A stretch of DNA of 56,702 nt from Enterobacteria phage 9g. Both the position numbers and the translations under genes were made by a program. Of this stretch, positions 1 to 56,702 are shown in pieces. The notes below the pieces were generated by a model. It did no database searches and had not been told where the DNA came from. It worked only from the letters and a program-made list of their open reading frames with translations. Position 1 is the stretch's first letter; each line of letters starts with the position of its first letter. Where the stretch lies: the sequence record NC_024146.1, one strand, 5' to 3'.

Positions 1-1
1 T

Positions 2-36
2 GTGGGCCAGTACAAATGTATTGGCCCACTTTTTAT
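2..36 (+). terminator. Rho-independent terminator-like hairpin at the window start
   Basis: gtgggcca(2-9) / tggcccac(22-29), 8-bp stem, 12-nt loop, then TTTTTATT. Would close the plus-strand late operon if the window ends are joined; abuts the polymerase stop codon at 36. Confidence 0.45.
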
Positions 37-2009
37 TAAGCGGCGTATGCGAGTTTTTCCAGCAATTTTTCCGCTTTAGCTATGTACACTTCGTGGTTAA
101 GATCTGGCGGTAACTGATCAGTCAGTTCCATCATTGGTTTACCCCCTGCTGTCTTACCAACACGCCCACCACTCTTAACTATCAGTATTTCAGGTACTTC
201 TTCTTTTGTATAGTACCAGCGAACAACCTTACCTAACGGCTCACTATTCCACGCAGCTCCACCGTTAGCTGTCTTGATACAAACAAACTTACGAATATCC
301 TGACACTCTGTGATAGTTTTAGCAATTGGTGTACCGTCACGGAGAAGATTAACCACAGCATCCATAATGATTTCACCTTCTGCGTTTTTAGCAAGGCCTG
401 TCTCAGCGAACCAACCTTTACGCTTGGCTTTACCATCTGCCTTGATTGCGACGTAGTTGTTAACGTTTGCGGAGTTAAGGCGCAGGTACTGGTTCAACTC
501 CATTTCAAAGCCAGTTGTTTCTTCCCACCACTTAATGATATCTGTCATTAATTGCTTCTTAGCTTTGCAAGGCTTAATAACAATACCGTCCGTGTTAGCA
601 CTGACAACCTGAATACCGTTAAGCTCTAGTGTTTCAATAAGCATGAGCAGAGCTAACTGACCTGTGAGCGTAGTCTGAATAATAAGGTGCGGTGCATACA
701 GAATAGAGAACGGTGAACCGAACTTACCATAAGAACCGTTAATAACGATCTTAAGAGTTTGTGCGGTCTTATCGTCATGAGCCATCTTAGCTGCAATACG
801 TCGTTCTACGATCTTAACGAAGATATCTATAAAGCGCGGGCCCAGGTGCTCAGGATACAGTTGCTGGTTAATGATACAGATCGGGTAGTATGACGTTACG
901 TCAGCGTCCCACATCTCTTCATCTTCAGACGGTACAATCTCCATTAACTCTTCGCACGAGTGCAGACCACCGATACCCATGTTGTAAGTTGTCTGATTGA
1001 TTGTAAACTTCAAAGAGTTCATGGTTGATGGTTGCTTAATTTTACCGTCTTCTGCAACTCGGAAGTAACTATCAAGCACAACCTGAAATACGGACTTCAT
1101 TAGTGGCGTTTGGAAACCTAACCACACTGGAGGATTGTACTTAAAGGTTCTGCCAACTTCCACCATACCCTTCTGTGGTACGAAGCCCAGCATTTCCTTC
1201 ATTTCATGGCGGATTACAGCTTCTGCGATCTGTGCATCGGATTTAGAGCGAAGGTCTACTTTGTACTCCTCACTCATAATCTCACGTAGATGGATCTGCT
1301 CTTCCAGTGAGTTAAACAGAGCCATTGTTGTATCAAGGTCGTTAATGCAGTAGAAGCGCACAATAGCAATTTGTTCTACGGATAACGCCCAATGTGGTGG
1401 GAATGGTAAGTCCTGGAGCTTCTGCATGTGCATACGGCCGCCATACAACTTCAACGAACCGAAGCCAGGAGCCACCTCTTGAACGTCAATGTGGTCAATC
1501 CAAAACTGTTTTACACCAAAGCTGTTAAGAATGTCCCACGGAGCCCACTCTTCCTGGATCATCCTGTCACTTGCTTCTTTTAGCTTGTCAACAGTCAAAC
1601 CAGCAATGGCAAGGAATGTCATCGTATTATCGTAGTTTCTTGAGTTGAAACCAACGGTACGAAAGTTCTTCATTATCCATTCATATTTTTCCGTGTCAAG
1701 TGTCTGACCGGCAGTCATTTCTAGATAATAAACCTTGCCAAACTTAACCCCTTTAAACGCCACAAGAAAATAGTTCTTATAGCATTCTATATCGTATACG
1801 AACGTTTCTTGTGCAAAATACATTTCCACTAATTCACCGTCTGTCATACGCGGATCGTTAGCTGCAAAACGCATTGCTACATCAAGACCTGGAAGGTAGT
1901 CCGGACGCTCCCATACCCTTTCAACTGGTTGACGTTTTACTTTCTGTTTCTTTTCTTTCTTAGTGGGAGGTAAATCCTCCCAAAAGAAACCAATAGCATC
2001 TTTTCTCAT
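36..2009 (-). CDS. DNA polymerase, family B-like, with 3'-5' exonuclease motifs
   Basis: 657 aa. Exo I-like YDIECY; PolB motif A DVTSYYPICII (DxxSLYPS type); motif B KIVINGSYGKFG (KxxxNSxYG type); motif C-like SANTDG. ATG at 2009 overlaps the stop of the upstream gene (ATGA). Confidence 0.85.
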   Translation of the reverse strand: MRKDAIGFFWEDLPPTKKEKKQKVKRQPVERVWERPDYLPGLDVAMRFAANDPRMTDGELVEMYFAQETFVYDIECYKNYFLVAFKGVKFGKVYYLEMTAGQTLDTEKYEWIMKNFRTVGFNSRNYDNTMTFLAIAGLTVDKLKEASDRMIQEEWAPWDILNSFGVKQFWIDHIDVQEVAPGFGSLKLYGGRMHMQKLQDLPFPPHWALSVEQIAIVRFYCINDLDTTMALFNSLEEQIHLREIMSEEYKVDLRSKSDAQIAEAVIRHEMKEMLGFVPQKGMVEVGRTFKYNPPVWLGFQTPLMKSVFQVVLDSYFRVAEDGKIKQPSTMNSLKFTINQTTYNMGIGGLHSCEELMEIVPSEDEEMWDADVTSYYPICIINQQLYPEHLGPRFIDIFVKIVERRIAAKMAHDDKTAQTLKIVINGSYGKFGSPFSILYAPHLIIQTTLTGQLALLMLIETLELNGIQVVSANTDGIVIKPCKAKKQLMTDIIKWWEETTGFEMELNQYLRLNSANVNNYVAIKADGKAKRKGWFAETGLAKNAEGEIIMDAVVNLLRDGTPIAKTITECQDIRKFVCIKTANGGAAWNSEPLGKVVRWYYTKEEVPEILIVKSGGRVGKTAGGKPMMELTDQLPPDLNHEVYIAKAEKLLEKLAYAA

Positions 2010-2998
2010 AGACGAAATCCTACAATTACCCCACGTAGATTTTCACCATAAAAAATAATAGGAGTTGAAAGACCCCTTTCGTCCTTTTCATTGAAACGCG
2101 AAGCATCCCAATCTGTCGCAAGTCCTTTCAACTGCATAATGAGATCTATATTATACACGCCAATTGACTTAGATTCACGGAACATTGCACTAGCACCATC
2201 CAGCTCGTTGTAATGTGTGCGTACAACACCATTTTCCATGTAAATACGCCCATCCCGCTCACAGAACGGTTTTATCTTTTCTAAGCAATTAAAAAGCTCA
2301 GTATCAAGCGTATAGACGTTGGCCCCATTTTCTGTACGCTCAATTATCTTATCAATGTTAGGCCACTTTAATTCCAGCAATTGTGTACGCAACCAGCAAC
2401 CGTCTTCGTAGTGAAATGTCATACTGGTATCTGTACATTGAATTCTTACTGGTGGCTTTTTAATACGCAATAATTCTTTGATGGCCATACGTGGCACAAC
2501 ACAATCTACAGGGAATACAGCACCGAACCAATACTGTATAATACTAGCGTTGTTGGTCGCGTACATGCTGCCCTGTTTTACCAGCACGCCGCAAGACCAC
2601 GGGCGGGAAGCATCGTCGCTTATAAACGGCGTTACACGGCTTAAACCGTTGAGAAAAAGCTGACCGTCTATTTCGTGAATTGTTCCTTCTGGCTCTACGT
2701 GTGCAGTTGGTTTCTGAAGAGTATCCACACTGACCTTAAAGCCACCAGACTTAATGCTCAACTTACCATTCGCTAACATTGTCATCTGTACAGCTTCGTC
2801 ACATGCTGCAATAGCCTTGAGCATTGGTTCAGCTTTAGGAGTACAGTCAATATTTAGTGGTACTGGACTACATAATGAAATAGTTCCGTTAAACCCGCGC
2901 ACAGTACCATCAACAATACGGAAGTGAGTTAAACCTTCCTGAAGTTCTTTCTTAGCTACAGAACCCTGAACAAACTTTAAAGCATCAAGTAAATCCAT
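2006..2998 (-). CDS. Putative beta-sliding-clamp-like processivity factor
   Basis: 330 aa. Motif layout resembles DnaN: N-terminal L..ALKFVQGSV, then GKLSIKSGGFKVSVDTL (cf. DnaN ...RSGRSRFSLSTL) and ATNNASII (cf. ATDGHRLA). Translationally coupled to the polymerase. Call is from remembered motif pattern, not a search. Confidence 0.45.
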   Translation of the reverse strand: MDLLDALKFVQGSVAKKELQEGLTHFRIVDGTVRGFNGTISLCSPVPLNIDCTPKAEPMLKAIAACDEAVQMTMLANGKLSIKSGGFKVSVDTLQKPTAHVEPEGTIHEIDGQLFLNGLSRVTPFISDDASRPWSCGVLVKQGSMYATNNASIIQYWFGAVFPVDCVVPRMAIKELLRIKKPPVRIQCTDTSMTFHYEDGCWLRTQLLELKWPNIDKIIERTENGANVYTLDTELFNCLEKIKPFCERDGRIYMENGVVRTHYNELDGASAMFRESKSIGVYNIDLIMQLKGLATDWDASRFNEKDERGLSTPIIFYGENLRGVIVGFRL

Positions 2999-3006
2999 AA
3001 GTAACC

Positions 3007-3960
3007 TTATTCGTCAAATAAATCCTGGAGACGTTCGTTGAACTTCCCATTGTGGTTAGCAAGAATCATAGCGTTGACCACACCATACGCCCATAAATTG
3101 TATGCAGCGCGTGATTCGTATATGGTTGAAAGTCGTTCGTATGTGAAACCTGACTCCTCTAAGTAGCGCAGAACATTATTCTGTTCTATTTCTGAAAGAT
3201 TACAGATGTGCTGCCCTTGATAGTGGCGTGACGGTGACTTTTCAGATACCTGCATTGGGCCCCACTTAGGAGTTTCAATAGCACCAAACGCCGCAGATTG
3301 AATCCAGGAGGATGAGTCACAGGAGTACCACGGGTAACGCTCCATAAGCGGGCGGGACGTAATACCAAAACCATGAACTTTAATCTTAGCGCGTCCACTA
3401 CCGTCCACAAGGTGCTTATCCCATACCCTGTCCAACCATACCTGAAGTTGTTGTGTACTCGCTCCAACAAGACCACCGAGCGTGATATACTCATAGTTTC
3501 GCACATAATGGTCCAGGTATTCAAAAGGTTCACCGGCGTGGAAGCATGGTAAAGGTCTTACACCTCTGGCTTCCATCTCTTCCTGGTTGCGCCACGTTTG
3601 AAGTGGATCACCAATACCATCGAGTACAGAAGCCATAAGCGAACCATCTTCCACACGGATGATATCTATGTTTCGTTGGATGTAATCACAGTATTCTTTA
3701 ACCGATAACGTAACTCCCAAAGTGTAAGCTGAGAACGCTCCGGAGTCGAGGAATATCTTGGCCCCATCGGCACGCATGGCATCAACATAGGATTGCTTTC
3801 CAACGTAGTGCCAGGATTCGAGAATGTTTGGAATATTTTCGACAACACGTTTTTCTTGTTCGTTGAGTTTGACATAGCGGTTCATTCCTGGTTTATAGCT
3901 GTTCGTATATACGGCAGCCATATAAATCTGAAAGGTATAGTTGATATCTTGTCTGTGCAT
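3007..3960 (-). CDS. dpdA: DpdA-like DNA-guanine transglycosylase (TGT superfamily) for 7-deazaguanine insertion into DNA
   Basis: 317 aa. TGT-like IFLDSGAFSAY (cf. TDSGGFQ) and overall TGT-like length; sits at the 3' end of the folE-queD-queC-queE operon. ATG at 3960 preceded by GGTGA. Confidence 0.75.
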   Translation of the reverse strand: MHRQDINYTFQIYMAAVYTNSYKPGMNRYVKLNEQEKRVVENIPNILESWHYVGKQSYVDAMRADGAKIFLDSGAFSAYTLGVTLSVKEYCDYIQRNIDIIRVEDGSLMASVLDGIGDPLQTWRNQEEMEARGVRPLPCFHAGEPFEYLDHYVRNYEYITLGGLVGASTQQLQVWLDRVWDKHLVDGSGRAKIKVHGFGITSRPLMERYPWYSCDSSSWIQSAAFGAIETPKWGPMQVSEKSPSRHYQGQHICNLSEIEQNNVLRYLEESGFTYERLSTIYESRAAYNLWAYGVVNAMILANHNGKFNERLQDLFDE

Positions 3961-4029
3961 TGTTCACCTAACAAATAAGCGCCCGTAGGCGCTTATTATA
4001 TTAAAGATAATGTATGATTCGCAAATCAG

Positions 4030-4644
4030 TTACTTTTTACACGCTTCAAGAAATTCCCGACGCCATGTGTCACCAGTCACGTCCGGTAATACACCATCAC
4101 CCAATGCAGTACGTCCGCGGAATGCTTTAGTGATGGTTGAGCTTCCGCATACCTGTTTAACACCGCGCGACTCCATGCACATATGTTTTGCATCGATGTA
4201 GACACACACAGCTTTCGGGTCTAAGTGTTCCACGATAGCATCCGCAATCTGATTAGTCAGACGTTCTTGGACTTGCAAACGTCGAGCGAAAGCATCAACT
4301 ACCCGAGATAACTTGCTGAGACCGACGATTTTTCCATTTGGGACATACCCAACCACTGCATGACCAATAATAGGAGCCATGTGATGCTCACAATGACTAT
4401 ATACAGGGATATCACGGACGATGACCATTTCATCACAGTTTTCCCCACCATCTTCAAATGTCTTGAACAGGGATGCGATATCAACAGAATAACCCCCGAA
4501 CCATGTAGCATAAGCCTTAGCTACACGATCTGGAGTTTCTACTAGACCTTCACGCAAGTCATCGCCACCTTCAATCAACTTTAAAATCTTTTCAATACTG
4601 TGCGAAATTTCTGCTCTGTTTGTCATCTTTGTAAATTCATTCAT
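4030..4644 (-). CDS. folE: GTP cyclohydrolase I (FolE)
   Basis: Clear FolE core: ETPDRVAKAY, VIVRDIPVYSHCEHHMAPI, GLSKLSRVVDAFARRLQVQERLT. The longest ORF begins with TTG at 4680 and overlaps queD; the ATG at 4644 with an upstream AAGGA is preferred (4626 is an alternative). Confidence 0.88.
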   Translation of the reverse strand: MNEFTKMTNRAEISHSIEKILKLIEGGDDLREGLVETPDRVAKAYATWFGGYSVDIASLFKTFEDGGENCDEMVIVRDIPVYSHCEHHMAPIIGHAVVGYVPNGKIVGLSKLSRVVDAFARRLQVQERLTNQIADAIVEHLDPKAVCVYIDAKHMCMESRGVKQVCGSSTITKAFRGRTALGDGVLPDVTGDTWRREFLEACKK

Positions 4645-4670
4645 GGTTTGCAGTTTCCTTGTGTGGTCAA

Positions 4671-5204
4671 TTATTTGCAATAGTTAACATGGCATTTGGA
4701 CGTTTCTTCAATGGTGCATTCTACCAATTCAACACCATATTGGTCAAGTAGTTGAGGACCAATTACGTCAACCATATATGCAGCTAAGTTTTCCGCAGTT
4801 GGGTTGAATGGTAAAGCTACCAAAGAATTAAAGAAAGGATCGTAATCTTCATCCGTCACTAAATTGTTCTCACGTGCAAACTTAGTTGATGCAACAACAA
4901 TGAGCGAATTAATCATGCTGTCTTGTTCCCAATGCAGGAACTTATGATCCCAATTATCTTCCAACCACTGGCAGAGCGTAGTTTTAACCACACTAAAGTC
5001 GATAACCCGACCTACGTCGTCCAGCGAACCTTCTAGAGCAAATCCACTTACAGACTTAACGTAACCTTCCGACAATGTTTTCTTTGGTGCAACTTTAAAA
5101 TGGAACTTATAGTTGTGACCATGAAGATGACGACATTTGCTTTCATGCCCTACAACACGATGCCCAGCGCAAATCTCATGTGAACGAATAACAGTGTAAC
5201 CCAT
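4671..5204 (-). CDS. queD: 6-carboxy-5,6,7,8-tetrahydropterin synthase (QueD / PTPS family)
   Basis: 177 aa. N-terminal CAGHRVVGHESKCRHLHGHNYKF (Cx..HGH zinc/catalytic motif of QueD/PTPS). Confidence 0.85.
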   Translation of the reverse strand: MGYTVIRSHEICAGHRVVGHESKCRHLHGHNYKFHFKVAPKKTLSEGYVKSVSGFALEGSLDDVGRVIDFSVVKTTLCQWLEDNWDHKFLHWEQDSMINSLIVVASTKFARENNLVTDEDYDPFFNSLVALPFNPTAENLAAYMVDVIGPQLLDQYGVELVECTIEETSKCHVNYCK

Positions 5205-5206
5205 TT

Positions 5207-6622
5207 TTATTCCTCGTTTTCGTATTTAATAACTTCTTGTGCGTTATTAATATTAAACGCAGTCCGGCGCATCATGCAAGGGCCGCAAGTACCGCAATGC
5301 AAATTCCCGTTACGGTAACAACTCCAGGTGTGCTCCAACGGGGCCCCTAAACGCAGACCTGTAGCGACAATTTCGTGCTTCATTAAGTTACCTACAGGCA
5401 TGAGCACTTCAACGCGCTTACCATCCCCTACAGCGAACGGTAACACCTGATTAAAGCGATTAATAAACTCAGGTTCGTTGTCCGGATAGGCTCCAGCTTC
5501 TTCTAGGTTGTTACCAAGAACAATATAGTCGAAACCGTTAGCTTCTGCGTATGCAGTAGCAACAGAAAGCATCACAAGGTTACGAGCTGGAACCCATTCA
5601 TGCGCAAACTCAGCGCCTTCTTCACCGCCAGCGATTGCAGCATCTTGATCAAATAATGGGCTATCCTTCTTATCATAAATTGGGATTGGAAATTCAATTA
5701 ATGGAACCCCCATCACTTCCGCAATCTTACGAATAGCATACAGCTCATTAGTTTCTGCACGACAACCATATTGGAAGTTAATCAGAGTAACATCTAAACC
5801 ATTGGACTTACACATTTGAGCTGCTACTGTGCTGTCCATACCACCACTGGCGACAACTAACGCGCGTTGAGTCTGCTTATTTGGAATAAGATCAACTTCA
5901 TTGCATACATCAGTTGATGTAACCACATTACATGAATAAGGCTTCAGCATCTGCTTAATAGCGCGGTTGGGTAGCATGTCTTCCTGGCTGGCGAAATACA
6001 TACCAGTATCAGTCTTACCAATCCAGATTGGACGATAATTACATGCTGTAAACACGCATCCCGGAAAGGAATCATGTGTTGCAAGGATTGCGAAGCTACC
6101 TTTCAATTTGCGAACAACTTCATGAAACACACTGTACAGGTAATTAAAGTCAGACAAACACATTTCATCTGCTGAAAGTGTACATTCTGCTAACTGTTCG
6201 ACAATCGCAGCACTATCAATCTTAGTCTGCAGGGCATAGGTACGAATGTCTTTATCGTTCGCAATAGTACCGTTATGAACAATAGTCCAATCATCCATGT
6301 GATACGGTTGCTGGTCCCACTCATTCTTGTCAACAATCCACTCTGTAGTCGGTTCAGCGCGAGCGTTACCAATCATTGTGAAGCTACCAATAGCTCCAGC
6401 ATGAGATGCAATGCGCCCAACTTTAACAAGACGTTCCAGTGACGTTTCCTTACCGACACTAACGATACGTTGCGGGTGCATACTGTGGTCACCATGCGTA
6501 AAGCGTACACCAAGACCATCACGACCACGCTTGATACTGGCTTTAATAAGATCCTCAATGTCGTTACGGATAATAAGACTTTCAGGTTGACCGTTAGTAA
6601 TAACACCAAAGATAGAGCACAT
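5207..6622 (-). CDS. queC: Gat-QueC fusion: class II (Ntn) glutamine amidotransferase domain fused to a QueC-like 7-cyano-7-deazaguanine synthase domain
   Basis: N-terminus after the start Met is CSIFGV (Cys2 nucleophile, as in AsnB/GlmS-type GATases). C-terminal half has the PP-loop SGGMDS, VPARN, and the zinc motif CGTCGPC of QueC. Start set to the internal ATG at 6620-6622 so that Cys is residue 2; it lies 1 nt after the upstream gene's stop. Confidence 0.85.
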   Translation of the reverse strand: MCSIFGVITNGQPESLIIRNDIEDLIKASIKRGRDGLGVRFTHGDHSMHPQRIVSVGKETSLERLVKVGRIASHAGAIGSFTMIGNARAEPTTEWIVDKNEWDQQPYHMDDWTIVHNGTIANDKDIRTYALQTKIDSAAIVEQLAECTLSADEMCLSDFNYLYSVFHEVVRKLKGSFAILATHDSFPGCVFTACNYRPIWIGKTDTGMYFASQEDMLPNRAIKQMLKPYSCNVVTSTDVCNEVDLIPNKQTQRALVVASGGMDSTVAAQMCKSNGLDVTLINFQYGCRAETNELYAIRKIAEVMGVPLIEFPIPIYDKKDSPLFDQDAAIAGGEEGAEFAHEWVPARNLVMLSVATAYAEANGFDYIVLGNNLEEAGAYPDNEPEFINRFNQVLPFAVGDGKRVEVLMPVGNLMKHEIVATGLRLGAPLEHTWSCYRNGNLHCGTCGPCMMRRTAFNINNAQEVIKYENEE

Positions 6623-6623
6623 A

Positions 6624-7385
6624 TTATTTACCTTCCTTAACCATTTCAATTTCACGCTCAACGGATGCAATAATATCGTTGAGGTCTTCCAGTACGTCTT
6701 TATGACCGCGCTCACCCGCACACAGCACCTTCTTCAGTGCATGTTGCATGGGCCCACTGGTTACATTGAATGCTTTAATTACGTCGTACACGTCAACCCA
6801 TACATCAATTTCGATTGGGCTACCGTTAATGTCATGGGATTCAAAAGTTTTAATTTTGCGCATATATTTATTTGGACGTGGAGCTTTAATCTCCTGGATA
6901 CAACCATTGTCGATAAACGTTTCTTTAATGAATACTTCAGGATTGCCTTCTTTGTCATGATCAACGTTAAAGACATTCGTAAGTAGATCGTCCATGATAC
7001 TTGTTAATTTATGAGTAGACGTTGTGTACTTCATGGTATTCGCTTCCGCTTCCTCTGCTGCTTTCTGACTTCTTCTGGCAGAAGTATTGATACGCCATTT
7101 GTAGAGTGCATTACGTGGAGGTGTTACATGCGTGTTGTAGACCGTCTTTAAGTTCATAAGATCGTGTCCATCCATACCTTCAACAAAGACAGTGAGTGCA
7201 GGACAACTATCGTTCAGAACATCCACCAAATATCCTTCCCGAATTACAGATGCAAGAGCTGCATGTGACGCAGCTTGAGAAACTGTGGTTACATAATGTT
7301 TCACAAATCCGTCTTCATCAAACAGACACTGGTTCAACACATTTTCTGGAACAATTTCACCGAGTAATTGAACGTACTTATTCAT
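6624..7385 (-). CDS. Hypothetical protein embedded in the 7-deazaguanine operon
   Basis: 253 aa, ATG at 7385 with AAGGT upstream; tightly packed between queE and gat-queC. No motif recognised by eye. Confidence 0.6.
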   Translation of the reverse strand: MNKYVQLLGEIVPENVLNQCLFDEDGFVKHYVTTVSQAASHAALASVIREGYLVDVLNDSCPALTVFVEGMDGHDLMNLKTVYNTHVTPPRNALYKWRINTSARRSQKAAEEAEANTMKYTTSTHKLTSIMDDLLTNVFNVDHDKEGNPEVFIKETFIDNGCIQEIKAPRPNKYMRKIKTFESHDINGSPIEIDVWVDVYDVIKAFNVTSGPMQHALKKVLCAGERGHKDVLEDLNDIIASVEREIEMVKEGK

Positions 7386-7447
7386 AATGATTTACCTTAT
7401 CAGTTGAACATACCATGTCTTCCAGCGTGTTTTGAATATGTATAACT

Positions 7448-8212
7448 TCACTCTACGCCTAAATATTTATGAATCTGCAATTGCACGATGTAATTGTGCT
7501 TCATTGCATATTTAACGACAGCTTGAGCGTTTGCTTTATTAGCATCGTCGTCCTGTTCATCCATAGGTTGAAGATAAATTTTACCTTTAAAGTGTACAGG
7601 TGGACGTGCGATAAATGGTGTCGCACGGTGATCCAGTGCCTGCAACGGTAATCCATCTTCCTCGTTGACGTTTCCGCTTTTCATTACATATTTGAAAGCA
7701 TCCGCTCGAGCGGAAACGCTAGGGTGGACCTTTGCTGCCTTAGGACTACATACTACCACACAGTTATAGTTGAGTTCACGCGGGATAGGCATAGTTCCGT
7801 TAGTTTCAACCTGTACACGATAACCTTTCATATCAATGAGGTAATTGATAAAATTAGCAACTTCAGGTTGACGGAAAGGTTCGCCGCCCGTAATGACAAC
7901 TAAGTCAGTCTTGGCTTCACCAGTGACACGGACAATCTCTTGCCAAATGTCACCGTGATTCATCTTCTTACGATTGGACGTATAGTTTGTATCACATCCT
8001 GGGCATTGCAAATTACAACCAGCTAATCGAACAAACACGGCAGGTTGACCACAAAATGGGCCTTCGCCTTGAATGGTATGAAAAATGGAATGCACGTCAA
8101 GAATACCACGTTCACGAACTAACTTCTCAGGTTCCTGAGTATTAATAATTTTCATATGATTTCCAAATTTGGCTTGAGCCCAGTGGTGGGCGATAATGGC
8201 TTGTGCAAACAT
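7448..8212 (-). CDS. queE: 7-carboxy-7-deazaguanine synthase (QueE), radical SAM
   Basis: IFHTIQGEGPFCGQPAVFVRLAGCNLQCPGCDT carries the QueE N-terminal signature and the CxxxCxxC radical-SAM cluster. The longest ORF starts with TTG at 8236; the ATG at 8212 preceded by GAGGT is preferred (8155 is an alternative). Confidence 0.85.
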   Translation of the reverse strand: MFAQAIIAHHWAQAKFGNHMKIINTQEPEKLVRERGILDVHSIFHTIQGEGPFCGQPAVFVRLAGCNLQCPGCDTNYTSNRKKMNHGDIWQEIVRVTGEAKTDLVVITGGEPFRQPEVANFINYLIDMKGYRVQVETNGTMPIPRELNYNCVVVCSPKAAKVHPSVSARADAFKYVMKSGNVNEEDGLPLQALDHRATPFIARPPVHFKGKIYLQPMDEQDDDANKANAQAVVKYAMKHNYIVQLQIHKYLGVE

Positions 8213-8280
8213 TTGAACCTCGGGGTAAGATAACAAAGGGGCAGTAAATGCCCCTTCTGAGTTTCCGAAGTATCTACAGA

Positions 8281-9105
8281 TTACTCTGCAGTTTTCTGAG
8301 ACGGAATTTCTACGTTAGCGGCCGCTTGTGCAATATTAGCAGGTACTGGAACGGATACGCGACCAGTAATGCCCATGTATTTCTTCCAGCGAGCGTATTC
8401 CGCTTTGACGTTCGCTTCGTTCAGGCCTTTGTCCAGTGCAACAGGCAGAACGTAGCTGATCGGCGCAGTCTGACCGAGCTCCAGGGTCACAGCGTCAAAG
8501 ATATCCCATGCAGCACGGCACAGAGTACCGACACCTGGCTTGCGAATACCGTTCTGTTCAGGCTCTTTCTTAGCTTCGCGTTCTGCTGCTTTACGAGCAC
8601 GCTCTTCGTCCTGCAGACGTTTCTTCTCAGCGCGTTGTGCGTCACGTTGCGCTTTTTCAGCGGCCTTAGTGGCTTCGCGGGCAGCGGATACACGACCTTT
8701 AACATCTTTCAGAGTGGATTCAATGGAGGAAACCAGATCTTCAGATGCTGCAACGGCAGTTTTCAGCTGATCGTTGTCTTTAACTTTACGTGCTGCCGCT
8801 TTAACAGCTTTCAGACCTTCTTTAGCGGTCTTCAGTTGAGCGGTAACTACGCCTTCAACTGCTTTAACTTCGTCCAGCAATGAACCTTCGTTCAGGGTCG
8901 CGAACTGTTCTTTAACAGCGGACACAGCACCTTCGATCACATTGTAACCGGCAGTGGCTTCGTTCAATGCGGCGTCAACTTTAGCCTGCAATTCACGTGC
9001 TGCTTTTTCTTCAGCTTCACGTTTTTTCTTTGCTTCAGCTTCTTTTGCTGCTTTCTTTGCTGCTTCTTCTGCTTCCAGTTGTTCTGGAGTTTTCTCTTTA
9101 GCCAT
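8281..9105 (-). CDS. Hypothetical coiled-coil protein (Ala/Glu/Lys-rich)
   Basis: 274 aa, ATG at 9105 with GAGGAT upstream; N-terminal ~190 aa are a low-complexity helical A/E/K repeat. Confidence 0.6.
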   Translation of the reverse strand: MAKEKTPEQLEAEEAAKKAAKEAEAKKKREAEEKAARELQAKVDAALNEATAGYNVIEGAVSAVKEQFATLNEGSLLDEVKAVEGVVTAQLKTAKEGLKAVKAAARKVKDNDQLKTAVAASEDLVSSIESTLKDVKGRVSAAREATKAAEKAQRDAQRAEKKRLQDEERARKAAEREAKKEPEQNGIRKPGVGTLCRAAWDIFDAVTLELGQTAPISYVLPVALDKGLNEANVKAEYARWKKYMGITGRVSVPVPANIAQAAANVEIPSQKTAE

Positions 9106-9160
9106 GATTTAAATCCTCACAGTGTGGTTATTGGTTGTGAACTACGTTCTAAGTGGTTGC

Positions 9161-9189
9161 ACTATAACCCCTCTAAAAGAACTATGCAA
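9161..9189 (-). promoter_or_regulatory. Candidate sigma70-type promoter (-35 TTGCAT, 17-bp spacer, -10 TATAGT) for gene 8281..9105
   Basis: On the minus strand: TTGCAT (9189-9184), 17 nt, TATAGT (9166-9161), ~55 nt upstream of the ATG. Confidence 0.35.
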
Positions 9190-9201
9190 TAATTTAGTTA
9201 A

Positions 9202-9924
9202 TTAATTTAAGCCACGTTCTTTTACCCAGACCCCTAATGTATTACTTGATGTATTACGCTTCACACCTTGTGCCTCTAAACGATCCATCATTTGTTTTCT
9301 AAGCTGTAGGATTTCCTTCTTGTCACGAGGTTCACCAGCTTCTTTCCACATTTCGTCAGCAATAACGAAAATAATATCGCGAGTGCCGGCTGTACGCAAC
9401 GTTGCGGCACGTTTTTCGTTTGTCGGTGTGCTAGTACCTTGCCGCTCCCTTGTCGGTGTCCATGCCCCTTGTATGCCCATATTTGTTTGTACGGTTGGGC
9501 CGTCAATGATGGTGGATTCCAATGAACTATCATTCCGTACTTGAATATTAGGCTCCTCCCCCAAATCTGGAACAGAGCTGCCTTCGCGGTACATGCACTC
9601 ACCCTCTTTATTACTAGCAATTGCCCAGTCCGCTTGTTCAGCCACATCCGCATCTATCACTGTCTCCGGTATTTCATTTAAAAAGTAATGGATGATCTTA
9701 CTGATCATTTTCTTTGGATATAAAGCACCTTGCTTATTACCCGTTAAGTTGATATACAAAAGTTGCATTTGCACATCATCAAACTCTTTATACAGTTCTT
9801 CAACTTCTAACGGAAGAACTACAGAACTTTCGCTACAGCATAGAATTCCATACTCATGAAGACGTTGGAAGTTTGGATGCTTGGCTAATACCTGCATCCG
9901 ATCATAATCAATTAAGACGTACAT
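9202..9924 (-). CDS. Hypothetical protein
   Basis: 240 aa, ATG at 9924 with GGAAGGA upstream. Confidence 0.6.
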   Translation of the reverse strand: MYVLIDYDRMQVLAKHPNFQRLHEYGILCCSESSVVLPLEVEELYKEFDDVQMQLLYINLTGNKQGALYPKKMISKIIHYFLNEIPETVIDADVAEQADWAIASNKEGECMYREGSSVPDLGEEPNIQVRNDSSLESTIIDGPTVQTNMGIQGAWTPTRERQGTSTPTNEKRAATLRTAGTRDIIFVIADEMWKEAGEPRDKKEILQLRKQMMDRLEAQGVKRNTSSNTLGVWVKERGLN

Positions 9925-9944
9925 GTTAATCCTTCCAATTAAAA

Positions 9945-11948
9945 TTAAAACGGAATGTCGTCATCAAAATCTGGTGGTAGTTCTTTACCGTTACCAGTAA
10001 GAATAGGTTGATTAGACGTAGAATGCAATACCGTCGTACGGGAATCAGTCTGCTCATCTTCATCAAACTTATTCGTATAACTGCTACCAAACTGGGACAG
10101 ACCATTCATTGCTGCAATTTGTACAACCGGACGTTCGTTTGTTGCTTCTTTCTTACCGAATTCACTACCATCATAACAACTATTCAACACTTCAGGGAAC
10201 TTACCCTTCAAGTTGACATAAATGTGCGTCGGTACACGAAGCTGGCTGACCACATTGAGGGCTTCATCAATGTTAGCTGGGATTGCCAGGCTACAATGCT
10301 CACGCCACCAGTTACGCGCTTTCTTGCCCGCAAAGCCAGTATGGAACAAGCAGATGTATTGTTGGATAGTTTGTGAGCCACAAAGATAGTCGACACGAAG
10401 TGTTGGTGGTTTAGAACGGTCACCCCTGTTCTCGTGGCGGTAGTAACTCACCATATCAACTTTCAACACTTCAGTAACTGGTAAATCATTCTTGATAATA
10501 GCTTTCGTACTAGCACTCGCCATTAGTTTCTTCTCAAAAGTAAACTCATGACCGCAATAACCAGCACGGCACGCTTTATTATTTGTAATGGTATAACCTG
10601 ATCCTTGCAGATAGAGTATTTCTTCATGCGACATACTGCTTGTGTCGAATGGTTTTAACCCACCACAGAAGCGAACTGACGCATGGTTCCATGTTTTACA
10701 TATTGGGCATTCCTTAACAGGTGCAGCGGATTTTCCTTTCTGCCCTGGGCGCTTAGGAATAACAGGGTCATTAATAGGCCCAAGGCGTCTTGTGTTACCT
10801 GCATAATCCAATACAAGACAGTTCTGTTTATGCGAAGCGGAGATAGCTTGCAAACGACCCTCCGTTGTGGTCAAATCAAAACCATCTGCATAATCAGGTC
10901 GTGTACCACGTCCAAGCATCTGAACCCACAAACGGGAAGATTGAGATGGTCGCATACCAATTATCAAATCAAGTCCCGGATGGTCAAAGCCTGTCGTTAA
11001 TACGTTGTTGTTTGCTATTGCCTGTAAACGACCAGCTTTAAAATCAATAAGATACTGGTCACGCAAGGCTTTAGGTGTGTCACCAGTTACAACTTCACAA
11101 CTAATACCGCGCTCGTTGAGGTAGTCTTTAACATCTTTTGCATGGTCTACACCAGCACAAAAGACAAGCCAACTCATTCTATTCTCTTCTTCCGCAATAC
11201 TAATTGCATCATCTAATAAATGGCGAGTTACATCAGGATCGTTTACAACCTTTTGAAGCTCACTTTCAATGAACTCACCGCCTCGAGTATGAACACCACT
11301 TACATCATACTCTTTCTTTGTTTTACGTGGTACTAACGGAACAAGATAACCTTCATCAATGAACCAGTTGAAGCACTCTACGGTACACGCGTTAAATACG
11401 ATTTCATCAAATAGAGCGTTAGGCGCATAATCATCTTTGATAATAGAACCAAAACCAAGACGCCAACTCGTAGCAGTAAGACCGATGATCTTTAGATATG
11501 GATTCTTTTCGCGAATGTGCGCAAAGAACTTCTGATAACTTGTTTGCTGATTTGGACTAATAAGGTCACATTCGTCAACTATAATAATATCAACGTCCTC
11601 AAAGTATTTAGCTTGTTTTGCAACAGACTGAATACCCGCGAACGTTATCATTGCATTCTTATCTTTGCGACCCATACCAGCACTGTAAATACCAGTCGGT
11701 GCTTCAGGCCACAACTTCTTAAATTTATCGTGGTTCTGGTCTATCAATTCTTTTACGTGAGTAATTACCATCATGCGGGTACTACCCCAATTATCGTGAA
11801 TTGTCTTTAATAGACCAGCAATTACAAGGGACTTACCAGTCCCTGTAGGCAACAAGATAACAGGATTTCCTGACTTTTCACCATGCTTGATGAAATAGCG
11901 CAATGTACTGTTTACAGCTTCTTGCTGATAATCACGTAGTTTGAACAT
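9945..11948 (-). CDS. Superfamily-2 DNA helicase (DEAD/DEAH-like) with C-terminal zinc-ribbon-like region
   Basis: 667 aa. DYQQEAV (Q motif), Walker A LLPTGTGKS, DExD-like IIVDECD, LTATSWR (motif III-like); CPICK...C near the C-terminus. Confidence 0.8.
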   Translation of the reverse strand: MFKLRDYQQEAVNSTLRYFIKHGEKSGNPVILLPTGTGKSLVIAGLLKTIHDNWGSTRMMVITHVKELIDQNHDKFKKLWPEAPTGIYSAGMGRKDKNAMITFAGIQSVAKQAKYFEDVDIIIVDECDLISPNQQTSYQKFFAHIREKNPYLKIIGLTATSWRLGFGSIIKDDYAPNALFDEIVFNACTVECFNWFIDEGYLVPLVPRKTKKEYDVSGVHTRGGEFIESELQKVVNDPDVTRHLLDDAISIAEEENRMSWLVFCAGVDHAKDVKDYLNERGISCEVVTGDTPKALRDQYLIDFKAGRLQAIANNNVLTTGFDHPGLDLIIGMRPSQSSRLWVQMLGRGTRPDYADGFDLTTTEGRLQAISASHKQNCLVLDYAGNTRRLGPINDPVIPKRPGQKGKSAAPVKECPICKTWNHASVRFCGGLKPFDTSSMSHEEILYLQGSGYTITNNKACRAGYCGHEFTFEKKLMASASTKAIIKNDLPVTEVLKVDMVSYYRHENRGDRSKPPTLRVDYLCGSQTIQQYICLFHTGFAGKKARNWWREHCSLAIPANIDEALNVVSQLRVPTHIYVNLKGKFPEVLNSCYDGSEFGKKEATNERPVVQIAAMNGLSQFGSSYTNKFDEDEQTDSRTTVLHSTSNQPILTGNGKELPPDFDDDIPF

Positions 11949-12899
11949 TTACTCACCGTAATAATCTGCTGCTTCGTATTGACCACATGCAGCCATCTGA
12001 TCTTCCTTCGTTAATACACCTTCGGTTCCATCTGTGATGTATGCAGTGGCAGAAGCTACTTTGATTGCACATCTCCAGGTTCCATCTTCAAGCGGATAAG
12101 AGTGCTTACAGGTGCGGCAGTTAACTTCAGGCATCTTATTGTTATGACATACCGCTTTGTGGTCACACCATTTGCATTTATAGTAAGACTTACTTTCATT
12201 GATCTTAGGTGGTGGGCATTCTGCCAGTGCAATTACAAATCCACGGTCTTTGTAGCGTTCTGCGGTTTCTTTATCAAACGGTACAAGCTCTGCCCAAATC
12301 TCGTCCGTGTTCTTATTAACTGCAATATAAAGAGCGGCTGGGAGTCCATAGTACAACATGTATTCCTGCATCTGAACATAGTGCTCCCATTTGGATTCCA
12401 TTACACCATTAACGACAAGTTTCTTGAACGAATCATTATTGTGCGTTTTCATCTCCGTTAAGATTGGTGTAGAAGGTTGTGGCATGTCAGGACAACCAAT
12501 GACAATACCATCTATCGCGGAGCCAAAGTGTCCGTTGAGATAGCTGACTCGGTACTGGCTACCATTTTCGTCTTGTTGGATGACTTGCATACCGGCGGTA
12601 AGTAATAAGGCCACGAAGCGACCTTCTTCAAGATGTCCGCGATTGAATAGACGTAAGGTTTTACCGTTAAAGTGTGGTTTTGTTGCCCATCTCCATCCGT
12701 AGAAGATTGCTCTGCTACACTCTTGCCCGATAAGACTAATCCCAAGATGCGAACGGAATCCGCCATCCCCCTCTCTATATGCGTCTTCAATATGCGGTAA
12801 TACTTTTCCGAGCCATACTCTGTAAGCGGATCCTTGATCTCGTTCAATACAGTCATTGAATAACTCCATTGTCTTAGTAGCAGGATAAAAATGTGGCAT
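11949..12899 (-). CDS. Putative PD-(D/E)xK-type nuclease with C-terminal Cys cluster (Cas4/RecB-like exonuclease)
   Basis: 316 aa. C-terminal CKWCDHKAVC ... CRTCKHS ... C (Fe-S/Zn-like cluster); sits between the helicase and the recombinase genes. Confidence 0.45.
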   Translation of the reverse strand: MPHFYPATKTMELFNDCIERDQGSAYRVWLGKVLPHIEDAYREGDGGFRSHLGISLIGQECSRAIFYGWRWATKPHFNGKTLRLFNRGHLEEGRFVALLLTAGMQVIQQDENGSQYRVSYLNGHFGSAIDGIVIGCPDMPQPSTPILTEMKTHNNDSFKKLVVNGVMESKWEHYVQMQEYMLYYGLPAALYIAVNKNTDEIWAELVPFDKETAERYKDRGFVIALAECPPPKINESKSYYKCKWCDHKAVCHNNKMPEVNCRTCKHSYPLEDGTWRCAIKVASATAYITDGTEGVLTKEDQMAACGQYEAADYYGE

Positions 12900-12961
12900 A
12901 TCATAATCCTATATAGAAAAATAAAGCTCCCGGAGGAGCTTTATTATAACATGATTTTTAA

Positions 12962-13888
12962 TTACTGTGCAGCGTCATCACCTTCAGTGGAACGTTTCCA
13001 CGGTGGAGTCTTGGTCTGAGCTGCTTTAGCGATATCGTCCTGGACTTCCGGTTCTGCATGGTTAGCAGTACCAGTGTTCTGAGCTTGAGTTTGCGGTTGC
13101 TCTGCTCCAGGCTGTACCTGCTGAGTTGCCCAGTTAGGCTGCTGTGTGGTTTGTTGCTGCTGCGGCTGCTGCGCACCAGTAGCCCACGGTTGAGATTGTG
13201 CCGCGCTGTTAAAATCAACTGTTCCAGACTGCTGCTGTTGCTGTACCGGCTGCTGCGGCTGTTGTTGCTGCTGCGGTTGCTGGAACCCCTGAGCCTGAGG
13301 TTGTTGCTGCTGTTGCTGCGGCTGCTGCCCAAATGCGCCCGGGAAACCCTGCTGCTGCGGTTGCTGCTGTTGTTGCTGAGCACCACCGAACGCACCACCA
13401 CCAAATGCTGGAGATTGTGCTGCCGCTGCCGGAGTTGATTTAGGCAGGTTAGCCATATCCGCCTTAGTTGCGTATACAACACCTTCCATATTATCAATTG
13501 CTTGATAAATCTGAGGTTCGTTGTTTGGCTCATAGCCAGGTTGCTGACGAACTTTCACTTTCAGGTTAAACGGAATACCGTGCAGTTGTTCCGTATCGTT
13601 CCAGACTGGAACTTTAACAGCACGAGACAGCTCTGCCAGTTCTTCCATTGCAATCTGTACAGCGACAGGGTTCGCGTTCTTGACGTTGTAACCGCCAAAC
13701 ATCACACGACCAGCAAAATCACCCTGCATGATCTTAAACTGAAGATTCAGACGCGCACCGCCTGGAGTTTTAGTCGGTTTGATTTCAGAGTTTACAATCT
13801 GAACAACATACCAACCAGCGGGCATCAAGCTGTTGTGTTGACGCTCTGCGTGTTGTCCAGCGTTAAATTGCATTCCTAAACCGGCCAT
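12962..13888 (-). CDS. Putative ssDNA-binding/annealing protein (DUF669-like) with long Gln/Pro-rich linker
   Basis: 308 aa, ATG at 13888 with AAGGGG upstream. Globular N-terminal domain followed by a ~110-aa Q/P/G-rich low-complexity segment; adjacent to a Sak4-like ATPase gene, as is typical for DUF669 proteins. Confidence 0.5.
   Translation of the reverse strand: MAGLGMQFNAGQHAERQHNSLMPAGWYVVQIVNSEIKPTKTPGGARLNLQFKIMQGDFAGRVMFGGYNVKNANPVAVQIAMEELAELSRAVKVPVWNDTEQLHGIPFNLKVKVRQQPGYEPNNEPQIYQAIDNMEGVVYATKADMANLPKSTPAAAAQSPAFGGGAFGGAQQQQQQPQQQGFPGAFGQQPQQQQQQPQAQGFQQPQQQQQPQQPVQQQQQSGTVDFNSAAQSQPWATGAQQPQQQQTTQQPNWATQQVQPGAEQPQTQAQNTGTANHAEPEVQDDIAKAAQTKTPPWKRSTEGDDAAQ
13093..13435. repeat. 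CAG/CTG-rich low-complexity DNA encoding the poly-Gln/Pro linker
   Basis: Runs of ctgctg/ttgctg on the plus strand (e.g. 13200-13400) correspond to QQQQQQPQQQ... in the minus-strand protein. Confidence 0.7.
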
Positions 13889-14633
13889 TATTGTACCCCT
13901 TTGATTTTGTTAATGATTGCACCGAGATGTGGATATTCCATCTGTCTAACGAACCAGAACGATCTTTACATACATTTGACAGATCTGGTCTTGTCAGCAG
14001 ATAACGAAAATCTGCTTGAGTATTTTGGTCTTTACCAACACTAATCTTGAACACTTCGTCAAAAAAGTATGGTAATTCTGGACCTAATTTTGCACCAGGC
14101 ATAGAAGGACCATAAGACGTAATACCTGTTAACTCGTCCTTATTACGGGACATTTTAGCTGCCATGTATACGTTAAGTCCAGGGATATCTCGAAAAGCAC
14201 GAACCAACGTTTGCATCTTCTCAATGAGATCCCCATAAGCCTGACGCGGATCCTTTACAGTACGCTTCGCATTGTTAAGGCACTTTTCAGCAATCTCAGT
14301 AAGTGAATCCAGCGCAAGAGACTGAAAGCGCGGTAAACCATCTTCACCTACAGGATTGTTTGCAGGATTAGTTGCCCAAACGTAAGCCTGCTCCACATCC
14401 TGGATATTTTCAACCGTGATGGTTGGAATATCGTAACAGATATCTGGTCTGTTTTCACCAAACACACGAGCAATGTTATTCGGTGTTAAAGACAGAAGCC
14501 CAGACTCTGCAGAAATCAGCAACGGTCTTGGAAGAGTTGCTGTAAGCATGGTCTTACCCATACCGGATTCACCATACACAAGCATCTTGACACCAGTGTC
14601 CAAAACTGCCTGCGCGGTAGTTGTAAATTGCAT
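13863..14633 (-). CDS. Sak4-like RecA-fold ATPase (phage recombination protein)
   Basis: 256 aa. Walker A GESGMGKT near the N-terminus; ATG at 14633 with AAGGAA upstream. Confidence 0.6.
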   Translation of the reverse strand: MQFTTTAQAVLDTGVKMLVYGESGMGKTMLTATLPRPLLISAESGLLSLTPNNIARVFGENRPDICYDIPTITVENIQDVEQAYVWATNPANNPVGEDGLPRFQSLALDSLTEIAEKCLNNAKRTVKDPRQAYGDLIEKMQTLVRAFRDIPGLNVYMAAKMSRNKDELTGITSYGPSMPGAKLGPELPYFFDEVFKISVGKDQNTQADFRYLLTRPDLSNVCKDRSGSLDRWNIHISVQSLTKSKGYNNGRFRNAI

Positions 14634-14697
14634 AAGTTGTTCCTTGTGTGGTTACGGTTGCAATACTAGGACCTAATTAACCTGAATGCAAACGTGA

Positions 14698-15642
14698 TTA
14701 TTCACTAATATCTGTTGGATCACGGAAACTTTGATGCGTAGGAATACGCAATTTGTCTTTCATACCGTGAGCAAAGAATTTCCATTTAGAAATCTTCCCA
14801 ATGAATTCATCAGGATGCTCAAAATAATATTTACGTTCTTCGTGCGTAAGACGACCAGCACCTACACGCATCTCTTGCCCGACTTCAATAAGATCTTCAA
14901 GGCCTTCTGGTACTGTAAGCACACGTACATCAAATGAGCCAACCATACCATTTGGAACCATATTAGCTTGATGACTTGAACGATAAGTCTGCCCTAACTC
15001 ATTAATCTGGGCTTCATTCTCATTGGTGCAACCTTCGATGATACGAATGATCTCACCTTCACCATCAGTAAAACGTTTGATGCGGAGATAACCGCCTTCA
15101 CGCTGCGTACTACGGCCCCATTTATATTTCGCTTCAAGGTCACGAATAATAACACCTTCGTACCCCATATCGAGCCAAATATTTTCCCACTCCAGGAGTT
15201 CTTGTTCGTTGTTGACCACATACAGTGGTACAAGTTTCACGTCCATCAACTCACCGTTAGCGTGGCATTCGTCCACGTACTTCTTGAGCATATCATAACG
15301 CTCTTTGTACGGTAGATGTGCAACGTTCGGTTCGCACAAATCGAATACATGCCACGTCCAAACGTATTCACCTTCAATTTTAGATGTTGCACTACTTGTT
15401 TTGCGACATAAGTCAAAGTCCGTTTCGTCCCCAACGGCAAGCTCACCGTCCATACCATCATAAATGGGAGATCCAAACACCTTTGCGACCTGCTTATTTG
15501 CAAAAGATTTAAGACTTCGTCCAACAAGTTCCCCAAACGGCTTCATTCCACGAACGCCGTCAATTTTAGGCATAATACCTACAGGATATTTCTGTTTAGC
15601 TGAATCCCAATCTGTTGCTAGATAAGGTTTAAATCGAGCCAT
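14698..15642 (-). CDS. ATP-dependent DNA ligase
   Basis: 314 aa. Adenylation motif I KIDGVRG (KxDG); ligase-like length and context. Confidence 0.8.
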   Translation of the reverse strand: MARFKPYLATDWDSAKQKYPVGIMPKIDGVRGMKPFGELVGRSLKSFANKQVAKVFGSPIYDGMDGELAVGDETDFDLCRKTSSATSKIEGEYVWTWHVFDLCEPNVAHLPYKERYDMLKKYVDECHANGELMDVKLVPLYVVNNEQELLEWENIWLDMGYEGVIIRDLEAKYKWGRSTQREGGYLRIKRFTDGEGEIIRIIEGCTNENEAQINELGQTYRSSHQANMVPNGMVGSFDVRVLTVPEGLEDLIEVGQEMRVGAGRLTHEERKYYFEHPDEFIGKISKWKFFAHGMKDKLRIPTHQSFRDPTDISE

Positions 15643-16219
15643 TGAAATTTACCTTTGTGTGTTCTCGAACAAGAAGTTTTAACTTCCTAACCCAAGATTG
15701 CTGTTTCTCAATGTTAACTTTTTTCGGTTTAGGAATAACGGATTTTGCTGTATCTACTTTTAATTTATCGTAGTCCATGCGTCGTCTACCTGTTCGCATG
15801 TGCATACCCGCAATTTCATCGCACTTGTCTTGTGCAAGGCTACGGGAATCCATCCTACCTGAATGACCTTTAACATGACGGAATTGGAAACTAAGCCTGT
15901 TCTCGACAATAGTATCCATGAACCATTTATATACTTGCTGCTCTTCTCCTCTCGGTGGACGCTTACCTTCGAACATATGGATAGCTGCTTTGCAATCCGT
16001 CTGGAACAATATAACGTCGCTTGTGTAGATAAGTCCAGCCTCTATACCATGATATAAACCGTTAGCTACTGCAATACATTCAACTACGGTATTATCTGTG
16101 TGACCATGCGCAGGGCCACCGAAAGCCTTCTTACCTCGTTTGGAGGCTACCCAAATTCCATAGCCTCCACATCTAGTACGGTGACAAAACGACGCATCCG
16201 ATATTATCGTGATGAGCAT
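15629..16219 (-). CDS. RNase H-like ribonuclease
   Basis: 196 aa. N-terminal ISDASF...GYGIWV and HVKGHSG (cf. RNase HI ...VKGHAG); acidic residues spaced as in the RNase H fold. Confidence 0.55.
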   Translation of the reverse strand: MLITIISDASFCHRTRCGGYGIWVASKRGKKAFGGPAHGHTDNTVVECIAVANGLYHGIEAGLIYTSDVILFQTDCKAAIHMFEGKRPPRGEEQQVYKWFMDTIVENRLSFQFRHVKGHSGRMDSRSLAQDKCDEIAGMHMRTGRRRMDYDKLKVDTAKSVIPKPKKVNIEKQQSWVRKLKLLVREHTKVNFNGSI

Positions 16220-16645
16220 TTAACCCTTCTTAACAGCGATCTTAACCTGTGGAGAACCTAGAGTTGTGGTCACACATTCGTCAAAGATTGCCAACTGTTC
16301 AGCTGTGAGCTTACGATATGCAGCCACACGGAGTTCTACTTTAGTTTCAGTAACTTCGTTAACATCCACACCAGCTTTAATAAGGTCTGGTAGGATCTGA
16401 CTAAAGATCGCCTTATCAACTTTACGCGTATAAGGTTGAGTAACAACAAGATCATCACCTGTATCAAGTTTAATCTTGTTGGTATTTTCGTTAAGGCCAT
16501 CCGGGAAGAAGACGCTAACCACACTTTGACGCAGTGCGCGTTCTTGCGCTTGCACTCTGGCTAATTCTTCTTTCTTAGAATACCACTTGTAAAGGAGTTC
16601 GTACTTCTGCTCTTCAGTTAAGTTCATTTCTGGTAACTGGACCAT
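16220..16645 (-). CDS. Hypothetical protein
   Basis: 141 aa, ATG at 16645, packed immediately upstream of the RNase H gene. Confidence 0.55.
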   Translation of the reverse strand: MVQLPEMNLTEEQKYELLYKWYSKKEELARVQAQERALRQSVVSVFFPDGLNENTNKIKLDTGDDLVVTQPYTRKVDKAIFSQILPDLIKAGVDVNEVTETKVELRVAAYRKLTAEQLAIFDECVTTTLGSPQVKIAVKKG

Positions 16646-16720
16646 GTTATCGCCCTCGTTGTTTGCTAGTAGGGGTATAATACTTAGAATTAAATTCCTT
16701 GTAAATACCCCTAAATATGA

Positions 16721-17230
16721 TTACAACTTACCAGTAGAACCAAAACCCCCGCGGCCCGTTTCTTCTACAATACCAGAAACAATGCGCGTACGAACCAACT
16801 CCACAAGACGCGCCTGTGCAATACGTTCGCCAACCTGGACTGTATAAGGTTCACAAGAGTCGTTATGTAGACGTATCTTCAACTCATCCCGGTAATCATG
16901 ATCAATGATACCAATACAGTTACCTAAACGAATGCCGTGTTTAAACCCGTGACCGCTACGTGAATAAACTTCCAGGCCGTAACCATGAGGGATCTGTAGC
17001 TTAATACCCGTGTTGAACGTATACGCACGACCACCATAGATAGTTACGGGCTCTGGTTCATCCGCATAGATATCAAAGCACATAGAACCTGGAGTGGCAA
17101 ATCGCGGCATCTGAGCAGTGTCCGTAAGGAGTTCCACAAGTAGCTGTTGCACAGCGCCATCTTGAACCGCAATAGTACCTTTGACAGTCACATCTTTGAT
17201 AATATCAGACATAGCGTCTTTGTTAGTCAT
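16721..17230 (-). CDS. dut: dUTP diphosphatase (dUTPase)
   Basis: dUTPase motifs RSGHGFKHG, GNCIGIIDHDYRDE, and C-terminal GRGGFGSTG (motif V). The longest ORF starts with GTG at 17239; the ATG at 17230 is preferred. Confidence 0.85.
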   Translation of the reverse strand: MTNKDAMSDIIKDVTVKGTIAVQDGAVQQLLVELLTDTAQMPRFATPGSMCFDIYADEPEPVTIYGGRAYTFNTGIKLQIPHGYGLEVYSRSGHGFKHGIRLGNCIGIIDHDYRDELKIRLHNDSCEPYTVQVGERIAQARLVELVRTRIVSGIVEETGRGGFGSTGKL

Positions 17231-17366
17231 GTTTTTCACTCTCTTTATTAAACAGACGTTGTTCCCATTGTTGCTTTAACTGATAATAACGATAAGCGTC
17301 CTCACCAGTTTCAGCTTCCCGTTGCATACGTTCACACCATTGAACAGGACTTTCCTCACAACTCAC
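17223..17366 (-). CDS. Small ORF (47 aa from GTG, or 34 aa from the ATG at 17326), acidic
   Basis: Not in the ORF track (<60 aa). AGGAGG immediately after the upstream stop, GTG 8 nt later; the stop overlaps dUTPase codons 2-3. Peptide: MSCEESPVQWCERMQREAETGEDAYRYYQLKQQWEQRLFNKESEKHD. Confidence 0.3.
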   Translation of the reverse strand: MSCEESPVQWCERMQREAETGEDAYRYYQLKQQWEQRLFNKESEKHD

Positions 17367-17378
17367 TTATTACACCTC

Positions 17379-17840
17379 CTAAGCGTGGCCGTTTCTCTTA
17401 ATGTATTCGTAAGCGTGTGATTTAAAGATTATCCGAAAATCTTCCAGGGATATTTCACATCTTGGAGGATCTTCTTTGTGATGTTTCGCTTCATCAGCGA
17501 AGAGCATGATAGGGTTCATATACAGGACTACGCGCCAGGACTTTTTATTTTGACGGTACATAAGAACTGGAAACTTGTCTGCTTCCAATGCACTCTTAAC
17601 ACACTGCGCCCACCATGTGTTAATTGATAGCTGCTCCTGTCGTTTAACTTCTACCGCATAGAAACAGGTATTTGTGATATCACAACCACCTACAGCACTC
17701 TGATTCTGATTACGTTGTGCTATGGGCTTTTCTGGATAAGTCATTCCAAGAGCGGCGTAAACTTCTTCGTAGATATCATTAAAGAATTTACAAATTTCAC
17801 GCTCACCTGTCTGACCTTTAGTACGAGGATTAGCTCCCAT
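17379..17840 (-). CDS. Putative PD-(D/E)xK nuclease (Holliday-junction-resolvase-like)
   Basis: Start moved to the ATG at 17840 (GGAGA 8 nt upstream); the longer ORF to 17897 would run through a terminator hairpin. Motif ...CFYAVEVKRQEQ (E-x-K) is compatible with a PD-(D/E)xK fold. Function is inferred. Confidence 0.4.
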   Translation of the reverse strand: MGANPRTKGQTGEREICKFFNDIYEEVYAALGMTYPEKPIAQRNQNQSAVGGCDITNTCFYAVEVKRQEQLSINTWWAQCVKSALEADKFPVLMYRQNKKSWRVVLYMNPIMLFADEAKHHKEDPPRCEISLEDFRIIFKSHAYEYIKRNGHA

Positions 17841-17857
17841 GTTATAAATCTCCATCC

Positions 17858-17884
17858 AAAAATAGGGGGTACACAAGTACCCCC
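17858..17884 (-). terminator. Intrinsic terminator-like hairpin (minus strand)
   Basis: gggggtac(17865-17872) / gtaccccc(17877-17884), 8-bp GC-rich stem, 4-nt loop; minus-strand RNA then reads UAUUUUU. Confidence 0.4.
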
Positions 17885-18025
17885 GAAAGCGAAGCATATA
17901 ATAGATAATAACATGTCAGCGAGAGGCAGCCTTCGAAAAGGGGTAATCTACCAACCACTCTCGCAAATAATGTTAACCTGTTTACGTGTTTGATTGCAAT
18001 ACACGAATTCATCAGAATTCACAGG

Positions 18026-18301
18026 TCATACCATACATTTTTGCCAATGGCCCATAGAAAATGACAGCGAAGTGCAGACAACTTCCAACCCGTTATCATC
18101 ACGTACCACGGGCAAAGCTAGGCCGCTGCGGGCGTTATGTACAGTGCGGTGTACTCTATACACAGAGTTATGCGTAAAGCGCCGCGTGTTCACGTTTGTG
18201 CAGCGTAATAACGCTCCGATATGCACAAGTGGAGCGGGCATAGTAAAGCCAATCATTAAATCCTTCTCTTTCTTATTGGGCTGGCGTACAGTTACATTCA
18301 T
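18026..18301 (-). CDS. Hypothetical protein
   Basis: 91 aa. Its ATG overlaps the stop of the upstream HTH ORF (ATGA), suggesting translational coupling; no recognised motif. Confidence 0.35.
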   Translation of the reverse strand: MNVTVRQPNKKEKDLMIGFTMPAPLVHIGALLRCTNVNTRRFTHNSVYRVHRTVHNARSGLALPVVRDDNGLEVVCTSLSFSMGHWQKCMV

Positions 18302-18477
18302 TGTGTCGTCCCCTCATTTAAAGATTCCAGGCGCTCACCTAACAAAATGAGCGATTTGATTTGATGCGGTTTCTTACCAAGATGTTCAGCAATGTGGTTA
18401 TAAGTAAAACCATTCTCCCGCATACGATAAGCAGTAATAGCGGCATTGCGATTGCGGATATCGGTTTTCTTACTCAT
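18298..18477 (-). CDS. Small helix-turn-helix protein
   Basis: 59 aa, not in the ORF track: MSKKTDIRNRNAAITAYRMRENGFTYNHIAEHLGKKPHQIKSLILLGERLESLNEGTTQ. The segment GFTYNHIAEHLG is HTH-like. Confidence 0.45.
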   Translation of the reverse strand: MSKKTDIRNRNAAITAYRMRENGFTYNHIAEHLGKKPHQIKSLILLGERLESLNEGTTQ

Positions 18478-18794
18478 GGTAAACTAATTCTCCTTAATTT
18501 AGCTTCAATACGATTAATTAGCATCGATATACTACGATCTGCAACCATATGACGCGGTTCGTAGTAACCATATGCCCAATAGTTTACCTCTTGCCCACAA
18601 TGATTACAATTAATCTTTGACTCGCACACAGGCGAATAGTAGCCATCAATGTGATCTACAACAGTCTCTGTAAACTCAGTGTGACCACACTTTGCGCATC
18701 GTGTACACTTCATTTCCTTGTCGTAGTTTGAGCGAAAAGTATAAGGCTTCCATCCTAACACCTTGTATATTTTGCTAGGCATTAATTTACCCAT
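18474..18794 (-). CDS. Zinc-ribbon protein
   Basis: Start moved to the ATG at 18794 (AAGGAG 7 nt upstream). CTRCAKCGH ... CESKINCNHCGQ gives two CxxC pairs. Confidence 0.55.
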   Translation of the reverse strand: MGKLMPSKIYKVLGWKPYTFRSNYDKEMKCTRCAKCGHTEFTETVVDHIDGYYSPVCESKINCNHCGQEVNYWAYGYYEPRHMVADRSISMLINRIEAKLRRISLP

Positions 18795-18829
18795 CGCCCA
18801 CTCCTTAAATCTTAATGGTAAACTGGAAG

Positions 18830-19027
18830 TTAAAAGAACGTACCAGTAAGCACATACAGCACAGCGTCGCGCAGTGTTGGCAACAAAGGCGAACATTTAG
18901 GAACGCTGTAGAATTTACGTGATCCCACTTTAACACTCACTATTGTAATAGAACGTTTATTGCGCTCTACTGCGTGGAGACCACCACCGAGACGACGAAC
19001 TTTATATAGAGGTTGATGCTTTTGCAT
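18830..19027 (-). CDS. Small basic hypothetical protein
   Basis: 65 aa, ATG at 19027 with AAGGAG 8 nt upstream. Confidence 0.5.
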   Translation of the reverse strand: MQKHQPLYKVRRLGGGLHAVERNKRSITIVSVKVGSRKFYSVPKCSPLLPTLRDAVLYVLTGTFF

Positions 19028-19044
19028 GTTTTAACTCCTTTCAT

Positions 19045-19323
19045 TTATTTACTGACACGTATAGCTTTACCTGTTAAGAAGGTGTACCCACAGTGCCGCA
19101 TTAAGTCACGTTCTTCTATTACACTTCGTAACTGGCGTGACAGCGTTTCATAGTAAGGACGGACCTCGTTCCTACTAATAGCTAAAGCATAGGCGAACAG
19201 TTGTTCCGAGTCAATACGATTAGACTTGATTCTTTGGATTGCCTGCTCAATTCCTGGGAACTCCTCATCCTGGTACAGAGCACCGTACACAATTTTAATA
19301 GCTGCTAGATTGTAACTGGACAT
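19045..19323 (-). CDS. Hypothetical protein
   Basis: 92 aa, ATG at 19323 with GAGGG upstream. Confidence 0.55.
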   Translation of the reverse strand: MSSYNLAAIKIVYGALYQDEEFPGIEQAIQRIKSNRIDSEQLFAYALAISRNEVRPYYETLSRQLRSVIEERDLMRHCGYTFLTGKAIRVSK

Positions 19324-19358
19324 TTAACCCTCGGACGTAAAATAATTCGTGATACCTA

Positions 19359-19386
19359 TTGCATTCCTAAGGAAATGCTCTATAGT
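19359..19386 (+). promoter_or_regulatory. Candidate sigma70-type promoter (-35 TTGCAT, 16-bp spacer, -10 TATAGT)
   Basis: TTGCAT 19359-19364, TATAGT 19381-19386, followed by GGAGGA and the ATG at 19422. Confidence 0.4.
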
Positions 19387-19421
19387 ATGTATTATACAGT
19401 TTGTAAGCGGAGGAACACAAA

Positions 19422-19652
19422 ATGACTCACCAAGATCTTATAAAAAGAAACATCAGAACTGCAATGAACAAATCAGAGGAATTTTCACACAACTGTACTG
19501 ATGGTACTCATAAAATTAGATACGAATATATGGGATCCTCAACTGTGGTTACATTTGAGAAAGATGAGTATCACGTTGGAGATTTTTCAACACCAGATTA
19601 TGACGAGATGTTTGAATACGTTGTATGTGGGTTCTTAGAGTTGCACGAATAA
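19422..19652 (+). CDS. Hypothetical protein (lone plus-strand gene within the minus-strand block)
   Basis: 76 aa. Own promoter-like element, strong SD (GGAGGA), and a terminator directly downstream. Confidence 0.6.
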   Translation: MTHQDLIKRNIRTAMNKSEEFSHNCTDGTHKIRYEYMGSSTVVTFEKDEYHVGDFSTPDYDEMFEYVVCGFLELHE

Positions 19653-19656
19653 TATA

Positions 19657-19686
19657 ATGGGCGCATATAGCGCCCATTTTTTTTAT
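19657..19686. terminator. Bidirectional Rho-independent terminator
   Basis: atgggcgc(19657-19664) / gcgcccat(19670-19677), 8-bp stem, 5-nt loop, then T9 on the plus strand; A/T-rich flank on the other side. Lies between convergent genes 19422..19652 (+) and 19683..22058 (-). Confidence 0.6.
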
Positions 19687-22058
19687 AGCTTAATAATCTT
19701 CTCCATGCGTTCGATATCCACTAAATAACACTTCATCCTCGGTGGTACAAAATCAGGACCGAATAAACTTGAGAAGTCCATAGGCCTCATTTCAGCAAGA
19801 ACTTCCATAGACATCAGACCATAAATTGTATTGTCTATGACCTGCAATATGTTGTCGTTTCTTGTCTGCTTGAACGCTTTAAATTGCCTACAATAAGTAC
19901 ATAAATCACTCCGTGTAACTATAAACGAGTCCTTAAACATTGGGAATTTATCATACACATAAGCCTTCACTTCTCCGTCCAAGAATCTTTTTATAGTCGC
20001 GAGCATTATCTTCTCACGGCTTGTACTATCTGTAGACCCAATTTGCCCACTGTTACGCTTCTCTAAGAAACGCTCGTTACCCTGATCGATAAATGACTCA
20101 GCCCAACGATAATGTTCCATAGTAACAACGGGTCGTTCACTGTTATCCGCAACAGCAAGAAGAGAAGCTATACGCAATACCTTCAACGCCTTCCTTGTGT
20201 ACATCTGACGAATTACTTCGTCTTGCACCTGCTCACCATCGTTGCCGCTGTTCAGGAACTTCGCAACAACATTATCAAGATTATCAAACGCTTCGTGTAC
20301 CTCTGCTTCCATTTCAACATAACACGGAGCAGTCCCTGACATAATACGCACAGCTTGTTTATAGATAGCTCCAATAGTGCGCAGAATTGCTTCTGGATAT
20401 TCCAGGAGCATACTCTTATTCATCAACGGGCGGTTAGCTGTACATTCCCATGCGATAATACGGGACATGAAGCCACTAGACATCATACGGTCATCCACGT
20501 TCCCGTAAAATTCATCTGGTGTTGTTTCACCTGCAAAACTATACGCCTTAACCTTACCACCAGCAGTCGTATTATCTTTACTAGAGTGCTTTGAACCACC
20601 AGAGAAAGCATAGAAATGCCCCTTGTCATAAAGGGAAAGCATTTCATCCATAATGTCTTTAGCTTTACCAACTTCCATCTTACCGTTACGGAAAAACGCA
20701 CCGACTTCAGTCTTATAGTTGATGGATGAGCCACAAGACATAACGGACGTATCCATTATGACGTCCTTGCGCAATGCAGCATCAGACGCATAGGTACTTG
20801 TATCTAGGACACGTTCAATACCAAATATCTGCTGACCGTCTTGACCGCCATAATTGGATACTTGAGAAAGAATAGTTTCAATGTTAGAGCGAAACGCTTC
20901 TTTACCAATACCAGAACGTGCAATTAATACAAAGTAGTTATTCAAACCACTTCGTGTGACTGTGTTCCACGCCTTACCGCACATACCACTAAATAAAGCA
21001 AGAGCAGACAGAATACTAATGTCTTTAATAGGCAACAAGCTCGCTTTATACATATTACGCGCAACCTCGCCCATAAAGCCCGGAGGCCAAGCCAAACCGT
21101 CTGCCTGCTCTTCAGTGTAATTACCATCTGTGGTCAACACTTCTTCAGGTGGGCGTTCTGGTGTAGTTGCTTGACGTAGTTTTTCCGTGCGCTCTATAGC
21201 TGCATTAACGTTATTCTGAACTATCTGCATAAGTCCCATAGATTTAACATGGGCATCATAACGATAGTTGCGAATCATTCTATCCAGGTGATACGGACGT
21301 TTAATTTTTTCACCAGGCATACGACGGGAATCATCATAACGACTACTCATTGGTGAATACATGAATAGACGTCTTACCTGGAAATTGTACTTACTCTTAA
21401 AGCAAAGAAAGTCAATTAATGCAAATTCTGCTTCAGACTGAGAAGGGAAACAACGTTCGCCGATAGAAGTATCAACTTCTTCAGCTCTCCAACGACCTTC
21501 CCATAGCTGCTTAAACAATGTTCCGTTTTCTTGTTCGCACAGCTGGATATAGACATCCTGGTCTTCCATTGCATATGGGTCGTTACTAAAATCTTCTTCA
21601 GTAAGTTCCAGCATTTGGAAGCCATCAGACTCATTAATCTCACTCATCTCAGACATAAGTTGATGAATGAGATTAGCGATATACCCTTCGCTTTCACTGC
21701 CTGGAGCACCAGACACAATACGCGGAGTAATATCCCAGTGATCGCCTGTACAGATAATAAAACGATACTGCGAATACACTTCCACACCATCACGGCGCTT
21801 ACCAGCCTGAGGGATGGAATAAATCCATGTATGCAACCCATCACCACTTCTGGAAATTTCCGTATAGCTATGGAACGATTCAACAATCTTCTTATATCGC
21901 TCACCAGCAACTTTCTTTTCCATTTCAGACATGGTATCTTTAATGTCCATGTCTATACAACAGAACGGGTCACTTGGAAGTAGATAGAAACCTAAACGCA
22001 AGTTATGGCCAATCTCGTTATAATAACGAACGCAGCGTTCAGCATCTTCAAAAGACAT
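19683..22058 (-). CDS. Putative DNA primase (PrimPol/AEP-type N-terminal domain) with C-terminal NTPase-like region
   Basis: 791 aa. AEP motifs CIDMDIKD (DxD) and SRSGDGLHTWIY (sGxGxH); later LIARSGIGKE (P-loop-like). Confidence 0.6.
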   Translation of the reverse strand: MSFEDAERCVRYYNEIGHNLRLGFYLLPSDPFCCIDMDIKDTMSEMEKKVAGERYKKIVESFHSYTEISRSGDGLHTWIYSIPQAGKRRDGVEVYSQYRFIICTGDHWDITPRIVSGAPGSESEGYIANLIHQLMSEMSEINESDGFQMLELTEEDFSNDPYAMEDQDVYIQLCEQENGTLFKQLWEGRWRAEEVDTSIGERCFPSQSEAEFALIDFLCFKSKYNFQVRRLFMYSPMSSRYDDSRRMPGEKIKRPYHLDRMIRNYRYDAHVKSMGLMQIVQNNVNAAIERTEKLRQATTPERPPEEVLTTDGNYTEEQADGLAWPPGFMGEVARNMYKASLLPIKDISILSALALFSGMCGKAWNTVTRSGLNNYFVLIARSGIGKEAFRSNIETILSQVSNYGGQDGQQIFGIERVLDTSTYASDAALRKDVIMDTSVMSCGSSINYKTEVGAFFRNGKMEVGKAKDIMDEMLSLYDKGHFYAFSGGSKHSSKDNTTAGGKVKAYSFAGETTPDEFYGNVDDRMMSSGFMSRIIAWECTANRPLMNKSMLLEYPEAILRTIGAIYKQAVRIMSGTAPCYVEMEAEVHEAFDNLDNVVAKFLNSGNDGEQVQDEVIRQMYTRKALKVLRIASLLAVADNSERPVVTMEHYRWAESFIDQGNERFLEKRNSGQIGSTDSTSREKIMLATIKRFLDGEVKAYVYDKFPMFKDSFIVTRSDLCTYCRQFKAFKQTRNDNILQVIDNTIYGLMSMEVLAEMRPMDFSSLFGPDFVPPRMKCYLVDIERMEKIIKL

Positions 22059-22240
22059 AAGTAAATGCAGGTTAGACGGTTTCTTATCATTGCCGTCTTT
22101 ACGAAGTGGGACATATCCCCTAAATCATCGTCCCACACATAAGGTTGTTTTTCTGATGATGTACCTGGATGAAAACCGCAGACAGCCCACTGTTCGTATT
22201 GTTTAATTTCTTGAGGAAAAAGTTCCAGCATGTTATTACC

Positions 22241-22477
22241 TTAAAACGTAGCGGGATTAATTTCAAATAACGAACGTGATGGTACAACATCAAAGTTGAC
22301 ATCTACCAGCTTAAAAGAATTCGTGTAAACACACCATGTACCGACTTTTTCATTAAAGACGGGCTTGTCATTATTAAATGCGTACACGCAACCATCAGAA
22401 TCTGTTGCAATATATCTTGTGTCTTTTGGTACTTCTACATCTGAACCATAATAGTGAATGGTAATTAAATCTGACAT
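22241..22477 (-). CDS. Hypothetical protein
   Basis: 78 aa, ATG at 22477 with AGGAGA upstream. Confidence 0.55.
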   Translation of the reverse strand: MSDLITIHYYGSDVEVPKDTRYIATDSDGCVYAFNNDKPVFNEKVGTWCVYTNSFKLVDVNFDVVPSRSLFEINPATF

Positions 22478-22549
22478 GATATTCTCCTACGATCCATTAG
22501 GACACACCTAGTATATACTGATGGATCGCAGGGGGTTAACCCCTGCAAA

Positions 22550-22948
22550 TTATGGTACTAAGACCCAACGACAGGTGATGGGTTTACATGTTATCTGTTC
22601 TTTAGAGATAGTAATTCTGTCCCTGAACATTATTCTCGGATAAAAATATTGCATGTAATTATCCGAATCCGTTTTACATTGTGCATTCAATATGCGGGAG
22701 CTGACAATAAACTTCAGATCCGCCCAATCCTCCATAGAATCAGAAAAAGATAAGATACGCCCATTTCCACGGACTTTAGCTGTTGACTCAGCTGGTAGTC
22801 TATGGTTAATATCACACGGTAAGTCTAAAGCAGGTAGCTTCCCTTTGATTAATTTATCGGTATTAAAAGAACCAATTTCTAAAGTATGGATATTTTGACC
22901 TTTAATTGGTTCTTCAAACTTAACATCAACAACAAGTTTGACTAGCAT
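22550..22948 (-). CDS. Hypothetical protein
   Basis: 132 aa, ATG at 22948 with GAAGGT upstream. Confidence 0.55.
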   Translation of the reverse strand: MLVKLVVDVKFEEPIKGQNIHTLEIGSFNTDKLIKGKLPALDLPCDINHRLPAESTAKVRGNGRILSFSDSMEDWADLKFIVSSRILNAQCKTDSDNYMQYFYPRIMFRDRITISKEQITCKPITCRWVLVP

Positions 22949-23040
22949 ATATTACCTTCACAGTTACCATAAAATTTCTGCACTTTCAGTGATATCCAGA
23001 GTTTCACTGTTTGTGCGGGCTTCTTGCGCTGTAATCATGA

Positions 23041-23256
23041 TTATTGCTCCATAGCTTGTTTCATCAATGCGTCATAGATACGTTTCGCACTAGACGCGTC
23101 CCACAGTTGTTCGTCTGTCTGAACTTCCTGGTTCCATTGCTTGTCAAATAAACCTTCTTCATACGCATCTTTAATACGCTTGCACAAAGTAAGGATGTCG
23201 GTCTGAAGAATATCAATTTCTTCTTGAGTTAACGCAGTTTGGAGTTCTTTACTCAT
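23041..23256 (-). CDS. Hypothetical protein
   Basis: ATG at 23256 (GAAGGTGG upstream) preferred over the GTG at 23265. Confidence 0.5.
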   Translation of the reverse strand: MSKELQTALTQEEIDILQTDILTLCKRIKDAYEEGLFDKQWNQEVQTDEQLWDASSAKRIYDALMKQAMEQ

Positions 23257-23635
23257 CTTTGCCACCTTCTTTATTCAGTTGACCACATACTGGAGTCCAT
23301 TGTCCGTTCGATGTGCGCTTATAATCATCTTTGCGCATACGTTCGAACCATTCAGTGTGGTCACGTGGATTGTCGCTTACTTTATAATCAATATTAACAC
23401 ACGTTTCTTTGAAATCCATACCTTCCAGGTCCACGTTATAACAGATATCGATTTCAATACCTGGCTCAGTTAATACCCAAAAACCATCGCCATCAATACA
23501 TTCACACCACTGAGGCTCATTCTCAAACGCAGTTAAAGTACCGTCCTCGTCGACCGCAAGGTATTTCGCCCACACTGGAACAAACAACACTTCACCGAAG
23601 TATCGCACAGCCTTCTGAGTAAGATTAATTTGCAT
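23249..23635 (-). CDS. Hypothetical protein
   Basis: ATG at 23635 (GGGAGGTGA upstream) preferred over the GTG at 23641. Confidence 0.5.
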   Translation of the reverse strand: MQINLTQKAVRYFGEVLFVPVWAKYLAVDEDGTLTAFENEPQWCECIDGDGFWVLTEPGIEIDICYNVDLEGMDFKETCVNIDYKVSDNPRDHTEWFERMRKDDYKRTSNGQWTPVCGQLNKEGGKDE

Positions 23636-23975
23636 GTTCACCTCCCGATACTATTTCTAAAGTCTGACGAAGCAGACGCTCGAGCTTCGATTTATTTTTG
23701 ATAAGCTGATATTGCCGATCTACCACAAGCGCCTTCTCACGGTTACGCATAAGGTATTCGAATGCACCTTGAAAATCTTCGACTTCACCTTCATAACCTA
23801 AAGCCTTGGCGACGTGCGATATACGATGAAACAGAAAGTCCGCCGAATCCATAACTTCCATCGCATTAACAATAACGTCAATTAAATCCGAATTTGTAAT
23901 CGGGTCTAGCTGTTTAGCTTGTTCAAGAAGCCTCACCTTTGCTTTATATAAAGGTGAATTGCTTACTGTTTGCAT
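23625..23975 (-). CDS. Hypothetical protein
   Basis: ATG at 23975 (GGAGGA upstream) preferred over the GTG at 23978. Confidence 0.5.
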   Translation of the reverse strand: MQTVSNSPLYKAKVRLLEQAKQLDPITNSDLIDVIVNAMEVMDSADFLFHRISHVAKALGYEGEVEDFQGAFEYLMRNREKALVVDRQYQLIKNKSKLERLLRQTLEIVSGGEHAN

Positions 23976-24244
23976 CACTTCCTCCAGATATCACGCGATT
24001 CTTTAATACGGATGTTGTACCGTATAAGTTGCCGCATAACTTTATGCAGGTCATTAAGATGCTCCCTTAAACGAAGACGTTTCTTGATAGCCCACAGGTT
24101 CTTCATATCCGTTCGTTGAAGATCTTCCCTTAAATGCAATGAAAAGTCAGTCTGCCGGTCTAAGATAAATTGGATACGCATTAAAGTATCCGACTTACGA
24201 TAATCAGGATACCACTTAGGAAGAAGATCTTGTTCGCCAATCAT
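23975..24244 (-). CDS. Hypothetical protein
   Basis: Start moved to the internal ATG at 24244 (GGAGCG upstream); the longer ORF would overlap the upstream gene by 112 nt. Confidence 0.45.
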   Translation of the reverse strand: MIGEQDLLPKWYPDYRKSDTLMRIQFILDRQTDFSLHLREDLQRTDMKNLWAIKKRLRLREHLNDLHKVMRQLIRYNIRIKESRDIWRK

Positions 24245-24245
24245 C

Positions 24246-24866
24246 TTACGCTCCAAACTGATCAATATATTCAATGAGCTCTTGCAATTCTTGCTGTAAC
24301 TGCACATTACCACTATTATTCGTCTGAAGTCTAACGAGGCGTTCCTTGATATGCCCAATGTGGTTAGTGCTCACCCGACGCTTCTGTACATCACACCAGT
24401 GAACAACACCATCTTTAATATATGCACGACGTGCTTTACCACGCGGGTATCGCATCGGCCGAATTTCACACTTATCGCCCTCCCACTTAAAGCCCAGGAT
24501 CATAACAGCGTTACCTTCCGTATCAGGACACACGTCAAAGCAACTGGTGAACCCTTTACTGTACATATACTTGTTGAGCGGAATCACACAATCCACATCT
24601 AACAACCAGTACCCGAAGTAAATGTCAACAGTGAACATCATACCCGACACCGGAGCCGACCAGCACATATACATCCGCCCGTCATCCAACTTCTTGACCG
24701 CATTCGGCCGCAACACGAGGCCAGCCTCCTTCCACGCTTTGACCACATTACTTAGGCTGTCATTATGCTGCTCTAATATGGCTACCGCTTTGGCGTACAT
24801 ACCTTCGTCATAACCGAACATTTCTTGTACGTGTGCGTGTGTTATTTCAATTTTACGATTCCGCAT
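24246..24866 (-). CDS. Hypothetical protein
   Basis: 206 aa, ATG at 24866 with AAGGTGAGG upstream; first gene of the long minus-strand block. Confidence 0.55.
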   Translation of the reverse strand: MRNRKIEITHAHVQEMFGYDEGMYAKAVAILEQHNDSLSNVVKAWKEAGLVLRPNAVKKLDDGRMYMCWSAPVSGMMFTVDIYFGYWLLDVDCVIPLNKYMYSKGFTSCFDVCPDTEGNAVMILGFKWEGDKCEIRPMRYPRGKARRAYIKDGVVHWCDVQKRRVSTNHIGHIKERLVRLQTNNSGNVQLQQELQELIEYIDQFGA

Positions 24867-25903
24867 AACCTCACCTTGATGATAATAAATCTGCTAATTT
24901 TGAAATTCAGTTGCCAAGTTTTAATTTATGCAAAGTTTTTGCTATTTGCAACTGTGATATTTTGCGGTGTTTGTATGTGCAATGTTTTTGCTTTTGCAAA
25001 AATTACAGCAGTCTGAAGGTGAGAAATTGCAAATTTATAAAGATCGGTGAAAAAATGCACAATTTATAAAGATCCCGTAATACATAAAACGGCGAAGCGA
25101 AGTGTATGAAAAATAAGGGAAAATTTCGAGGATTGGGAGGTTTGTATGAATTTATATTATTTATAAAGGGGTCCCGTAGGGGTCGTCAGTAGACAACTCA
25201 AAAATAAAAAATCTTTATAAAATTTATATAAATACACACATACACACATTTTTACCTTACTTTTCAAGCACTTACCTCCTTTCATTTTGTATATTAAGCG
25301 ACTATATATGAACAATATGACATATATTTGTTGCGCAACACCTGTGCGTTTTTTAACCAATCGAAAGATTGCTTTATATACGTCCGCGCGTCTAACACAA
25401 AAGAAAAGTGGATTGCAAGCGATTTTTGCTGAGGTAACTCTCGAAGTGAAAGCGATTTGCGAGTTTGAAATTTTGTAGCCCGAAAACGATTCTATTTTAT
25501 GGTATAAATGCCGGATTTTTCGGTGAAAGCCGGCTTTTCGGCGAGGTGGGGTGGCCGAGATCGGGGTGGCGAGTCGCCCATAAGGCGAAAATAGCCGCGA
25601 AAACGGGGCACACAGCGCGATTAAATGGTTGGATCAGTGTAAGGGTGGCGGTGAGGGGTGAAAATGCCCTAAAAACGCGTACAGGGAAGCAGGGAGCGGA
25701 TCGCTGTAAGGGCGTATAAAGCGAGCAAATTGGAGTCTATGGTAATGTACGGAAGAGGGATTCAGGTTCTTAGAGCGCGAATGGTGGTGCTATGGGTGAG
25801 GAATATGTGGTCAGCGGGGTAGCGCGGGAGGTTATGCAGGTACAAAGACGAAAACGCCCCGTTGGACTTCAACAGGGCGCGGATTGTATAATGCAGTTAG
25901 AAG
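24867..25903. promoter_or_regulatory. ~1-kb non-coding region: AT-rich motif-dense half (24867-25460) plus purine-skewed G-rich half (25460-25900)
   Basis: No ORF with a plausible start/SD. Repeated TTTGC(A/G)A motifs; direct repeat AATTTATAAAGATC at ~25027 and ~25059; many G-tracts on the plus strand. Role unknown. Confidence 0.4.
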
Positions 25904-26149
25904 TTATTTATTATCTAATAATACCGCCCAGGTATTATCTGGAAGCGTACCAATTCCGAGAATGCGAACCTTCCACTGAGCGCGAGAGTTGTACCTGTCC
26001 ACAAGTTCTTGCGCTGCATAAGCTGCATTCGCTTCGCTGCTGAGGCGGTAGTCAATGGGGGTAACAACGCACATGTCAAGGCCGACAGCTTTATAGCGCC
26101 GACATTTCGTTTCGGTAGCGGACAGGGTTTTTACATGGATAGCTTGCAT
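25904..26149 (-). CDS. Hypothetical small protein (paralogue of 26393..26638)
   Basis: 81 aa, ATG at 26149 with AGAGGA upstream. Shares MxQAI..K.L.A.T ... A..A..EL ... G.LPD with the neighbouring 81-aa ORF. Confidence 0.5.
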   Translation of the reverse strand: MQAIHVKTLSATETKCRRYKAVGLDMCVVTPIDYRLSSEANAAYAAQELVDRYNSRAQWKVRILGIGTLPDNTWAVLLDNK

Positions 26150-26217
26150 AATAGTTTCCTCTGTTAACTATGCGAAGTGCATATTATTGCCCACTGTTAC
26201 TATGGGCAATGTATATG

Positions 26218-26382
26218 TCACTCAGCGGACACGTATTCTAACGCTTCTGATAGTGTAGCGAAGTGACCATCACTTACCAGATTAATAGCGTACTCAAGTT
26301 TATCTCGGGTCAGGTTGCGAAACTTGTTACGGATGTGATAGCAACGACCGTGATAAATAACCTGGAAATAGTTGCGTTCCAT
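26218..26382 (-). CDS. Hypothetical small protein
   Basis: Start moved to the internal ATG at 26382 (AAGGGGA upstream); the longer ORF overlaps the upstream gene. Confidence 0.4.
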   Translation of the reverse strand: MERNYFQVIYHGRCYHIRNKFRNLTRDKLEYAINLVSDGHFATLSEALEYVSAE

Positions 26383-26392
26383 AATTATCCCC

Positions 26393-26638
26393 TTAAGCAA
26401 CGATGAACGCGTAACCGCTTTGATCCGGGAGCTCACCACCAGCAACAATCTCAAATTCAACACCAGCCTTATTGTTGAAGTTCTTGATAAGCTCCTCCGC
26501 CGCGGCGCGGTGGTTTCCGTAAGCACTCAAATCGTAACGCCACGTGATAGTCAAGGAGCCGTTCCAACCCGTTGCTTTTACGCGATCGCCACGGGACATA
26601 GTTGGAGCGAGGAATTTAGTGATAATAGCTTGAGCCAT
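26393..26638 (-). CDS. Hypothetical small protein (paralogue of 25904..26149)
   Basis: 81 aa, ATG at 26638 with GGAGT upstream. Confidence 0.5.
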   Translation of the reverse strand: MAQAIITKFLAPTMSRGDRVKATGWNGSLTITWRYDLSAYGNHRAAAEELIKNFNNKAGVEFEIVAGGELPDQSGYAFIVA

Positions 26639-26643
26639 GATAA

Positions 26644-26829
26644 TTACTCCGGTAATATTACAGTCACGTTAATATTTGCAATGCGAGCGCACTCGCGGAA
26701 ACCTGTTACATAAGCATCCATTTCGTCATAGGATGCGAAAGTCACGTCCGGGACTGGTCCGTTGTTAATATTCACGCAATATTCGTGTTCGTCCAGGTCA
26801 ACCCAACAATATAGAACGATAGTTTCCAT
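26644..26829 (-). CDS. Hypothetical small protein
   Basis: Start moved to the ATG at 26829 (GGAGGG 8 nt upstream); 61 aa. Confidence 0.45.
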   Translation of the reverse strand: METIVLYCWVDLDEHEYCVNINNGPVPDVTFASYDEMDAYVTGFRECARIANINVTVILPE

Positions 26830-26830
26830 A

Positions 26831-26905
26831 TTATTTGCCCTCCGTATAATACAGACCCGCAACTATTGGAGCTCCAAACACCAAGAAAGCTAATAAGTAG
26901 AACAT
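26831..26905 (-). CDS. Candidate 24-aa hydrophobic peptide
   Basis: Not in the ORF track. MFYLLAFLVFGAPIVAGLYYTEGK; AAGGGGG upstream; its stop sits 1 nt before the next ATG. Confidence 0.25.
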   Translation of the reverse strand: MFYLLAFLVFGAPIVAGLYYTEGK

Positions 26906-26907
26906 AA

Positions 26908-27387
26908 TTAATTGCCCCCTTTATTATTGAGCCCGTTGAATTTACGCCATGCGTAGAATTCAATCGTTGCATTATTAATATTCCAACCATTAACTTTCGC
27001 AAGGTCACGGACGTTACCAATAGTTGGCACATTATTAGGTAACATATTATCCAGGGCATTCCAAACGTCTGCGCATTTACCCTTAACTGGGCGGCGGACC
27101 CCGTTGCGCGTTTCGCTGCGCGTTTTACTTTTAACGGGAGCGACAGGAGCTTGCTGTGTGGTCACTTCCACGACAATTGCTTTATCAGCTTCCACCAGAT
27201 CGTTAGCTGCCTTATTAACTGCGCTTTCGCTGAACCAGTAGCGGCCACCATTTTCCATGGGTTCCTGGTGGATAAAACTATTTGCTGTCGCTGTGTCTAC
27301 GTCCAGAAACTTTTTCAAGGCACGGCGAGCGTTAGACATATTGGTGAAAAAGCGAGCATCTTTTGCTACGCGAGTGATAGTAACCAT
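26908..27387 (-). CDS. Hypothetical protein
   Basis: Start moved to the ATG at 27387 (GGAGA 8 nt upstream); 159 aa. Confidence 0.5.
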   Translation of the reverse strand: MVTITRVAKDARFFTNMSNARRALKKFLDVDTATANSFIHQEPMENGGRYWFSESAVNKAANDLVEADKAIVVEVTTQQAPVAPVKSKTRSETRNGVRRPVKGKCADVWNALDNMLPNNVPTIGNVRDLAKVNGWNINNATIEFYAWRKFNGLNNKGGN

Positions 27388-27463
27388 TGTGATTATCTCC
27401 ATGCTGTTCTAGCGGATTGCTAGTGGGAGCCCACTGTTACAATGGGCAACCATTAGCACGCTA

Positions 27464-27769
27464 TCATTGTTGAATAGCTTTCGCTATCATTGTAATAAAG
27501 CAGAACACAGACCACAGACTATTCGCTTGGCATACTGCGCGACCATACATTACGCTATGAGAGCTGACAGTGCCGTCCTCGTTAATGCGAATATACAACG
27601 CGGTGCTGGAATATTTTTCGTTTCCCGGGAGCATTACTAAATACTCGTCAAAATCCCAGTCCCCGGCAACTTTTTCCGCTGTAAGGCCCAACTGGTGCAG
27701 GCGCTTGCCAATAATACGTTTGGTGATCATGGACTGGGACATGGGACGCGGTAAGTAAATACTGGACAT
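27464..27769 (-). CDS. Hypothetical protein (first gene of the minus-strand early cluster)
   Basis: Start moved to the internal ATG at 27769 (AAGGGAGA 8 nt upstream); the ATG at 27886 has no SD. Confidence 0.5.
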   Translation of the reverse strand: MSSIYLPRPMSQSMITKRIIGKRLHQLGLTAEKVAGDWDFDEYLVMLPGNEKYSSTALYIRINEDGTVSSHSVMYGRAVCQANSLWSVFCFITMIAKAIQQ

Positions 27770-27954
27770 AATGCAATCTCCCTTCGGGTGAAGCGGGCGC
27801 GGAACCCGTGTCCCGCTTAAAAACCCCCTTAACCCCACGCAGTTATAGTAGGACAACGGGGTATTAGATGCAACTATTATCTGCATTATTTTAGAACTTT
27901 TTTAGTTGTGTTTCATAATAATAACATCCGGGACTATGCGGTAGATGGTGTGCC

Positions 27955-28033
27955 GGAAATACCAGGTAACGCGAGCGTGTCGAAAATACCAGGTAACAGC
28001 ATATGCCGAACATACCAGGTAGCACATACATAG
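27955..28033. repeat. Three tandem direct repeats (period 26-27 bp) with core GAAAATACCAGGTAAC
   Basis: ggaaATACCAGGTAac (27955-), gaaaATACCAGGTAac (27982-), gaacATACCAGGTAgc (28008-); cores at 27959-27968, 27986-27995, 28012-28021. Confidence 0.7.
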
Positions 28034-28070
28034 ACAGCACATAGTGGGCAGGTGGATAGTAACAGATGTA

Positions 28071-28088
28071 ACTATACTGGACAGTATA
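28071..28088. promoter_or_regulatory. Perfect palindrome CTATACTG-GA-CAGTATAG (operator-like) in the divergent control region
   Basis: 8-bp inverted arms with a 2-bp spacer, between the minus-strand and plus-strand early gene clusters. Direct repeats ACGTTATAGTA occur nearby at ~28154 and ~28216. Confidence 0.4.
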
Positions 28089-28374
28089 GTATAGTCATGT
28101 AATAGATAGCACACTAATCAAATAAAAAATAGTAACGCGTGTAATAATAAACAACGTTATAGTAGAGCGCATGACAGTCACATGACGTAACAATCACCTC
28201 ACCGACGATCACGGGACGTTATAGTAACGCCGCGGGGCGGCTCTTAGATCTCTGCCAAGGATTCATCGTTTGTAGATTATCTCGTCACTAGACACTTTAT
28301 ATCCTCACCTCACCTGCCCTATATTGTTCGTATAAAGTTAATTCCGTATATAAATACTCGAGAGGAGATCTATT

Positions 28375-28662
28375 ATGTTCGTTCTGGCTTTCAGTAGTGC
28401 AATATGGCTAGGTATCAACTGGATCCTTGCAATTATATTAGGTCTTGTGATTTGGTATGTGCCGTTTATGCGTTACGCTGTTATTATTTCGCTTGCATAT
28501 TTAGTTGTTAAACATTTCCTCGTATGGTGTGTATGTAACCCACAAGCTGCAGACATCAAACGTAACAAAGCGAACTTCTTTAGTGTGCTTATTTTAGGTT
28601 CACTGATTGTGTACGCATGGTTGCTCGGTGTGCGGAACTTAGGTTGGTTCACCTTGCCTTAA
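28375..28662 (+). CDS. Small membrane protein (2-3 predicted TM helices)
   Basis: 95 aa, very hydrophobic; ATG at 28375 with GAGGAG upstream; first gene of the plus-strand cluster. Confidence 0.6.
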   Translation: MFVLAFSSAIWLGINWILAIILGLVIWYVPFMRYAVIISLAYLVVKHFLVWCVCNPQAADIKRNKANFFSVLILGSLIVYAWLLGVRNLGWFTLP

Positions 28663-28751
28663 TGTGGTCACTAATTGTTGCGGCCGGCTATGTTAATCAG
28701 CTTGCGTATCCTGTTATAGTTATTCCGTTAACGTTAAAGGGGTTTATATGA
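28662..28751 (+). CDS. Candidate 29-aa hydrophobic peptide
   Basis: Not in the ORF track. MWSLIVAAGYVNQLAYPVIVIPLTLKGFI; its ATG overlaps the upstream stop (TAATG) and its stop overlaps the next ATG. Speculative. Confidence 0.2.
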   Translation: MWSLIVAAGYVNQLAYPVIVIPLTLKGFI

Positions 28752-29113
28752 ACGAGAATATAGTTAAAGCCTGGTCTATCTTACGACCACAGCTGAAAGA
28801 CGATCGCGTCGCTTTTGTTTTATGTCCTGCTAACGAATATCGCCGGAAGCTCGAAGAAGTGTTGCGCGAAGATCCTGAGTTCGTTCGCTGTGTGCAACTG
28901 TCGCGCGAGTCATCTGTGGTACAGTTTGATCGTTTCCACCTTCGTTTGGTTTCTCACCACAGAGCTTCGTATGAAGACACTGTTACTCGTACGAGTGGCT
29001 TCCATTGTGATATTGCAATTCTTGACTGCAAACTGGAAATTGGGCAGAAACAAGAGTTATATAATCTCGCTCGTGAACGTCATGGTGAATTATTAATTGT
29101 GGAAGTGCAATAA
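28748..29113 (+). CDS. Hypothetical protein
   Basis: 121 aa, ATG at 28748 with AAGGGG upstream. Confidence 0.55.
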   Translation: MNENIVKAWSILRPQLKDDRVAFVLCPANEYRRKLEEVLREDPEFVRCVQLSRESSVVQFDRFHLRLVSHHRASYEDTVTRTSGFHCDIAILDCKLEIGQKQELYNLARERHGELLIVEVQ

Positions 29114-29451
29114 TGGCCAAAGATATCGTTATTCCGAAAATGTATTGCCAGCTTCGTGATACTTTATTACAAAGCGGTTGGATTATTAGTCACACCGATG
29201 TAAATGACACTTATATTGTTCTTATACCACCTGACGGAACAATATCCTGCATTTTGCACTACATGCCCGAAGCAAAGACGGTTTATCCGAACGGGTCGTT
29301 CCTGCTTCGTCTGCGCTCCGATACATGGAAGATCCAGACAGATACCTGTGCAATTGACGAGAATACCAGTAAAGAATTTATTCGCAAGCTAACTCAGCTG
29401 AATAAAATCTACCAGCATGTTAAATTTGATTTGTTTAAGGAAGTGTTCTAA
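29113..29451 (+). CDS. Hypothetical protein
   Basis: 112 aa, start overlaps the upstream stop (TAATG). Confidence 0.55.
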   Translation: MAKDIVIPKMYCQLRDTLLQSGWIISHTDVNDTYIVLIPPDGTISCILHYMPEAKTVYPNGSFLLRLRSDTWKIQTDTCAIDENTSKEFIRKLTQLNKIYQHVKFDLFKEVF

Positions 29452-29891
29452 TGATTACTATCAACGATCCAATCAAGCATAAAACTCAGCAAAGTATAAT
29501 GGCTTGCATTCCCACCTGCCTTGCCATGCTTCTTGACAAAGACCCTAAGCAGGTATATGACGAGTTCACGAAGGATTATATTCGTGGTTTTACTGACGTG
29601 TCGAACTATCTGTATAAGCACGGTGTCTTTGCGCAGCCGCATATCACTGCCGGTATGCACCAGATCCGACCTGGGCGCTTGTATCTTGCGACTGTACCCT
29701 CTTTGCAGTTACCTGGACTTTTCCATCAGATCATTATTGACGCTCGCTTCGGTGATGTTAAGGTATACGACCCATGTAAAGGTCTGCAAGGGAAACAATA
29801 CTATTCCTATGACCACGTTGCAGAGGGTAATGATCTGGCGTATCCTCTGCGGTCTTTCCTGATTGATTACGAAATTATATTACCGGAGTGA
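29451..29891 (+). CDS. Putative papain-like cysteine peptidase (C39-like)
   Basis: 146 aa. N-terminal QQSIMACIPTCLAMLL resembles the C39 Gln/Cys motif (Q...C..CLAM); downstream YDHVAEGND could supply the His/Asp. Call is from motif pattern only. Confidence 0.4.
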   Translation: MITINDPIKHKTQQSIMACIPTCLAMLLDKDPKQVYDEFTKDYIRGFTDVSNYLYKHGVFAQPHITAGMHQIRPGRLYLATVPSLQLPGLFHQIIIDARFGDVKVYDPCKGLQGKQYYSYDHVAEGNDLAYPLRSFLIDYEIILPE

Positions 29892-29894
29892 TTC

Positions 29895-30248
29895 ATGAGC
29901 TTGCAACGTTTTGACAATGCAGAACTCGCGTGTGAATTTGCAAAGCGCAAGTTCGCAAAAACAGGTACGCCGCGATGCGTACACGCGGCTATTGGGCAAA
30001 ATGGGGCAAAGTATTGGTACGTCGGTACAGTAGCTCAGATCAAGCGAAGATTCGCGACTACGCCCGAAATGCGCCGGCTTGGGTCCCCTACACTTATGCG
30101 AAACAGGCAGTTGGATAAAGAGGAAATTTATCAATTTCTTAGGAATTACACTGGTAAGGAGAATAGATTTCAGGTTGCAGCGAAAGAGTTTAATATCGGT
30201 CTTTCCACTGCTTATAAAATTTATCACATGTATGGGCGTTTAATATGA
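29895..30248 (+). CDS. Putative DNA-binding protein (C-terminal HTH-like)
   Basis: 117 aa, GGAG upstream; C-terminal FQVAAKEFNIGLSTAYKIY is HTH-like. Confidence 0.5.
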   Translation: MSLQRFDNAELACEFAKRKFAKTGTPRCVHAAIGQNGAKYWYVGTVAQIKRRFATTPEMRRLGSPTLMRNRQLDKEEIYQFLRNYTGKENRFQVAAKEFNIGLSTAYKIYHMYGRLI

Positions 30249-30460
30249 CTGCAATTGCTTATCGTAATGGTATACTGGCTGTAGATCGTCAGGTTACATG
30301 GGGTAATATTGCAACAACTACAGATAAAGTTCATACTGTCAATATTCCAGGAATTGGGCTTTGTCTTGTCGCAATGTCTGGTAAACTACGTCCTGTAACT
30401 GATATTGTGGATCATCTAAAACTACGGTTCATGGACGTAAAGAACCTTTCTCGGACTTAA
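30245..30460 (+). CDS. Hypothetical protein
   Basis: 71 aa, ATG overlaps the upstream stop (ATGA). Confidence 0.45.
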   Translation: MTAIAYRNGILAVDRQVTWGNIATTTDKVHTVNIPGIGLCLVAMSGKLRPVTDIVDHLKLRFMDVKNLSRT

Positions 30461-30486
30461 ATCCGGATTCCCGTTATGGTATTGCA

Positions 30487-30738
30487 GTGACGCAGGATCT
30501 TGTCGTATATCCTATCTACGGGGATGGTAAATTAGGTCTACCGGACACTAACGAATTTATTGCGGAAGGTAGCGCGTTTGAGTTCTTGATGGGTGCAATG
30601 GCTGGAGGTTGCACCGCCGAAGAGGCTGTACGACTGGCGTGCGTATATTGCGACAGTTGTGGTCAAGGGGTTAAATTCTATGACGTAGCCTACACTCTTA
30701 AAGTGGCGCAGTGTAAAATCGAGGAGAAACCATTTTGA
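30487..30738 (+). CDS. Hypothetical Cys-rich protein
   Basis: 83 aa from a GTG start with no clear SD; contains CVYCDSCGQ. Confidence 0.35.
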   Translation: MTQDLVVYPIYGDGKLGLPDTNEFIAEGSAFEFLMGAMAGGCTAEEAVRLACVYCDSCGQGVKFYDVAYTLKVAQCKIEEKPF

Positions 30739-30926
30739 AGAAACCTAAGACTGGTCTGTTCCTTTGTGTTGGTGGACCTTTTGACGGTAAGCGTATACGC
30801 TTAACAACATCAGATTTGTATCCAAGTTCTTCCGTTTTCTCTGTTGCATCCTATAAAAACGGTGAGAAGGGGAAATATATCTTCAATGATCAAATTCGAA
30901 ACAGTGTAATCTGGAGAACATCGTGA
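30735..30926 (+). CDS. Hypothetical protein
   Basis: 63 aa from a TTG start 8 nt after GAGGAG; overlaps the upstream stop. Confidence 0.35.
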   Translation: MKKPKTGLFLCVGGPFDGKRIRLTTSDLYPSSSVFSVASYKNGEKGKYIFNDQIRNSVIWRTS

Positions 30927-31150
30927 GCGATCCTACAAATACACAATTAGCCGCTGCAAGAGTGTATATGCGCGGAGCTGCCGCTGAGATTGATGCTTTG
31001 CCACAATTTGAAAAGCATGTACAGCAACTTGAACATAAATTTAAGGCTCTTAAAGATCTAGGGGATACGAAAGGTGCTATAGCCTTTCTTCTTGCTATCC
31101 AATACTTGTCTATGGAGGTTGGTGACAAAGTATGTTCCTTAGAAGAATAA
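30923..31150 (+). CDS. Hypothetical protein
   Basis: 75 aa from a GTG start with GGAGA upstream. Confidence 0.4.
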   Translation: MSDPTNTQLAAARVYMRGAAAEIDALPQFEKHVQQLEHKFKALKDLGDTKGAIAFLLAIQYLSMEVGDKVCSLEE

Positions 31151-31632
31151 TTGGTATTATTGCACCTTGGATACTACTTGTCATAATTGTTATTCTAGCC
31201 TACTGGGCTTATGACAATGCCATACAATCAGCTAGAAAGGAGGGTTTCGATGCCGGTGTGTCGTACCAAAAAGAAACTCAGAAAGCGGTTGATTTCGAGG
31301 AGGAGAAACGAAGAGCACATGAGAAAGACACTATCGAACGTCAGTACAGATCTCGTATTGAATCTTTGCTTGCCGATCTTAATAATTATCGCGCTACTAA
31401 TGACAGGTTGCACAACGAAATCGCAACCGTCCGTAAGTACCTCGGTGACGCTACCGGCCCTCAGCCCGACAGCAAGACAACCGCCCAGATCGCCCGTGTG
31501 CTCACCGAACTGTATTCAGAAAGCGTCACAGAATACGGACAAGTGGCAGAAGAGGCTGAAAAGTATCGTCTTGCCGGCGAGCAGTGCGAACTACAGTACG
31601 ATGCAATGCGAAATCCGCATAAAGAACGATGA
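31132..31632 (+). CDS. i-spanin (Rz-like)
   Basis: 166 aa. N-terminal TM helix IIGIIAPWILLVIIVILAYWAY followed by a charged coiled-coil periplasmic domain; lies upstream of endolysin and holin candidates. Confidence 0.65.
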   Translation: MFLRRIIGIIAPWILLVIIVILAYWAYDNAIQSARKEGFDAGVSYQKETQKAVDFEEEKRRAHEKDTIERQYRSRIESLLADLNNYRATNDRLHNEIATVRKYLGDATGPQPDSKTTAQIARVLTELYSESVTEYGQVAEEAEKYRLAGEQCELQYDAMRNPHKER

Positions 31633-31663
31633 TAAACTGCAAAGTCCTTGCCGGATTGCGTAA
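31319..31663 (+). CDS. o-spanin (Rz1-like lipoprotein), overlapping the i-spanin in the +1 frame
   Basis: Internal ATG at 31319 gives MRKTLSNVSTDLVLNLCLPILIIIALLMTGC... with a signal peptide, lipobox-like LMTGC, and a Pro-rich mature region with Cys; extends 31 nt past the i-spanin stop. Confidence 0.55.
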   Translation: MRKTLSNVSTDLVLNLCLPILIIIALLMTGCTTKSQPSVSTSVTLPALSPTARQPPRSPVCSPNCIQKASQNTDKWQKRLKSIVLPASSANYSTMQCEIRIKNDDKLQSPCRIA

Positions 31664-31754
31664 CTAAACGTTCAATCTTAATCGCACATAATTGATTGTG
31701 TGAGTGTGATAATTCCACTATGCTCTATTCGGTTTAACTGAATGGAGCTTTTTT

Positions 31755-32189
31755 ATGACTGTGCAACCACGAGGCATCCGGAATAATAATCCTGGAAATA
31801 TTCGTTGGGGTGATAACTGGAAAGGTCTTGTTCCAGAAGACAAACGAACTGACCGTTCTTTCTGTCAATTTATCGATGTAAAATACGGCATACGCGCGAT
31901 CGCGCGTATTCTACTAAACTACCGGAACCGCGAAGGGATGAAGCGCGTCGGAAATAAAGGGATTGACACTGTACGGGAGATTATTTCGCGCTGGGCTCCA
32001 CCGATTGAAAATAACACTGAAGCCTATATTCAATCCGTGTCTAAGGCTTGTGGTGTTGGTGCAGAACAGCCGATTTCAGTCACCGATGATAAAATCATGC
32101 TTGCGATCGTGAAAGCGATCATTAAACATGAGAACGGTGTGCAACCTTATTCTGATGAAGTTTTGCTCGCGGGTATCCATATGGCATAG
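31755..32189 (+). CDS. Putative endolysin (assigned by position in the lysis cassette)
   Basis: 144 aa, ATG at 31755 with GGAG upstream; lies between the spanins and the holin. Catalytic family not recognised by eye (contains GIRNNNPGNIR). Confidence 0.4.
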   Translation: MTVQPRGIRNNNPGNIRWGDNWKGLVPEDKRTDRSFCQFIDVKYGIRAIARILLNYRNREGMKRVGNKGIDTVREIISRWAPPIENNTEAYIQSVSKACGVGAEQPISVTDDKIMLAIVKAIIKHENGVQPYSDEVLLAGIHMA

Positions 32190-32202
32190 TAAGAGGTTAT
32201 AA

Positions 32203-32511
32203 GTGTCGCCGAATTGGGATTGGAATATAGTTTTTATTCTCACTGCCATTGCGATGGTAGGGGGTTCCCTTGGCTACGCTGCAAGAACCCATGATGCTAA
32301 AGAAAGGTTCAGACTTAGTGTCTTCATTCAAGAGGGTACTTTTTCTGCATTCTTTGGTTTCTTGATAGGTGTAATTAACGTGGAACATGGGGTCCCACTG
32401 GGGCTCAGTGGGGCGTTCATAGGTGTGTTATCTTGGTCAGGTTCAAGAACCATGCTGAAGTTTCTACGGAAAAAGACGGAAGTATGTGACCGAGAAAAGG
32501 AAAGAGGTTGA
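32203..32511 (+). CDS. Holin-like membrane protein
   Basis: 102 aa from GTG after AAGAGG. Three hydrophobic segments (IVFILTAIAMVGGSLGYAA; FSAFFGFLIGVI; LGLSGAFIGVLSW) and a charged C-terminal tail. Confidence 0.55.
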   Translation: MSPNWDWNIVFILTAIAMVGGSLGYAARTHDAKERFRLSVFIQEGTFSAFFGFLIGVINVEHGVPLGLSGAFIGVLSWSGSRTMLKFLRKKTEVCDREKERG

Positions 32512-32513
32512 TT

Positions 32514-32750
32514 ATGCGTCACTTTATCAACGATCTTCTTATATTGTGTAAGAAACCGCGATTGCTTTTCATCTATACGATGATTGGACTTGCACAAATT
32601 GGAGTCAGTGCTATCGCCATTGATCAGATGCACAAGAAACACAGGGCAAACCTGCGACCTTCAAAACCACCTGCTTATGTGGTCAACAAGGTTGAACAAA
32701 TCAAACAAGATATCCGGGAGATAACGTACATTCCTAAAGTTGAAATGTAG
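32514..32750 (+). CDS. Small membrane protein (possible holin partner/antiholin)
   Basis: ATG at 32514 (AAAGAGG upstream); one TM segment FIYTMIGLAQIGVSAIAI. Confidence 0.4.
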   Translation: MRHFINDLLILCKKPRLLFIYTMIGLAQIGVSAIAIDQMHKKHRANLRPSKPPAYVVNKVEQIKQDIREITYIPKVEM

Positions 32751-32765
32751 ATTGCTTTATAAGTA

Positions 32766-32804
32766 AAGCCCGCTCCTTGAATTTATATCGAGCGGGCTTT
32801 TTAT
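32766..32804 (+). terminator. Rho-independent terminator after the lysis cassette
   Basis: aagcccgctc(32766-32775) / gagcgggctt(32790-32799), then TTTTT. Confidence 0.6.
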
Positions 32805-32833
32805 TGACATTTGCTATAACCCTTGCAATTAAT
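32804..32833 (+). promoter_or_regulatory. Candidate sigma70 promoter for the packaging/late operon
   Basis: TTGACA 32804-32809, 18-bp spacer, ATTAAT 32828-32833. Weak -10; speculative. Confidence 0.25.
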
Positions 32834-32879
32834 TAGTCCACCGCTTATATTCGTGTCAAGAATCGACAGGAGTAACGTT

Positions 32880-33431
32880 ATGGTAAAGCCTATTCTACCT
32901 TGGACACGTAGCATTGAATACGAAGCCGATCTCACTGAAGAAGAGATGGCTATACGTGACTCTGTCGTTGAAGAATATCTGTTCGATTATGATTGGGTTA
33001 ATGCGTGTAAACGTGTAGGCATGAGCTCCGCAATGGCGTTTGATTATGCTAAACGTTTTCAGGATGATAGCTATTGCCAAAGACGAATTAAAGAACTTCA
33101 ACAGCAGAAAGCAAGAAGTGCTGAACGTGACCGCAAATATGAAATAGAACAAGAGCGCCAGCGCATCATTGAAGGTCTTAGATTTGAATCCACTTATCGT
33201 GGTCCTGGATCTTCTCAAGCTGCTCGTGTTGCTGCATATAAACAATTATGTAGCATCTTTGGATTTGAAGCTCCTAAGCAACAGAAGATGGATGTTGGCG
33301 TATCTACTGGTGTTATGCTGGTTCCTATGGTTGGTTCTATGGCTGATTGGGAAAGAGTTGCTGGGGAGTCTCAGACTAAGCTGCAAGAGGATACTTTAAA
33401 TGGACTCAATGATTCAGACACCGTCCACTAA
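32880..33431 (+). CDS. Terminase small subunit
   Basis: ATG at 32880 (GGAG 7 nt upstream) preferred over the TTG at 32823; 183 aa, charged and helical; immediately upstream of and overlapping TerL. Confidence 0.6.
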   Translation: MVKPILPWTRSIEYEADLTEEEMAIRDSVVEEYLFDYDWVNACKRVGMSSAMAFDYAKRFQDDSYCQRRIKELQQQKARSAERDRKYEIEQERQRIIEGLRFESTYRGPGSSQAARVAAYKQLCSIFGFEAPKQQKMDVGVSTGVMLVPMVGSMADWERVAGESQTKLQEDTLNGLNDSDTVH

Positions 33432-34998
33432 GGTAGTATGGAAACCACATCCAGGATCTCAGGTACTGGCACTAAGTTGTCCAGCAGATGAGATTTTATA
33501 TCATGGTACTCGTGGCCCTGGAAAGACCGATGCTCAGTTGATGCGTTTTCGTCGTTATGTTGGCATGGGGTATGGTAAACACTGGCGCGGTATCATTTTT
33601 GACCGAGAATACAAAAACTTAGATGACTTAGTTGCAAAGTCACAGCGTTGGTTTCCTGAATTTAATGATGGTTGTAAATTCTTATCTTCCAAGTCAGATT
33701 ATAAATGGGTATGGCCTAGCGGCGAAGAACTAATGTTCCGTGTTGCTAAAAAACCTAAGGATTACTGGCTGTACCACGGTCAGGAATTTCCATTTATTGG
33801 ATGGAACGAATTAACTAAATATCCTGATAGTGGGCTTTATGAAGCAATGAAGTCCTGTAACCGTACATCCTTTGTTGCAGAAGAAAACCCAATAATTATT
33901 GACGGTGATGTGTATCAGAGAACTGGGCGTCTTGTGCTTGTTCAACCGGACCATGAATACGCAATGCAGTTCATACTACCACCTTTGCCGTTGCAGATCT
34001 TTTCTACGACTAACCCATTTGGGGTTGGACATAACTGGGTCAAGAAATATTTTATTAACTCTTGCCCTCTTGGGTCCATGAAGAAGGAAGTAACAAACGT
34101 CTTCAACCCTCGTACACAGAAACGGGAAGACGTAGTTCGAACTCGCTGCCATATATTTGGTTCGTATCGAGAGAACCGCAACTTGACACCTGAGTATGTT
34201 GCGCAGCTTGTAAACATTGACGATCCTAACCTCCGTATGGCATGGCTCGGTGGTAGCTGGGATATTACGTCAGGCGGAATGTTCGACGACCTGTGGCGTC
34301 AGAATATACATGTGGTCAAGCCATTCCCAATACCTCACTCCTGGAGAATTGATAGATCATTTGACTGGGGCTCAAGTAAACCGTTTTCTGTTGGTTGGTG
34401 GGCAAGAAGTGATGGTAGTGATATCGTGTATCCAAATGGGCGTCGTGTACGAACAGTACGAGGTGACTTATTTAGGATCATGGAGTGGTATGGTACTAAC
34501 GGGAAACCGAACGAAGGTTTAAGATTATTGGATTCTGAAATTGCTCGTGGTATCATCGTCAGGGAAATTGAAGCTGGTTTATACGGTCGCGTAGTTCCAG
34601 GCCCTGCTGATAACAGCATTTGGGACGTTAAGGACGGTAACAGTACCGCAGCAACAATGTCTAAACCAATAACTATCAATGGTCGGTCTTATCCTGGTGT
34701 ACAGTGGATTCGAAGTGATAAATCCCCTGGATCTCGTAAAGCAGGTTGGAAACGAATGCGGGAATATTTAGCTGCTTCAATTCCGGATCCTAAGGTTGCC
34801 GCTTTACGTGAAAGACCTTCTATGTTTATTTTTGATAACTGTCATCACTTTATAGATCTTGTTCCAACTCTTGCTAGAGACGAAGATGATCTTGATGATG
34901 TCGATACTGATTCTGAAGACCACATTGCTGACGAAGCTCGTTATCGCGTAGCTAACGAAGCACGTGGTGGTAGTATCGGTAAGACTGTTGGGACATAA
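33400..34998 (+). CDS. Terminase large subunit
   Basis: 532 aa. Walker A GTRGPGKT near the N-terminus; C-terminal nuclease-like acidic residues; AAGAGG upstream. Confidence 0.9.
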   Translation: MDSMIQTPSTKVVWKPHPGSQVLALSCPADEILYHGTRGPGKTDAQLMRFRRYVGMGYGKHWRGIIFDREYKNLDDLVAKSQRWFPEFNDGCKFLSSKSDYKWVWPSGEELMFRVAKKPKDYWLYHGQEFPFIGWNELTKYPDSGLYEAMKSCNRTSFVAEENPIIIDGDVYQRTGRLVLVQPDHEYAMQFILPPLPLQIFSTTNPFGVGHNWVKKYFINSCPLGSMKKEVTNVFNPRTQKREDVVRTRCHIFGSYRENRNLTPEYVAQLVNIDDPNLRMAWLGGSWDITSGGMFDDLWRQNIHVVKPFPIPHSWRIDRSFDWGSSKPFSVGWWARSDGSDIVYPNGRRVRTVRGDLFRIMEWYGTNGKPNEGLRLLDSEIARGIIVREIEAGLYGRVVPGPADNSIWDVKDGNSTAATMSKPITINGRSYPGVQWIRSDKSPGSRKAGWKRMREYLAASIPDPKVAALRERPSMFIFDNCHHFIDLVPTLARDEDDLDDVDTDSEDHIADEARYRVANEARGGSIGKTVGT

Positions 34999-35010
34999 GG
35001 AGTTTAACAG

Positions 35011-36537
35011 ATGGCCATTTCTTCGGTTCATCCTAAATATTTACAGTTTAGTGCATTATGGTTGAAGATGCGGGACTGTTTCCTTGGGGCTGACCACGTT
35101 AAGGCTCAAGGTACTTTGTATCTTCCACCGACACCTGCTATGCGTTATGACGGTATGAAACCAGGCGAAGATGGCTATCTCCGTTACAGCGATTATAAAG
35201 AACGTGCGGTGTTCCCGGAGTATGTCGCTGATGCGGTAGTTAATCACAGTGGTATGCTTCATAGCAAGTCAGCTATTATTCAGTTACCTGCTGCAATGGA
35301 ACCACTTCGTCAATCTGCTACCAGCAAGCGCGAAGGTTTAGATCAGCTACTACGCCGCATAAACGAGCTACAGCTACGCGATGGTCGTCTTGGCCTTCTG
35401 TTGGAGCTGCCAGCGGGAAGTACCCGTGACACGCTGCCGTACATCGCAGTATACGAGGCGTTAAGTATACGAAACTGGGACGATGGTGAAGATGATCTTG
35501 GTTCACTTAACCTTAACCTAGTTGTTCTGGATGAGTCCAAAGAAGTAATGGACAAGACTTCATTTGATTGGACTTATAAAGTTCAATATCGAGTTCTTGT
35601 TCTTGGAAGCGCCAACGTAAATGAACCATCAGATAGCGGTTACGTGTATGGGCAGTATATGACAGAACTGCTTCCTGGCGAAGATGACGAACCAGAAGAG
35701 GTGAGCTCTGACGTTGTAGTCCCTCAATATAAAGGTACTCCTCTTGAGCAGATACCTTTCGTATTTTGTAACGCCATGGACTTAGTCCCAGAACCTGATA
35801 AACCACCGCTACTTGCATTAGCAAACAGATGTATTTCCATTTATCAGGGTGAAGCTGATTATCGACAGGCTTTGTTTATGCAGAGCCAGGATACGCTGGT
35901 TGTTCGCGGTGGTATTACGAACAGTGACGCAATTGATGATAAAGCTCCTGTTCGTGTTGGTGCTGGTGCTCGTATTGATGTATCTCCGGACGGTGATGCC
36001 AAATACATTGGTACTAATTCACAAGGTTTACCGGAGCAACGTAAGGCACTTGAAGCTGACCATAAAGACGCTCAGACCCGTTCCGGGCATTTAACCAGTG
36101 CAGAAAATGCTTCTCAAGAATCTGGTGACGCACTGGAAACACGTCTTATCACCAAGACTGCTTCATTAGTTGGTATTGCTAAGACTGGTGCTGCTGCGTT
36201 AGAAAAAATCCTTCGTATTTGTGCTATATGGATGGGATTAAATCCAGATGAAGTTAGAGTTACACCTAACCTTGACTTCAGCAAAGCTAATATTGAAGGC
36301 CAGGAATTGGTGCAGGTGCAGACTGCCAAGAATCTTGGTGCTCCGTTATGTGCTGAGTCTATGCACAACTGGTTGCAGGATAAGGGAATGACCTCTTTGA
36401 CGTTTGAAGAGGAGATGAAACGACTTGAGGAGGAGCGCAAAGAATACCCGTTCCTTTTACCTCAAGTTAAAAACGATCAGAACCAAATCCAGCAAATAAC
36501 TGGAGAACAAACGGGGAATGAAAATGCCGCTAAGTAA
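35011..36537 (+). CDS. Portal protein
   Basis: 508 aa directly after TerL; AAGGAG 8 nt upstream; portal-like size and position. Confidence 0.8.
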   Translation: MAISSVHPKYLQFSALWLKMRDCFLGADHVKAQGTLYLPPTPAMRYDGMKPGEDGYLRYSDYKERAVFPEYVADAVVNHSGMLHSKSAIIQLPAAMEPLRQSATSKREGLDQLLRRINELQLRDGRLGLLLELPAGSTRDTLPYIAVYEALSIRNWDDGEDDLGSLNLNLVVLDESKEVMDKTSFDWTYKVQYRVLVLGSANVNEPSDSGYVYGQYMTELLPGEDDEPEEVSSDVVVPQYKGTPLEQIPFVFCNAMDLVPEPDKPPLLALANRCISIYQGEADYRQALFMQSQDTLVVRGGITNSDAIDDKAPVRVGAGARIDVSPDGDAKYIGTNSQGLPEQRKALEADHKDAQTRSGHLTSAENASQESGDALETRLITKTASLVGIAKTGAAALEKILRICAIWMGLNPDEVRVTPNLDFSKANIEGQELVQVQTAKNLGAPLCAESMHNWLQDKGMTSLTFEEEMKRLEEERKEYPFLLPQVKNDQNQIQQITGEQTGNENAAK

Positions 36538-36610
36538 AGGCGTGCAACGTAAAGCAAAAGTCAAGAGTAAAAAATAGTTGCTTCATTCTTAATGATGTAT
36601 TAGTCTTTAT

Positions 36611-36641
36611 AGCGCGGTAGAACGGTCTATCGCGCTTTTTA
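36611..36641 (+). terminator. Terminator-like hairpin after the portal gene
   Basis: agcgcg(36611-36616) / cgcgct(36631-36636), then TTTTT. Confidence 0.35.
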
Positions 36642-36668
36642 GTGGAACGGTCCACAATGGAGAATTTT

Positions 36669-37547
36669 ATGAACAACTATCACATTCATCTAGCGGTAGC
36701 TTATTCCACTGGCTTCTTCCAGTCCATGCCTCGTTTTGGTGCATTGGAACTTGAATATACTTCTGAAGATGAGATCCCGGAAAATGCGCGTGAGTATTAT
36801 TCCCAAGAAGGCGATAAGTGGATCCTCACTGGTGTAAAGGGTGGTGGCAAACAGAATATTGACAGGTTGCAATCCGCACTTGAAAAAGAACGCAACGATC
36901 ATAAAGCGGTCAAGAGTAAGCTAAGTAAGCTGAACGGACGTGATATTGACGAACTCTTGCAGCGCGACGCTGAATATGAAGAGCTTAAACTGCGTGCGGA
37001 TAAAGTTGATGATGAAAAGTTGGAGCAGATCATTAACGTACGAATCCGTAACAAGTTAACTCCGCTTGAGCGTGAACGTGACGAGCTGAAAAACAAACTT
37101 TCTACCTATGAGAAGCAAGTAGAAGAGTTGACCACAAAAGAGAAGAACCGCATCGTTAAAACCGCTCTGAGCAAGGCTGCAATGTCTGCTAAAGTGATCA
37201 CGGAAGCTATTGACGACGTGGAACTGATTGGTTCTCGTTTATTTGAGCTCACCGAAGACGGTCAGGTTGTAACACGCGACGGTGTGGGTGTAACTCCTGG
37301 AATCACTCCAGAAATGTGGTTACAGGATATTCAGGATAAGAAACCTCACTGGTTCCCTGGAAACGTTGGCGGTGGTGCTGGTGGCTCACGTACTCCTGGC
37401 GCTGCTGGTAAGAACCCGTGGAGTGCCGACGGTTGGAACCTTACTGAGCAGGGTAAAATTCTTCGTGAAAATCCTGAAAAAGCAGGCCGTCTGGCAGCCA
37501 TGGTAGGCGTGGACTTGAAGCGTCCAGTACGTCCAGTTAAAAAATAA
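36669..37547 (+). CDS. Putative head scaffolding protein
   Basis: Coiled-coil-rich (ERNDHKAVKSKLSKL...ELKLRADK...); lies between portal and capsid genes. Start could be 36657 or 36669 (GGAG 7 nt upstream); the GTG at 36642 is unlikely. Confidence 0.55.
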   Translation: MNNYHIHLAVAYSTGFFQSMPRFGALELEYTSEDEIPENAREYYSQEGDKWILTGVKGGGKQNIDRLQSALEKERNDHKAVKSKLSKLNGRDIDELLQRDAEYEELKLRADKVDDEKLEQIINVRIRNKLTPLERERDELKNKLSTYEKQVEELTTKEKNRIVKTALSKAAMSAKVITEAIDDVELIGSRLFELTEDGQVVTRDGVGVTPGITPEMWLQDIQDKKPHWFPGNVGGGAGGSRTPGAAGKNPWSADGWNLTEQGKILRENPEKAGRLAAMVGVDLKRPVRPVKK

Positions 37548-37685
37548 TAAAATTTGTTGACACTCCCTCCGGTTGGTGTTAGTTTTACATCAACCGGAGC
37601 ACGGGCTCCGATCAATCAAGGATTATTGGAGCCTCCCACGGCGGTAGAGTTCCAAAGTAAATCGATTAACTTTGCGGAGACTACC

Positions 37686-38789
37686 ATGTCTAAAATTCTG
37701 TCAGCTCCGATGCTTAATTTGCGAGCTACTAATTCAATTCTTCTGTCTGCTGTTCGTCGTGGTGCAATCACTGAACTTGCAGATGTTATCGTTCCAGAAA
37801 TCTTCGTACCGTATGTGCAGAACCGCACGACTGAGAAGTCTCGACTGATTCAGTCTGGTGCTATTGAGATTTCTGAGCGTCTTAACGCCGCATTGATGGG
37901 TGAAGGTACTACCTTTAACCAGCGTTTCTTCAAAGACCTGGATCGTGACGAAGAAAACGTTTCAAGCGCAAGCGATTCAACCGATTCTACTCCTGGTGGT
38001 ATCAAATCTGGGCGTGAAATTCAGATCCGTCTGTCCCGTAACCATTCATGGGGTTCCGCGGACCTGCTGGACAGCTTGATCTCCCCTGATCCGCTGGATG
38101 CTATCATTAATTTAGTGGCAAGCTACCGTCAGAGCCGTCTGCAACGTGCATTCGTTGCAACTGTAGGTGGTGTGTTTGCTATGAACGCCGCTGCTCCGGC
38201 TGGTTCCGGTGATAAGAAGTCTACTCACGTTCAGAACGATATGACCCATGATATCTCTGGTTCATCCTTCACCGATGGTGTGACTAACTTCAACCCGGCT
38301 GGTGTTATCCTGGCTGCTGGTACTATGGGTGACTCCCTGAACGACCTGTCTATGATGATGGTTCACAGTGTGGTCTACCAGCGTATGCAGCTGATGAACC
38401 TGATCGACTTCATCCCGGATGCTCGTGCTGAAGTAATGATCCCAACCTACATGGGCCGTGAAGTTATCGTTGATGATATGATGCCTCACGACGGCGGTAA
38501 GTACGAAACCTGGCTGGTCGGCCGTGGCGCATTCCAGTTAGGTGTTGGTTCACCGAAAGTTCCTGTTGAAACTGAACGTAAACCTGCATCCTACAAAGGT
38601 GGCGGTTCTGAAATCCTGTTCCACCGCTGGGAAAACATCATTCACCCTGTCGGTCACGCATGGGTTGGTACTGCTGCTGAAGGTGGTCCGGATAACGCCG
38701 CTCTGAAGACTGCTACCAACTGGGCTCGTGTATTCCCTGAGCGTAAACAGATTAAGATTGCTCGCCTGATCACTCGCGAACACGCTTAA
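37686..38789 (+). CDS. Major capsid protein (lambda gpE-like)
   Basis: Start moved to the ATG at 37686 (GGAG upstream). Segments KPASYKGGGSEILFH and PDNAALKTATNWARVF resemble lambda gpE as remembered; followed by a strong terminator. Confidence 0.75.
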   Translation: MSKILSAPMLNLRATNSILLSAVRRGAITELADVIVPEIFVPYVQNRTTEKSRLIQSGAIEISERLNAALMGEGTTFNQRFFKDLDRDEENVSSASDSTDSTPGGIKSGREIQIRLSRNHSWGSADLLDSLISPDPLDAIINLVASYRQSRLQRAFVATVGGVFAMNAAAPAGSGDKKSTHVQNDMTHDISGSSFTDGVTNFNPAGVILAAGTMGDSLNDLSMMMVHSVVYQRMQLMNLIDFIPDARAEVMIPTYMGREVIVDDMMPHDGGKYETWLVGRGAFQLGVGSPKVPVETERKPASYKGGGSEILFHRWENIIHPVGHAWVGTAAEGGPDNAALKTATNWARVFPERKQIKIARLITREHA

Positions 38790-38808
38790 TGCTTTAGCCA
38801 TGTAATTA

Positions 38809-38834
38809 AAGGGGCCTATATGGTCCCTTTTTTG
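38809..38834 (+). terminator. Rho-independent terminator after the capsid gene
   Basis: aaggggcc(38809-38816) / ggtccctt(38822-38829) with one G-U pair, loop TATA, then TTTTTTG. Confidence 0.6.
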
Positions 38835-38846
38835 TTAGGAGGAAAC

Positions 38847-39290
38847 ATGCGTTATCAACGTTATCAACGTCATTCAAGACATCGTCGTTATGTACGTCAT
38901 GAACGTCACGGTTCAGATGCAACACCTAAAGCAAAGATTAAGACTGTAGGTAAAGTTCAGTATTCAGCTGATGGTGAAAGTGGTTGGCAGGATACAATCC
39001 CTGAAGGTCTTATGAAAGTAAGCACACCACTGACTTTCTACATTCGTGCTAAAGAAGTAGATCCAGAGGATGATGGTTCTTATATCTACAAGTTTGAAAT
39101 TGCTACTGGAACTGGTGATGCGTTGTCTCTTCAAAATACGGACGTCAACAAAGCAAAAATCTCTGGTACGGCTCCAGAAGGTATGCTGAGTAAAACGTTC
39201 AGTGTGAACTGTACTGTTGAAGACAGTTATGGGACAGAAGTTACGGGAACTGCATTAACACAAGCCTGGTCTGCAGCTTCTGAAGCATAA
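38847..39290 (+). CDS. Hypothetical virion protein with Arg/His-rich N-terminus (possible head decoration protein)
   Basis: AGGAGG then ATG at 38847; N-terminal MRYQRYQRHSRHRRYVRHERH, then a beta-rich (Ig-like?) domain; flanked by terminators on both sides. Confidence 0.55.
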   Translation: MRYQRYQRHSRHRRYVRHERHGSDATPKAKIKTVGKVQYSADGESGWQDTIPEGLMKVSTPLTFYIRAKEVDPEDDGSYIYKFEIATGTGDALSLQNTDVNKAKISGTAPEGMLSKTFSVNCTVEDSYGTEVTGTALTQAWSAASEA

Positions 39291-39316
39291 ACGTTAAATT
39301 GCTAGATGTTTTAAAG

Positions 39317-39350
39317 GGTGTTACACTTCGCTTGTAACACCTTTTATTTT
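39317..39350 (+). terminator. Rho-independent terminator
   Basis: ggtgttaca(39317-39325) / tgtaacacc(39333-39341), then TTTTATTTT. Confidence 0.6.
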
Positions 39351-39359
39351 GAGGAATGA

Positions 39360-40031
39360 ATGATGAAAGACAAGATCATTGAAGGGCTTCGTAAACTCAA
39401 CGTTGAGAATGACAATCATTGGACTGCCGATGGCCTGCCTAAAATTGAAGCATTGAAGTTTACAGTTGGCCCGTCCGTCACGCGAGAAGATGTCAATTCT
39501 GTTGCGCCTGGGTTCACTCGTTCAAATCCTGTAATTGAGGACGTCGAACATGAAGAAAAGCATGACACTTCCTCATTGCAGGAAACCGAACAGACGGAAG
39601 TTGTTGCAGATACCGACAATGCACAATATGAGTCCTTATCTAAGGCTGAAGCAGATAAGGAAACTGTTAACGGTAAATCGATTGTCACTACGCGAGTAGC
39701 TTTAGAAGTCAACGTGAGCGATGCAGTTAAAGCAATGCTCAAAGGTATTCCAGATATTGACTTTGACACTGTTTCTGTGGAAGAGCTTAAAGAATATGAA
39801 AAAGTTCTTTCAGAACAAGTCAACGCAGACAACCAGATGTTATCTGCAATGAACGAACTTGTTGAATCTCGTGCTAAACTGTACGCAAAAGTCAACACTG
39901 AGATTGAACGTCGTAAGCCTAAGACCGAACTGGCTCACACGTTAGCATCTTTCCGCGATCAGATGGCACAAATCCCGCATGTGGTCAATCAGCCTCGTAT
40001 GGTTGTTCGTAACGGTATTCGCACTCGTTAA
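39360..40031 (+). CDS. Hypothetical acidic structural-region protein
   Basis: 223 aa, GAGGA upstream. Confidence 0.55.
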   Translation: MMKDKIIEGLRKLNVENDNHWTADGLPKIEALKFTVGPSVTREDVNSVAPGFTRSNPVIEDVEHEEKHDTSSLQETEQTEVVADTDNAQYESLSKAEADKETVNGKSIVTTRVALEVNVSDAVKAMLKGIPDIDFDTVSVEELKEYEKVLSEQVNADNQMLSAMNELVESRAKLYAKVNTEIERRKPKTELAHTLASFRDQMAQIPHVVNQPRMVVRNGIRTR

Positions 40032-40039
40032 GGTGACAT

Positions 40040-40369
40040 ATGGCATTTCGAACAGACAAAAAGTTCTTGTTTCATATGATGCAACGTAACAGACGTCGTC
40101 GAGATGCCACGTTGAACCCTGTAAGCGGTGTCCTGGGGTGGGTAACGCCGCCCCCGTCGACAGGTGTGGTAGATACCGATTACGTTACAACGTGGCAGAA
40201 TGGACAAACACCTTACGTTGTACAGGTCTTTAAAGATAAAGAATTGGTCTCACAGAATCAGTCTGATTTGCAGACCTTCACAATTAACGAATCGTCTGCT
40301 GCAAGGCATGACATTAAAATTATAAGTGCAGACGGTCAGATTCTTAATGGTACAATAGATATCGCCTGA
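40040..40369 (+). CDS. Hypothetical protein
   Basis: 109 aa, AAGGTGA upstream. Confidence 0.5.
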   Translation: MAFRTDKKFLFHMMQRNRRRRDATLNPVSGVLGWVTPPPSTGVVDTDYVTTWQNGQTPYVVQVFKDKELVSQNQSDLQTFTINESSAARHDIKIISADGQILNGTIDIA

Positions 40370-40376
40370 GGTGCAT

Positions 40377-40880
40377 ATGACTGTAACTATCATTGTTGAA
40401 GATGGGTCTTGTGTACCTAACGCAAATAGCTATATTGATGTCGAATATGCTACGCAGTATTTAGAAGACCGTGGATTTACTGTTCCGGCGGAAGATAAGT
40501 TAAAACCTATGCTTATCAACGCAATGGATTTTATGGAAAGTCTTAATCGCTATAAGGGTAAGCGCACCAACCAGGATCAGGAACTACAGTTCCCGCGCAG
40601 CGGCTTATACAGCGACGGTGTAGAGATTCCAGGTAATACCATACCTGTAGCAATTAAGCGAGCACAGGCCCAACTGGTCGCGGATACGGTGCAGAGCGGT
40701 AAGCCATTATTAAGTAACAGTACCAATTATGCACTGAAAAAGCGTGTTCTTGGACCTCTGACGCTTGAATATGCAGTTGGTCAGAGTGCTGTATTAGAAA
40801 GTGCAACACCACATCCGCGTTTCTGGGCTTTGATTAATGACTACCTGCGAAGCTCTAGCTCACAAGGAGTAATGCGATGA
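40377..40880 (+). CDS. Putative head-tail connector/adaptor protein (by position)
   Basis: ATG at 40377 (GAGGTG upstream) preferred over the GTG at 40371; 167 aa. Confidence 0.5.
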   Translation: MTVTIIVEDGSCVPNANSYIDVEYATQYLEDRGFTVPAEDKLKPMLINAMDFMESLNRYKGKRTNQDQELQFPRSGLYSDGVEIPGNTIPVAIKRAQAQLVADTVQSGKPLLSNSTNYALKKRVLGPLTLEYAVGQSAVLESATPHPRFWALINDYLRSSSSQGVMR

Positions 40881-41251
40881 CAATTGCTTCAGAATTTATT
40901 GCAATGGCACATGAGATGCTGAACGACCAAGAAATTGGTTTTGATGGAACACTCATTGTTAAAGTAAAAGAAGATGGAAGTGAATCAAAGCCTTGGGCTC
41001 CGACTTTTAAAGAGCAAGAAATACCACTGCGTTTGTTCTATGACGAGCAGTCAAAGACTAACGTAAACGGTAGTATACTTCTTAAAGGTGAGAAGGTCTT
41101 TATCGCTTACGAACCGGACGGTATTAGTCTGGAAGATTGCATAGGTTTTAAATTTATTGACCACAAAGGGCGCTCGTTCGTTGTTAATGCAGTTGAGCCT
41201 ATCGGTGCGGGTGGAACTACAATTATTAGTTACGTTAAAGTTGGTTCCTAA
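40877..41251 (+). CDS. Putative head-tail joining protein (by position)
   Basis: 124 aa, AAGGAG upstream, overlaps the upstream stop (ATGA). Confidence 0.5.
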   Translation: MTIASEFIAMAHEMLNDQEIGFDGTLIVKVKEDGSESKPWAPTFKEQEIPLRLFYDEQSKTNVNGSILLKGEKVFIAYEPDGISLEDCIGFKFIDHKGRSFVVNAVEPIGAGGTTIISYVKVGS

Positions 41252-41670
41252 TGGCTAAGAAGAGCTTCCGTGATCAGTTTACCAGTGCTCAATTAAGAGC
41301 CATGCAAAAAGCCGCAGGTGAGGTAAAACAAAGACTTTATGGCTTCGTTAGTGCTGTTGTTGATGACACTCCTGTTAAGGACGGTGGATTACGCGGAAGT
41401 TGGCAGATACAAAAATCACCCGACCTTATTGAGGACAATCTACCGGAAGACCCGTCCGGAGCTGCTACGAAACAAAGATTGTTTACTAAAATAAGGTATC
41501 TCCCAATCCATCAAGATTGGGATATTTATTTTGGTAACGGTAAGCCTTATGCTCAGAAGATTGAATATGAAGGTTACAGTAAGCAGGCGCCTAACGGGAT
41601 GCTGCGTAAGAACATCGCAAGAGGTGGACAAGCATTCAGTGGATTTAAACTTGGGAGCTTTGATAAATGA
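41251..41670 (+). CDS. Putative head-tail joining/tail completion protein (by position)
   Basis: 139 aa, start overlaps the upstream stop (TAATG). Confidence 0.5.
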   Translation: MAKKSFRDQFTSAQLRAMQKAAGEVKQRLYGFVSAVVDDTPVKDGGLRGSWQIQKSPDLIEDNLPEDPSGAATKQRLFTKIRYLPIHQDWDIYFGNGKPYAQKIEYEGYSKQAPNGMLRKNIARGGQAFSGFKLGSFDK

Positions 41671-42134
41671 TCCCGTATCCGTTTCATTGGGTAGAAGATA
41701 CCCTGAAATCACACTTAGTGAATAACTATGCTGAAATGTCACACGCTATGGCGTGGAAGAACTTGACATTTGATGCCAGCGGCTTTAAAGTGTGGTTAAA
41801 GATTATCAATACCCCATCCAGCGAAGACCCTGTAACGTTAGGCCCTTATGGCGATAATGAAATGCGTGGGTTTTTACAGATTGGTATATATTCACAGTTG
41901 AATATCGGTATTGAAGAATCTAACGCTGTTCTTGGGCATGTGAGTAAAATCTTTAGTGTACCAAGACAGCTCCAGGCACCGGACGGCTGCATGTTAAGAC
42001 TGACAAGAAAGACGTTTTCTCAAGGTGGGCAGACGTCAATTGCAGACTTCACTCGCGGTGGTGTTGAAGGTGTTTGGGATGCTCAATATGTAACAATCTA
42101 CTGGCTCGCACGTGAGCCTAAACAGAGGATATAA
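41667..42134 (+). CDS. Putative tail terminator/completion protein (by position)
   Basis: 155 aa, start overlaps the upstream stop (ATGA). Confidence 0.5.
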   Translation: MIPYPFHWVEDTLKSHLVNNYAEMSHAMAWKNLTFDASGFKVWLKIINTPSSEDPVTLGPYGDNEMRGFLQIGIYSQLNIGIEESNAVLGHVSKIFSVPRQLQAPDGCMLRLTRKTFSQGGQTSIADFTRGGVEGVWDAQYVTIYWLAREPKQRI

Positions 42135-42136
42135 CG

Positions 42137-43318
42137 ATGGCTGAAGGTTCACGTTATAGTAGCTATTACATCAAAGAACAGACCTCCGGTGTCACTCCGT
42201 CTAGCGGAACTCTGAAGGTCTTTCGTGCTACTAAATCGGGTCTTGATATTAAAGTCGCTACTCTGCAATCTGAAGAAATTCGAGATGACGCGGAAGTGGC
42301 GGATTTCCGTCTTGGTGCTCGACACGTAGAAGGTACAGCAACGGGTGAACTGTCTTATGAGACATTTGATGACCTGTTGGGTGGTGCGTTACGTGGTACG
42401 TTTGCGGACGAAGTGTTAACCGCAGGCATCGAGCGCCAATCCTTTACTTTTATCGACTATAACGCAGATATTGCGGACTTCCCGTATACCATCTATCGCG
42501 GTTGTGAAGTTAACAGTCTTGCAATTACTGTAAGTGCTGAAGCTATCACCGGCGTGGAATTCGGTATTGTTGGTCGTACAATGGAACAAGCTGCTGCCCT
42601 GCCGTCTGGTCTAAGTAAAGGTACTCGTACGACTACATCACCTATGGACGGCTTCTCTGGTAAGCTGGCTATGGGCGATGTGTCCGTTGATGTTATTACT
42701 GAGATGGCTATTAACCTTGAGAACGGCATCGAGCCTCGCTTCGTTGTTGGTTCCAAGTTCTCTATCAAGCCAAGTTCTAAACGTCGTCAGATTAGTGGTA
42801 CACTAACCGCCTACTACGAAGATAATAAACTGCGTAGTAAATTCCTGAACGAACAGGAAAGTGACCTGACTATCGACATCCTGGACGGAACTACTGGTGC
42901 CGGTTATCGCTTCAGTATGCCTCGTATCAAGATTACGGAAGCTCCGCGTCCGATCGATGGTGAAGGCGATATCATGCTGAACATGAGTTATACTGGTCTG
43001 CTGGATCAGGGAGAAGGTTACAGCATTCGTATTACCAAACTTCCTCCGATGTCTTTCACGACCGATCTTACCGCAGACAAGACTATCACTAAAGGACAAA
43101 CCTTAACCCTTTCAGTTGTGGTCAAAGGCGGTGAAGAACCTTATACCTATGTGTGGAAGAAAGGTGGTGTTGTTATTCCGGAAGCTAAACAAGCGACATA
43201 CACTAAATCTAACGCACAAGAAGCGGATGCCGGTCAGTATGTATGTGAAGTAACAGATTCACATGGTCGTACTATACCGAGCACATCTTGCCTTGTTGCT
43301 GTTAATCCTGGTGAGTAA
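42137..43318 (+). CDS. Major tail protein with C-terminal Ig-like domain
   Basis: 393 aa, AGAGGA upstream. C-terminal ~90 aa (TKGQTLTLSVVVKGGEEPYTYVWKKGGVVI...AGQYVCEVTDSHG) look like a Big_2/Ig-like fold; followed by a terminator. Confidence 0.7.
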   Translation: MAEGSRYSSYYIKEQTSGVTPSSGTLKVFRATKSGLDIKVATLQSEEIRDDAEVADFRLGARHVEGTATGELSYETFDDLLGGALRGTFADEVLTAGIERQSFTFIDYNADIADFPYTIYRGCEVNSLAITVSAEAITGVEFGIVGRTMEQAAALPSGLSKGTRTTTSPMDGFSGKLAMGDVSVDVITEMAINLENGIEPRFVVGSKFSIKPSSKRRQISGTLTAYYEDNKLRSKFLNEQESDLTIDILDGTTGAGYRFSMPRIKITEAPRPIDGEGDIMLNMSYTGLLDQGEGYSIRITKLPPMSFTTDLTADKTITKGQTLTLSVVVKGGEEPYTYVWKKGGVVIPEAKQATYTKSNAQEADAGQYVCEVTDSHGRTIPSTSCLVAVNPGE

Positions 43319-43322
43319 TTGG

Positions 43323-43346
43323 AACGGGGTGTAAACCCCGTTTTAT
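43323..43346 (+). terminator. Rho-independent terminator after the major tail gene
   Basis: aacgggg(43323-43329) / ccccgtt(43336-43342), then TTTATT. Confidence 0.55.
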
Positions 43347-43358
43347 TAAGGAACGATT

Positions 43359-43787
43359 ATGTCTTCAGAAAACAAACAAGTATCTACTGAAGTTGCAAAG
43401 AAAGCTGTTGGTACATCTTTCCGTGACTTTAACTTGAAAAAGAAATTAGAGAACGCTCCGCTGCTGCATTACCCGCTTGTTTTTCCAGGGCAGGGCGATA
43501 CAGGTCACTGGCTGAAGATTCGCAACCGCCACAGCGAAGAATTTCGTCAAGCGGATTTAAAAGCACAACGTCAGATCAGTGCGCTTGTCGTTGCCAACGG
43601 ATCTTTTGAAAACATTGATAAGGACATGCTCGACGATATCAATATGCGAGCGTTCTGTAAGTTGGTTGCTTCGTGGAGCTTCGAAGAAGAATGCAACGAA
43701 GACAATCTTCTTGAATTCTTTGATAATAACCCGTTTGCGTATGACGACATCAATCGTCTGGCAGCGCAAGATTCCCTTTTTTTCTAA
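43359..43787 (+). CDS. Tail assembly chaperone (gpG-like)
   Basis: 142 aa, immediately upstream of the tape-measure gene; ends ...QDSLFF* at a T_TTT_TTC slippery heptamer. Confidence 0.65.
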   Translation: MSSENKQVSTEVAKKAVGTSFRDFNLKKKLENAPLLHYPLVFPGQGDTGHWLKIRNRHSEEFRQADLKAQRQISALVVANGSFENIDKDMLDDINMRAFCKLVASWSFEEECNEDNLLEFFDNNPFAYDDINRLAAQDSLFF

Positions 43788-44170
43788 GATCCCGCGAAAA
43801 GCTAATTGATCACTTACTGCTCGAATGGCAATTGCACAGTTGCCCGCCGGGCAGTAAGACTCCAACAATTAAACATCTCCAGCACGTTAAAAAAGTCACT
43901 GGTAAGACTCCCTCCTTACTAGCAAAGTACGAATCCAGCTCCGTACCGCACGAACTCAGATACATTTACAAGTTATTTCTTGACTTTTATAATGGTGATA
44001 AATTCAGTTACAGCGAATTTAATGCCTGGCAAGATTATATAGATGTAGAACTTGATTTTAGAGAGCGTGAACTAATTCGGCAGATTTGTCTTGAACGGCA
44101 AGCATTTGATATTAGGCGTCAACAAGAACTTATGCAACACGCTCAAACCAATAATAAAGGAGGTAAATAA
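43359..44170 (+). CDS. Predicted gpGT-like frameshift fusion product (-1 shift at 43778-43784)
   Basis: The -1 frame continues ...FLRSREKLIDHLLLEWQLHSCPPGSKTP... through ORF 43832..44170 without a stop; matches the conserved G/GT arrangement upstream of tape-measure genes. Confidence 0.5.
43778..43784 (+). other. Candidate -1 programmed ribosomal frameshift site (T_TTT_TTC)
   Basis: Canonical X_XXY_YYZ heptamer one codon before the gpG-like stop. The -1 frame is open from here to 44170, ending at the tape-measure start (TAATG). Confidence 0.55.
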
Positions 44171-47100
44171 TGGCTGATGCAGCTGACATCGTCATTAGAG
44201 TCCGTGCTGAAGGTATTCAGAATGCTGAAACAGCACTGCGACGCTTGCAAGCGGCAGGTGTAAGAGTTGAGACTGTCAGCTCGCGTATGGAGAATGGTTT
44301 TCACCGTGCGGCTACAAGTGCTGACGCATTCCATCACGCCATTAGTGCAATCTATACGGTAATGACTGTAACCACACTGACATCTTACGTCGGTGGGCTT
44401 GCTAAGTTATCGGATGCGTGGCTGGACGTTACTAACAAACTGGCTAACGCCAACTCTGCAAACGAGCAGATGGTTGATATTCAAGAGCGAGTGTTTGGTA
44501 TTGCTCAAAGAACTCGTACGAGCCTGGAAGCTACGTCAACTCTTTATGCTCGTATGGAACGTTCACTGAACCAGTACGGTGTGACTGGTAGACAGGTTGC
44601 TCAGATCACTGAAACAATTAACAAGGCAATGATTGTTTCTGGTGCAACCACTGCGGAATCTACTGCTGCTATTATCCAGTTCTCACAGGGTCTGCAATCT
44701 GGTGTGTTACGTGGGGATGAATTCCGTTCTGTAATGGAACAAGCTCCTCGTCTTGGTAAGATGATTGCAGATGGTCTTGGTGTTGGTACTGCTGGTCTAC
44801 GTCAGATGGCTAACACTGGACAATTAACCGCTGATGTTGTTATTAACTCCATTTCTAAAGCTGCATCAACTATTGACGATGAGTTTAATCGTACAATACC
44901 AACGTTCTCTCAGCGAATGGAGATTGCGAATAACAACTTAATTAAATTCGCGGGAACGTCAACCTCGGTACAAACTGTGGTCAATTCAATGGGTGCTGTC
45001 ATTGAAACTGCTACAGACCACCTCACCTTGCTGTCTAATACCGCAATCGGTGTTGCTGCTATTGTTGGCGGTCGAATGATTACCGCCCTGGCCGCACAAA
45101 TTGCAGCATTCATAAAGCTCAACGCGATACAAGCAAGTAGCTCGGCCATAAATATCAAGACCATTGATGGTATCACAAGATCCGCAGTAGCTCGATATAA
45201 TGAAGCACAAGCAACGTTAGCACAGGTTGCAGCCGAGCGCACCAAGATTCAGGCGGCATTGCAAGCCGATCAAACGTATTATAAAGGTATAGCGACACTC
45301 AACGCATACATGCAGAATACGCGGCAGGTACGCGAAGCTACGGAAGCGGTTGCTATTGCCCAGACTACCATGCAGGCACGTATGGCTGCCGCAACTGTAG
45401 CGTCCCGTGTGCTTACTGTCACCATGACAGGCCTGCGGACGGTAATGGGCTTGATGGGTGGACCTGTAGGTGTGGTCACATTGGCTGCTGCCGCATGGTT
45501 CATGTGGAGTCAAAACAGTAAACAAGCTGTCCAGGATGCACAGAACCTTGCTTCCTCTCAAGAAGATTTAAAGAACAAGTTAAAAGAAACAACTCTTGAA
45601 CAACAACGAGCTCTTAGTGTTCAGTTGCAACGTGCCGCTATTACGTTGGACGAACAGATTGCCTCTGAAAACAAGGAGTTGGCTGAATTAAAGAACCGTC
45701 TCAGCACAGTAACGCGCTATCAAGCTGAAGCAACTGAAGGAACAAGCGAGTATAACCGACTCACTAAAGACCGTAAGGAATTAGAAGGTGATGTTGCTAT
45801 CAAAATTGGTGAAATATCCACTCTTGAGCAAAAAGCACAACAGATTAAATCTAACTTAACGACTGTACTGAACAATTTAACTGCTGCTGTAATGGGTCAT
45901 ACTGATGCACTCAAAGCAGAAAACGAGCAGTTATCTATTAATATCAGTTCTGCTGCCGGTCGTTCGCAGGAGCTAGTTAGTGCAATCCAAGCTCAGAATA
46001 ATGAGTTAGATGTTGCTCAATTGAAGATGTCTGGTCATGCACGACAAGCGAACATCTTAAGAGATGCTCAGACAGCTCTTGGTAAGAAGTATAAAGAAAA
46101 CGAATCATTCATCAAGAGCTATATTAGCGGTCATGCTGACGCAACTGCTGTATTAACGGATGAGCAACGAGGACTGGTTGAATTTATCAACTTGTCTGGA
46201 AAGAACTATGACGCTCAGAAGAAGATCCATGAACAGCAAGAAAAACAACGTCAGAGTAAGAAAGACAATAAAGCTGCCATACGCTATGCTGAACAATGGG
46301 ATAAAGCATATGAACGCGTAGAAGCGCGTGGTGCTACTGGTTTACAGCGTCTTAACTTACAGCAAGAAGCTGAAGTTCGTGCCATTCGTAATAAAGCTGA
46401 ACGAGCTAAAGCATCTGAAGAAGAATTACAGAACGCGTTACTGGCTATCCAACGTAAGTATGATCTGAAACGTGCAGAACTGGCAGAGCAGTACAAGCCA
46501 GGCGTTGCAATGGTGCGTGCGTACAAAGAAGCCCAACAAGAAATAAATCAGTTGCTTGAAGCTGGTTTATTGACAGAGCAACAGGCATATACTGCTAGAT
46601 TGAATTTGCAGGCGGATTATTATACAAAACGTGCGCAGATGCAATCTGAATTGAACCCTGCTGGACAAGCTGCTGATCAAGAAGCTGCTGAACTTGCAAC
46701 ACTTAAATCCCAGTATGAAACAGCGATTGAATTAGCTGCTGGCAAAGAAGAGCAACTAACCGCTATCAAAGAGAACTATGAGCGCATACGACACGACATT
46801 CAGTTGAAGTACGCTCAGAAGCAGATGCTCGCACAGAACCAGACGGCAATGGCTTACATTGAAAGTCTGAGCTCTATGGCTGGGTCAATGACCACAATTA
46901 TGGCGGCTGCTGGTGATGACGCTAGTGGTGCTTACAGGGTTATGTTCGCACTGTCTAAATCGTTCAGTATTGCTCAGTCGATGTTAAGTATTACCACCGC
47001 ACTATCGCAGGTGTTAGCAGATCCGACAGCATTGACACCGATGCAAAAGATGGCCAACTATGCAACTATTGCGGCCGCTGGTGCTAACATTATTTCGACA

Positions 47101-47430
47101 TTATCCAGTGTTGCTCTTACTGGTATGGCTCACGATGGTATAGCCAACGTTCCAGAAGAGGGTACGTGGCTTCTCAATAAAGGTGAACGAGTTCTTAGTC
47201 CCCAACAGAACGCGGACTTTACTAACTTTATGAAGGGTCAATCAAATACTGGCAATAATTCGGGTGGGGGTGTTATCATTAACCAGAACTTTAACATCCA
47301 GGGTAATGGTGATGCAGCTTTGAAAAGCGCAGTTCAACAAGCTGCGAGAGATGGCGCCCAGCAAGGTTATAACATGGTACTCCAAGACTTTGCTAACCGT
47401 GGATCAATTAGAAAATTAGCGTTGGGGTAA
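44170..47430 (+). CDS. Tail tape measure protein
   Basis: 1086 aa, largely alpha-helical and repetitive, AAGGAGG upstream, located between the G/GT chaperone and the distal tail genes. Confidence 0.9.
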   Translation: MADAADIVIRVRAEGIQNAETALRRLQAAGVRVETVSSRMENGFHRAATSADAFHHAISAIYTVMTVTTLTSYVGGLAKLSDAWLDVTNKLANANSANEQMVDIQERVFGIAQRTRTSLEATSTLYARMERSLNQYGVTGRQVAQITETINKAMIVSGATTAESTAAIIQFSQGLQSGVLRGDEFRSVMEQAPRLGKMIADGLGVGTAGLRQMANTGQLTADVVINSISKAASTIDDEFNRTIPTFSQRMEIANNNLIKFAGTSTSVQTVVNSMGAVIETATDHLTLLSNTAIGVAAIVGGRMITALAAQIAAFIKLNAIQASSSAINIKTIDGITRSAVARYNEAQATLAQVAAERTKIQAALQADQTYYKGIATLNAYMQNTRQVREATEAVAIAQTTMQARMAAATVASRVLTVTMTGLRTVMGLMGGPVGVVTLAAAAWFMWSQNSKQAVQDAQNLASSQEDLKNKLKETTLEQQRALSVQLQRAAITLDEQIASENKELAELKNRLSTVTRYQAEATEGTSEYNRLTKDRKELEGDVAIKIGEISTLEQKAQQIKSNLTTVLNNLTAAVMGHTDALKAENEQLSINISSAAGRSQELVSAIQAQNNELDVAQLKMSGHARQANILRDAQTALGKKYKENESFIKSYISGHADATAVLTDEQRGLVEFINLSGKNYDAQKKIHEQQEKQRQSKKDNKAAIRYAEQWDKAYERVEARGATGLQRLNLQQEAEVRAIRNKAERAKASEEELQNALLAIQRKYDLKRAELAEQYKPGVAMVRAYKEAQQEINQLLEAGLLTEQQAYTARLNLQADYYTKRAQMQSELNPAGQAADQEAAELATLKSQYETAIELAAGKEEQLTAIKENYERIRHDIQLKYAQKQMLAQNQTAMAYIESLSSMAGSMTTIMAAAGDDASGAYRVMFALSKSFSIAQSMLSITTALSQVLADPTALTPMQKMANYATIAAAGANIISTLSSVALTGMAHDGIANVPEEGTWLLNKGERVLSPQQNADFTNFMKGQSNTGNNSGGGVIINQNFNIQGNGDAALKSAVQQAARDGAQQGYNMVLQDFANRGSIRKLALG

Positions 47431-47432
47431 AG

Positions 47433-48023
47433 ATGGCGATATTAACCTGGCCTGAAGCCTTAAGACCTTCTACGATGGACTGGGATCTCGTATCTAACTC
47501 TGTAAAATTTACAAGTCCCTTCAACGGGGCTTCACAGGTTGTAGGATATCCAGGATCACGTTGGAAGGCGAGTCTTAAATTTAATAACTTGGACGATTGG
47601 GAATCCCGAAAGTTGGAAGTCCTTATCGCTAAGTTGGACGGCATGGTTGGCATGATAAAGTTGCACGACTTCGGTAGATGGGGACGTCCACCAGTTGGGA
47701 CACCTGTGGTCAAAGGAGCAAATAATACCGGGACACAGATACAGTCAAGCGGTTGGCTCGCTAAACGCCTTGTTCTACAAGAAGGTGATTACATTACTGT
47801 CAATAACGAACTTAAACTTGTTACAGAAGATGTATGGAGCGACGCCAGTGGTCTTGCTACGGTGTACTTTGCACCTATGTTAAGAAATGTTCCACCTGAC
47901 GGAGCTAAGATAGAGACTGAAAACCCGTTTGGATTGTTTCGTTTATCTGATAACACAAATGGTGTGTCCCGTCAACCTGCATTCAATAACTCGTTCACGT
48001 TAGAGTTTGAGGAGACTTTTTAA
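47433..48023 (+). CDS. Minor tail protein (gpM-like position)
   Basis: 196 aa directly after the tape measure. Confidence 0.6.
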   Translation: MAILTWPEALRPSTMDWDLVSNSVKFTSPFNGASQVVGYPGSRWKASLKFNNLDDWESRKLEVLIAKLDGMVGMIKLHDFGRWGRPPVGTPVVKGANNTGTQIQSSGWLAKRLVLQEGDYITVNNELKLVTEDVWSDASGLATVYFAPMLRNVPPDGAKIETENPFGLFRLSDNTNGVSRQPAFNNSFTLEFEETF

Positions 48024-48608
48024 ATGATATTTAGTCCGTTCAGTGACTCTTTATTGGACTCTATGGAACAACCTAGCGTCACGATGATAATTGCAGTTGC
48101 AATTTATTTTGATTCAGGAACAACAAGAGTCCACTCTGGTACTGGCGTATTATCTATTGATGGTCAGACATTCGTTGGTGTCGGTAATCTTGGTGATGTA
48201 GGTGGTGTCACGGAAGAGAATACTACCAGTGCAAGTACGATGTCTCTTACATTAAGTGGACTTGATATGACACTTGTTGGGCAGACACTCAATGAAAACT
48301 GCGTAGGGCGCGATGTGAAATGTTATATCGCTACTATGGATGAAAGAGGGCAGGTGACTAACGCCAACGTCCTCTTTGAAGGTTTTATTAGTGATACTGC
48401 AATGCAAGCGGGCACAACAAACGCTATCACATATACGGTGTCAAATATATTTGAAAAGTGGTCTTCCGGTATACCGGATCGTTATACGGATGAAAGCCAA
48501 CAACGATTACATCCAGGAGATCGTTTCTTTAGATATGTTGCACAAATGGCAGAGCGTTCAATCTATTGGGGAAGTAAAAAAGATGCACCAGGATTCAGTT
48601 ACCAGTAA
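48024..48608 (+). CDS. Minor tail protein (gpL-like position)
   Basis: 194 aa, GAGGAG upstream. Confidence 0.6.
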   Translation: MIFSPFSDSLLDSMEQPSVTMIIAVAIYFDSGTTRVHSGTGVLSIDGQTFVGVGNLGDVGGVTEENTTSASTMSLTLSGLDMTLVGQTLNENCVGRDVKCYIATMDERGQVTNANVLFEGFISDTAMQAGTTNAITYTVSNIFEKWSSGIPDRYTDESQQRLHPGDRFFRYVAQMAERSIYWGSKKDAPGFSYQ

Positions 48609-49017
48609 GACTCCAGGTTGGCAGATGCGCTTGCTAACCACAGTTAACTCGCTCAAAGAAGTACCTTTTCAATGGGGCCAAAACGATTGCTGCATCTTTG
48701 CCGCTAAGTGTATTGATGCTCAATATGGTACAAAGATTGCGGATGAAGTTGTCGGTCAGTATGACTCAGAGATTAGCTGTAAACGCTTTATGCTAAAACG
48801 AGTCAAAGACACATCCCTAGCAATGGTTCTGGATTCATTCCTACCAGTTCGTGTAGACAGAAAGTTTGCTCAACGCGGTGACGTAGTGACATTTAACGGG
48901 GATCTTGGCTTAACTGCCGGGGTACTGTGGACAGGTTGCATCTGGGCGATGGGTCCGAATGGTGTTGTTACCTTTAAACTGGCGGACGTCGAAATCACAG
49001 ACGCGTGGAGGGTGTAA
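48583..49017 (+). CDS. Tail assembly protein with NlpC/P60-like motif (gpK-like)
   Basis: Start moved to the internal ATG at 48583. Contains QNDCCIFAAKCI (cf. NlpC/P60 DCSG Cys) and RGDVVTFNGDLG. Confidence 0.55.
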   Translation: MHQDSVTSKTPGWQMRLLTTVNSLKEVPFQWGQNDCCIFAAKCIDAQYGTKIADEVVGQYDSEISCKRFMLKRVKDTSLAMVLDSFLPVRVDRKFAQRGDVVTFNGDLGLTAGVLWTGCIWAMGPNGVVTFKLADVEITDAWRV

Positions 49018-52000
49018 ATGCCACCAGCAATAATTGGAGCTGTAGTTGCTATCGGTGCAGCGGCTGGGGCAGCGGCAGGTATTCTCCCAGCCACTGCCGC
49101 GCTTGTGATTGGTATTGCTGCCAGTGCCGCTGGAGCTCTACTTACAAAAACTCAGAGCTTTAACTTTGACTCCTATACAGCTCAGAGTGAGCGTAAACAG
49201 GTTATTCGTGCTGCTGCTGCATCCCGGACAGTGATTTATGGGACGACTGTATCTAGTGGTGTACTTGTATTTGCAGAAGAAGAACCGGGAGAACAGGATA
49301 CCAATAAACATGGTGAGAACCATGAAAAGCTGACGTTGGTTCTTGCATTGGCAGGCCATCCGCTGACAGGCGTAGGACAAGTGTGGTTAGGTGATGACGC
49401 TATCGAGACTTTTGGTGATAAAGCGAAGTGTATAATACATAATAATCCTACTACCGTTAGTCAGGATATGTTGAATCGTTGCCCATCGTGGAAAAGGGAC
49501 ATGATTGGTAAAGGTATTTGCTGGATGCAATTAAACCTTGTGTTCGATTCTGAAAAATTCCCGTCTGGTCTACCTAACGTTAAATGCCTTAAGAAAGGTC
49601 GTAAGGTATTAGATCCTAGAACTGGTAATATGGTATTTAGCAATAACGCAGCTTTAGTCATTCTGGATTACTTACGAGTGTACTTAAAACGCTCTGATGA
49701 CGCAATTCTTTGGGACCAGTTCAAAGAAGCTGCTAATATCTGTGATGAAAGTGTAAAGAACGCGGACAACACATACGAACCTCGTTACACCATAAATGGT
49801 GAGTTTGATATTGATGAAGCTCCCTCTAAGATTTTGGAGGATATGCTTGACGCTTGTGGTGGCGAGTTAACTTACATTGGCGGTAAACATGGTATTCTTG
49901 TTGGTGCATATTATGGTCCACCTGAATTAACACTGGATACAAGTTGTATTGCTGGTGACATTAAAATCACACCTGAAACAGCTTTCAAAGAACGCACAAA
50001 TACAATCACTGGTACTTATATAGATCCTCTGCAAAATTATCAGGAAGCTGACTTCCCTCCTGTAAGTGTCGCAGAATGGATACAACAAGACGGCCAAGAG
50101 ATCACACAGGACGTAGACTATCGTTTTGTAACAAGCCCATACCAGGCACAACGTCTGTCTAACTTAACATTGAAACGCAAACGTATTGGCCGTTCCATAG
50201 AGATACCATGTAACATGCGTGGGTATCGTTTCCGTCCAGGTATGTACGTTTACGTTGACATTCCTAACATTGGAATGAACAAAGTAGAGATGCGTGTTAT
50301 TAAGTGGCAGTTTGATCCGAAAGGTGGTGTTACTGTAACTGTACGCCAAGACTTCCCGGCCTTATGGGACGATGCAATTGGCAAACCTGTAGAGCGTCCA
50401 GATTTAGTGGATTTGCCTACTGGTGGCGCTATGCAACCTCAGAATTTGCAGTATGAAGTCTTGCAGATCAGCGACGTTGTACAAGGTGTGCTGTCGTGGC
50501 AAAATATAATGGCTGTAGCCTACAACAACGTAGTAATTAAGAAAGATGGTACTACCGTATTGACGGTGCAAGTACCGGGCCAGAGCACGCGGATTACAGG
50601 GCTTATTCGCGGCGCTTATACAGCACATGTGAAAGCTGTAGCGTATACCGGCGCAACAAGTCCAGAAGCGTATCTTGAATTCAATATTCAAGCACCTTCC
50701 GCTCCTACGTCTGTTGAAGTAACGCAAGGCTACTTCGCAGTGACATTGAAACCAAAATCTGCGGATCTAGCGAACGTTAGTACACAATATGATTTCTGGA
50801 CGTCCGGTGAAACAAGATTACCATCCACTGCTGTAGACGTGGTAGAGAGACAAGCCACTCGTGCTGGTATGGGTACAACGTGGACTTCAGAAGGGTTGCT
50901 CAATGACCACACTTATTACTGGTATGTGCGGGCAATTAATGCTTTTGGTTCTTCTGCATTTGTAGAGGTGGCTGCAAGATGCTTCACAGATGCTGCTGGC
51001 CTTATTCCGCAGATTGACACAGAGTTCAAAGGTACTAACACCTATAAAGAACTTATGGCTGAGATTGGAAGCGTCAGCGATGGTGTCAAGAGTTATGTGG
51101 ACGACCAAATTGAAACCTCTGAAGGGCGCTTAACTCAAACAATAGATACAGTGCAACAATCTGTAGTTCTTGTTGACGGTAAAGTGCAGCAACAAGGCGT
51201 CACAATCAATGAACAGGGGCAGTTAATAGATGCTCAGGGTAAGTTGATTCAAACAAACGGCCAACAGATTAATGTGGTCAAAGCTACCGTACAGGAAGTC
51301 AGTAAGTCCGTTGTAGATCTTGAAGGTAACGTTAACGCTCAGTGGGGCGCCAAGATCCAGGTGGATAATAAAGGCCAAAAATACGTTGCCGGTATTCAGT
51401 TAGGTATGGAAGGTTCCGGTGGAGCTATCCAATCTTACTTTATGGTCAACGCCAACAACTTTGCTATCTATAACCCAACTGACAGTACAGCGGATTTAGC
51501 ATTTGCAGTTAAGAACGGTCAAGTGTTCATGAAGGCAACGTTCATTGAGAACGGGTCTATTGATAACGCTAAGATTGGTAACTATATTCAATCTAACAAC
51601 TATGTAGCTGGTTCCGCAGGTTGGAAGTTGAATAAAGCTGGTGACGCTGAATTCAATAACGTAACTGTCAGAGGTGTGGTATATGCTAGTGGCGGTAGAT
51701 TTACTGGTGAGATACAAGCAACAAGCGGTAAGTTCAAAGGAACTGTAGAAGCGCAAAGTTTTATCGGGGACATTGCAAATATGCACACAGGGACGAATGT
51801 GAGTCGGACTAATGATGGATCTTTAGAAAAGGTAATGACTTATACGGATTCATCCAGTTCTGGGCACGCAAGACACGTCTGTGTTATAGCAAACGTTAAA
51901 GGTAATGGTGCGGGAATAATCAATATCAACGGTAGTGAGAGTGGTTCATCCGTGCAAGACACAGAGAGACTTATCATGCATTCTGCGGTTGTGACAGGAC

Positions 52001-52107
52001 CAAACGTGACAGTTCGTATTAAAGTGTCCGCTCAAAATGGCAGGGGTGCGTCCATTTCTTCTCCTACTATCATAGTATCACACGGATCTGGATCATTCAC
52101 AGGTTAA
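49018..52107 (+). CDS. Tail tip/host specificity protein (lambda gpJ-like) with N-terminal gpI-like hydrophobic Gly/Ala-rich segment
   Basis: 1029 aa. YYWYVRAINAFGSSAFVEV and KYVAGIQLGMEGSGG...NNFAIYNP resemble lambda J (YYFYIRSVNTVGKSAFVEA; HYVAGIGLSMED...NRIAFIDP) as remembered. N-terminus begins MPPAIIGAVVAIGAAAGAAAGIL. Confidence 0.85.
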   Translation: MPPAIIGAVVAIGAAAGAAAGILPATAALVIGIAASAAGALLTKTQSFNFDSYTAQSERKQVIRAAAASRTVIYGTTVSSGVLVFAEEEPGEQDTNKHGENHEKLTLVLALAGHPLTGVGQVWLGDDAIETFGDKAKCIIHNNPTTVSQDMLNRCPSWKRDMIGKGICWMQLNLVFDSEKFPSGLPNVKCLKKGRKVLDPRTGNMVFSNNAALVILDYLRVYLKRSDDAILWDQFKEAANICDESVKNADNTYEPRYTINGEFDIDEAPSKILEDMLDACGGELTYIGGKHGILVGAYYGPPELTLDTSCIAGDIKITPETAFKERTNTITGTYIDPLQNYQEADFPPVSVAEWIQQDGQEITQDVDYRFVTSPYQAQRLSNLTLKRKRIGRSIEIPCNMRGYRFRPGMYVYVDIPNIGMNKVEMRVIKWQFDPKGGVTVTVRQDFPALWDDAIGKPVERPDLVDLPTGGAMQPQNLQYEVLQISDVVQGVLSWQNIMAVAYNNVVIKKDGTTVLTVQVPGQSTRITGLIRGAYTAHVKAVAYTGATSPEAYLEFNIQAPSAPTSVEVTQGYFAVTLKPKSADLANVSTQYDFWTSGETRLPSTAVDVVERQATRAGMGTTWTSEGLLNDHTYYWYVRAINAFGSSAFVEVAARCFTDAAGLIPQIDTEFKGTNTYKELMAEIGSVSDGVKSYVDDQIETSEGRLTQTIDTVQQSVVLVDGKVQQQGVTINEQGQLIDAQGKLIQTNGQQINVVKATVQEVSKSVVDLEGNVNAQWGAKIQVDNKGQKYVAGIQLGMEGSGGAIQSYFMVNANNFAIYNPTDSTADLAFAVKNGQVFMKATFIENGSIDNAKIGNYIQSNNYVAGSAGWKLNKAGDAEFNNVTVRGVVYASGGRFTGEIQATSGKFKGTVEAQSFIGDIANMHTGTNVSRTNDGSLEKVMTYTDSSSSGHARHVCVIANVKGNGAGIININGSESGSSVQDTERLIMHSAVVTGPNVTVRIKVSAQNGRGASISSPTIIVSHGSGSFTG

Positions 52108-52110
52108 ACT

Positions 52111-52134
52111 ATTAACCCCTCGAAAGAGGGGTTA
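52111..52134. terminator. Perfect 10-bp palindromic hairpin between convergent genes
   Basis: ttaacccctc GAAA gaggggttaa; sits between the J-like gene stop (52107) and the minus-strand lipoprotein stop (52139). Confidence 0.5.
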
Positions 52135-52138
52135 ATGT

Positions 52139-52372
52139 TTAGTAGTCTATAACACAGTTTGAAGGGCTCCCAATTCTTCGGTATTCGTGAGCAATCTCCT
52201 GGCACCATTGCCCCGTCATTGGGAGCTTTTCGGTATCGTAAATTAAAGAACCGTTATCGTCCCGATCCAATGGTTTTGGGATAACGCCGGAATTCGGTTT
52301 ACCGGTATCTAAGCCATTACCACATGCGGTGAGGGATAAACAAAATGTGAGCATAATCAGAGCGCGTTTCAT
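52139..52372 (-). CDS. Small lipoprotein, candidate Llp/Cor-like superinfection-exclusion factor
   Basis: 77 aa. Signal peptide and lipobox [17 protein letters not shown]; AAGGAG 6 nt upstream; the only minus-strand gene in the structural block, between tip and fibre genes. Confidence 0.65.
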
Positions 52373-52453
52373 TGGGACTCCTTTGTGTTGTTGACAGGGT
52401 TGAATTTCAATATACTTGTTGTGTTGAGTAAGCTAAATAAAGCGAGAAACATT

Positions 52454-55400
52454 ATGGCAATTCGTTTACATGGTATTCTAGTTGATGGATTGAATAAACC
52501 AATCGTCAATGCAAACGTCTTCTTACTTGCACGAAGCAATACTATTGTAGTTCTAGGTGGAAGTAAAGCGGTATTTAAGACTGATTCGCAAGGTGCTTAC
52601 GACGTCACAGTCAACGCCGGGCATTATGTGGTTATCATTGGACCGGAAGGTAAGGAACCGTATAAAGCGGGTGACATTGTAATCTATGCAGATAGCCAGA
52701 ACGGTTCACTTAACGCATATCTTACTAAATGGGCTCCAGAAGAAACTACACCTGAAATACTTCATGAGATAAAGCAACTGGTGGCTAATTCTGAGCAATT
52801 CGCATTGCAGGCGTCTGAATCCGCTGCTAATGCTAAGAAGAGTGAGCTTAACGCGGAGACAAGTAAAAACTCTGCTGCAACGGATGCAGCGTCAGCTCTG
52901 CTATCAAAACAGGAATCTGCCGCTAGTGCGTCTTCCGCATTGCAATCCAAGAACGCTGCGGCTGGTTCTGCTACATCAGCTCAACAATCTCTTACTGCTG
53001 TGCAAGGACTCAAAGTTGAAGTCCAACAATTAAAAACCGACACGCAGCATATTAAAGAAGAGGGCGTCGCTGAAGTAACAGCTCTCAAAAATGCTGCAAC
53101 TACAGCGGCTAACAATGCTAAAGCATCAGAAACTGCATCTGCTAATAATGCGACTTTGGCTGATACTAAAGCAAAGGAAGCGTCTGTAAGTGCAACCACT
53201 GCTGATCAAGCGAAAGTGGCTGCTGAGGCAGCAAAGGACGCATCCGAAGCAAGTGCGGTTGAATCTGCTACTTCTGCTGGTGAATCGCAGACCTCAGCTA
53301 ATGCAGCTAAGGCAAGCGAAACGGTTGCAACACAGAAGGCAGCTTCGGCCTCTACGTCTGAAACTAATGCGGCAGCTTCCGCTCAGACTGCGACTAACAA
53401 AGCTGGTGAGTCTGCCGCTAGTGCTACCGCAGCTAAGGCAAGCGAAACTAATGCTAAGACGTCAGAAACTAATGCTGGTACATCAGCTGGAAGATCTGAG
53501 TCCGCTGCTTTGCGCTCAGAAGCTGCTGCTGAACGTGCGGAAGAGATTGCTGGTGCAATTGGTCTTGAAGATGCGACTTTGACTGTTAAAGGTATCGTTC
53601 GTCTTAGCAATGATACTGACAGCACTGCTGAAGACCTGGCGGCTACACCAAAGGCTGTTAAAACAGTCATGGACGTTGCTAATACTAAAGCTCCGTCAAA
53701 TAGTCCTGTTCTAACTGGTGTACCAACGGCACCAACTCCAGCACCTGAAGTTAATAACAATCAGATTGCTACAACTCAGTTTGTACACCAAATTATAAGC
53801 GCACTTATTGGTGATGCACCAGACGCGTTAAACACTCTGAAAGAGTTAGCTGACGCTCTTGGTGATGATCCGAACTTTGCTACAACGATGACCACACTTA
53901 TTAACAGTAAGTTGGCCAAAGATCAGAACGGTGCTGACATTCCTAATAAGCAACTGTTTATTGATAACGTTGGTTTACGTGAGACTGTTAACTTAGCTCT
54001 CGGTGCATTGCAGAAGAATCAGAACGGTGCGGATATACCGGATAAAGGCGTCTTCCTTAATAACATCAATGCTGCCAGCAAGACGGATATGGCCGCTAAA
54101 CGTGGAATGAAGTTTTCGCGTGTAGATGCACCAGCGGGAGTTGAAGCAGACAAGTTTTATCCTGTGGTCATTCGTCGTTGTTCTGGATTCAACAGTGAAT
54201 TAGCATCAAGGGTAACGATAAGTACAGATTCAAGAATGTCAAGCCATAGGATGAACAACTGTGATTTCAATGGTTTTGTGATGCCTGGTGGATGGACCGA
54301 CCGCGGACGATATGCTTATGGAATGTTCCACGCATATACTGCAAATGAGCGTGCTATTCATTCTATTATGATGGGTGACTCGGATGATGATCTGTGCTCT
54401 GTGTTCTATGTTGAAGGTGAAGCGTTCCCTATCTCTGTATATGTAGAAGAAGGCTTATTTGTTGTTGTACCGTCCGCCGACTATGTTGTCGGACAAACGA
54501 CTTACAAATGGGGTGCTACAGACCCTAGAACAGAATGTGTGGCCGCTAAAACTATACTTGATTTCTGCAATGGTAGAGGATTCTATAGTTCGCACGCACT
54601 CCTCACAAATGCAGATATTAGCGGTGCGAAAATCTACGCCAACGGTGAAATCGTAGCTCGCGGTGAGAATCAAGTTCGTATGATTGGTGGGGACTACGGT
54701 GCATTATGGCGCAATGACGGTGCCATGACCTATCTCTTATTTACCGCTAAAGGTGATCAATACGGTGGTTGGAACGATTTAAGACCATTTATGATTGATA
54801 ACGCTACTGGTGAGTTTACCATCGGCACTAAATTGAACGCCAATCAAGGTGTGAATGGTAATGCGTCAAGTGCTACGAAGTTACAAACAGCGCGTAAAAT
54901 TGGTGGCGCCTCATTCGATGGTACTGCTGACGTCAATCTTCCAGGTGTTAACATTCAGGGTAATCAGAACACAACTGGTAACGCGGCAACTGCCACCAAA
55001 CTACAGACAGCAATAAAAATATCTGGTGTTTCGTTTGATGGTTCTACTGATATCACTTTAACCGCCGGGCATGTAGATGCTTTTGCCAGAAGGGCAACGG
55101 GTACATATTCCGATGCGGATGGTGGCGTTCCCTGGAATTCCGAATCAGGCGCTTACAATGTCACCCGCTCTGCCGACAGCTATATATTGGTTAACTTCTA
55201 TATCGGAGTCGGAAGTTGCCGGACCCTGCAGATGAAGGCGCATCACAGAAATGGAGGTCTGTTCTACCGTTCCTCAAGAGATGGCTACGGTTTCGAAGAA
55301 GATTGGGACCAAATTTACACTAAAAAGAATCCACCTCCGGCTGGTGAAAGTTTACCTGTAGGTGTTCCATTACCGTGGCCTACGGATACACCTCCGTCCG

Positions 55401-56089
55401 GTTATATTGTAATGCAGGGTCAATCCTTCGATAAAGCTGCATACCCGAAACTGGCGGCTGCATACCCAACGGGCGTGCTTCCAGACATGCGTGGTCAAAC
55501 TATCAAAGGTAAACCAGCAAGCGGTCGCGACGTACTTTCTACGGAAGATGACGGTGTGAAGTCACATACTCACACTGCGTCTACTGCATCTGTCGATCTT
55601 GGAAGCAAGACAACTTCCAGCTTTGACTATGGTACTAAGACAAGTTCGAGTTTTGACTATGGCACCAAATCTGCTGCTTCAGCTGGTGCGCATACGCATA
55701 GTCTGAGCGGTTCAACAGGCTCAGCTGGTGCTCATGCCCACACAGGTGGTTTAAGGATGAACAGTGGTGGTTGGGACCAATACGGATCAATAACCGTTCC
55801 GGCAAGTGTATCCACGGTTAAAGGAACCAACCAGCAGGGAGCTGGTTATTGTGCGAAAACAGACAGTCAGGGCAACCACACTCACTCTTTATCTGGTACT
55901 GCTGCTTCGGCTGGAGCTCATACACATAACGTGGCCGTTGGTGCTCATACGCATACTGTAGGTATTGGTGCTCATACCCATACAGTCGCTTTAGGTTCAC
56001 ATAGCCACGGTGTTACAGTTAACGCAACTGGTAACACGGAGAACACCGTTAAGAACGTTGCATTCAACTATATTGTGAGGGCTGCTTAA
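52454..56089 (+). CDS. Side/long tail fibre protein with C-terminal His-rich HxH repeats
   Basis: First ATG at 52454 (GTG at 52385 possible). Ala/Ser-rich helical repeat region; C-terminal [53 protein letters not shown] repeats; a Tfa-like gene follows. Confidence 0.85.
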
Positions 56090-56667
56090 TGTCTTTTGAA
56101 ATGAGTAATGAAGACCAGACTGTAACCGTGTATGACTACTCCAGGGATACGGGCGAATATGTGGGAACCCGTGAGGCGTATGTGGTAGCCAACACAGGTC
56201 TTCCAGCATGTTGTACTGATATGGAGCCTCCAGTGGCTCCAGAAAATCATGTGGCAATTTTTAAAATAGACAGCCAAGTATGGATTTTACGTGAGGACCA
56301 TCGAGGGAAAGTTGTATACGATAAAAATACAGGACTTCCTTTAGTGATAACCACTATTGGATCTCTCCCGGATAATGTGACCTTTATCGCTCCCAACGGC
56401 GAGTATATGAAGTGGAACGGTAATATGTGGGTGAACGATCCGGATGCACAACGTGCTAAGTCGGTTGCGGATGCAACACAACACAAAACAGATCTTCTTA
56501 ATTTAGCAGATTATAAAATCAGTATTCTACAAGATGCTGTGACTTATAATCTAGCTACTGACGAAGAAAGTTCGATGCTGGAATCGTGGAGAAAGTTTCG
56601 TGTACTTGTGAACCGCGTAAACGAAAACGATCCACAGAATATTATCTGGCCTGAGACTCCAGAATAA
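56089..56667 (+). CDS. Tail fibre assembly protein (Tfa-like chaperone)
   Basis: 192 aa immediately after the tail fibre gene, start overlapping its stop (TAATG); typical Tfa size and position. Confidence 0.65.
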   Translation: MSFEMSNEDQTVTVYDYSRDTGEYVGTREAYVVANTGLPACCTDMEPPVAPENHVAIFKIDSQVWILREDHRGKVVYDKNTGLPLVITTIGSLPDNVTFIAPNGEYMKWNGNMWVNDPDAQRAKSVADATQHKTDLLNLADYKISILQDAVTYNLATDEESSMLESWRKFRVLVNRVNENDPQNIIWPETPE

Positions 56668-56702
56668 GCAGAGGCAACGTACGGCATTTTGGGGCATTTT
56701 AT

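Follow-up and report, generated by a model that had tools for sequence, protein, structure and literature searches.

A small plus-strand gene fixed at an operon boundary of phage 9g-type genomes, with predicted interleaved promoters and a shared terminator

The one credible plus-strand gene within the minus-strand arm of a phage 9g-type genome is, on the evidence of sequence comparison among relatives, a fixed part of that genome and not a recent add-on. We set at about an even chance the fuller account that we prefer, namely that this is a genus-wide small gene at an operon boundary, with a two-way promoter, a shared terminator and an acidic product that acts as a protein-binding modulator. 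The window (the whole stretch of 56,702 nucleotides that was analysed) represents a Nonagvirus (Queuovirinae) genome of the phage 9g type, and the features of the locus within it are the following.

19279..19458, no strand assigned: ultra-conserved block, a diversity minimum with pairwise diversity of at most 0.015
19359..19364, plus strand: -35-like TTGCAT, invariant in Nonagvirus, with TTGCAA as its counterpart in K9PH25C2
19361..19378, no strand assigned: imperfect palindrome GCATTCC-TAAG-GAAATGC within the promoter spacer, with no second copy in the window and genome
19381..19386, plus strand: -10-like TATAGT, 35 nt upstream of the ATG, with positional counterparts in other phages
19391..19396, minus strand: perfect -10 TATAAT of the predicted minus-strand promoter, reading TGTATAAT on the minus strand
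19409..19413, plus strand: Shine-Dalgarno sequence GGAGG, 8 nt before the ATG, read from the sequence
19415..19420, minus strand: -35-like TTGTGT belonging to the predicted minus-strand promoter (spacer 18 nt), read from the sequence
19422..19652, plus strand: 76-aa ORF with an ATG start (ORF list, dN/dS, codon-position variation, PHROG, AF2)
19532..19534, plus strand: GGG run, site of a +1 G frameshift (FritzHoffmann, that is Bas20, and one Logan contig)
19583..19587, plus strand: T5 run, site of a -1 T frameshift (ENA/Logan contigs)
19656..19684, no strand assigned: shared intrinsic terminator, with a hairpin at 19656-19678 and a T-run to 19684 (scan, folding, conservation)

The minus-strand arm extends over 28 kb, and the claim in the original prediction that this is the only plus-strand ORF among its minus-strand genes holds for credible genes. 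In ESCO3, a collinear relative, a single plus-strand CDS is found among 47 CDS in the leftward arm, and it is the orthologue of the small gene; other plus-strand ORFs of at least 70 aa (positions 36-28114 of the window) lie over minus-strand genes or in a region without annotation in relatives. The small gene marks the junction between two leftward operons. Primase is the last gene of the upstream operon, while the downstream operon begins with a gene called 'protease', followed by an N4 gp8-like replication inhibitor (PF25713) and, further on, by replication, nucleotide-metabolism and 7-deazaguanine genes. The gp8-like gene, two genes from the small gene, is a host-takeover neighbour; as a clue to function, such neighbours amount to weak guilt by association. 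The composition of the small gene (GC 35.1%; GC3 32.5%) is low compared to that of the arm genes (42.9 +/- 3.2%, range 35.0-52.0; GC3 39.3 +/- 4.9%), but its GC is still inside their range. The BASEL records of Bas19 and Bas20 annotate this locus in the wrong frame.

The 76-aa reading frame is preserved as a frame, and the sequence variation identifies it as the genuine gene that was originally proposed, protein-coding and under purifying selection. Its dN/dS ranges from 0.06 to 0.31, variable sites fall 13/15/37 at codon positions 1/2/3, and a 6-nt indel in the SP8, JenP2 and BRET copies is in frame. The ORF is intact in ~20 Nonagvirus genomes (12 GenBank genomes and 9 IMG/VR loci), whereas three genomes carry frameshifts that stem from two independent homopolymer events and leave the cis elements intact in all three. 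Since the frameshift alleles occur in natural genomes, the small gene is, by this reading of the sequences, dispensable in nature. The gene had already been annotated as encoding a hypothetical protein, and is in itself little surprise.

We found the small gene at an identical position in all 16 of 16 GenBank records, in 9 IMG/VR loci and in Logan/ENA contigs, and its orthologues have 82-100% amino-acid identity with position and orientation unchanged. A homologue with 32% identity occupies the same slot in K9PH25C2, Ec1-ASingh and Kpn2-P2, Klebsiella and E. coli phages of another Queuovirinae group; homology between the 9g and K9PH25C2 types has a shuffle z of 14, and protein motifs are kept across the groups despite the low identity. 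Moreover, a convergent small acidic ORF directly follows primase in CAjan, GottfriedDienst, Vid5 and PSTCR7; counterparts of the slot exist in four other groups: K9PH25C2-like (unclassified Queuovirinae), Seuratvirus, Vidquintavirus and Craquatrovirus. Thus, the distribution runs against a sporadic cassette. Five phage groups share the architecture: a promoter-like -10 element lies 30-35 nt upstream of the ATG, a strong Shine-Dalgarno sequence precedes a short acidic ORF, and a hairpin abuts the primase stop codon; all slot proteins tested have a pI of 4.0-4.9. Comparison of the 9g family with the slot proteins by hhalign yielded E values of 0.3 (Seuratvirus), 0.067 (Vid5) and 0.04 (PSTCR7), and in shuffle tests Vid5 reached p = 0.055 while none of the other syntenic proteins attained significance. 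Homology of the 9g protein to the Seuratvirus, Vid5 and PSTCR7 proteins is therefore unproven, and what is shared could be one conserved slot instead of one conserved gene.

The 98-bp region upstream of the small gene is far more conserved than the gene's synonymous sites: dS rises to 0.9 in the ORF while the upstream region is nearly invariant, with 3 of 98 intergenic columns variable compared to 65 of 231 in the ORF. The ultra-conserved block takes in the 5' end of 'protease', all of the intergenic region and codons 1-12 of the small gene; the intergenic conservation may partly reflect the well-conserved 'protease' side. The palindrome in the promoter spacer possibly serves as an operator, or forms a hairpin at the 5' end of the leftward mRNA, suggestions for which the evidence is weak.

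The proposed plus-strand promoter, TTGCAT-N16-TATAGT (19359-19386), is present and conserved, but its match to the sigma-70 consensus is weak (8/12, with 3/6 in the -35), and a generic promoter scan with a rule of 4 of 6 matches per hexamer reported neither of the two 9g promoters. A match of 8/12 to the sigma-70 consensus is fairly frequent by chance. The support for the promoter comes from its conservation and not from its score: the element is invariant in ~25 Nonagvirus sequences, and at the homologous position K9PH25C2 has TTGCAA-N16-TATAAT (10/12) with a diverged spacer. The -10 has counterparts at the matching position, TATAAT in K9PH25C2, TATACT in Kpn2-P2 and TATAGT in Vid5. We considered TGGACA-N18-AATAAT (19317-19346, 10/12) as the main promoter, and rejected it, as neither hexamer is kept in K9PH25C2. 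The strong Shine-Dalgarno sequence of the original prediction was borne out; GGAGG belongs to a translation-initiation motif, GGRGNWWYACAAAATG, that has no second copy in the window; in Nonagvirus, Seuratvirus and Vid5 it is found at this gene, one copy per locus.

A second promoter is predicted on the minus strand, TTGTGT-N18-TATAAT (19420-19391), which matches the consensus at 9/12 positions with only 3/6 in the -35. Its TTGTGT falls between the Shine-Dalgarno sequence and the ATG of the plus-strand gene, and ATTATACA is kept in K9PH25C2, Ec1-ASingh and Kpn2-P2. At the matching place on the minus strand of K9PH25C2, the scan reported TTGTAA-N18-TATAAT (10/12). This phage has only two promoter-like matches in 700 nt, one per strand and each 10/12, and both coincide exactly in position with the 9g elements. 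The downstream operon, which starts at 19323, probably owes its transcription to the predicted minus-strand promoter. The two -10 hexamers of 9g are 4 bp apart, with predicted start sites ~9 bp apart. Promoters set close together, and the possibility of partial repression, are mentioned in the 9g paper (PMC4276943), which does not discuss the small gene. Literature searches on Queuovirinae transcriptomics returned no transcript data, and neither these nor searches on Bas19/Bas20 escape mutants yielded anything on this locus.

At the other end, the small gene and primase converge, with stop codons at 19650-19652 and 19683-19685, respectively, and the shared terminator is placed between the two. 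The hairpin has a 9-bp stem with 6 GC pairs and a deltaG of ~-16.6 to -16.8 kcal/mol on the two strands (z = -3.0 and -3.8). It had been described as a strong bidirectional terminator, and the terminator scan does flag both strands, but the element is asymmetric: the plus-strand tail is a canonical U8, whereas the minus-strand tail, UUAUAUUAUUCG, is interrupted (7 U of 12), and termination in the minus direction is therefore probably weaker. Only 1 of 30 columns in the terminator region is variable, an exact copy is present in 9 IMG/VR loci, and the terminator is already annotated in the HdSG1, HdK1 and SP8 records; an Rfam search of 18800-20000 yielded only sub-threshold matches, on the terminator.

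From this arrangement we propose that host sigma-70 RNA polymerase would transcribe the small gene from TTGCAT-N16-TATAGT, and that the hairpin would end the small transcript and, with lower efficiency, the primase transcript. With the plus promoter apparently interleaved with TTGTGT-N18-TATAAT on the minus strand, the region would be expected to hold one polymerase at a time, so that the small gene and the downstream operon might compete for expression or be expressed in a coupled manner.

The product, which our preferred account takes to be a soluble protein of 9 kDa, is acidic (pI 4.9, net charge -8), with a basic N-terminal helix that holds the best-conserved motif, NI[RK]xAMNK. It matches phrog_17131 over its full length (HMM E = 1.7e-55, residues 1-76 of 76), and this family, with the orthologues of 'hypothetical protein 9g_00024' (JenP1 AKA60925.1, ESCO3_00031, HdSG1_00078), is its own. 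Structure prediction, as had been suggested, provided a fold: the AF2 model (pLDDT 81.5) is alpha-beta5-alpha, and an independent BFVD model agrees with it (TM 0.88), but a BFVD fold search returned matches from the protein's own family only. Neither Pfam (no family at E <= 1) nor NCBIfam and PADLOC (anti-phage defence) HMM scans (zero matches) recognized the protein, and a PDB-sequence profile search yielded only noise (E >= 0.05). A word-indexed search of 5.8 billion proteins found Nonagvirus-type proteins only, the family alignment, run against IMG/VR, retrieved Nonagvirus loci only, and a full HMMER search of 1.8 billion representatives found, beyond Nonagvirus-type proteins, only long FG-GAP/VCBS-like repeat proteins (GGWHIGDFNGDGKDDIF compared to HVGDFSTPDYDEMF). 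We rejected the latter as relatives because their score is the sum of 5-6 repeats, and also because the GDF part is not kept in the K9PH25C2-like homologues. With low certainty, we suggest that the protein probably works through protein-protein binding and modulates, without being essential, some factor of the host or the phage, for which host takeover, anti-defence and tuning of replication or transcription are tentative candidate roles; an enzyme or a classical DNA-binding repressor is less likely.

The original prediction favored a stand-alone, autonomous unit typical of morons or host-interaction genes (anti-defence, toxin, exclusion). We regard it as very doubtful that the unit is a moron in the sense of a recently acquired, horizontally inserted cassette for such a factor; anti-defence, toxin and exclusion roles as such are candidates. 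Like morons in the Hendrix/Juhala sense, the locus is a promoter-gene-terminator unit, with its own promoter-like element and Shine-Dalgarno sequence, oriented opposite to the rest of the arm and slightly low in GC (35.1% compared to 42.9 +/- 3.2%); the dispensability indicated by the frameshift alleles and the narrow range, with Nonagvirus-type matches only among 5.8 billion and 1.8 billion proteins, would also suit a moron. However, the gene is not sporadic: its position is identical in all the Nonagvirus genomes that we examined, with a homologue in the same slot of a different Queuovirinae group, and with positional counterparts that have a similar leader in Seuratvirus, Vid5 and PSTCR7, and no relative in which primase directly abuts 'protease' was found among ~25 genomes. 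Furthermore, it probably does not stand alone, because its promoter-like element overlaps the predicted minus-strand promoter and the hairpin also follows the primase stop codon; the elements of an autonomous unit, although present, thus appear to be shared with the flanking operons and are probably not parts of a mobile unit. Its GC is also within that of the arm genes (minimum 35.0%), and 9g is virulent, so that prophage expression does not apply (PMC4276943).

We weighed four other explanations. A small transcription regulator, AP2-like or of another sheet-plus-helix type, that acts as an autoregulated switch on overlapping divergent promoters is unlikely: the gene does abut an ultra-conserved region with interleaved predicted promoters, an imperfect palindrome lies in the spacer, the N-terminal helix is basic with the best-conserved motif, and the partial repression considered in the 9g paper (PMC4276943) would fit, but the protein as a whole has a net charge of -8 and a pI of 4.9, the 9g, K9PH25C2 and Vid5 proteins have no match to AP2 or another DNA-binding Pfam family even at E <= 1-10, hhalign shows no similarity to the CAjan family, the palindrome (19361-19378) is not kept in Kpn2-P2, and the phages with frameshifted alleles are viable isolates. 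A replication accessory factor that aids or restrains the adjacent primase-helicase, conceived by loose analogy to small regulators of replication initiators, is very improbable. The ORF is tied to the primase 3' end (~30 nt, with the shared hairpin) in five phage groups while the gene on the other side varies between groups; against this, related primases in NP1, Iggy and EC151 lack such a neighbour, the linkage may be historical and not functional, and homology among the proteins is not demonstrable from group to group. We consider it most improbable that the locus is mainly a cis-acting element for convergent transcription, promoter competition and boundary termination, with an incidental peptide. 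The cis elements are indeed more conserved than the ORF and intact in the frameshifted genomes, but the frame is under strong purifying selection, with a third-position excess, and motifs of the protein persist between groups despite an identity of 32%. Finally, it is quite unlikely, on our estimate, that the locus is an ancient expression slot at the junction of the two leftward operons of 7-deazaguanine-type siphoviruses (bidirectional promoter, conserved leader, short acidic ORF, shared terminator), kept in at least five groups while its cargo diverged beyond recognition or was swapped. On that same estimate, the cargo, an alpha/beta sandwich in Nonagvirus and AP2-like in Seuratvirus, would comprise one or more new families of small inhibitors that target a host factor or defence system, and promoter competition would time the switch to the downstream operon.

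On our preferred account, of a genus-wide gene that encodes a modulator, the 9g-type operon boundary can now be stated as a model, a terminator followed by interleaved divergent promoters, in a subfamily that relies on host RNA polymerase throughout. The natural frameshift allele of Bas20, compared to the intact Bas19, is a starting point for examining protein function on defence-system panels. If the small acidic slot proteins do inhibit host or defence factors, the locus would become one more conserved site worth searching in related phages.

Among known systems, proteins with an AP2 or integrase-arm-type DNA-binding domain (PF00847) come into the comparison through CAjan gp62 of Seuratvirus, which occupies the same genomic slot with a leader similar to that of 9g. 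A possible likeness lies in an antiparallel sheet followed by a C-terminal helix, and in our own reading the motif VGDFSTPD resembles the AP2 junction 'LGTFxTxE'; only the Seuratvirus counterpart matches PF00847, below threshold (18.1 bits compared to a cut-off of 33.3), and in place of the basic DNA-contacting surface of AP2 the 9g protein has only its basic N-terminal helix. Small acidic protein inhibitors encoded by phages, exemplified by T7 Gp2, anti-CRISPRs such as AcrIIA11, PsiB and the Rhs immunity protein TriTu, have no significant sequence or fold match to the 9g protein. For the promoters, the classical overlapping divergent pairs are tetA/tetR and bioA/bioB, and Warman et al. (2021) reportedly described bidirectional (overlapping divergent) sigma-70 promoters in E. 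coli. In contrast to symmetric overlapping pairs, the -10 hexamers of 9g are adjacent, with the predicted starts offset as described above. Like the E. coli bidirectional promoters, the promoter-like 9g elements are on opposite strands with interleaved core hexamers that would not allow simultaneous occupancy; the predicted pair of the 9g type is kept across two phage groups.

The small gene on the plus strand of 9g is a real protein-coding gene, and it has the strong Shine-Dalgarno sequence ascribed to it in the original prediction. Among 13 Nonagvirus sequences aligned across the locus, variable columns in the ORF fall at codon positions 1/2/3 in numbers of 13/15/37, pairwise dN/dS is 0.06-0.31 (dS no more than ~1.0), and SP8, JenP2 and BRET carry a 6-nt in-frame indel; the ORF is also intact at 9 additional IMG/VR loci. 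The features of the locus are:

19279-19458: block of minimum diversity
19359-19386, plus strand: predicted promoter TTGCAT-N16-TATAGT, matching 8/12 consensus positions
19420-19391, minus strand: predicted promoter TTGTGT-N18-TATAAT, with a positional match in K9PH25C2
19409-19413, plus strand: Shine-Dalgarno sequence GGAGG, 8 nt 5' of the ATG
19422-19652, plus strand: small gene, 76 aa, ATG start
19656-19678, flagged on both strands: terminator hairpin with a 9-bp stem (6 GC pairs)

The BASEL records give two short wrong-frame ORFs here, at 3450-3754 of the FritzHoffmann locus (L002) and 1950-2239 of the ChristophMerian locus (L005). In Bas19 (ChristophMerian) this annotation is erroneous and the 76-aa gene is actually intact, while Bas20 (FritzHoffmann) is genuinely frameshifted: the GGG run at 19532-19534 has gained one G (+1). 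A Logan-assembled contig from a different sub-lineage shares this insertion, and ENA and Logan contigs have another change, the loss of one T (-1) from the T5 run at 19583-19587. Because of these frameshift alleles in Bas20, ENA and Logan sequences, we conclude that the gene is dispensable despite selection: it is kept by purifying selection, yet can be lost in viable phages. Frameshifts may also affect the neighboring primase-helicase gene. Near 22113, the window is one G short relative to ESCO3 (GATATGGTCCC to GATATGTCCC), which splits the single 849-aa CDS of relatives into minus-strand ORFs of 79 aa (N-terminal, 21992..22231) and 791 aa (19683..22058); the G may be missing through a sequencing error or through a true frameshift. 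In HdK1 (L006 2282-3940) and SE1 (L009 2282-4199) the gene is likewise annotated as two separate CDS, suggesting that this gene is frameshifted or interrupted in several Nonagvirus records.

The region from 18900 to 20100 is 89-97% identical in 16 GenBank records, all Nonagvirus (Queuovirinae), including ESCO3, JenP1, JenK1, JenP2, HdSG1, HdK1, SE1, BRET, SP8, PD328 and BASEL Bas19 and Bas20; notes in relatives' records name the gene '9g_00024'. Transcription of the left arm (36-28114) runs leftward, and the arm carries early or early/middle genes, first into the cell (PMC4276943). As predicted, the small gene is the only credible plus-strand gene of the arm (1 of 47 CDS in the collinear ESCO3 annotation). 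This observation was confirmed, but its interpretation as a stand-alone, moron-like cassette was supported only in part; the gene does not show the sporadic distribution that is key to calling a moron. Its GC content (35.1%, versus 42.9 +/- 3.2%) lies inside the span of the arm's genes. The unit is instead a fixed feature of how the genome is organized, located where two leftward operons meet. Elsewhere in the early arm, a ~1-kb stretch (24867-25903) has no credible ORF. Its conservation among Nonagvirus is 88-94%, and neither ESCO3 nor JenK1 has an annotation there. It contains a strong terminator-like hairpin (25880-25854, minus strand) and might act as an origin, a cluster of promoters or a regulatory RNA region.

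At the junction, the small gene and primase converge, and the hairpin occupies the 30 nt that separate their stop codons, with only 1 of 30 columns variable; it folds with energies of -16.6 and -16.8 kcal/mol (z = -3.0 and -3.8). The strong bidirectional terminator that had been proposed is indeed terminator-like on both strands, but asymmetric, with a U8 tail on the plus strand and an interrupted U-rich run on the minus strand. The 98-nt region upstream of the small gene has 3 variable columns, compared to 65/231 in the ORF and 16/48 in the primase 3' end. Two positions of this otherwise invariant region, 19326 (A for G) and 19349 (G for T), set the window apart from every other Nonagvirus sequence and are its sole window-specific changes there.

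The gene's own promoter is weak by consensus and is omitted by a generic promoter scan of 9g, but we accept it because its position is conserved in K9PH25C2. When we aligned by eye the upstream regions of K9PH25C2, Kpn2-P2 and Ec1-ASingh to that of 9g, short conserved islands stood out amid diverged sequence: CCTATTGCA (-35 region), TATAAT or TATACT (-10), ATTATACA and ACAAAATG. A scan of 700 nt of K9PH25C2 gave exactly two matches (10/12 each), TTGCAA-16-TATAAT (plus) and TTGTAA-18-TATAAT (minus), the positional equivalents of the two 9g elements. Thus, we infer a second, minus-strand promoter interleaved with that of the small gene; the two -10 hexamers are 4 bp apart, and the minus-strand -35 hexamer sits between the Shine-Dalgarno sequence and the ATG. 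From the terminator to the start of the 'protease' gene (19323), the scan found no other minus-strand candidate; if the hairpin halts the primase transcript, transcription of the downstream operon therefore likely begins at this element. A literature search found no transcript data for the locus. Judged from these elements, the junction probably serves three transcripts: the hairpin would terminate both the primase and small transcripts, and the interleaved promoters would initiate transcription of the small gene and of the operon downstream. The hexamer pair of the small gene's own promoter recurs as TTGCAT-N17-TATAGT at 9189-9161 on the minus strand; it lies in the gap that precedes gene 8281..9105 and may form an internal promoter of the leftward arm.

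Searches of Pfam, NCBIfam and PADLOC gave no match to the small-gene protein, which does match phrog_17131, a family without assigned function. Two very large protein searches returned only Nonagvirus-type matches, apart from repeat proteins in one of them that we judged spurious. The AlphaFold2 model (14-sequence alignment; pLDDT 81.5, pTM 0.66) places five strands (20-24, 29-36, 39-46, 49-52, 55-57) between helices 3-18 and 60-75, and agrees with a BFVD model of a K9PH25C2-like homologue (TM 0.88). With a net charge of -8, the protein combines a basic, conserved N-terminal helix (NI[RK]xAMNK) and an acidic C-terminal half in which the motif DYDxMF is invariant. The downstream operon opens with the 'protease', followed by a 65-aa ORF (18830..19027, minus strand), labeled merely hypothetical in relatives, that matches the N4 gp8 family 'Bacteriophage N4 DNA replication inhibitor' (PF25713, E = 4.8e-18); the match suggests that 9g, a siphovirus, may shut down host DNA replication as N4 does. 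Given its size, acidity, dispensability and neighborhood, we favor the small-gene product as a putative non-essential, protein-binding modulator. The main rival would be a DNA-binding protein that regulates the promoter pair; the product's charge makes this less likely, as do the frameshift alleles in viable phages.

The Klebsiella phages K9PH25C2 and Kpn2-P2 and the E. coli phage Ec1-ASingh encode a 32%-identical homologue (shuffle z = 14), between 'protease' and primase and oriented opposite to them. A small convergent ORF that immediately follows the primase stop, from which a hairpin separates it, also occurs in Seuratvirus (CAjan gp62, GottfriedDienst bas21_0066; 74 aa), Vidquintavirus (Vid5 ORF60; 73 aa) and Craquatrovirus (PSTCR7; 59 aa), and is absent from NP1, Iggy and EC151. 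In CAjan (L015), an unannotated 24-aa hydrophobic ORF, MFEILKLFAGAIFVAGYFWFMYIL (~4838-4764, downstream-operon strand), with its own Shine-Dalgarno sequence, precedes gp61, as the first gene past the small gene's upstream region in Seuratvirus. Protein homology to the Seuratvirus, Vid5 and PSTCR7 counterparts, beyond the K9PH25C2-like group, was not demonstrable; every counterpart tested is acidic (pI 4.0-4.9). The translation-initiation motif GGRGNWWYACAAAATG occurs once in the window and once per locus in Nonagvirus, Seuratvirus and Vid5, always at the small gene, a pattern that is suggestive only, since it was derived post hoc from these same sequences. The slot holds either one very fast-diverging gene or differing cargo. 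A gene already known as an annotated hypothetical gains a better-defined regulatory context.

Follow-up and report, generated by a model that had tools for sequence, protein, structure and literature searches.

The DNA primase/helicase gp58 of the Nonagvirus JenK1 (YP_009219338.1, 849 aa) is like the primase of Enterobacteria phage 9g in its start codon, length, domain order and flanking genes. The two genes share 94.5% nucleotide identity, and the C-terminal ~60 aa of their products diverge by ordinary substitutions. What sets the 9g record apart from JenK1 is one G missing at 22111/22112, as a result of which the record has a 79-aa ORF and a 791-aa ORF. As to solved structures, our sequence and structure comparisons suggest that the closest relative of the 9g primase is the primase-polymerase of the deep-sea vent phage NrS-1, whose N-terminal domain (PDB 6A9W, 6K9A, 6JON, 7RR3 and 7RR4) is matched by Foldseek with E of ~1e-9; the 9g protein is itself a putative primase-polymerase. 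Both proteins have the DxD and SGxGxH catalytic motifs, but their identity is only ~22–26%, the TM-score is 0.5–0.6, and the 9g family, unlike NrS-1, has its own conserved N-terminal P-E-L...QW...K-P motif.

Two overlapping frames that give one longer protein are also found elsewhere in 9g, in the tail assembly chaperone genes G/T. The programmed frameshift in genes of this kind was reportedly described by Xu, Hendrix and Duda in 2004. At the G/T site, a slippery run (CCCTTTTTTT, 43774–43783) is conserved, and the site is kept across phages; the primase site, in contrast, has no slippery sequence, and its two frames occur in this record only. The remaining known counterpart is the error that arises in flow-based or early long-read consensus sequences. 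Flow-based (Ion Torrent) chemistry is known for miscalling the length of homopolymers, and a typical error of this type, like the change at the 9g site, adds or removes one base in a stretch of identical bases and so disrupts a conserved gene. The 9g record contains several changes of the kind (13945, 22112 and 30418). Compared with a typical homopolymer error, however, the run at the primase site is only two bases long, and we infer the attribution.

The DNA analyzed here, referred to as the window, is the 56,702-nucleotide 9g record NC_024146.1. The genus Nonagvirus is named after this phage, which PMC6884629 presents as the first in which archaeosine-modified DNA was detected. In the ORF listing of the window, the minus strand has a 79-aa ORF with an ATG start at 21992..22231 and a primase ORF of 791 aa at 19683..22058. 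The initial annotation had placed the 79-aa ORF at exactly these positions in a frame other than that of the primase, and the translation is as it was quoted; the overlap of 67 nt that it gave is likewise correct (22058−21992+1). It had also noted a decent Shine-Dalgarno sequence before the ATG at 22231. Such a sequence, TAAGG, lies at 22243–22239 on the minus strand, 7 nt 5′ of the ATG, and shares bases with the TAA stop codon of the 78-aa ORF that precedes it. The TGA that it saw upstream of the primase ATG is found at 22127–22125, 22 codons 5′ of ATG 22058, so that the primase frame is open from 22124. No Shine-Dalgarno sequence was seen when the DNA before this internal ATG was read.

Three explanations had been offered for this arrangement: a genuine small upstream gene, programmed frameshifting, and a sequencing error that conceals the true N-terminus of the primase. 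Comparison with relatives argues for the extended N-terminus and for neither the upstream gene nor the programmed event. Searching with positions 21500–22500, megablast returned 16 phage records representing 12 distinct phages, all of them Nonagvirus (subfamily Queuovirinae), at 94–98% identity. In all 12 distinct relatives the primase starts at an ATG equivalent to window position 22231, and a single frame beginning there, MLELFPQ...GDMVPLRKDGNDKKPSNLHLLMSFEDAERC, runs across the site. A single primase CDS of 2550 nt is annotated in 10 of the 12; the two others, SE1 and HdK1, have the same start, but their primase is broken farther downstream. The relatives read GATATGGTCCC where the window reads GATATG-TCCC, and the missing base falls at 22111/22112, directly after Met40. 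Two G residues are present in every one of the 12 relatives, in the context GATATGGTCCCAC in 11 of them and GATATGGTTCCAC in JenP2, as against GATATG-TCCCAC in the window. The deletion thus changes GG to G on the coding strand and CC to C on the plus strand.

Insertion of one G yields an ORF of 2550 nt and 849 codons with a single terminal stop. At 849 aa, the repaired protein is as long as its counterpart in 10 of the 12 relatives, and it gains an extension of 58 aa; this is the outcome of the alignment of the primase N-terminus with relatives that the initial annotation had proposed. The first 58 residues of the repaired protein are identical to those of JenK1. Residues 1–40 of the 79-aa ORF are likewise identical to residues 1–40 of the JenK1 primase, which shows that the ORF did not arise by chance, and Met40 (22114–22112) is the last residue before the reading goes out of frame. 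The earlier impression that some 45 residues look protein-like and that the rest is a shadow of the primase frame was therefore close to the actual boundary, and the region singled out for inspection (22090–22130) does contain the indel. There is no decay on either side of the break, the translations of the two stranded segments being identical to those of JenK1. Taken together, these data indicate, with a probability of about 0.98, that the 79-aa ORF is the frameshifted start of the primase gene. Judged by the comparison with relatives, the "upstream ORF" is no biological feature; it results from the single base that the record lacks, and its tail (21992..22111) is devoid of coding significance. 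The features of the locus are collected in Table 1.

Table 1. Elements of the primase locus in the 9g record (positions in the window)
Feature	Coordinates	Strand	Basis or remark
Shine-Dalgarno-like TAAGG of the true primase start at 22231	22239..22243	-	Read from the sequence; same start annotated in 12/12 relatives
True 5′ end of the primase gene, codons 1–40 (MLELFPQEIKQYEQWAVCGFHPGTSSEKQPYVWDDDLGDM)	22112..22231	-	Same as in JenK1 and other relatives; PHROG; W15, K28, P30
Site of the 1-nt deletion	22111..22112	-	Alignment; pattern check of 12 relatives; blastn census
Primase codons 41–58, (V)PLRKDGNDKKPSNLHLL	22059..22111	-	Open in the primase frame, severed here from any start codon
Rest of the primase/helicase gene, codons 59–849 and stop	19683..22058	-	Mechanical 791-aa ORF that begins at an internal ATG
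Out-of-frame tail of the 79-aa ORF, SHFVKTAMIRNRLTCIYLCLLKMLNAAFVIITRLAITCV and TAG	21992..22111	-	+1 reading of primase codons 41–80
Tryptic peptide QPYVWDDDLGDMVPLR			Junction peptide expected from an intact frame
Tryptic peptide QPYVWDDDLGDMSHFVK			Peptide expected if the 79-aa product is made

If the 79-aa ORF were instead a small gene in its own right, coding for a leader or a regulatory product ahead of the primase, its good Shine-Dalgarno sequence and ATG would be accounted for, as would the fact that it is annotated publicly as a hypothetical protein. Indeed, it is not an unannotated gene, as had been considered possible, because its product is already deposited as "hypothetical protein 9g_00026" [Enterobacteria phage 9g] (AHN84542.1 / YP_009032349.1). 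Against this, each of the 12 relatives uses the same Shine-Dalgarno sequence and ATG to start its primase, and none of them has the 79-aa ORF as a separate unit. Among ~15 billion proteins, the 79-aa product is the sole member of its 90%-identity cluster, whereas the cluster of the full-length primase of the relatives has 227 members in the same collection. A search for contigs encoding the 79-aa product found no gene-call record. The only family match of the ORF is to the N-terminus of a DNA primase profile: residues 2–38 match positions 6–41 of phrog_3022 ('DNA primase') with E = 4.7e-4, the match stops at residue 38, and there is no Pfam match. We consider the chance that a leader gene is present here practically negligible; the comparative data already refute it.

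It is also conceivable that the full-length primase is produced by recoding, with programmed −1 frameshifting or transcriptional slippage leading from the frame of the 79-aa ORF into that of the primase. The frame relationship agrees with such a mechanism, since a shift of −1 is what is needed, and a shift exactly at Met40 would give the wild-type protein (junction ...GDMVPLR...). Moreover, the tail-chaperone genes of the same phage do undergo programmed frameshifting. Nevertheless, the sequence lacks the corresponding signals. There is no slippery heptamer of the X_XXY_YYZ type in the whole frame of the 79-aa ORF, and the 130-nt stretch 22124..21994, where the shift must occur, has neither an XXXYYY in any register nor a homopolymer of five or more bases; the longest runs are GGGG (from 22120) and TTTT (from 22053). 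Transcriptional slippage typically needs a run of 7 or more A or T. The single frame of all 12 relatives further argues against a conserved recoding signal, and the two-frame layout arises from a single private indel. Recoding at this site is thus very improbable.

The restored N-terminus is conserved well beyond Nonagvirus. With the first 166 aa of the repaired protein as the query, tblastn matched 330 phage records, and in 301 of them the match was collinear, that is, one piece covered at least 80% of the query. Collinear N-termini were found in Seuratvirus (42% identity), in a Klebsiella phage (66%) and, at 27–38% identity, in phages of Pseudomonas, Stenotrophomonas, Listeria and Lactobacillus. 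A homologous-protein search with the repaired 198-aa N-terminus gave no matches, and HMMER was therefore run exhaustively against 1.84 billion representative proteins, which produced 2817 matches. Among the full-size proteins within the best 150 of these 2817 matches, the median implied start coincides with residue 1 of the query, and only 2 of 139 start at residue 55 or later. The initial annotation had named homologous primases starting at the equivalent of 22058 as the observation that would speak against an extension; the result for these diverse homologs points the opposite way. In an alignment of 35 sequences of the family, W15, K28 and P30, which belong to the P-E-L...QW...K-P motif, reach at least 90% conservation, and all three are inside the in-frame part of the 79-aa ORF.

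Structural modeling places the extension within the fold. The AlphaFold model of residues 1–198 has a pLDDT of 91.6 and a pTM of 0.87, and the extension is modeled as a helix (7–10) and strands 15–20, 31–34 and 39–42, so that the frameshift point falls within the third strand. The only significant Foldseek matches of the model are six entries of the NrS-1 primase-polymerase N300, with a probability of 1.0 over 185–219 columns. At the sequence level, where NrS-1 is again the sole significant PDB match, phmmer aligns query residues 29–167 to NrS-1 residues 16–155 (E = 3e-9). In the 35-sequence family alignment, D94 and D96 (IDMD; motif I, DxD) and H134 are invariant, and S129, G130 and G132 of motif II (SGxGxH) are at least 90% conserved. 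Both motifs are aligned with their counterparts in NrS-1, and both are downstream of the internal ATG at 22058. Secondary structure, pLDDT and the NrS-1 alignment together indicate that the 58-aa extension belongs to the primase-polymerase fold. According to the model, a primase starting at Met59 would lack part of the catalytic domain.

The primase matches phrog_3022 with E = 5.9e-81, and residues 504–653 of the 791-aa ORF match Pfam DUF3987 (PF13148) with E = 4e-7 and 30 bits, compared with a cut-off of 27. The Pfam AEP-TOTE match is below the cut-off (21 bits versus 27), and AEP membership therefore rests on structure and on the PHROG match. From these similarities, the 9g primase is predicted to be an ordinary phage AEP primase/helicase of family phrog_3022, with a PrimPol domain and a DUF3987 helicase-like domain.

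We then considered whether the missing G is an error or a real mutation. In our interpretation, the real 9g primase/helicase would be one 2550-nt gene that encodes 849 aa from ATG 22231. The record would lack one G of the GG at 22111/22112, most probably through an Ion Torrent homopolymer undercall that survived into the consensus. ORF calling on such a gapped record would then give (a) a 79-aa ORF composed of 40 genuine codons and 39 out-of-frame codons and (b) a 791-aa ORF from the first internal ATG. If this is an error, the protein made by the phage would be normal and full-length, with its primase-polymerase domain at the N-terminus and its DUF3987 helicase-like domain at the C-terminus. 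The reads behind the 9g genome came from an Ion Torrent PGM (111x) and were assembled de novo with CLC, and the only Sanger confirmation mentioned is for the slippery site of the tail-chaperone (G/T) genes (PMC4276943).

For a view of the record as a whole, we carried out an indel census of the entire window against the complete genomes of JenK1, FritzHoffmann and ChristophMerian. Gappy alignments of divergent regions dominated the unfiltered census, and for this reason only isolated, clean-flanked, non-3n indels differing from at least two of the three relatives were retained. The filtered census has 8 private non-3n indels in the window, 7 of which are deletions; 2 of the 8 are common to JenK1. 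Three of the 8 break large conserved genes: 22112 in the primase, 13945 in the Sak4/RecA-like ATPase and 30418 in the HslV-like peptidase. The 1-nt deletion at 13945 leaves the Sak4-like ATPase with an aberrant tail and an ORF of 256 aa; once repaired, the protein has 248 aa and is 100% identical to that of JenK1. The 1-nt deletion at 30418 splits the HslV-like peptidase into 30218–30460 and 30403–30738; repair gives a frame of 173 codons that aligns in one frame in all three relatives. The genes hit at 13945 and 30418 are intact in the three relatives. The remaining five indels (17858, 22540, 24874, 25249 and 36605) are intergenic or 5′ of start codons and are uninformative either way.

A general excess of private indels in the 9g record, which we had considered, was rejected by the control census, as the window has 8, JenK1 4, FritzHoffmann 10 and ChristophMerian 2. 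The same control did not reveal any private indel breaking a large conserved gene in JenK1, FritzHoffmann or ChristophMerian. The claim that survives is narrower: as judged from these alignments, three private deletions break large conserved genes in 9g alone.

Could the deletion nonetheless have truly arisen in the 9g stock that was sequenced, through a recent spontaneous frameshift mutation? Such a phage would produce the 79-aa fragment together with, at the most, a 791-aa primase that is inefficiently initiated and devoid of the three N-terminal β-strands. Its survival would be explained by residual activity of the truncated enzyme or by a phage primase that is not needed on laboratory hosts. 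The deletion is, after all, present in the deposited sequence, which has a coverage of 111x, and the codons for the catalytic DxD and SGxGxH motifs all follow the internal ATG. Nor is the deletion contradicted by any independent 9g sequence. On the other hand, ATG 22058 lacks a Shine-Dalgarno sequence, the part that would be missing is a conserved and confidently modeled part of the fold, and homologs that short amount to just 2 of 139. A real deletion must also coincide, in a phage that is viable and lytic, with frame-breaking deletions in two more genes (Sak4-like ATPase and HslV-like peptidase), and around the break there is no sign of relaxed selection. Finally, the Ion Torrent platform is known for exactly such errors. 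We regard a real mutation as unlikely. Should the single G be real in the 9g stock, an outcome to which we give a small chance, this viable and efficiently lytic phage would replicate with an AEP primase that lacks its first three β-strands (or with none), or a non-canonical −1 event would have to restore the frame with no slippery sequence. Overall, we infer that the cause is probably a sequencing or assembly error.

As a change in run length, GG to G is of minimal length and lends weak support to a homopolymer artefact. A GG is the shortest possible homopolymer, and Ion Torrent errors more typically affect long runs. A coverage of 111x should remove random errors, and the total of 8 private non-3n indels is no outlier. 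An independent 9g sequence was not found in the two places considered: the exact repaired 849-aa protein is absent from any other assembly in the 15-billion-protein collection, and Tsai et al. 2017, who amplified the primase gene by PCR, reported no sequence check or re-sequencing. We also considered the dG+ modification as a cause of the missing G, and set it aside because Ion Torrent libraries, being PCR-amplified, should not carry the modification to the sequencer.

The finding itself is ordinary, the primase is a typical member of its family, and the biological importance is small. Its value is in curation: 9g_00026 is spurious, and the annotated primase frame is without 58 conserved N-terminal residues. 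Cloning of the 9g primase from the annotated ORF would yield a protein lacking part of the catalytic domain. At least two more 9g genes, those for the Sak4-like ATPase and the HslV-like peptidase, are similarly affected. The locus also provides a clean worked example of how a frameshift artefact can be told from a leader ORF and from a recoding site. Such artefacts readily enter the records of this phage group, as is evident from SE1 and HdK1, in whose records the primase is fragmented purely by single-base homopolymer insertions, with nine indel sites in HdK1.

The genome length stated in the 9g paper is 56,703 bp (PMC4276943), one base off the 56,702 bases found both in the window and in the record that carries the 79-aa protein, the frameshifted start of the primase. 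Two further genes in the window bear one-base deletions that are private to 9g when it is compared with the complete Nonagvirus genomes JenK1, FritzHoffmann and ChristophMerian (see the table of features).

Features compared between phage 9g and its relatives (window coordinates unless stated)
Feature	Position	Strand	Detail
Sak4/RecA-like ssDNA-annealing ATPase gene	13863-14633	-	private 1-nt deletion at 13945
Small opposite-strand gene immediately downstream of primase	19422-19652	+	G-run at ~19532
Short G+C-rich inverted repeat	~22528-22545		intergenic; CAGGGG-GTTAA-CCCCTG
HslV-family peptidase-like gene	30218-30738	+	private 1-nt deletion at 30418
Tail-assembly-chaperone G/T slippery site	43774-43783	+	CCCTTTTTTT
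Primase gene of Salmonella phage SE1 (L002) and Escherichia phage HdK1 (L003)	~2770-5336 (locus coordinates)		

In the Sak4/RecA-like ATPase gene, the deletion reduces TT to T on the plus strand, alters the final ~20 residues of the protein and extends the ORF to 256 aa. Putting the base back yields a 248-aa product that is 100% identical to its JenK1 counterpart and collinear in all three relatives. This deletion is probably a second sequencing error of the 9g record. The deletion in the HslV-family peptidase-like gene breaks it up, leaving a pair of ORFs (30218-30460 and 30403-30738) that overlap each other. Here too, one restored base gives one open frame, of 173 codons, which aligns in a single frame with all three relatives at 89-98% identity.

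The slippery site of the tail-assembly chaperone occurs only once within the window. It has reportedly been confirmed by Sanger sequencing, and the programmed frameshift was reported to be -2, not -1 (PMC4276943). Our census of isolated, clean-flanked indels of lengths other than multiples of three, taken against the same three relatives, revealed no indel at this site.

Broken primase genes are also found in the SE1 and HdK1 records, where the primase is annotated as three and four CDSs, respectively. With JenK1, BRET (a further relative) and 9g as reference, the breaks are single-base insertions in homopolymer runs of T, C and A. Against the same three genomes, HdK1 has nine indel sites in the primase, among them an expansion by five T and a 6-nt insert. 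The insertions that break the primase in these two records look like sequencing errors. As for platforms, the HdK1 paper names PacBio RSII or Illumina, either being possible for HdK1 itself.

The window (76 aa), JenK1 (231 nt) and BRET (225 nt) each have one CDS for the small gene downstream of the primase; in FritzHoffmann and ChristophMerian, the same place is occupied by two annotated ORFs each, of ~45-50 aa. Its G-run reads GGGG in FritzHoffmann, compared with GGG in the others.

Finally, the inverted repeat lies between a 132-aa ORF (stop at 22550) and a 78-aa ORF (start at 22477), and could be either a hairpin that serves as a signal or simply a polymorphic run. Its C-run is C4 in the window versus C5 in the relatives, and a loop base differs as well.

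Follow-up and report, generated by a model that had tools for sequence, protein, structure and literature searches.

The largest untranslated gap of phage 9g as the probable inner border of a direct terminal repeat

Enterobacteria phage 9g carries 1037 bp without an open reading frame, at 24867-25903, the largest untranslated gap in its 56.7-kb genome (NC_024146.1; the window is this whole stretch of 56,702 nucleotides). What this DNA does is the question raised by the locus. The first-pass annotation had noticed a segment dense in short repeats and considered a replication origin, a cluster of promoters, or both. Comparison with related phages points to another answer: the gap is probably the junction of unique DNA with a direct terminal repeat (DTR) of about 3.1 kb belonging to a 9g-type siphovirus. 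To our knowledge, the packaging signals of phages with long DTRs are poorly defined outside T7.

Extent of the gap and the physical genome ends

The ORF-free segment noticed earlier is real, but its length is 1037 bp and not the roughly 600 bp first given. It had also been placed ahead of the gene that opens the minus-strand block, a placement that has to be abandoned since minus-strand genes also lie on the far side, at 25904-27886. The gap is framed by a gene and a terminator, and the terminase genes lie further along:

24246..24866, minus strand: first gene after the gap (phrog_18014, 206 aa), preceded by the ribosome-binding site AAGGTGAGG
25880->25854, minus strand: intrinsic terminator that closes the early genes of the repeat, also annotated by two depositors
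32823..33431, plus strand: terminase small subunit (TerS) gene, identified by family; presumed reader of the boundary signals
33400..34998, plus strand: terminase large subunit (TerL) gene, identified by family

One physical end was located by the sequencing of 9g itself, in which 91 read starts and 23 read ends were counted at 28,243 together with reads crossing this position; a direct terminal repeat was deduced, the size of which could not be evaluated (PMC4276943). Only in the records of two relatives, HdSG1 and HdK1, is the region present twice. The same sequence stands at both ends of each record, as terminal duplications of 3363 bp (HdSG1) and 3367 bp (HdK1) that are exact, with 0 mismatches, in GenBank entries linearised by their depositors at abrupt read ends. 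The HdSG1 record opens with TTTATAAAGGGGTC, which corresponds to window position 25160, and that of HdK1 opens 3 nt later, at 25163, while both finish with CGCGGGGCGGCTC, corresponding to 28243. The exact match at 28243 and the near-match at 25160/25163 in two phages argue against an assembly artefact and against headful ends. Based on homology to these two relatives, we infer an inner end at 25160-25163 in 9g. In the 9g paper one hot spot of read ends is given, that at 28,243, and none is mentioned near 25160 (PMC4276943), so that the end at 25160 could be less sharp in 9g. The resulting coordinates are:

25160..28243, no strand: putative direct terminal repeat of about 3084 bp, by homology to the HdSG1 and HdK1 duplications
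25159..25163, no strand: inner DTR boundary and candidate for one virion DNA end, at 25160 in HdSG1 and 25163 in HdK1
28243..28244, no strand: outer DTR boundary and other physical end, the published 9g read-end hot spot

Within these borders fall five small early ORFs on the minus strand, each 60 aa or longer, together with the terminator and 744 bp that belong to the gap; by coordinate count, the other 293 bp of the gap are unique DNA. In the same wider group, Pseudomonas phage iggy has a mapped DTR of 1091 bp, and in the iggy paper TerL of Nonagvirus shares a clade with a phage whose DTR has been mapped; the layout of iggy is too different for comparison with the gap. The ends of two metagenomic contigs (L021 and L023) are not at the DTR boundary, and further matches to an 18-mer were mostly unrelated. 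The literature on the genus yielded no paper on the size of the repeat or on its boundary signals.

Repeated words and the boundary element

All of the repeats first noticed in the gap were found again. The direct repeat AATTTATAAAGATC has exactly two copies, 25032-25045 and 25061-25074, which corrects its coordinates slightly; the GGGGTC pair is present at 25168 and 25179, and the ACACACATACACACA tract at 25234-25248. Words of the type TTTGC(A/G)A are also present and exceed the genome rate, but "many copies" was a generous description, since TTTGCRA is counted 4 times on both strands of 24867-25460, where the genome rate predicts 0.25. On the plus strand TTTGCAA is read at 24945 and 24993, on the minus strand at 24994 and 25027; TTTGCGA stands at 25456. 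Clustering of TTTGC, TGCAA and TTTTGC at 24900-25060 has a probability of about 1e-6 to 1e-8 at the genome rate, but of just 0.01-0.03 when the AT-rich region itself is shuffled by dinucleotides for comparison. The shorter word TTTATAAAG is more confined: all 4 of its copies in 56.7 kb (0.94 expected) lie inside 25034-25221, less than 190 bp. No 11-mer family common to the gap and other intergenic regions was found. These words are arranged as follows:

24900..25060, no strand: cluster of TGCAA, TTTTGC and TTGCAA words, in the unique-side part of the gap
25033..25042, plus strand: ATTTATAAAG copy 1, within the first 14-mer AATTTATAAAGATC
25062..25071, plus strand: ATTTATAAAG copy 2, within the second 14-mer AATTTATAAAGATC
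25159..25168, plus strand: ATTTATAAAG copy 3, which sits on the terminus
25213..25222, minus strand: inverted copy of the motif, read as TTTTATAAAG on this strand

The third ATTTATAAAG copy and the inverted copy at 25213-25222 form an inverted repeat with a spacer of 44 nt, so that the terminus lies in one arm of it. Around this inverted repeat are gathered the other elements of the boundary, one of which recurs near the outer end:

25150..25168, no strand: left arm of the inverted repeat; contains the terminus, core invariant in 17/17 sequences
25213..25233, no strand: right arm; outside it, weaker pairing continues into the ACACACATACACACA tract as far as 25243
25168..25184, plus strand: two GGGGTC copies, 11 nt apart, within the spacer of the inverted repeat
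25184..25195, plus strand: CGTCAGTAGACA, copy A of the boundary motif, beginning 24 nt into the DTR; no variation among 17 sequences
28283..28294, plus strand: CGTCACTAGACA, boundary motif copy B, which starts 39 nt beyond the outer DTR boundary
25195..25331, no strand: duplex with the lowest stability and highest AT content in the genome, at window sizes of 40-200 bp

Folded as DNA, the inverted repeat gave z-scores of -2.3 and -2.75. In 6 of the 17 sequences TTA is replaced by AAT at 25157-25159, after which these three positions match the right arm, and contiguous pairing reaches about 16 bp in the three of them that keep A at 25222. No covariation was found in the inverted repeat among the 17 sequences, only invariance, so that the hairpin is a candidate structure.

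Copies A and B are the two forms of a 12-mer, CGYCASTAGRCA, that is CG(T/C)CA(G/C)TAG(A/G)CA, which has exactly 2 matches in the genome where 0.08 are expected; none of 100 shuffles gave 2 or more. Both matches are on the plus strand and on the high-coordinate side of a boundary, at distances of 24 nt from 25160 and 39 nt from 28243/28244. Copy B at 28283 is conserved across Nonagvirus, a divergent metagenomic relative (L033) has the 12-mer at both homologous boundaries, and in Klebsiella phages of the Queuovirinae it is doubled at the left boundary. On this distribution, the 12-mer is the best candidate for a signal recognised at both cuts. The surrounding 25180-25260 is about 100% conserved, and in all some 100 bp on the repeat side of the terminus, which include the GGGGTC pair, copy A and the most easily melted DNA, show hardly any variation. 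IHF core sites were absent from both 24700-26000 and 28000-28400.

Conservation and competing explanations

Over 1.3 kb around the gap, 9g is 86-94% identical to 16 records representing 12 other phage genomes, all of them members of Nonagvirus, the 9g-like siphoviruses of E. coli and Salmonella. A search through the flanking proteins returned homologues in Nonagvirus and three Klebsiella-group phages only. Mean pairwise identity is 0.96 at 25160-25300 and 0.957 at 25386-25520, 0.889 on the unique side (24867-25159), with 94-99% conservation at 24900-24920 and 24980-25060, and 0.68 at 25301-25385. In the flanking genes it is 0.72-0.86 at third codon positions and 0.90-0.97 at second codon positions, and the two best gap blocks match the second positions in conservation. 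Judged by these identities, the gap is under selection. Two parts of the repeat side stand out:

25301..25385, no strand: hypervariable cassette with three allelic forms
25384..25500, no strand: conserved block, 0.96 in the genus and about 71% with the Klebsiella Queuovirinae phages; has an invariant AAAACGATTCTATTTTAT

In SE1, SP8 and PD328 the hypervariable cassette contains an extra module, TTTATAAA-N7-CGTCAGTAGACA. TTGCAA words are kept in HdSG1, HdK1 and ESCO3 despite differing surrounding sequence. The Klebsiella relatives are without TTTATAAAG and show just a looser TAAAGGGGT with a run of A and T behind it.

Conserved untranslated DNA of this kind admits several explanations. A promoter or regulatory region for the middle (replication) genes, with the repeated words as operator or activator sites, is possible though rather unlikely. 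Transcription of the 25-kb block would restart in the gap after the early terminator: with the terminator at 25880->25854 and the next gene starting at 24866 behind a good ribosome-binding site, a start signal is needed unless there is read-through. The conserved stretches of the unique side would suit such a function, as would the persistence of TTGCAA words where their flanks differ, and the best minus-strand candidate, TTGCAA-17-TAAATT, lies at 24951..24923. However, the cluster of promoters proposed at first does not emerge from the scans, in which sigma-70-like sites are at chance (11 found by consensus, 10.3 expected) and the best minus-strand weight-matrix scores, 8.3-8.7, are ordinary in a genome where 131 sites score at least 8. 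The gap motifs are absent from the rest of the genome, unlike those of a reusable phage promoter, and a promoter leaves unexplained both the physical end and the motif common to the other boundary. No transcriptome or terminus paper was found in the literature on the genus. A hidden small-protein gene or a structured non-coding RNA is hardly credible. In favour of one or the other are short minus-strand ORFs annotated by depositors (BRET_69, SE1 gp43, HdK1rev_00095 and JenK1 AKA61107), AAAGGAGG ahead of a minus-strand TTG codon at about 25275, and, on the plus strand, a weak promoter-like site at 25133-25160 with a terminator-like hairpin at 25332-25348. Yet the minus-strand ORF that recurs (25157-25360) loses its frame to 1-nt indels at 25178, 25200, 25206 and 25248, the plus-strand hairpin is missing in two of the three allelic forms, and Rfam returned nothing significant at gathering and E-value thresholds. 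Sliding RNAalifold over the gap was unremarkable, its predicted pairs being invariant and not covarying, and apart from the terminator and the inverted repeat of the DNA it flagged a single window, G-rich and with invariant pairs; no tRNAs were found. The check proposed earlier, for a conserved small protein gene, found none in the six-frame ORFs of 13 phages. The view of the gap as non-coding, cis-acting DNA rather than a gene thus holds, with no ORF conserved among the 13 phages and two blocks highly conserved.

A replication origin, in which the AT-rich tract is a DNA-unwinding element and TTTATAAAG together with the TGCAA repeats are initiator sites upstream of the replication block, is unlikely; the sequence suggests it weakly, and it could coexist with a terminal-repeat boundary. 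The duplex here is the least stable of the genome at every window size, as an AT-rich unwinding element should be, and a genome-unique repeat family flanks it. Five DnaA-like words with one mismatch (TTATGCAAA, TTTTGCAAA and others) lie at 24926-25113, against about 0.45 expected in 24900-25115 when scaled from 119 in 56.7 kb, about seven 15-bp iteron-like repeats were read by eye in the homologous gaps of the Klebsiella relatives, and cumulative GC skew has its minimum near 24.8 kb. On the other hand, the gap has no consensus DnaA box (exact TTWTNCACA), near-matches to the box are fewer genome-wide than in shuffles, and tandem iterons are absent at the equivalent place in Nonagvirus. The GC-skew minimum arises because of gene orientation and a G-rich untranslated stretch; genes to either side show no significant difference in coding-strand skew (p = 0.12). 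No initiator gene adjoining the gap was identified in the Pfam and PHROGs family annotation. An injection-stop signal as in T5 is very improbable. Under it the repeat would enter first, its early genes would be expressed, and structured DNA at the inner edge would pause further entry. Its layout matches that of Repeat Region 3 of T5, and the 9g repeat encodes only small early genes, with no Pfam match and with PHROGs of unknown function. However, two-step entry was never reported for 9g-type phages, their repeat is three times shorter than that of T5, and paired DnaA boxes are absent from the gap, as are consensus ones. The T5 A1 protein has several hundred residues; the largest ORF in the 9g repeat has 164 aa, so that a protein of the size of A1 cannot be encoded there.

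A boundary model beside known systems

Under the reading that we favour, a junction of unique DNA with the terminal repeat, the CA-rich tract, the GGGGTC pair and the TTTATAAAG copies are accounted for as parts of one boundary element. The boundary elements would be cis signals at which terminase recognises and cuts replicated concatemers. Such concatemers would carry one copy of the repeat per junction; terminase would cut at both borders, and a second copy of the repeat would then be made by synthesis with strand displacement or fold-back, along the lines proposed for T7. Strand opening or fold-back during this duplication may be aided by the inverted repeat and by the AT-rich tract. The 293 bp on the unique side would also have to hold the start of replication-block expression after the upstream terminator, and no recognisable sigma-70 promoter was found within them. 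A bolder version of the model is doubtful: the 12-mer would mark both borders and thereby measure the 3.1-kb repeat for the packaging machinery or for a dedicated nickase, while the adjacent region of about 1 kb would couple end formation to a second activity, such as replication initiation at the weakest duplex of the genome or a pause in entry as in T5.

If this bolder version is true, 9g-type phages would offer a small, tractable system for studying how long terminal repeats are defined. Previously one end of 9g had been mapped; new are a candidate second end at 25160-25163 and a repeat of about 3084 bp, which would comprise the early-gene module and most of the largest untranslated region of the genome. 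The coordinates would serve the correct linearisation and annotation of Queuovirinae, most of whose examined records are cut arbitrarily, several with spurious ORFs. In phage engineering the junction would have to stay intact, and its boundary words are candidate recognition signals for long-DTR packaging.

How does this junction compare with known systems? Origins built of iterons and an unwinding element share with it an extremely AT-rich, easily melted tract beside short repeated words; the region differs from them in lacking DnaA boxes, a neighbouring initiator gene and, in Nonagvirus, tandem iterons. In the cos site of lambda, the nicking site cosN has short repeats that bind terminase (cosB) to one side of it, and the putative cut site of 9g, with short repeated words beside it, may resemble this arrangement. 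Unlike lambda, which has 12-nt cohesive ends and no terminal repeat, 9g would have two cut sites 3.1 kb apart, and its boundaries are without an IHF core site. With T7 and T3, 9g would share exact, non-permuted ends and one repeat per concatemer junction that is cut at both borders and duplicated; no sequence similarity exists between them. The T7 repeat is about 160 bp long and carries no genes, and T7 maturation is tied to the promoters of its own RNA polymerase. A hairpin intermediate near the T7 repeat is reported in summary form (PMC4281155); the inverted repeat of 9g, compared with it, spans the putative cut.

T5 offers the nearest anatomy. Its Repeat Region 3 is an untranslated segment of 1.2 kb, most of which belongs to the left terminal repeat, with 270 bp reaching over into the unique part of the genome; it abounds in palindromes and in direct and inverted repeats, is better conserved than nearby ORFs, and was proposed to be the injection stop signal (bioRxiv 10.1101/866236). 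The two regions differ in that the 9g repeat has 3.1 kb and that of T5 about 10 kb, in sequence, where no similarity exists, and in the DnaA boxes, of which 9g has neither consensus nor paired ones. Lacking paired boxes and an A1-sized gene, the 9g region resembles that of T5 but cannot be filed as one. In conclusion, with an untranslated gap of 1037 bp that reaches 293 bp past the DTR edge and is conserved above its flanking genes, the 9g junction appears to find its closest anatomical match in Repeat Region 3 of T5.

Conserved and replaceable parts of the untranslated gap

The untranslated gap at 24867-25903, which straddles the inner boundary of the inferred direct terminal repeat (25160-28243), contains a block at 25384-25500 that is conserved at ~96% in Nonagvirus, the genus of 9g-type phages, and at ~71% in the Klebsiella Queuovirinae phages K9PH25C2, Kpn2-P2 and Ec1-ASingh. 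The words AAAACGATTCTATTTTAT and GGATTGCAAGCGATT are invariant within this block, which was examined for a promoter, an ORF and RNA structure, none of which was convincing. Iteron-like units of the Klebsiella relatives are located immediately past the conserved block, inside the homologous ~1.24-kb untranslated gap, and are absent from Nonagvirus. In K9PH25C2 (record L015), ~7 tandem units of ~15 bp, of the GCTAAC.ATTAGA type, were read by eye at 3620-3740; iteron-like units were likewise seen in the relatives' records L016 and L017.

A hypervariable cassette at 25301-25385, by its appearance a hot spot of recombination, occurs in three unrelated allelic forms among phages that are otherwise 90% identical. 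A terminator-like hairpin on the plus strand (25332-25348) with a T-run is present in form A. Form C has an additional module of the boundary motif, the 12-nt word found beside each boundary of the repeat. Phage JenP1 has an HNH homing-endonuclease gene (JenP1 3972-4579, the equivalent of window 25672-25901) in place of ~230 bp of gap sequence, with the early intrinsic terminator among the bases lost; this part of the untranslated region can therefore be spared or replaced.

Just downstream of the early terminator lies an untranslated stretch of ~320 nt (25507-25853, minus strand). The transcribed minus strand here is C-rich and G-poor (C 0.33-0.44 versus G 0.12-0.21), a composition that would fit a Rho-utilisation site backing up the intrinsic terminator.

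Early genes and control region of the repeat

Two members of phrog_3199 (function unknown), each of 81 aa, are encoded in the terminal repeat at 25904-26149 and 26393-26638, both on the minus strand; their genes appear to be early paralogues. The early and late gene blocks are separated by a divergent control region, where ATACCAGGTA(A/G)C occurs three times at 27955-28025; these copies could be operators bound by a phage regulator.

Outer boundary and read coverage

The outer boundary region (28131-28243) is conserved at 96-98% across the genus, and AGATCT follows the outer cut. The region has local repeats of its own, as listed below.

Repeats at the outer boundary, from direct reading of the sequence
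~28154 and ~28215: outer-boundary repeat ACGTTATAGTA
~28130 and ~28221: outer-boundary repeat TAGTAACGC

In the 9g paper (PMC4276943), the half of the genome that holds the early genes has ~1.5-fold higher read coverage, and the level changes abruptly at 28,243. The 3.1-kb repeat does not explain this excess, which may come from partially packaged DNA or from DNA-modification bias.

Follow-up and report, generated by a model that had tools for sequence, protein, structure and literature searches.

The window analysed here is the whole 56,702-bp genome of Enterobacteria phage 9g (NC_024146.1), which belongs to the genus Nonagvirus in the subfamily Queuovirinae. A first-pass annotation made from the letters of the DNA had singled out two ORFs of equal length, and their coordinates and the length of 81 aa proved right; both ORFs, here called A and B, are encoded on the minus strand (Table 1). 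Each begins with ATG, they are 243 bp apart, and each start codon is preceded by a Shine-Dalgarno sequence (GAGGA 7 nt 5′ of the ATG of A, GGAG 8 nt 5′ of that of B). The DNA of this region is 89–93% identical to that of JenK1, JenP1/2, SE1, BRET, the BASEL phages Bas19 and Bas20 and others, and had no match among complete E. coli genomes. Kulikov et al. (2014; PMC4276943) mapped the left physical terminus of packaged DNA to position 28,243 and reported that the early region is transcribed leftwards from there; A and B are situated 1.6–2.3 kb from this end. From a divergent region at ~27.9–28.4 kb, minus-strand genes extend leftwards, and the lysis and structural genes, on the plus strand, extend rightwards. 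The leftward order is g101, g164, g61, B, g54 and A, followed by a terminator, so that B is the fourth gene and A the sixth.

Table 1. Features of the early region of phage 9g, with divergence among Nonagvirus genomes (dN, dS) for the genes
Feature	Coordinates	Strand	dN	dS	Description
Divergent non-coding region	27887..28374	.			holds the reported physical end 28,243 and predicted divergent promoters (ORF map; PMC4276943)
g101	27464..27769	-	0.034	0.380	101 aa; first conserved gene of the module; phrog_13865, unknown function
g164	26908..27402	-	0.026	0.223	164 aa (159 aa in relatives); second gene of the module; phrog_17772, unknown function
g61	26644..26829	-	0.026	0.168	61 aa; directly upstream of B; phrog_5461 (E=2.8e-33); in 12/12 genomes
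ORF B	26393..26638	-	0.133	0.724	81 aa; = 9g_00036 (100% match); member of the 'mainstream' phrog_3199 subfamily
g54	26218..26382	-	0.021	0.084	54 aa; between B and A; phrog_18706 (E=1.7e-42); Nonagvirus-specific, highly conserved
ORF A	25904..26149	-	0.171	0.765	81 aa; divergent, A-type phrog_3199 subfamily member; last gene of the module
Intrinsic terminator	25854..25880	-			starts 24 nt past the stop codon of A; closes the module
ORF-poor spacer, ~1 kb	24867..25853	-			downstream of the terminator; lies between the immediate-early module and the next leftward genes

In the terminator, a stem of 11 bp, 7 of them G-C, precedes TTTCGTCTTT; the records of SP8 and HdSG1 carry a terminator annotation from their depositors at the equivalent place. 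It is 96–100% identical in five of the six genomes compared, irrespective of the A allele that they carry; the exception is JenP1 (identity 0.48), where an HNH endonuclease is inserted beside it. The spacer beyond is C-rich on the sense strand in one half and AT-rich in the other, where TTTATAAAGAT motifs recur; across Nonagvirus its conservation is 0.79–0.95. Given the genome end, the gene order, the terminator and the ~1 kb of ORF-poor DNA that follows, A and B lie in a discrete unit of ~2.3 kb (divergent region, six small genes and intrinsic terminator) beside the DNA end that enters first. We infer from this position that the module is very probably immediate-early, which backs the word 'early' in the first-pass annotation. 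For 9g a discrete immediate-early module is thereby defined, made up of six small genes, a terminator and a C-rich/AT-rich spacer.

Within the module, the stop codon of g61 falls between the Shine-Dalgarno sequence and the ATG of B, and thus g61 and B are probably translationally coupled. Gene g54 is present in 11 of 12 Nonagvirus genomes and is deleted together with B in Bas19; no relatives of g54 were found beside family genes in other loci. A 140-aa ORF is listed at 27464..27886, and its PHROG match starts only at residue 40. Promoter-like sites in the divergent region were no commoner than in shuffled sequence. Pfam gave no match for g54, g61, g164 or g101, PADLOC none for A, B and the four neighbouring ORFs, and an Rfam search over the whole 9g genome found nothing.

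The first-pass annotation had described A and B as a paralogous pair with 25–30% identity by eye. BLASTP aligned the two proteins without gaps over 72 positions, 25 of them identical (about 34–35%; 45.1 bits, E=4e-13), and the Smith-Waterman score of 95 compares with 22.9 ± 4.2 (maximum 44) in 5000 shuffles (z=17); the pairwise alignment proposed as a check was hence significant, and the estimate by eye was somewhat low. Both proteins match phrog_3199 over residues 1–80 (A, E=7.6e-26; B, E=2.1e-31), and a family HMM scan of the 9g genome found A and B as its sole copies. Length and reading frame of both are kept across 11–12 Nonagvirus genomes (A is present in 12), in which dN/dS is 0.23 for A and 0.19 for B; because purifying selection acts on both, A and B are real genes.

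An exhaustive profile search at E≤1e-3 collected 2,199 representative clusters of the phrog_3199 family, nearly all of them 75–110 aa long, with the family domain at the extreme N-terminus; a word-indexed protein search returned orthologues only. Relatives found by tblastn occur in 118 phage records (Escherichia, Pseudomonas, Klebsiella, Aeromonas, Roseobacter, Xanthomonas, Vibrio and others), all annotated as hypothetical, and a search of plasmids gave one weak match. All 86 sampled members match phrog_3199 and no other PHROG; its 181-column profile reflects the longer members, and A and B span columns 1–81. Short tails, Zn-ribbon-like or helical, extend the longer members; P0109 consists of two domains joined in tandem, and no enzymatic domain is fused to any of them. 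The family consensus reads MQAIxTKYLGPTNxRGSRIKA...WDYxL...NHxxAA..L...G.LPDGxGYAF, and columns I5, K8, T13, R19, A46 and G68 are at least 90% conserved. The pattern MxQAI..K.L.A.T ... AAxEL ... G.LPD, which had been read from A and B, turns out to correspond to these nearly invariant columns together with the LPD loop. Phages of alpha-, beta- and gamma-proteobacteria alike share the N-terminal motif. Sequence and profile searches gave no match in Pfam, NCBIfam, PADLOC or the PDB, and literature searches on the PHROG identifier, the locus tags and escape mutants of Bas19 and Bas20 gave nothing that maps to these genes and no mention of the family. Thus phrog_3199 is already catalogued as a bioinformatic cluster, and it is without a Pfam model, a relative of solved structure or a published function. 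The family is large enough to merit a name and a Pfam entry, even if its function is another than that argued below (for example, transcription control).

AlphaFold2 predicted two compact, single-domain proteins with the same order of elements, β-β-β-α-β-β (B, pLDDT 93.2: E3-10, E19-24, E27-32, H39-58, E64-69, E75-80; A, pLDDT 85.8: E2-9, E18-23, E26-31, H38-56, E61-68, E74-80). The models resemble RNase H-like, HicB and dsRBD domains at low Z, and the protein may best be described, from these models, as an RNase H-like (HicB-N-like) core reduced to its minimum, non-catalytic and extended by a C-terminal β-hairpin. The family alignment shows no conserved acidic catalytic residue on b1 or the helix, and no solved anti-defence inhibitor or sponge in the PDB to April 2026 matched the fold. 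Net charge is +3 for A, 0 for B and +1 for the family median; taken whole, the proteins are roughly neutral, and over their first 25 residues the median net charge is +4. The most variable segment in B orthologues is the β1-β2 loop (residues 11–18; 88% of positions vary), and T13, R19 and the LPD loop are invariant. The topology of the models would bring three conserved elements together at one and the same end of the sheet: the b1-b2 hairpin, which is basic and contains K8, T13 and R19; the loop leading from b3 into the helix, with the helix N-cap (N42-H43 in B); and the LPD loop between b4 and b5. Binding may then take place through this end of the molecule.

To place the family in other genomes, a pattern scan of IMG/VR was used, which gave 434 contigs with a relative, of which 80 loci were kept. 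A strand switch lies upstream of the family gene in 77 of the 80, after a median of one gene, and in 65 the family gene has at most two genes of its unit before it; these counts come from crude greedy ORF calls, in which strand switches may be over-called in GC-rich contigs. Annotated phages showed the same placement. In RCIP0028, a T7-like phage of Klebsiella, the family member takes second place among the class I genes, and the genes for the gp0.7 kinase and RNA polymerase come after it. Pseudomonas phage PfSW6 has it two genes ahead of its RNA polymerase gene, and in the Seuratvirus CAjan one gene separates it from the divergent region. It is also among the first early genes in T7-like prophages of Burkholderia and Paraburkholderia and in a JGI phage contig. 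Hence the first positions of early operons in many unrelated phages are a hallmark of the family. Each of the 80 loci holds a single family ORF and none holds two. The most recurrent neighbour family occurs in at most 13 of the 80, and thus the phrog_3199 gene stands alone. A partner gene for A and B was also considered and rejected: g54 is confined to Nonagvirus, neighbours rarely recur, and those that recur and can be annotated (a clamp-like protein, GP88 and an AAA_5 ATPase) give no functional clue.

Comparison of the Nonagvirus genomes showed that A and B are sharp islands of divergence (dS ~0.75) between flanking genes with dS of 0.08–0.38 (Table 1). Nucleotide identity is 0.64–0.72 inside A (0.91 in SP8, which shares the A allele of 9g) and 0.68–0.87 inside B; the drops in identity coincide with the ends of the coding sequences, and the spacer, g54, g61 and g164 stay at 0.91–0.97, with 0.94–0.97 in g54 and the spacer adjoining A. 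Because synonymous divergence is raised as well, the pattern indicates whole-allele replacement of A and B by recombination, and not just rapid evolution. Allele classes of A and B combine differently across genomes, and the series comprises three A alleles, three B alleles, one chimera and one B deletion; the B allele of 9g itself looks chimeric. A and B occur together in 11 of the 12 Nonagvirus genomes, and ChristophMerian (Bas19) is without B and g54. Bas19 is also the only Nonagvirus reported with some sensitivity to EcoKI (PMC8594841). Two EcoKI sites are present in Bas19, one in Bas20 and none in 9g, and at least nine other segments differ between Bas19 and Bas20. On linear DNA, efficient cutting by a type I enzyme takes two sites or more. 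Loss of B as the cause of the EcoKI sensitivity of Bas19 was therefore rejected as confounded by the number of sites and by the other segment differences.

The placement and evolution of A and B together suggest, short of proof, an anti-defence role. An accessory, host-binding role is favoured because the gene is early and first in its operon, encodes a small non-enzymatic domain, stands alone, is patchily distributed, with one copy dispensable, and varies as cassette alleles around a conserved scaffold. We hold with about even confidence that A and B bind a host component stoichiometrically, for counter-defence or for host takeover. In this mechanism the proteins would be made immediately after infection and would act as binding proteins in stoichiometric amounts rather than as enzymes; variants of the host target, most plausibly a target of defence or takeover, would select for different alleles of A and B, and two copies would provide two specificities. 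That A and B represent two specificities, close to what the first-pass annotation had supposed of small duplicated early genes, is plausible and fits the divergence pattern in the alignments.

A narrower form of the host-binding reading is more tentative, and we regard it as possible but on balance doubtful: phrog_3199 would be a new, very widespread counter-defence family (>2,000 clusters in phages of alpha-, beta- and gamma-proteobacteria) with a minimal, non-catalytic RNase H/HicB-N-like fold, whose members are made from the first-entering DNA and neutralise an immune effector or sensor of the host by binding it directly, the hypervariable β1-β2 loop would set the specificity, and the specificities of A and B would be swapped as cassettes. 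Such a family could mimic a free-standing antitoxin for HicA-like or other RNase toxins, or could block the sensing of nucleic acid; the antitoxin-mimic variant, which is possible, draws on a weak resemblance of the models to the HicB fold. No similarity to characterised anti-defence proteins or solved structures was found. A DNA mimic of the Ocr/ArdA type is unlikely because the proteins are not acidic, as the net charges of A and B show, and no Ocr or ArdA profile matched in Pfam. One observation runs against the host-binding reading, since conservation of the N-terminal motif across phages of three proteobacterial classes is unusual for an arms-race protein; it would suit a ligand that is itself conserved, for instance nucleic acid or RNA polymerase.

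This motif is among the reasons for weighing the main rival, which is that A and B are transcription factors of the phage's own, either an N-like antiterminator or another factor that binds RNA polymerase or RNA, or a Cro-like regulator of the divergent promoters. In the antiterminator version, transcription would pass the terminator and the C-rich spacer after A into middle genes. N and Cro are the first early-operon genes of lambdoid phages, and family genes likewise come first in early operons. Moreover, the N-terminal hairpin is basic, the low-Z resemblances are to nucleic-acid-binding domains, a motif conserved across host phyla would suit a universal target (RNA polymerase or RNA), and in both 9g and the Klebsiella phage K9PH25C2 the A-type gene is followed by a terminator, a C-rich rut-like stretch and genes on the same strand. 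However, a terminator is no trait of the family: one is associated with 7 of 75 family genes (9%) and with 58 of 1204 other ORFs (5%; p=0.10), and terminator association was dropped as a family feature. A sequence-specific regulator should co-vary with its site, and thus the missing co-variation of terminator, spacer and repeats with the divergent alleles of A and B weakens the rival; the terminator hardly changes from one A allele to another, and SP8, which has the A allele of 9g, is the genome in which the AT-rich repeats show the lowest conservation. B is dispensable in Bas19, and in T7-like phages the gene lies among the class I genes, where to our knowledge no such regulator is needed. 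A folded globular domain with a pLDDT of 93 is also unlike the disordered, arginine-rich N proteins, and the adjacent hairpin and spacers do not co-vary with the alleles as a nut/boxB RNA site of a lambda N-type antiterminator would. Taken together, we consider a transcriptional role unlikely, and the strongest of the alternatives to binding of a host component.

A further alternative is that A and B are sponges that sequester a signalling nucleotide of host immunity, or another small ligand, as Tad1, Tad2 and Acb2 do. The conserved K/T/R hairpin, which resembles the 'phosphate-1' b1-b2 loop of ASKHA proteins, would in that case form a phosphate-binding pocket. This variant is possible from a weak resemblance in the predicted fold, and none of the solved sponges in the PDB matched the models; we regard it as improbable.

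As to the origin of the pair, the first-pass annotation implied a recent tandem duplication within the genome followed by subfunctionalisation. Equal length, a common strand, the short distance of 243 bp and the clear homology of A and B would all agree with this scenario. However, identity is only 34%, and of the 84 other family representatives, 78 resemble B more closely than A does. In the tree A clusters with a separate subfamily (P0062, P0063, P0065, P0067 and P0085), the smallest split with both A and B holds 62 of 86 leaves, and splits of at most 10 leaves holding both occur in 7% of bootstraps. Single copies of either type exist in other branches of Queuovirinae: Klebsiella phage K9PH25C2 has one A-type copy (71% identical to A, 37% to B), and that of CAjan is B-like (38% to B, 24% to A). 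Two copies were found in none of the 80 other viral loci. Because of the low identity, the tree splits and these single-copy relatives, A and B diverged anciently or were acquired separately; as judged from the alignments and trees, the pair reflects ancient divergence with differential loss, or separate acquisition, and a recent local duplication is very improbable. Thus the homology claimed for the pair stood, on BLASTP, PHROG, Smith-Waterman and fold comparison, and its implied local duplication did not. That A and B are spurious or decaying ORFs without function, as the label 'hypothetical' in every database and the absence of B from one genome might suggest, is effectively refuted by low dN/dS despite saturating dS, by the 2,199 homologous clusters, by confident fold prediction, by a Shine-Dalgarno sequence at each gene, and by length and frame conserved in 11–12 genomes.

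If the counter-defence reading is true, one family of ~80 aa would be the unannotated first early gene of hundreds of phages, with hosts among Escherichia, Klebsiella, Pseudomonas, Burkholderia, Roseobacter and others, and the repertoire of anti-defence folds would gain a new one. The Nonagvirus allele series suits a specificity-swap experiment, and BASEL phages already grow on E. coli K-12. The interest of the locus is moderate, and comes from the size of the family, its sharp positional signature and an allele series in tractable E. coli phages.

In K9PH25C2 the A-type copy is the last gene of the early module and is followed by a hairpin-and-T-run terminator and a C-rich gap of ~1.2 kb, so that the A-type end of the module has the same architecture as in 9g. 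Among known systems, the nearest by predicted fold would be the HicB N-domain or UPF0150 (TTHA1756, PDB 2yzt; Burkholderia pseudomallei HicB, 6g1n and 6g1c), and the resemblance is weak. No HicB-type Pfam family was found among the 86 members at E≤0.1, and none in NCBIfam, and there is no HicA toxin as an operon partner, the neighbouring ORFs having no Pfam match and no neighbour recurring over the 80 loci. In contrast to RNase H domains (HIV-1 RT p66, 6uir; human RNase H1, 8swc), the family is without conserved acidic DEDD-type residues on b1, a1 and b4 and without a second helix between b4 and b5, and sequence identity is 3%. In their divergent cassettes, conserved flanks, presence or absence and reassorting alleles, A and B are like mosaic accessory and anti-CRISPR loci; no Aca-like HTH gene or other marker gene was found beside them. 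T7 Ocr (gp0.3) is an analogue and not a homologue: in T7-like phages the family gene likewise lies on the first-entering DNA, before the gp0.7 kinase and RNA polymerase genes, and its product is likewise small, non-enzymatic and dispensable. Ocr is a highly acidic, all-helical DNA mimic, whereas A and B are neutral to basic alpha/beta proteins with no sequence or fold match to it.

The early module of phage 9g is an insertion hot spot among its relatives. Two additional ORFs, of 85 and 89 aa, and an HNH homing endonuclease were found in or just beyond the module (see table); none of these inserts is a phrog_3199 member, and 9g itself carries none of the three. Genes are also lost here naturally, as in ChristophMerian/Bas19, where B (one of the two 81-aa phrog_3199 genes) and the 54-aa ORF g54 are jointly deleted relative to window 26218-26638, so that the 61-aa ORF is directly followed by the 85-aa insert ORF and then by the A-type gene, A being the other phrog_3199 gene.

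Features in and around the early module (window coordinates unless an L-numbered locus is given)
Feature	Coordinates	Strand	Position	Genomes
85-aa ORF	L009:1483-1740		between g54 and A (window 26150-26217)	8 of 12
89-aa ORF	L001:5676-5942		between g61 and B (window 26639-26643)	SP8, BRET, PD328
HNH homing endonuclease	L011:1107-1580	opposite	just past terminator (window ~25850)	JenP1
113-aa ORF	26372-26713	+	antisense overlap with B	
83-aa ORF	25792-26043	+	antisense overlap with A	
Spacer, poor in ORFs, ~1 kb	24867-25853		downstream of early-module terminator	
ATTTATAAAG(AT) repeats	25033, 25062, 25159; inverted copy 25211		AT-rich spacer half	
Palindrome	25205-25230		AT-rich spacer half	

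The B gene of 9g looks like a recombinant between allele groups: its N-terminal hairpin (residues ~4-23, window 26570-26629) is that of the SP8/SE1/Fritz allele, LAPTMSRGDRVKAT, the remainder agrees with the JenK1-group allele, and nucleotide identity to JenK1 falls only within this 60-bp stretch. In the metagenomic relative P0109 (152 aa) two phrog_3199 domains are naturally fused in one polypeptide, which hints that the domain may act as a dimer or pseudo-dimer. Because the 61-aa ORF g61 ends with a TAA (26644-26646) placed between the Shine-Dalgarno sequence (GGAG, 26647-26650) and the ATG (26636-26638) of B, within window 26639-26652, translational coupling of g61 and B is suggested. The plus-strand ORFs antisense to A and B are probably spurious, because the minus-strand frames show purifying selection.

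No EcoKI site (AACN6GTGC) is present in the whole 9g window, although chance alone predicts ~7 for a length of 56.7 kb with both strands counted and equal base frequencies assumed; Bas20 has one site and Bas19 has two. This suggests that type I restriction sites are selected against, in addition to the archaeosine modification of the DNA.

The spacer beyond the terminator falls into two halves. Plus-strand GC skew is +0.31 to +0.46 in 25400-25850, thus the sense (minus-strand) transcript there would be C-rich and G-poor, resembling a Rho-utilisation site. The other half, 24870-25400, has a GC content of ~30%, and its repeats and palindrome could constitute an operator, promoter or origin array preceding the 206-aa gene. 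In Klebsiella phage K9PH25C2 (L105:5247-6484), an A-type gene is likewise followed by a similar hairpin and a C-rich gap, as in 9g.

Follow-up and report, generated by a model that had tools for sequence, protein, structure and literature searches.

A conserved 24-codon reading frame in the early region of Enterobacteria phage 9g is a likely gene for a predicted single-pass membrane microprotein

The window analyzed here is the whole 56,702-nt sequence of Enterobacteria phage 9g (NC_024146.1), a coliphage of the genus Nonagvirus (Queuovirinae). On its minus strand, within the early gene cluster, a 24-codon open reading frame (microORF) is squeezed between two longer genes. This raises the question of whether so short a frame is a gene at all and, if it is, what its product might do in the infected cell. 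A first-pass annotation, made from the sequence letters, had proposed a hydrophobic microprotein with one transmembrane (TM) segment, a Shine-Dalgarno (SD) sequence, and translational coupling to its neighbors, and it had dismissed a 95-aa ORF listed over the same region.

Results

Position and translation signals of the microORF

The 24-codon ORF is present as the first-pass annotation had it (Table 1). So is the SD sequence claimed for it: AAGGGGG pairs with the anti-SD at -10.7 kcal/mol and lies 8 to 9 nt from the ATG, and in some relatives (L011 and L012) it is replaced by AAGGAGG. The gaps to the neighboring genes had been given as 1 nt on either side. That holds for the downstream side, where a single nucleotide separates the stop codon from the ATG (26829) of a 61-aa gene, but the upstream gap, from the stop codon of 9g_00037 (TAA, 26910-26908) to the microORF start, is 2 nt (tt). 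The SD sequence of the 61-aa gene, GGAGGG, pairs with the anti-SD at -10.0 kcal/mol with a spacing of 8.

The 9g genome contains 14 other ATG-started ORFs of 18 to 45 aa with equal hydrophobicity, and an SD sequence was found for none of them (0/14). Taken alone, the microORF is no better than chance, and it is conservation that lifts it above chance.

Table 1. Positions of the microORF and of the features around it, numbered on the window
Feature	Position	Strand	Remark
Microprotein CDS (probable), MFYLLAFLVFGAPIVAGLYYTEGK	26831..26905	-	24 codons plus TAA; ATG 26905-26903, TAA 26833-26831
Predicted transmembrane helix, FYLLAFLVFGAPIVAGLYY	26846..26902	-	codons 2-20; from hydropathy
SD sequence of the microprotein, AAGGGGG	26915..26921	-	within the last codons (K-G-G) of 9g_00037
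SD sequence of the downstream gene, GGAGGG	26838..26843	-	embedded in microprotein codons T21-E22-G23
9g_00037, soluble 159-aa two-domain protein	26908..27387	-	microORF always directly behind
Downstream 61-aa gene, METIV..., PHROG 5461	26644..26829	-	replaced by other genes in related phages
81-aa gene	26393..26638	-	same early operon
81-aa gene	25904..26149	-	same early operon
Terminator-like hairpin	25880-25854	-	from scan; corresponding terminator annotated in SP8
101-aa gene	27464..27769		first gene of the 9g operon
95-aa ORF	26772..27059		overlaps the microORF
Promoter-like site, TTTCCA-16-TATAAT	26823-26850	+	opposite the 3' end of the microORF
Hairpin and T-run	27105-27131	+	about 250 nt downstream of the promoter-like site
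95-aa multi-pass membrane protein gene	28375..28662		opens the rightward operon
Second hydrophobic micro-ORF, MWSLIVAAGYVNQLAYPVIVIPLTLKGFI	28665..28751	+	29 aa; inside listed ORF 28617..28751
121-aa gene	at 28748

Conservation and coding potential

The first-pass annotation had named conservation as a check, and the microORF proved to be conserved, both in the genus Nonagvirus and in more diverged relatives. A tblastn search shows it intact in each of the 16 GenBank Nonagvirus records; the peptide is 100% identical in 14 of them and has one substitution in the other two, against an identity of only about 92% for the flanking DNA. At the genome level, 9g is 91 to 95% identical to the Nonagvirus phages JenK1, SE1, Bas19, and Bas20. 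A comparison of 10 distinct, closely related nucleotide variants shows 11 variable sites, 10 of which are synonymous third codon positions (binomial p = 4e-6 for at least 10 synonymous sites of 11), and the sole amino acid change is the conservative V9I. Pooled over 12 variants of the 24-aa form, pN/pS was 0.08 for the called frame, against values of 2.6 and 2.1 for the two alternative frames.

This substitution pattern points to strong purifying selection on the reading frame. Together with the diverged syntenic homologues described below, it bears out the proposal of a coding microprotein, and on comparative grounds the microORF is very probably a real protein-coding gene. Part of the conservation in the last four codons may act at the nucleotide level, because in 9g these codons double as the SD sequence of the next gene.

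The 95-aa ORF had been called spurious, with which our comparison agrees: in all relatives compared but one, its ATG is missing, or it has one to four or more internal stops, or both.

Diverged homologues and distribution of the family

We found ten peptide variants of 22 to 26 aa, with identities down to 46%, all of them directly behind homologues of 9g_00037. All members of one enterobacterial branch of the Queuovirinae have the microORF in this place, and the hosts given in the records of these phages are E. coli, Salmonella, and Klebsiella. In the Klebsiella phages vB_Kpn2-P2 and K9PH25C2 and in Ec1-ASingh, the peptide is MMYYIAAFIVFAGPLFAGLYFSK, and these three phages differ from each other here by synonymous changes only. 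The peptides of metagenomic relatives are MYYVAAFIVFAGPLVAGFYFSK, MFYLLAVLIFAGPIVAGLYYTEGK, MFYLLAALVFAGPVIAGLYYTEGK, MVFYVLAFLVFGVPVLAGILSKSK, and MFYFAAFLVFGGPLLVGFYFSK, plus one 26-aa form. The diverged peptides differ at the DNA level, and among themselves they differ by synonymous changes. In the diverged phages the upstream proteins are only 54 to 66% identical and the DNA is barely aligned by BLASTN, and the syntenic microORF is kept.

For a wider view of the distribution, the back-translated motif F-[GA]-[GA]-P-x-x-A-G-[LF]-Y-[YF] was scanned against viral, metagenome, and genome collections. True matches were confined to the 9g clade, with 10 IMG/VR contigs and 8 metagenome contigs. 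Two extra metagenome matches, one a 38-aa hydrophobic ORF and the other a site within a larger membrane protein, seem unrelated. A looser motif gave one true match in 100,044 bacterial and archaeal genomes, and seven others seem unrelated. Since the motif scans match only the 9g phage clade, they add neither a bacterial homologue nor a new genomic context. The single true match is a 3,487-bp phage-like contig (L045, NZ_MPDK01000056.1) in the assembly of the acidophilic Firmicute Sulfoacidibacillus thermotolerans Y002; it carries a microORF of the 9g type together with the end of the gene upstream, and presumably it is a contaminant of that assembly.

Homologues of 9g_00037 itself are more widespread and are found in 115 phage records from the Queuovirinae and their relatives. 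A hydrophobic micro-ORF follows in none of the eight more distant members examined (Pantoea phage Vid5, Providencia phages PSTCR4 and PSTCR7, Alteromonas phage R7M, Seurat, VogelGryff, and Vibrio phage ALK among them), which makes the microprotein an addition specific to one clade of Enterobacteriaceae phages. A recent origin, maybe de novo, in the spacer that follows this widespread early gene of the Queuovirinae is compatible with these data. In Escherichia phage Seurat (L057), we noticed an unannotated 37-aa ORF, MQALIQFWLDYNDLLVVIPVCKIIAANQKLKARYSLA, at 984..1097, 4 nt past the stop codon of the 9g_00037 homologue. It is moderately hydrophobic and has no similarity to the 9g peptide.

Profile searches with the peptide variants found no homology to characterized small membrane proteins in Pfam, PHROG, NCBIfam, or PDB: Pfam and PDB sequences gave no match, PHROG gave only phrog_29581 (E = 0.11), and NCBIfam gave only NprX (E = 1.4). 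A literature search found no paper mentioning the microprotein and no proteomic, fractionation, or ribosome profiling data on 9g-like phages. The gene is annotated only in the BASEL phages FritzHoffmann (bas20_0075, QXV79340.1) and ChristophMerian (bas19_0075, QXV77188.1), in both as a hypothetical protein; these entries have the identical 24-aa sequence at the same position and are the same gene. Of the other GenBank records of Nonagvirus that contain the sequence, 14 in number, none annotates the gene, and most leave a 78-nt gap. An exact-sequence look-up returns QXV79340.1 and QXV77188.1 only, so the 9g record, too, seems to be without an annotation. The peptides form a new sequence family of a known kind, the single-pass microproteins of phages, and one that most annotations have missed.

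Probable early operon and translational coupling

The packaged 9g DNA has its physical left end at 28,243, and leftward transcription of the early genes begins at a promoter in the noncoding region that adjoins this end (PMC4276943). The microORF lies on the minus strand about 1.3 kb from the end, so its assignment to the early cluster agrees with the published map. From about 27,888 down to the terminator-like hairpin of Table 1, a scan of the minus strand detected nothing that resembles a promoter or a terminator. With no such site intervening, the microORF would come third among the cistrons of a short operon of the immediate-early class.

The junction with the upstream gene takes two forms. 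Where there is a gap, the microORF starts 2 to 25 nt past the upstream stop codon and its SD sequence is good, at -5 to -11 kcal/mol. Where the SD sequence is weak (-3 to -4 kcal/mol), the start overlaps the upstream stop, as ATGA in the Klebsiella clade and as TAATG in L017, L039, and L042. A gap with a good SD sequence in some genomes and an overlap with a weak one in others is the pattern expected under translational coupling to the upstream cistron. The coupling suggested by the first-pass annotation thus fits both the 2-nt spacing in 9g and the overlapping codons in diverged clades.

The order of the early-operon genes is shuffled between relatives, with junctions exactly at start codons. 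In the metagenome contigs L033 and L037, a homologue of the 101-aa gene that comes first in the 9g operon follows the microORF; this homologue, recognizable by the motif ...SQSMITKRIIG..., does not precede the 159-aa gene there, unlike in 9g. The two 81-aa genes of the 9g operon are paralogous to each other, with 35% identity across 72 residues (E = 4e-13), and one of them matches PHROG 3199.

Predicted transmembrane helix

The peptide is likely to be a TM helix, as predicted from its hydropathy. The best 19-residue Kyte-Doolittle (KD) mean is 1.76 to 2.58 in all 10 variants, and the classical KD threshold for a TM segment is 1.6. All variants thus exceed this criterion, with one hydrophobic segment that is long enough for the bilayer, and at 22 to 26 aa all fall within the class of small single-pass membrane proteins of at most 50 aa. 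Aromatic residues stand at both ends of the helix, F/Y2-Y3 at one and Y/F at 19-20 at the other, and a Lys is found at or near the C terminus of the peptide; in one variant (L039) the Tyr pair at the C-terminal end is missing. As a prediction, then, the single-TM peptide of the first-pass annotation stands. A simple additive Hessa-type insertion energy is borderline (-0.7 to +1.5 kcal/mol) and slightly positive for most variants, owing to the central Pro and Gly (Gly/Ala-Pro).

The variants align without gaps around P13. No variation is seen at Y3, A6, F10, P13, and G17, and next to none at A16 and Y19. With a 3-4-3-4 spacing, the five invariant positions lie inside an 80-degree arc of an ideal helix, which is equaled by 39 of 11,628 possible five-position sets (p = 0.0034, from only 10 related sequences). 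An invariant stripe that combines small and aromatic residues with proline is what one typically sees where helices pack specifically against each other. Such a face is as compatible with an oligomer of the peptide itself as with binding to a host protein.

Discussion

Proposed mode of action

We consider it most likely that the microprotein is an immediate-early, single-pass inner-membrane peptide that works by helix-helix contact inside the bilayer. The full reading, in which a selected gene for a TM helix is expressed early, is translated in coupling with its neighbor, and modulates a host membrane protein, has in our estimate a probability of about 0.5. Its most specific component, that the peptide binds a particular host protein within the membrane, is tentative and falls slightly short of an even bet.

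The sequence of events would be as follows. The operon would adjoin the genome end that enters the cell first, and as the product of its third gene the peptide would be made in the first minutes of infection, with its translation coupled to that of 9g_00037. Insertion into the inner membrane would be posttranslational, because 24 residues are released from the ribosome tunnel before cotranslational recognition, and it might proceed through the signal recognition particle (SRP) with YidC or SecYEG or be spontaneous. Posttranslational insertion of small membrane proteins of E. coli has been reviewed (PMC12648545). The peptide would then span the inner membrane, with the Lys-bearing C terminus probably in the cytoplasm. 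As no more than four residues would protrude and the invariant Y3/A6/F10/P13/G17 stripe lies within the helix, action by packing within the membrane is suggested, and with so little exposed, the interaction partner should itself be embedded in the membrane. In the likeliest form, the peptide would bind and modulate an integral inner-membrane protein of the host, as AcrZ or MgtS do with their partners. Host takeover, exclusion of other phages, and evasion of a membrane-bound defense are plausible purposes.

AcrZ (with AcrB), MgtS (with MgtA/PitA), and KdpF are proteins of less than 50 aa with about one TM helix that pack within the membrane (PMC7267776, PMC12648545). The 9g peptide resembles them in being shorter than 50 aa and essentially one predicted TM helix, and its conserved face fits their packing mode. 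It differs from them in being phage encoded, early, and shorter, with almost no soluble tail, and it has no sequence similarity to them.

Among phage proteins, T4 Imm and HK97 gp15 are early or constitutive inner-membrane proteins that exclude superinfecting phages by acting on DNA entry. By analogy, a role in superinfection exclusion would be plausible for an immediate-early TM peptide, although T4 Imm and HK97 gp15 are several times larger and unrelated in sequence.

In a stronger version of the preferred reading, a bare helix of 22 to 24 residues would dock through its Y-A-F-P-G face on a specific inner-membrane protein of Enterobacteriaceae and would be a clade-specific effector, the smallest of its kind in phages. 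We regard this as rather doubtful. If it were true, the target might be a DNA-entry transporter or a membrane-embedded defense effector, and superinfection would be blocked, or immunity disarmed, minutes into infection.

Alternative explanations

The peptide might instead perturb the membrane directly. It would self-associate in the inner membrane and lower the membrane potential or fluidity, with no specific host partner, and the effect would be to silence the metabolism of the host or to keep competing phages from injecting their DNA. Hydrophobic peptides of about 19 to 50 aa are known in YohP (27 aa) and in the type I toxins IbsC, ShoB, TisB, and Hok, and the 9g peptide is like them; in size and composition it matches Ibs, ShoB, TisB, and the E. 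coli YohP, whose production cuts the membrane potential and silences metabolism (PMC12719787). The conserved small-residue face would serve equally well as a self-association interface, and 9g even has a promoter-like site and a hairpin with a T-run on the antisense strand. These antisense elements, however, are at the level of shuffled sequence, arise as by-products of sense codons, and are decayed or lost in relatives. Early depolarization would also cost a lytic phage the host energy that it needs, and the peptide has no homology to any toxin family. Unlike YohP and the type I toxins, it has a Pro/Gly motif in the middle of the helix and is encoded in a lytic phage operon, not in a toxin-antitoxin locus, with no conserved antisense RNA. 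Direct perturbation of the membrane is possible but on the unlikely side.

The antisense elements can be described more closely. The plus-strand promoter-like site has 10 of 12 matches, and with the hairpin and T-run it could yield an antisense RNA of about 270 nt. Its -10 element is a by-product of the Tyr-Tyr-Thr codons of the microORF and its -35 element of the start of the next gene. Promoter-like and terminator-like sites of this kind are no more common than in shuffled sequence, and in relatives they degrade or vanish. The pair is probably a coincidence, to judge from these comparisons. A type I toxin-antitoxin locus was rejected, as the candidate promoter and terminator are not conserved and are explained by sense codons, and for the same reasons we see no sign of a type I antisense RNA. 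A holin or lysis peptide was considered as well: the microORF is not in a late lysis cassette beside an endolysin and belongs to the early leftward operon instead.

A second alternative is that the peptide is a membrane tether or partner for 9g_00037, so that the complex would place a DNA-binding protein at the membrane, as a split analogue of p16.7 of phage phi29. The ORF list starts 9g_00037 at the ATG at 27402 (164 aa), while all relatives annotate a 480-nt form (159 aa) and the alignment favors the start at 27387 (MVTITRV...). Its predicted structure (mean pLDDT of 78) has two domains joined by a disordered linker, and the C-terminal domain (residues 93 to 150, pLDDT of about 90) is predicted to form a beta-hairpin and three helices in a winged-helix-like fold. 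The fold matches of this domain are weak and are enriched for winged-helix and helix-turn-helix (HTH) DNA-binding domains, and the homologue in Alteromonas phage R7M is annotated as a transcriptional activator. The microORF and 9g_00037 are also strictly coinherited, and their translation seems to be coupled. Against this, the peptide would expose at most about four residues beyond the bilayer, and there is little surface for contact, since 9g_00037 has no hydrophobic segment (best 19-residue KD mean of 0.54); as a soluble protein it cannot be the intramembrane partner. The eight distant members examined of the 115-record family manage without such a peptide. Given this geometry and a 9g_00037 family that mostly lacks the peptide, the tether is unlikely.

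In a third explanation, only the act of translation would matter, and the microORF would deliver ribosomes to the next gene or regulate it as a leader. The SD sequence of the next gene does lie within the last codons of the microORF, and in 9g the stop codon is 1 nt from the next ATG. But the amino acid sequence is conserved, as the pN/pS value shows, and peptides with as little as 46% identity still share the hydrophobicity and the invariant residues. A regulatory leader or arrest peptide should also have a constant gene downstream, and there is none: at least five different genes follow (METIV..., MQAIHVK..., MQTIQLT..., MSTIVSQ..., MKTVIEV..., MQQF..., and MNVN... are their starts), and in L033 the next gene begins about 70 nt beyond the microORF. 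We regard this explanation as very unlikely. Fusion to the upstream protein by frameshifting was likewise rejected, because the offset between the two frames differs between clades (+5, -1, +2, +21, and +25 nt).

That the stretch is not a gene, and is a conserved intergenic spacer, RNA structure, or regulatory site left open by accident, is hardly credible: most annotators did leave a gap here and hydrophobic micro-ORFs are common by chance in the 9g genome, but the substitutions have third-position periodicity, the region shows no excess of RNA folding over shuffled sequence (z = -0.29) and no Rfam family or small RNA match, and the ORF persists in clades beyond the reach of BLASTN alignment.

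Significance and further observations

A microprotein of this type is an expected kind of gene and no surprise for specialists. The result closes an annotation gap in 9g and in at least 14 further Nonagvirus genomes in the databases, and the Klebsiella-infecting relatives gain unannotated homologues. It also provides a case of a gene that lies under the length cutoffs of gene callers and is provable by comparative sequence alone. As a compact family with five invariant residues on one helix face, the peptides join the poorly understood membrane microproteins of phages. Bas19 and Bas20 carry the microORF and infect E. coli K-12, so its function can be tested directly.

A second hydrophobic micro-ORF was seen near the start of the rightward operon. 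It encodes MWSLIVAAGYVNQLAYPVIVIPLTLKGFI and sits between the gene for the 95-aa multi-pass membrane protein, which it abuts, and the 121-aa gene, the start of which it overlaps. This frame is annotated as gp35 in SE1 and is left as a gap in JenK1 and SP8, and it may be another overlooked membrane microprotein.
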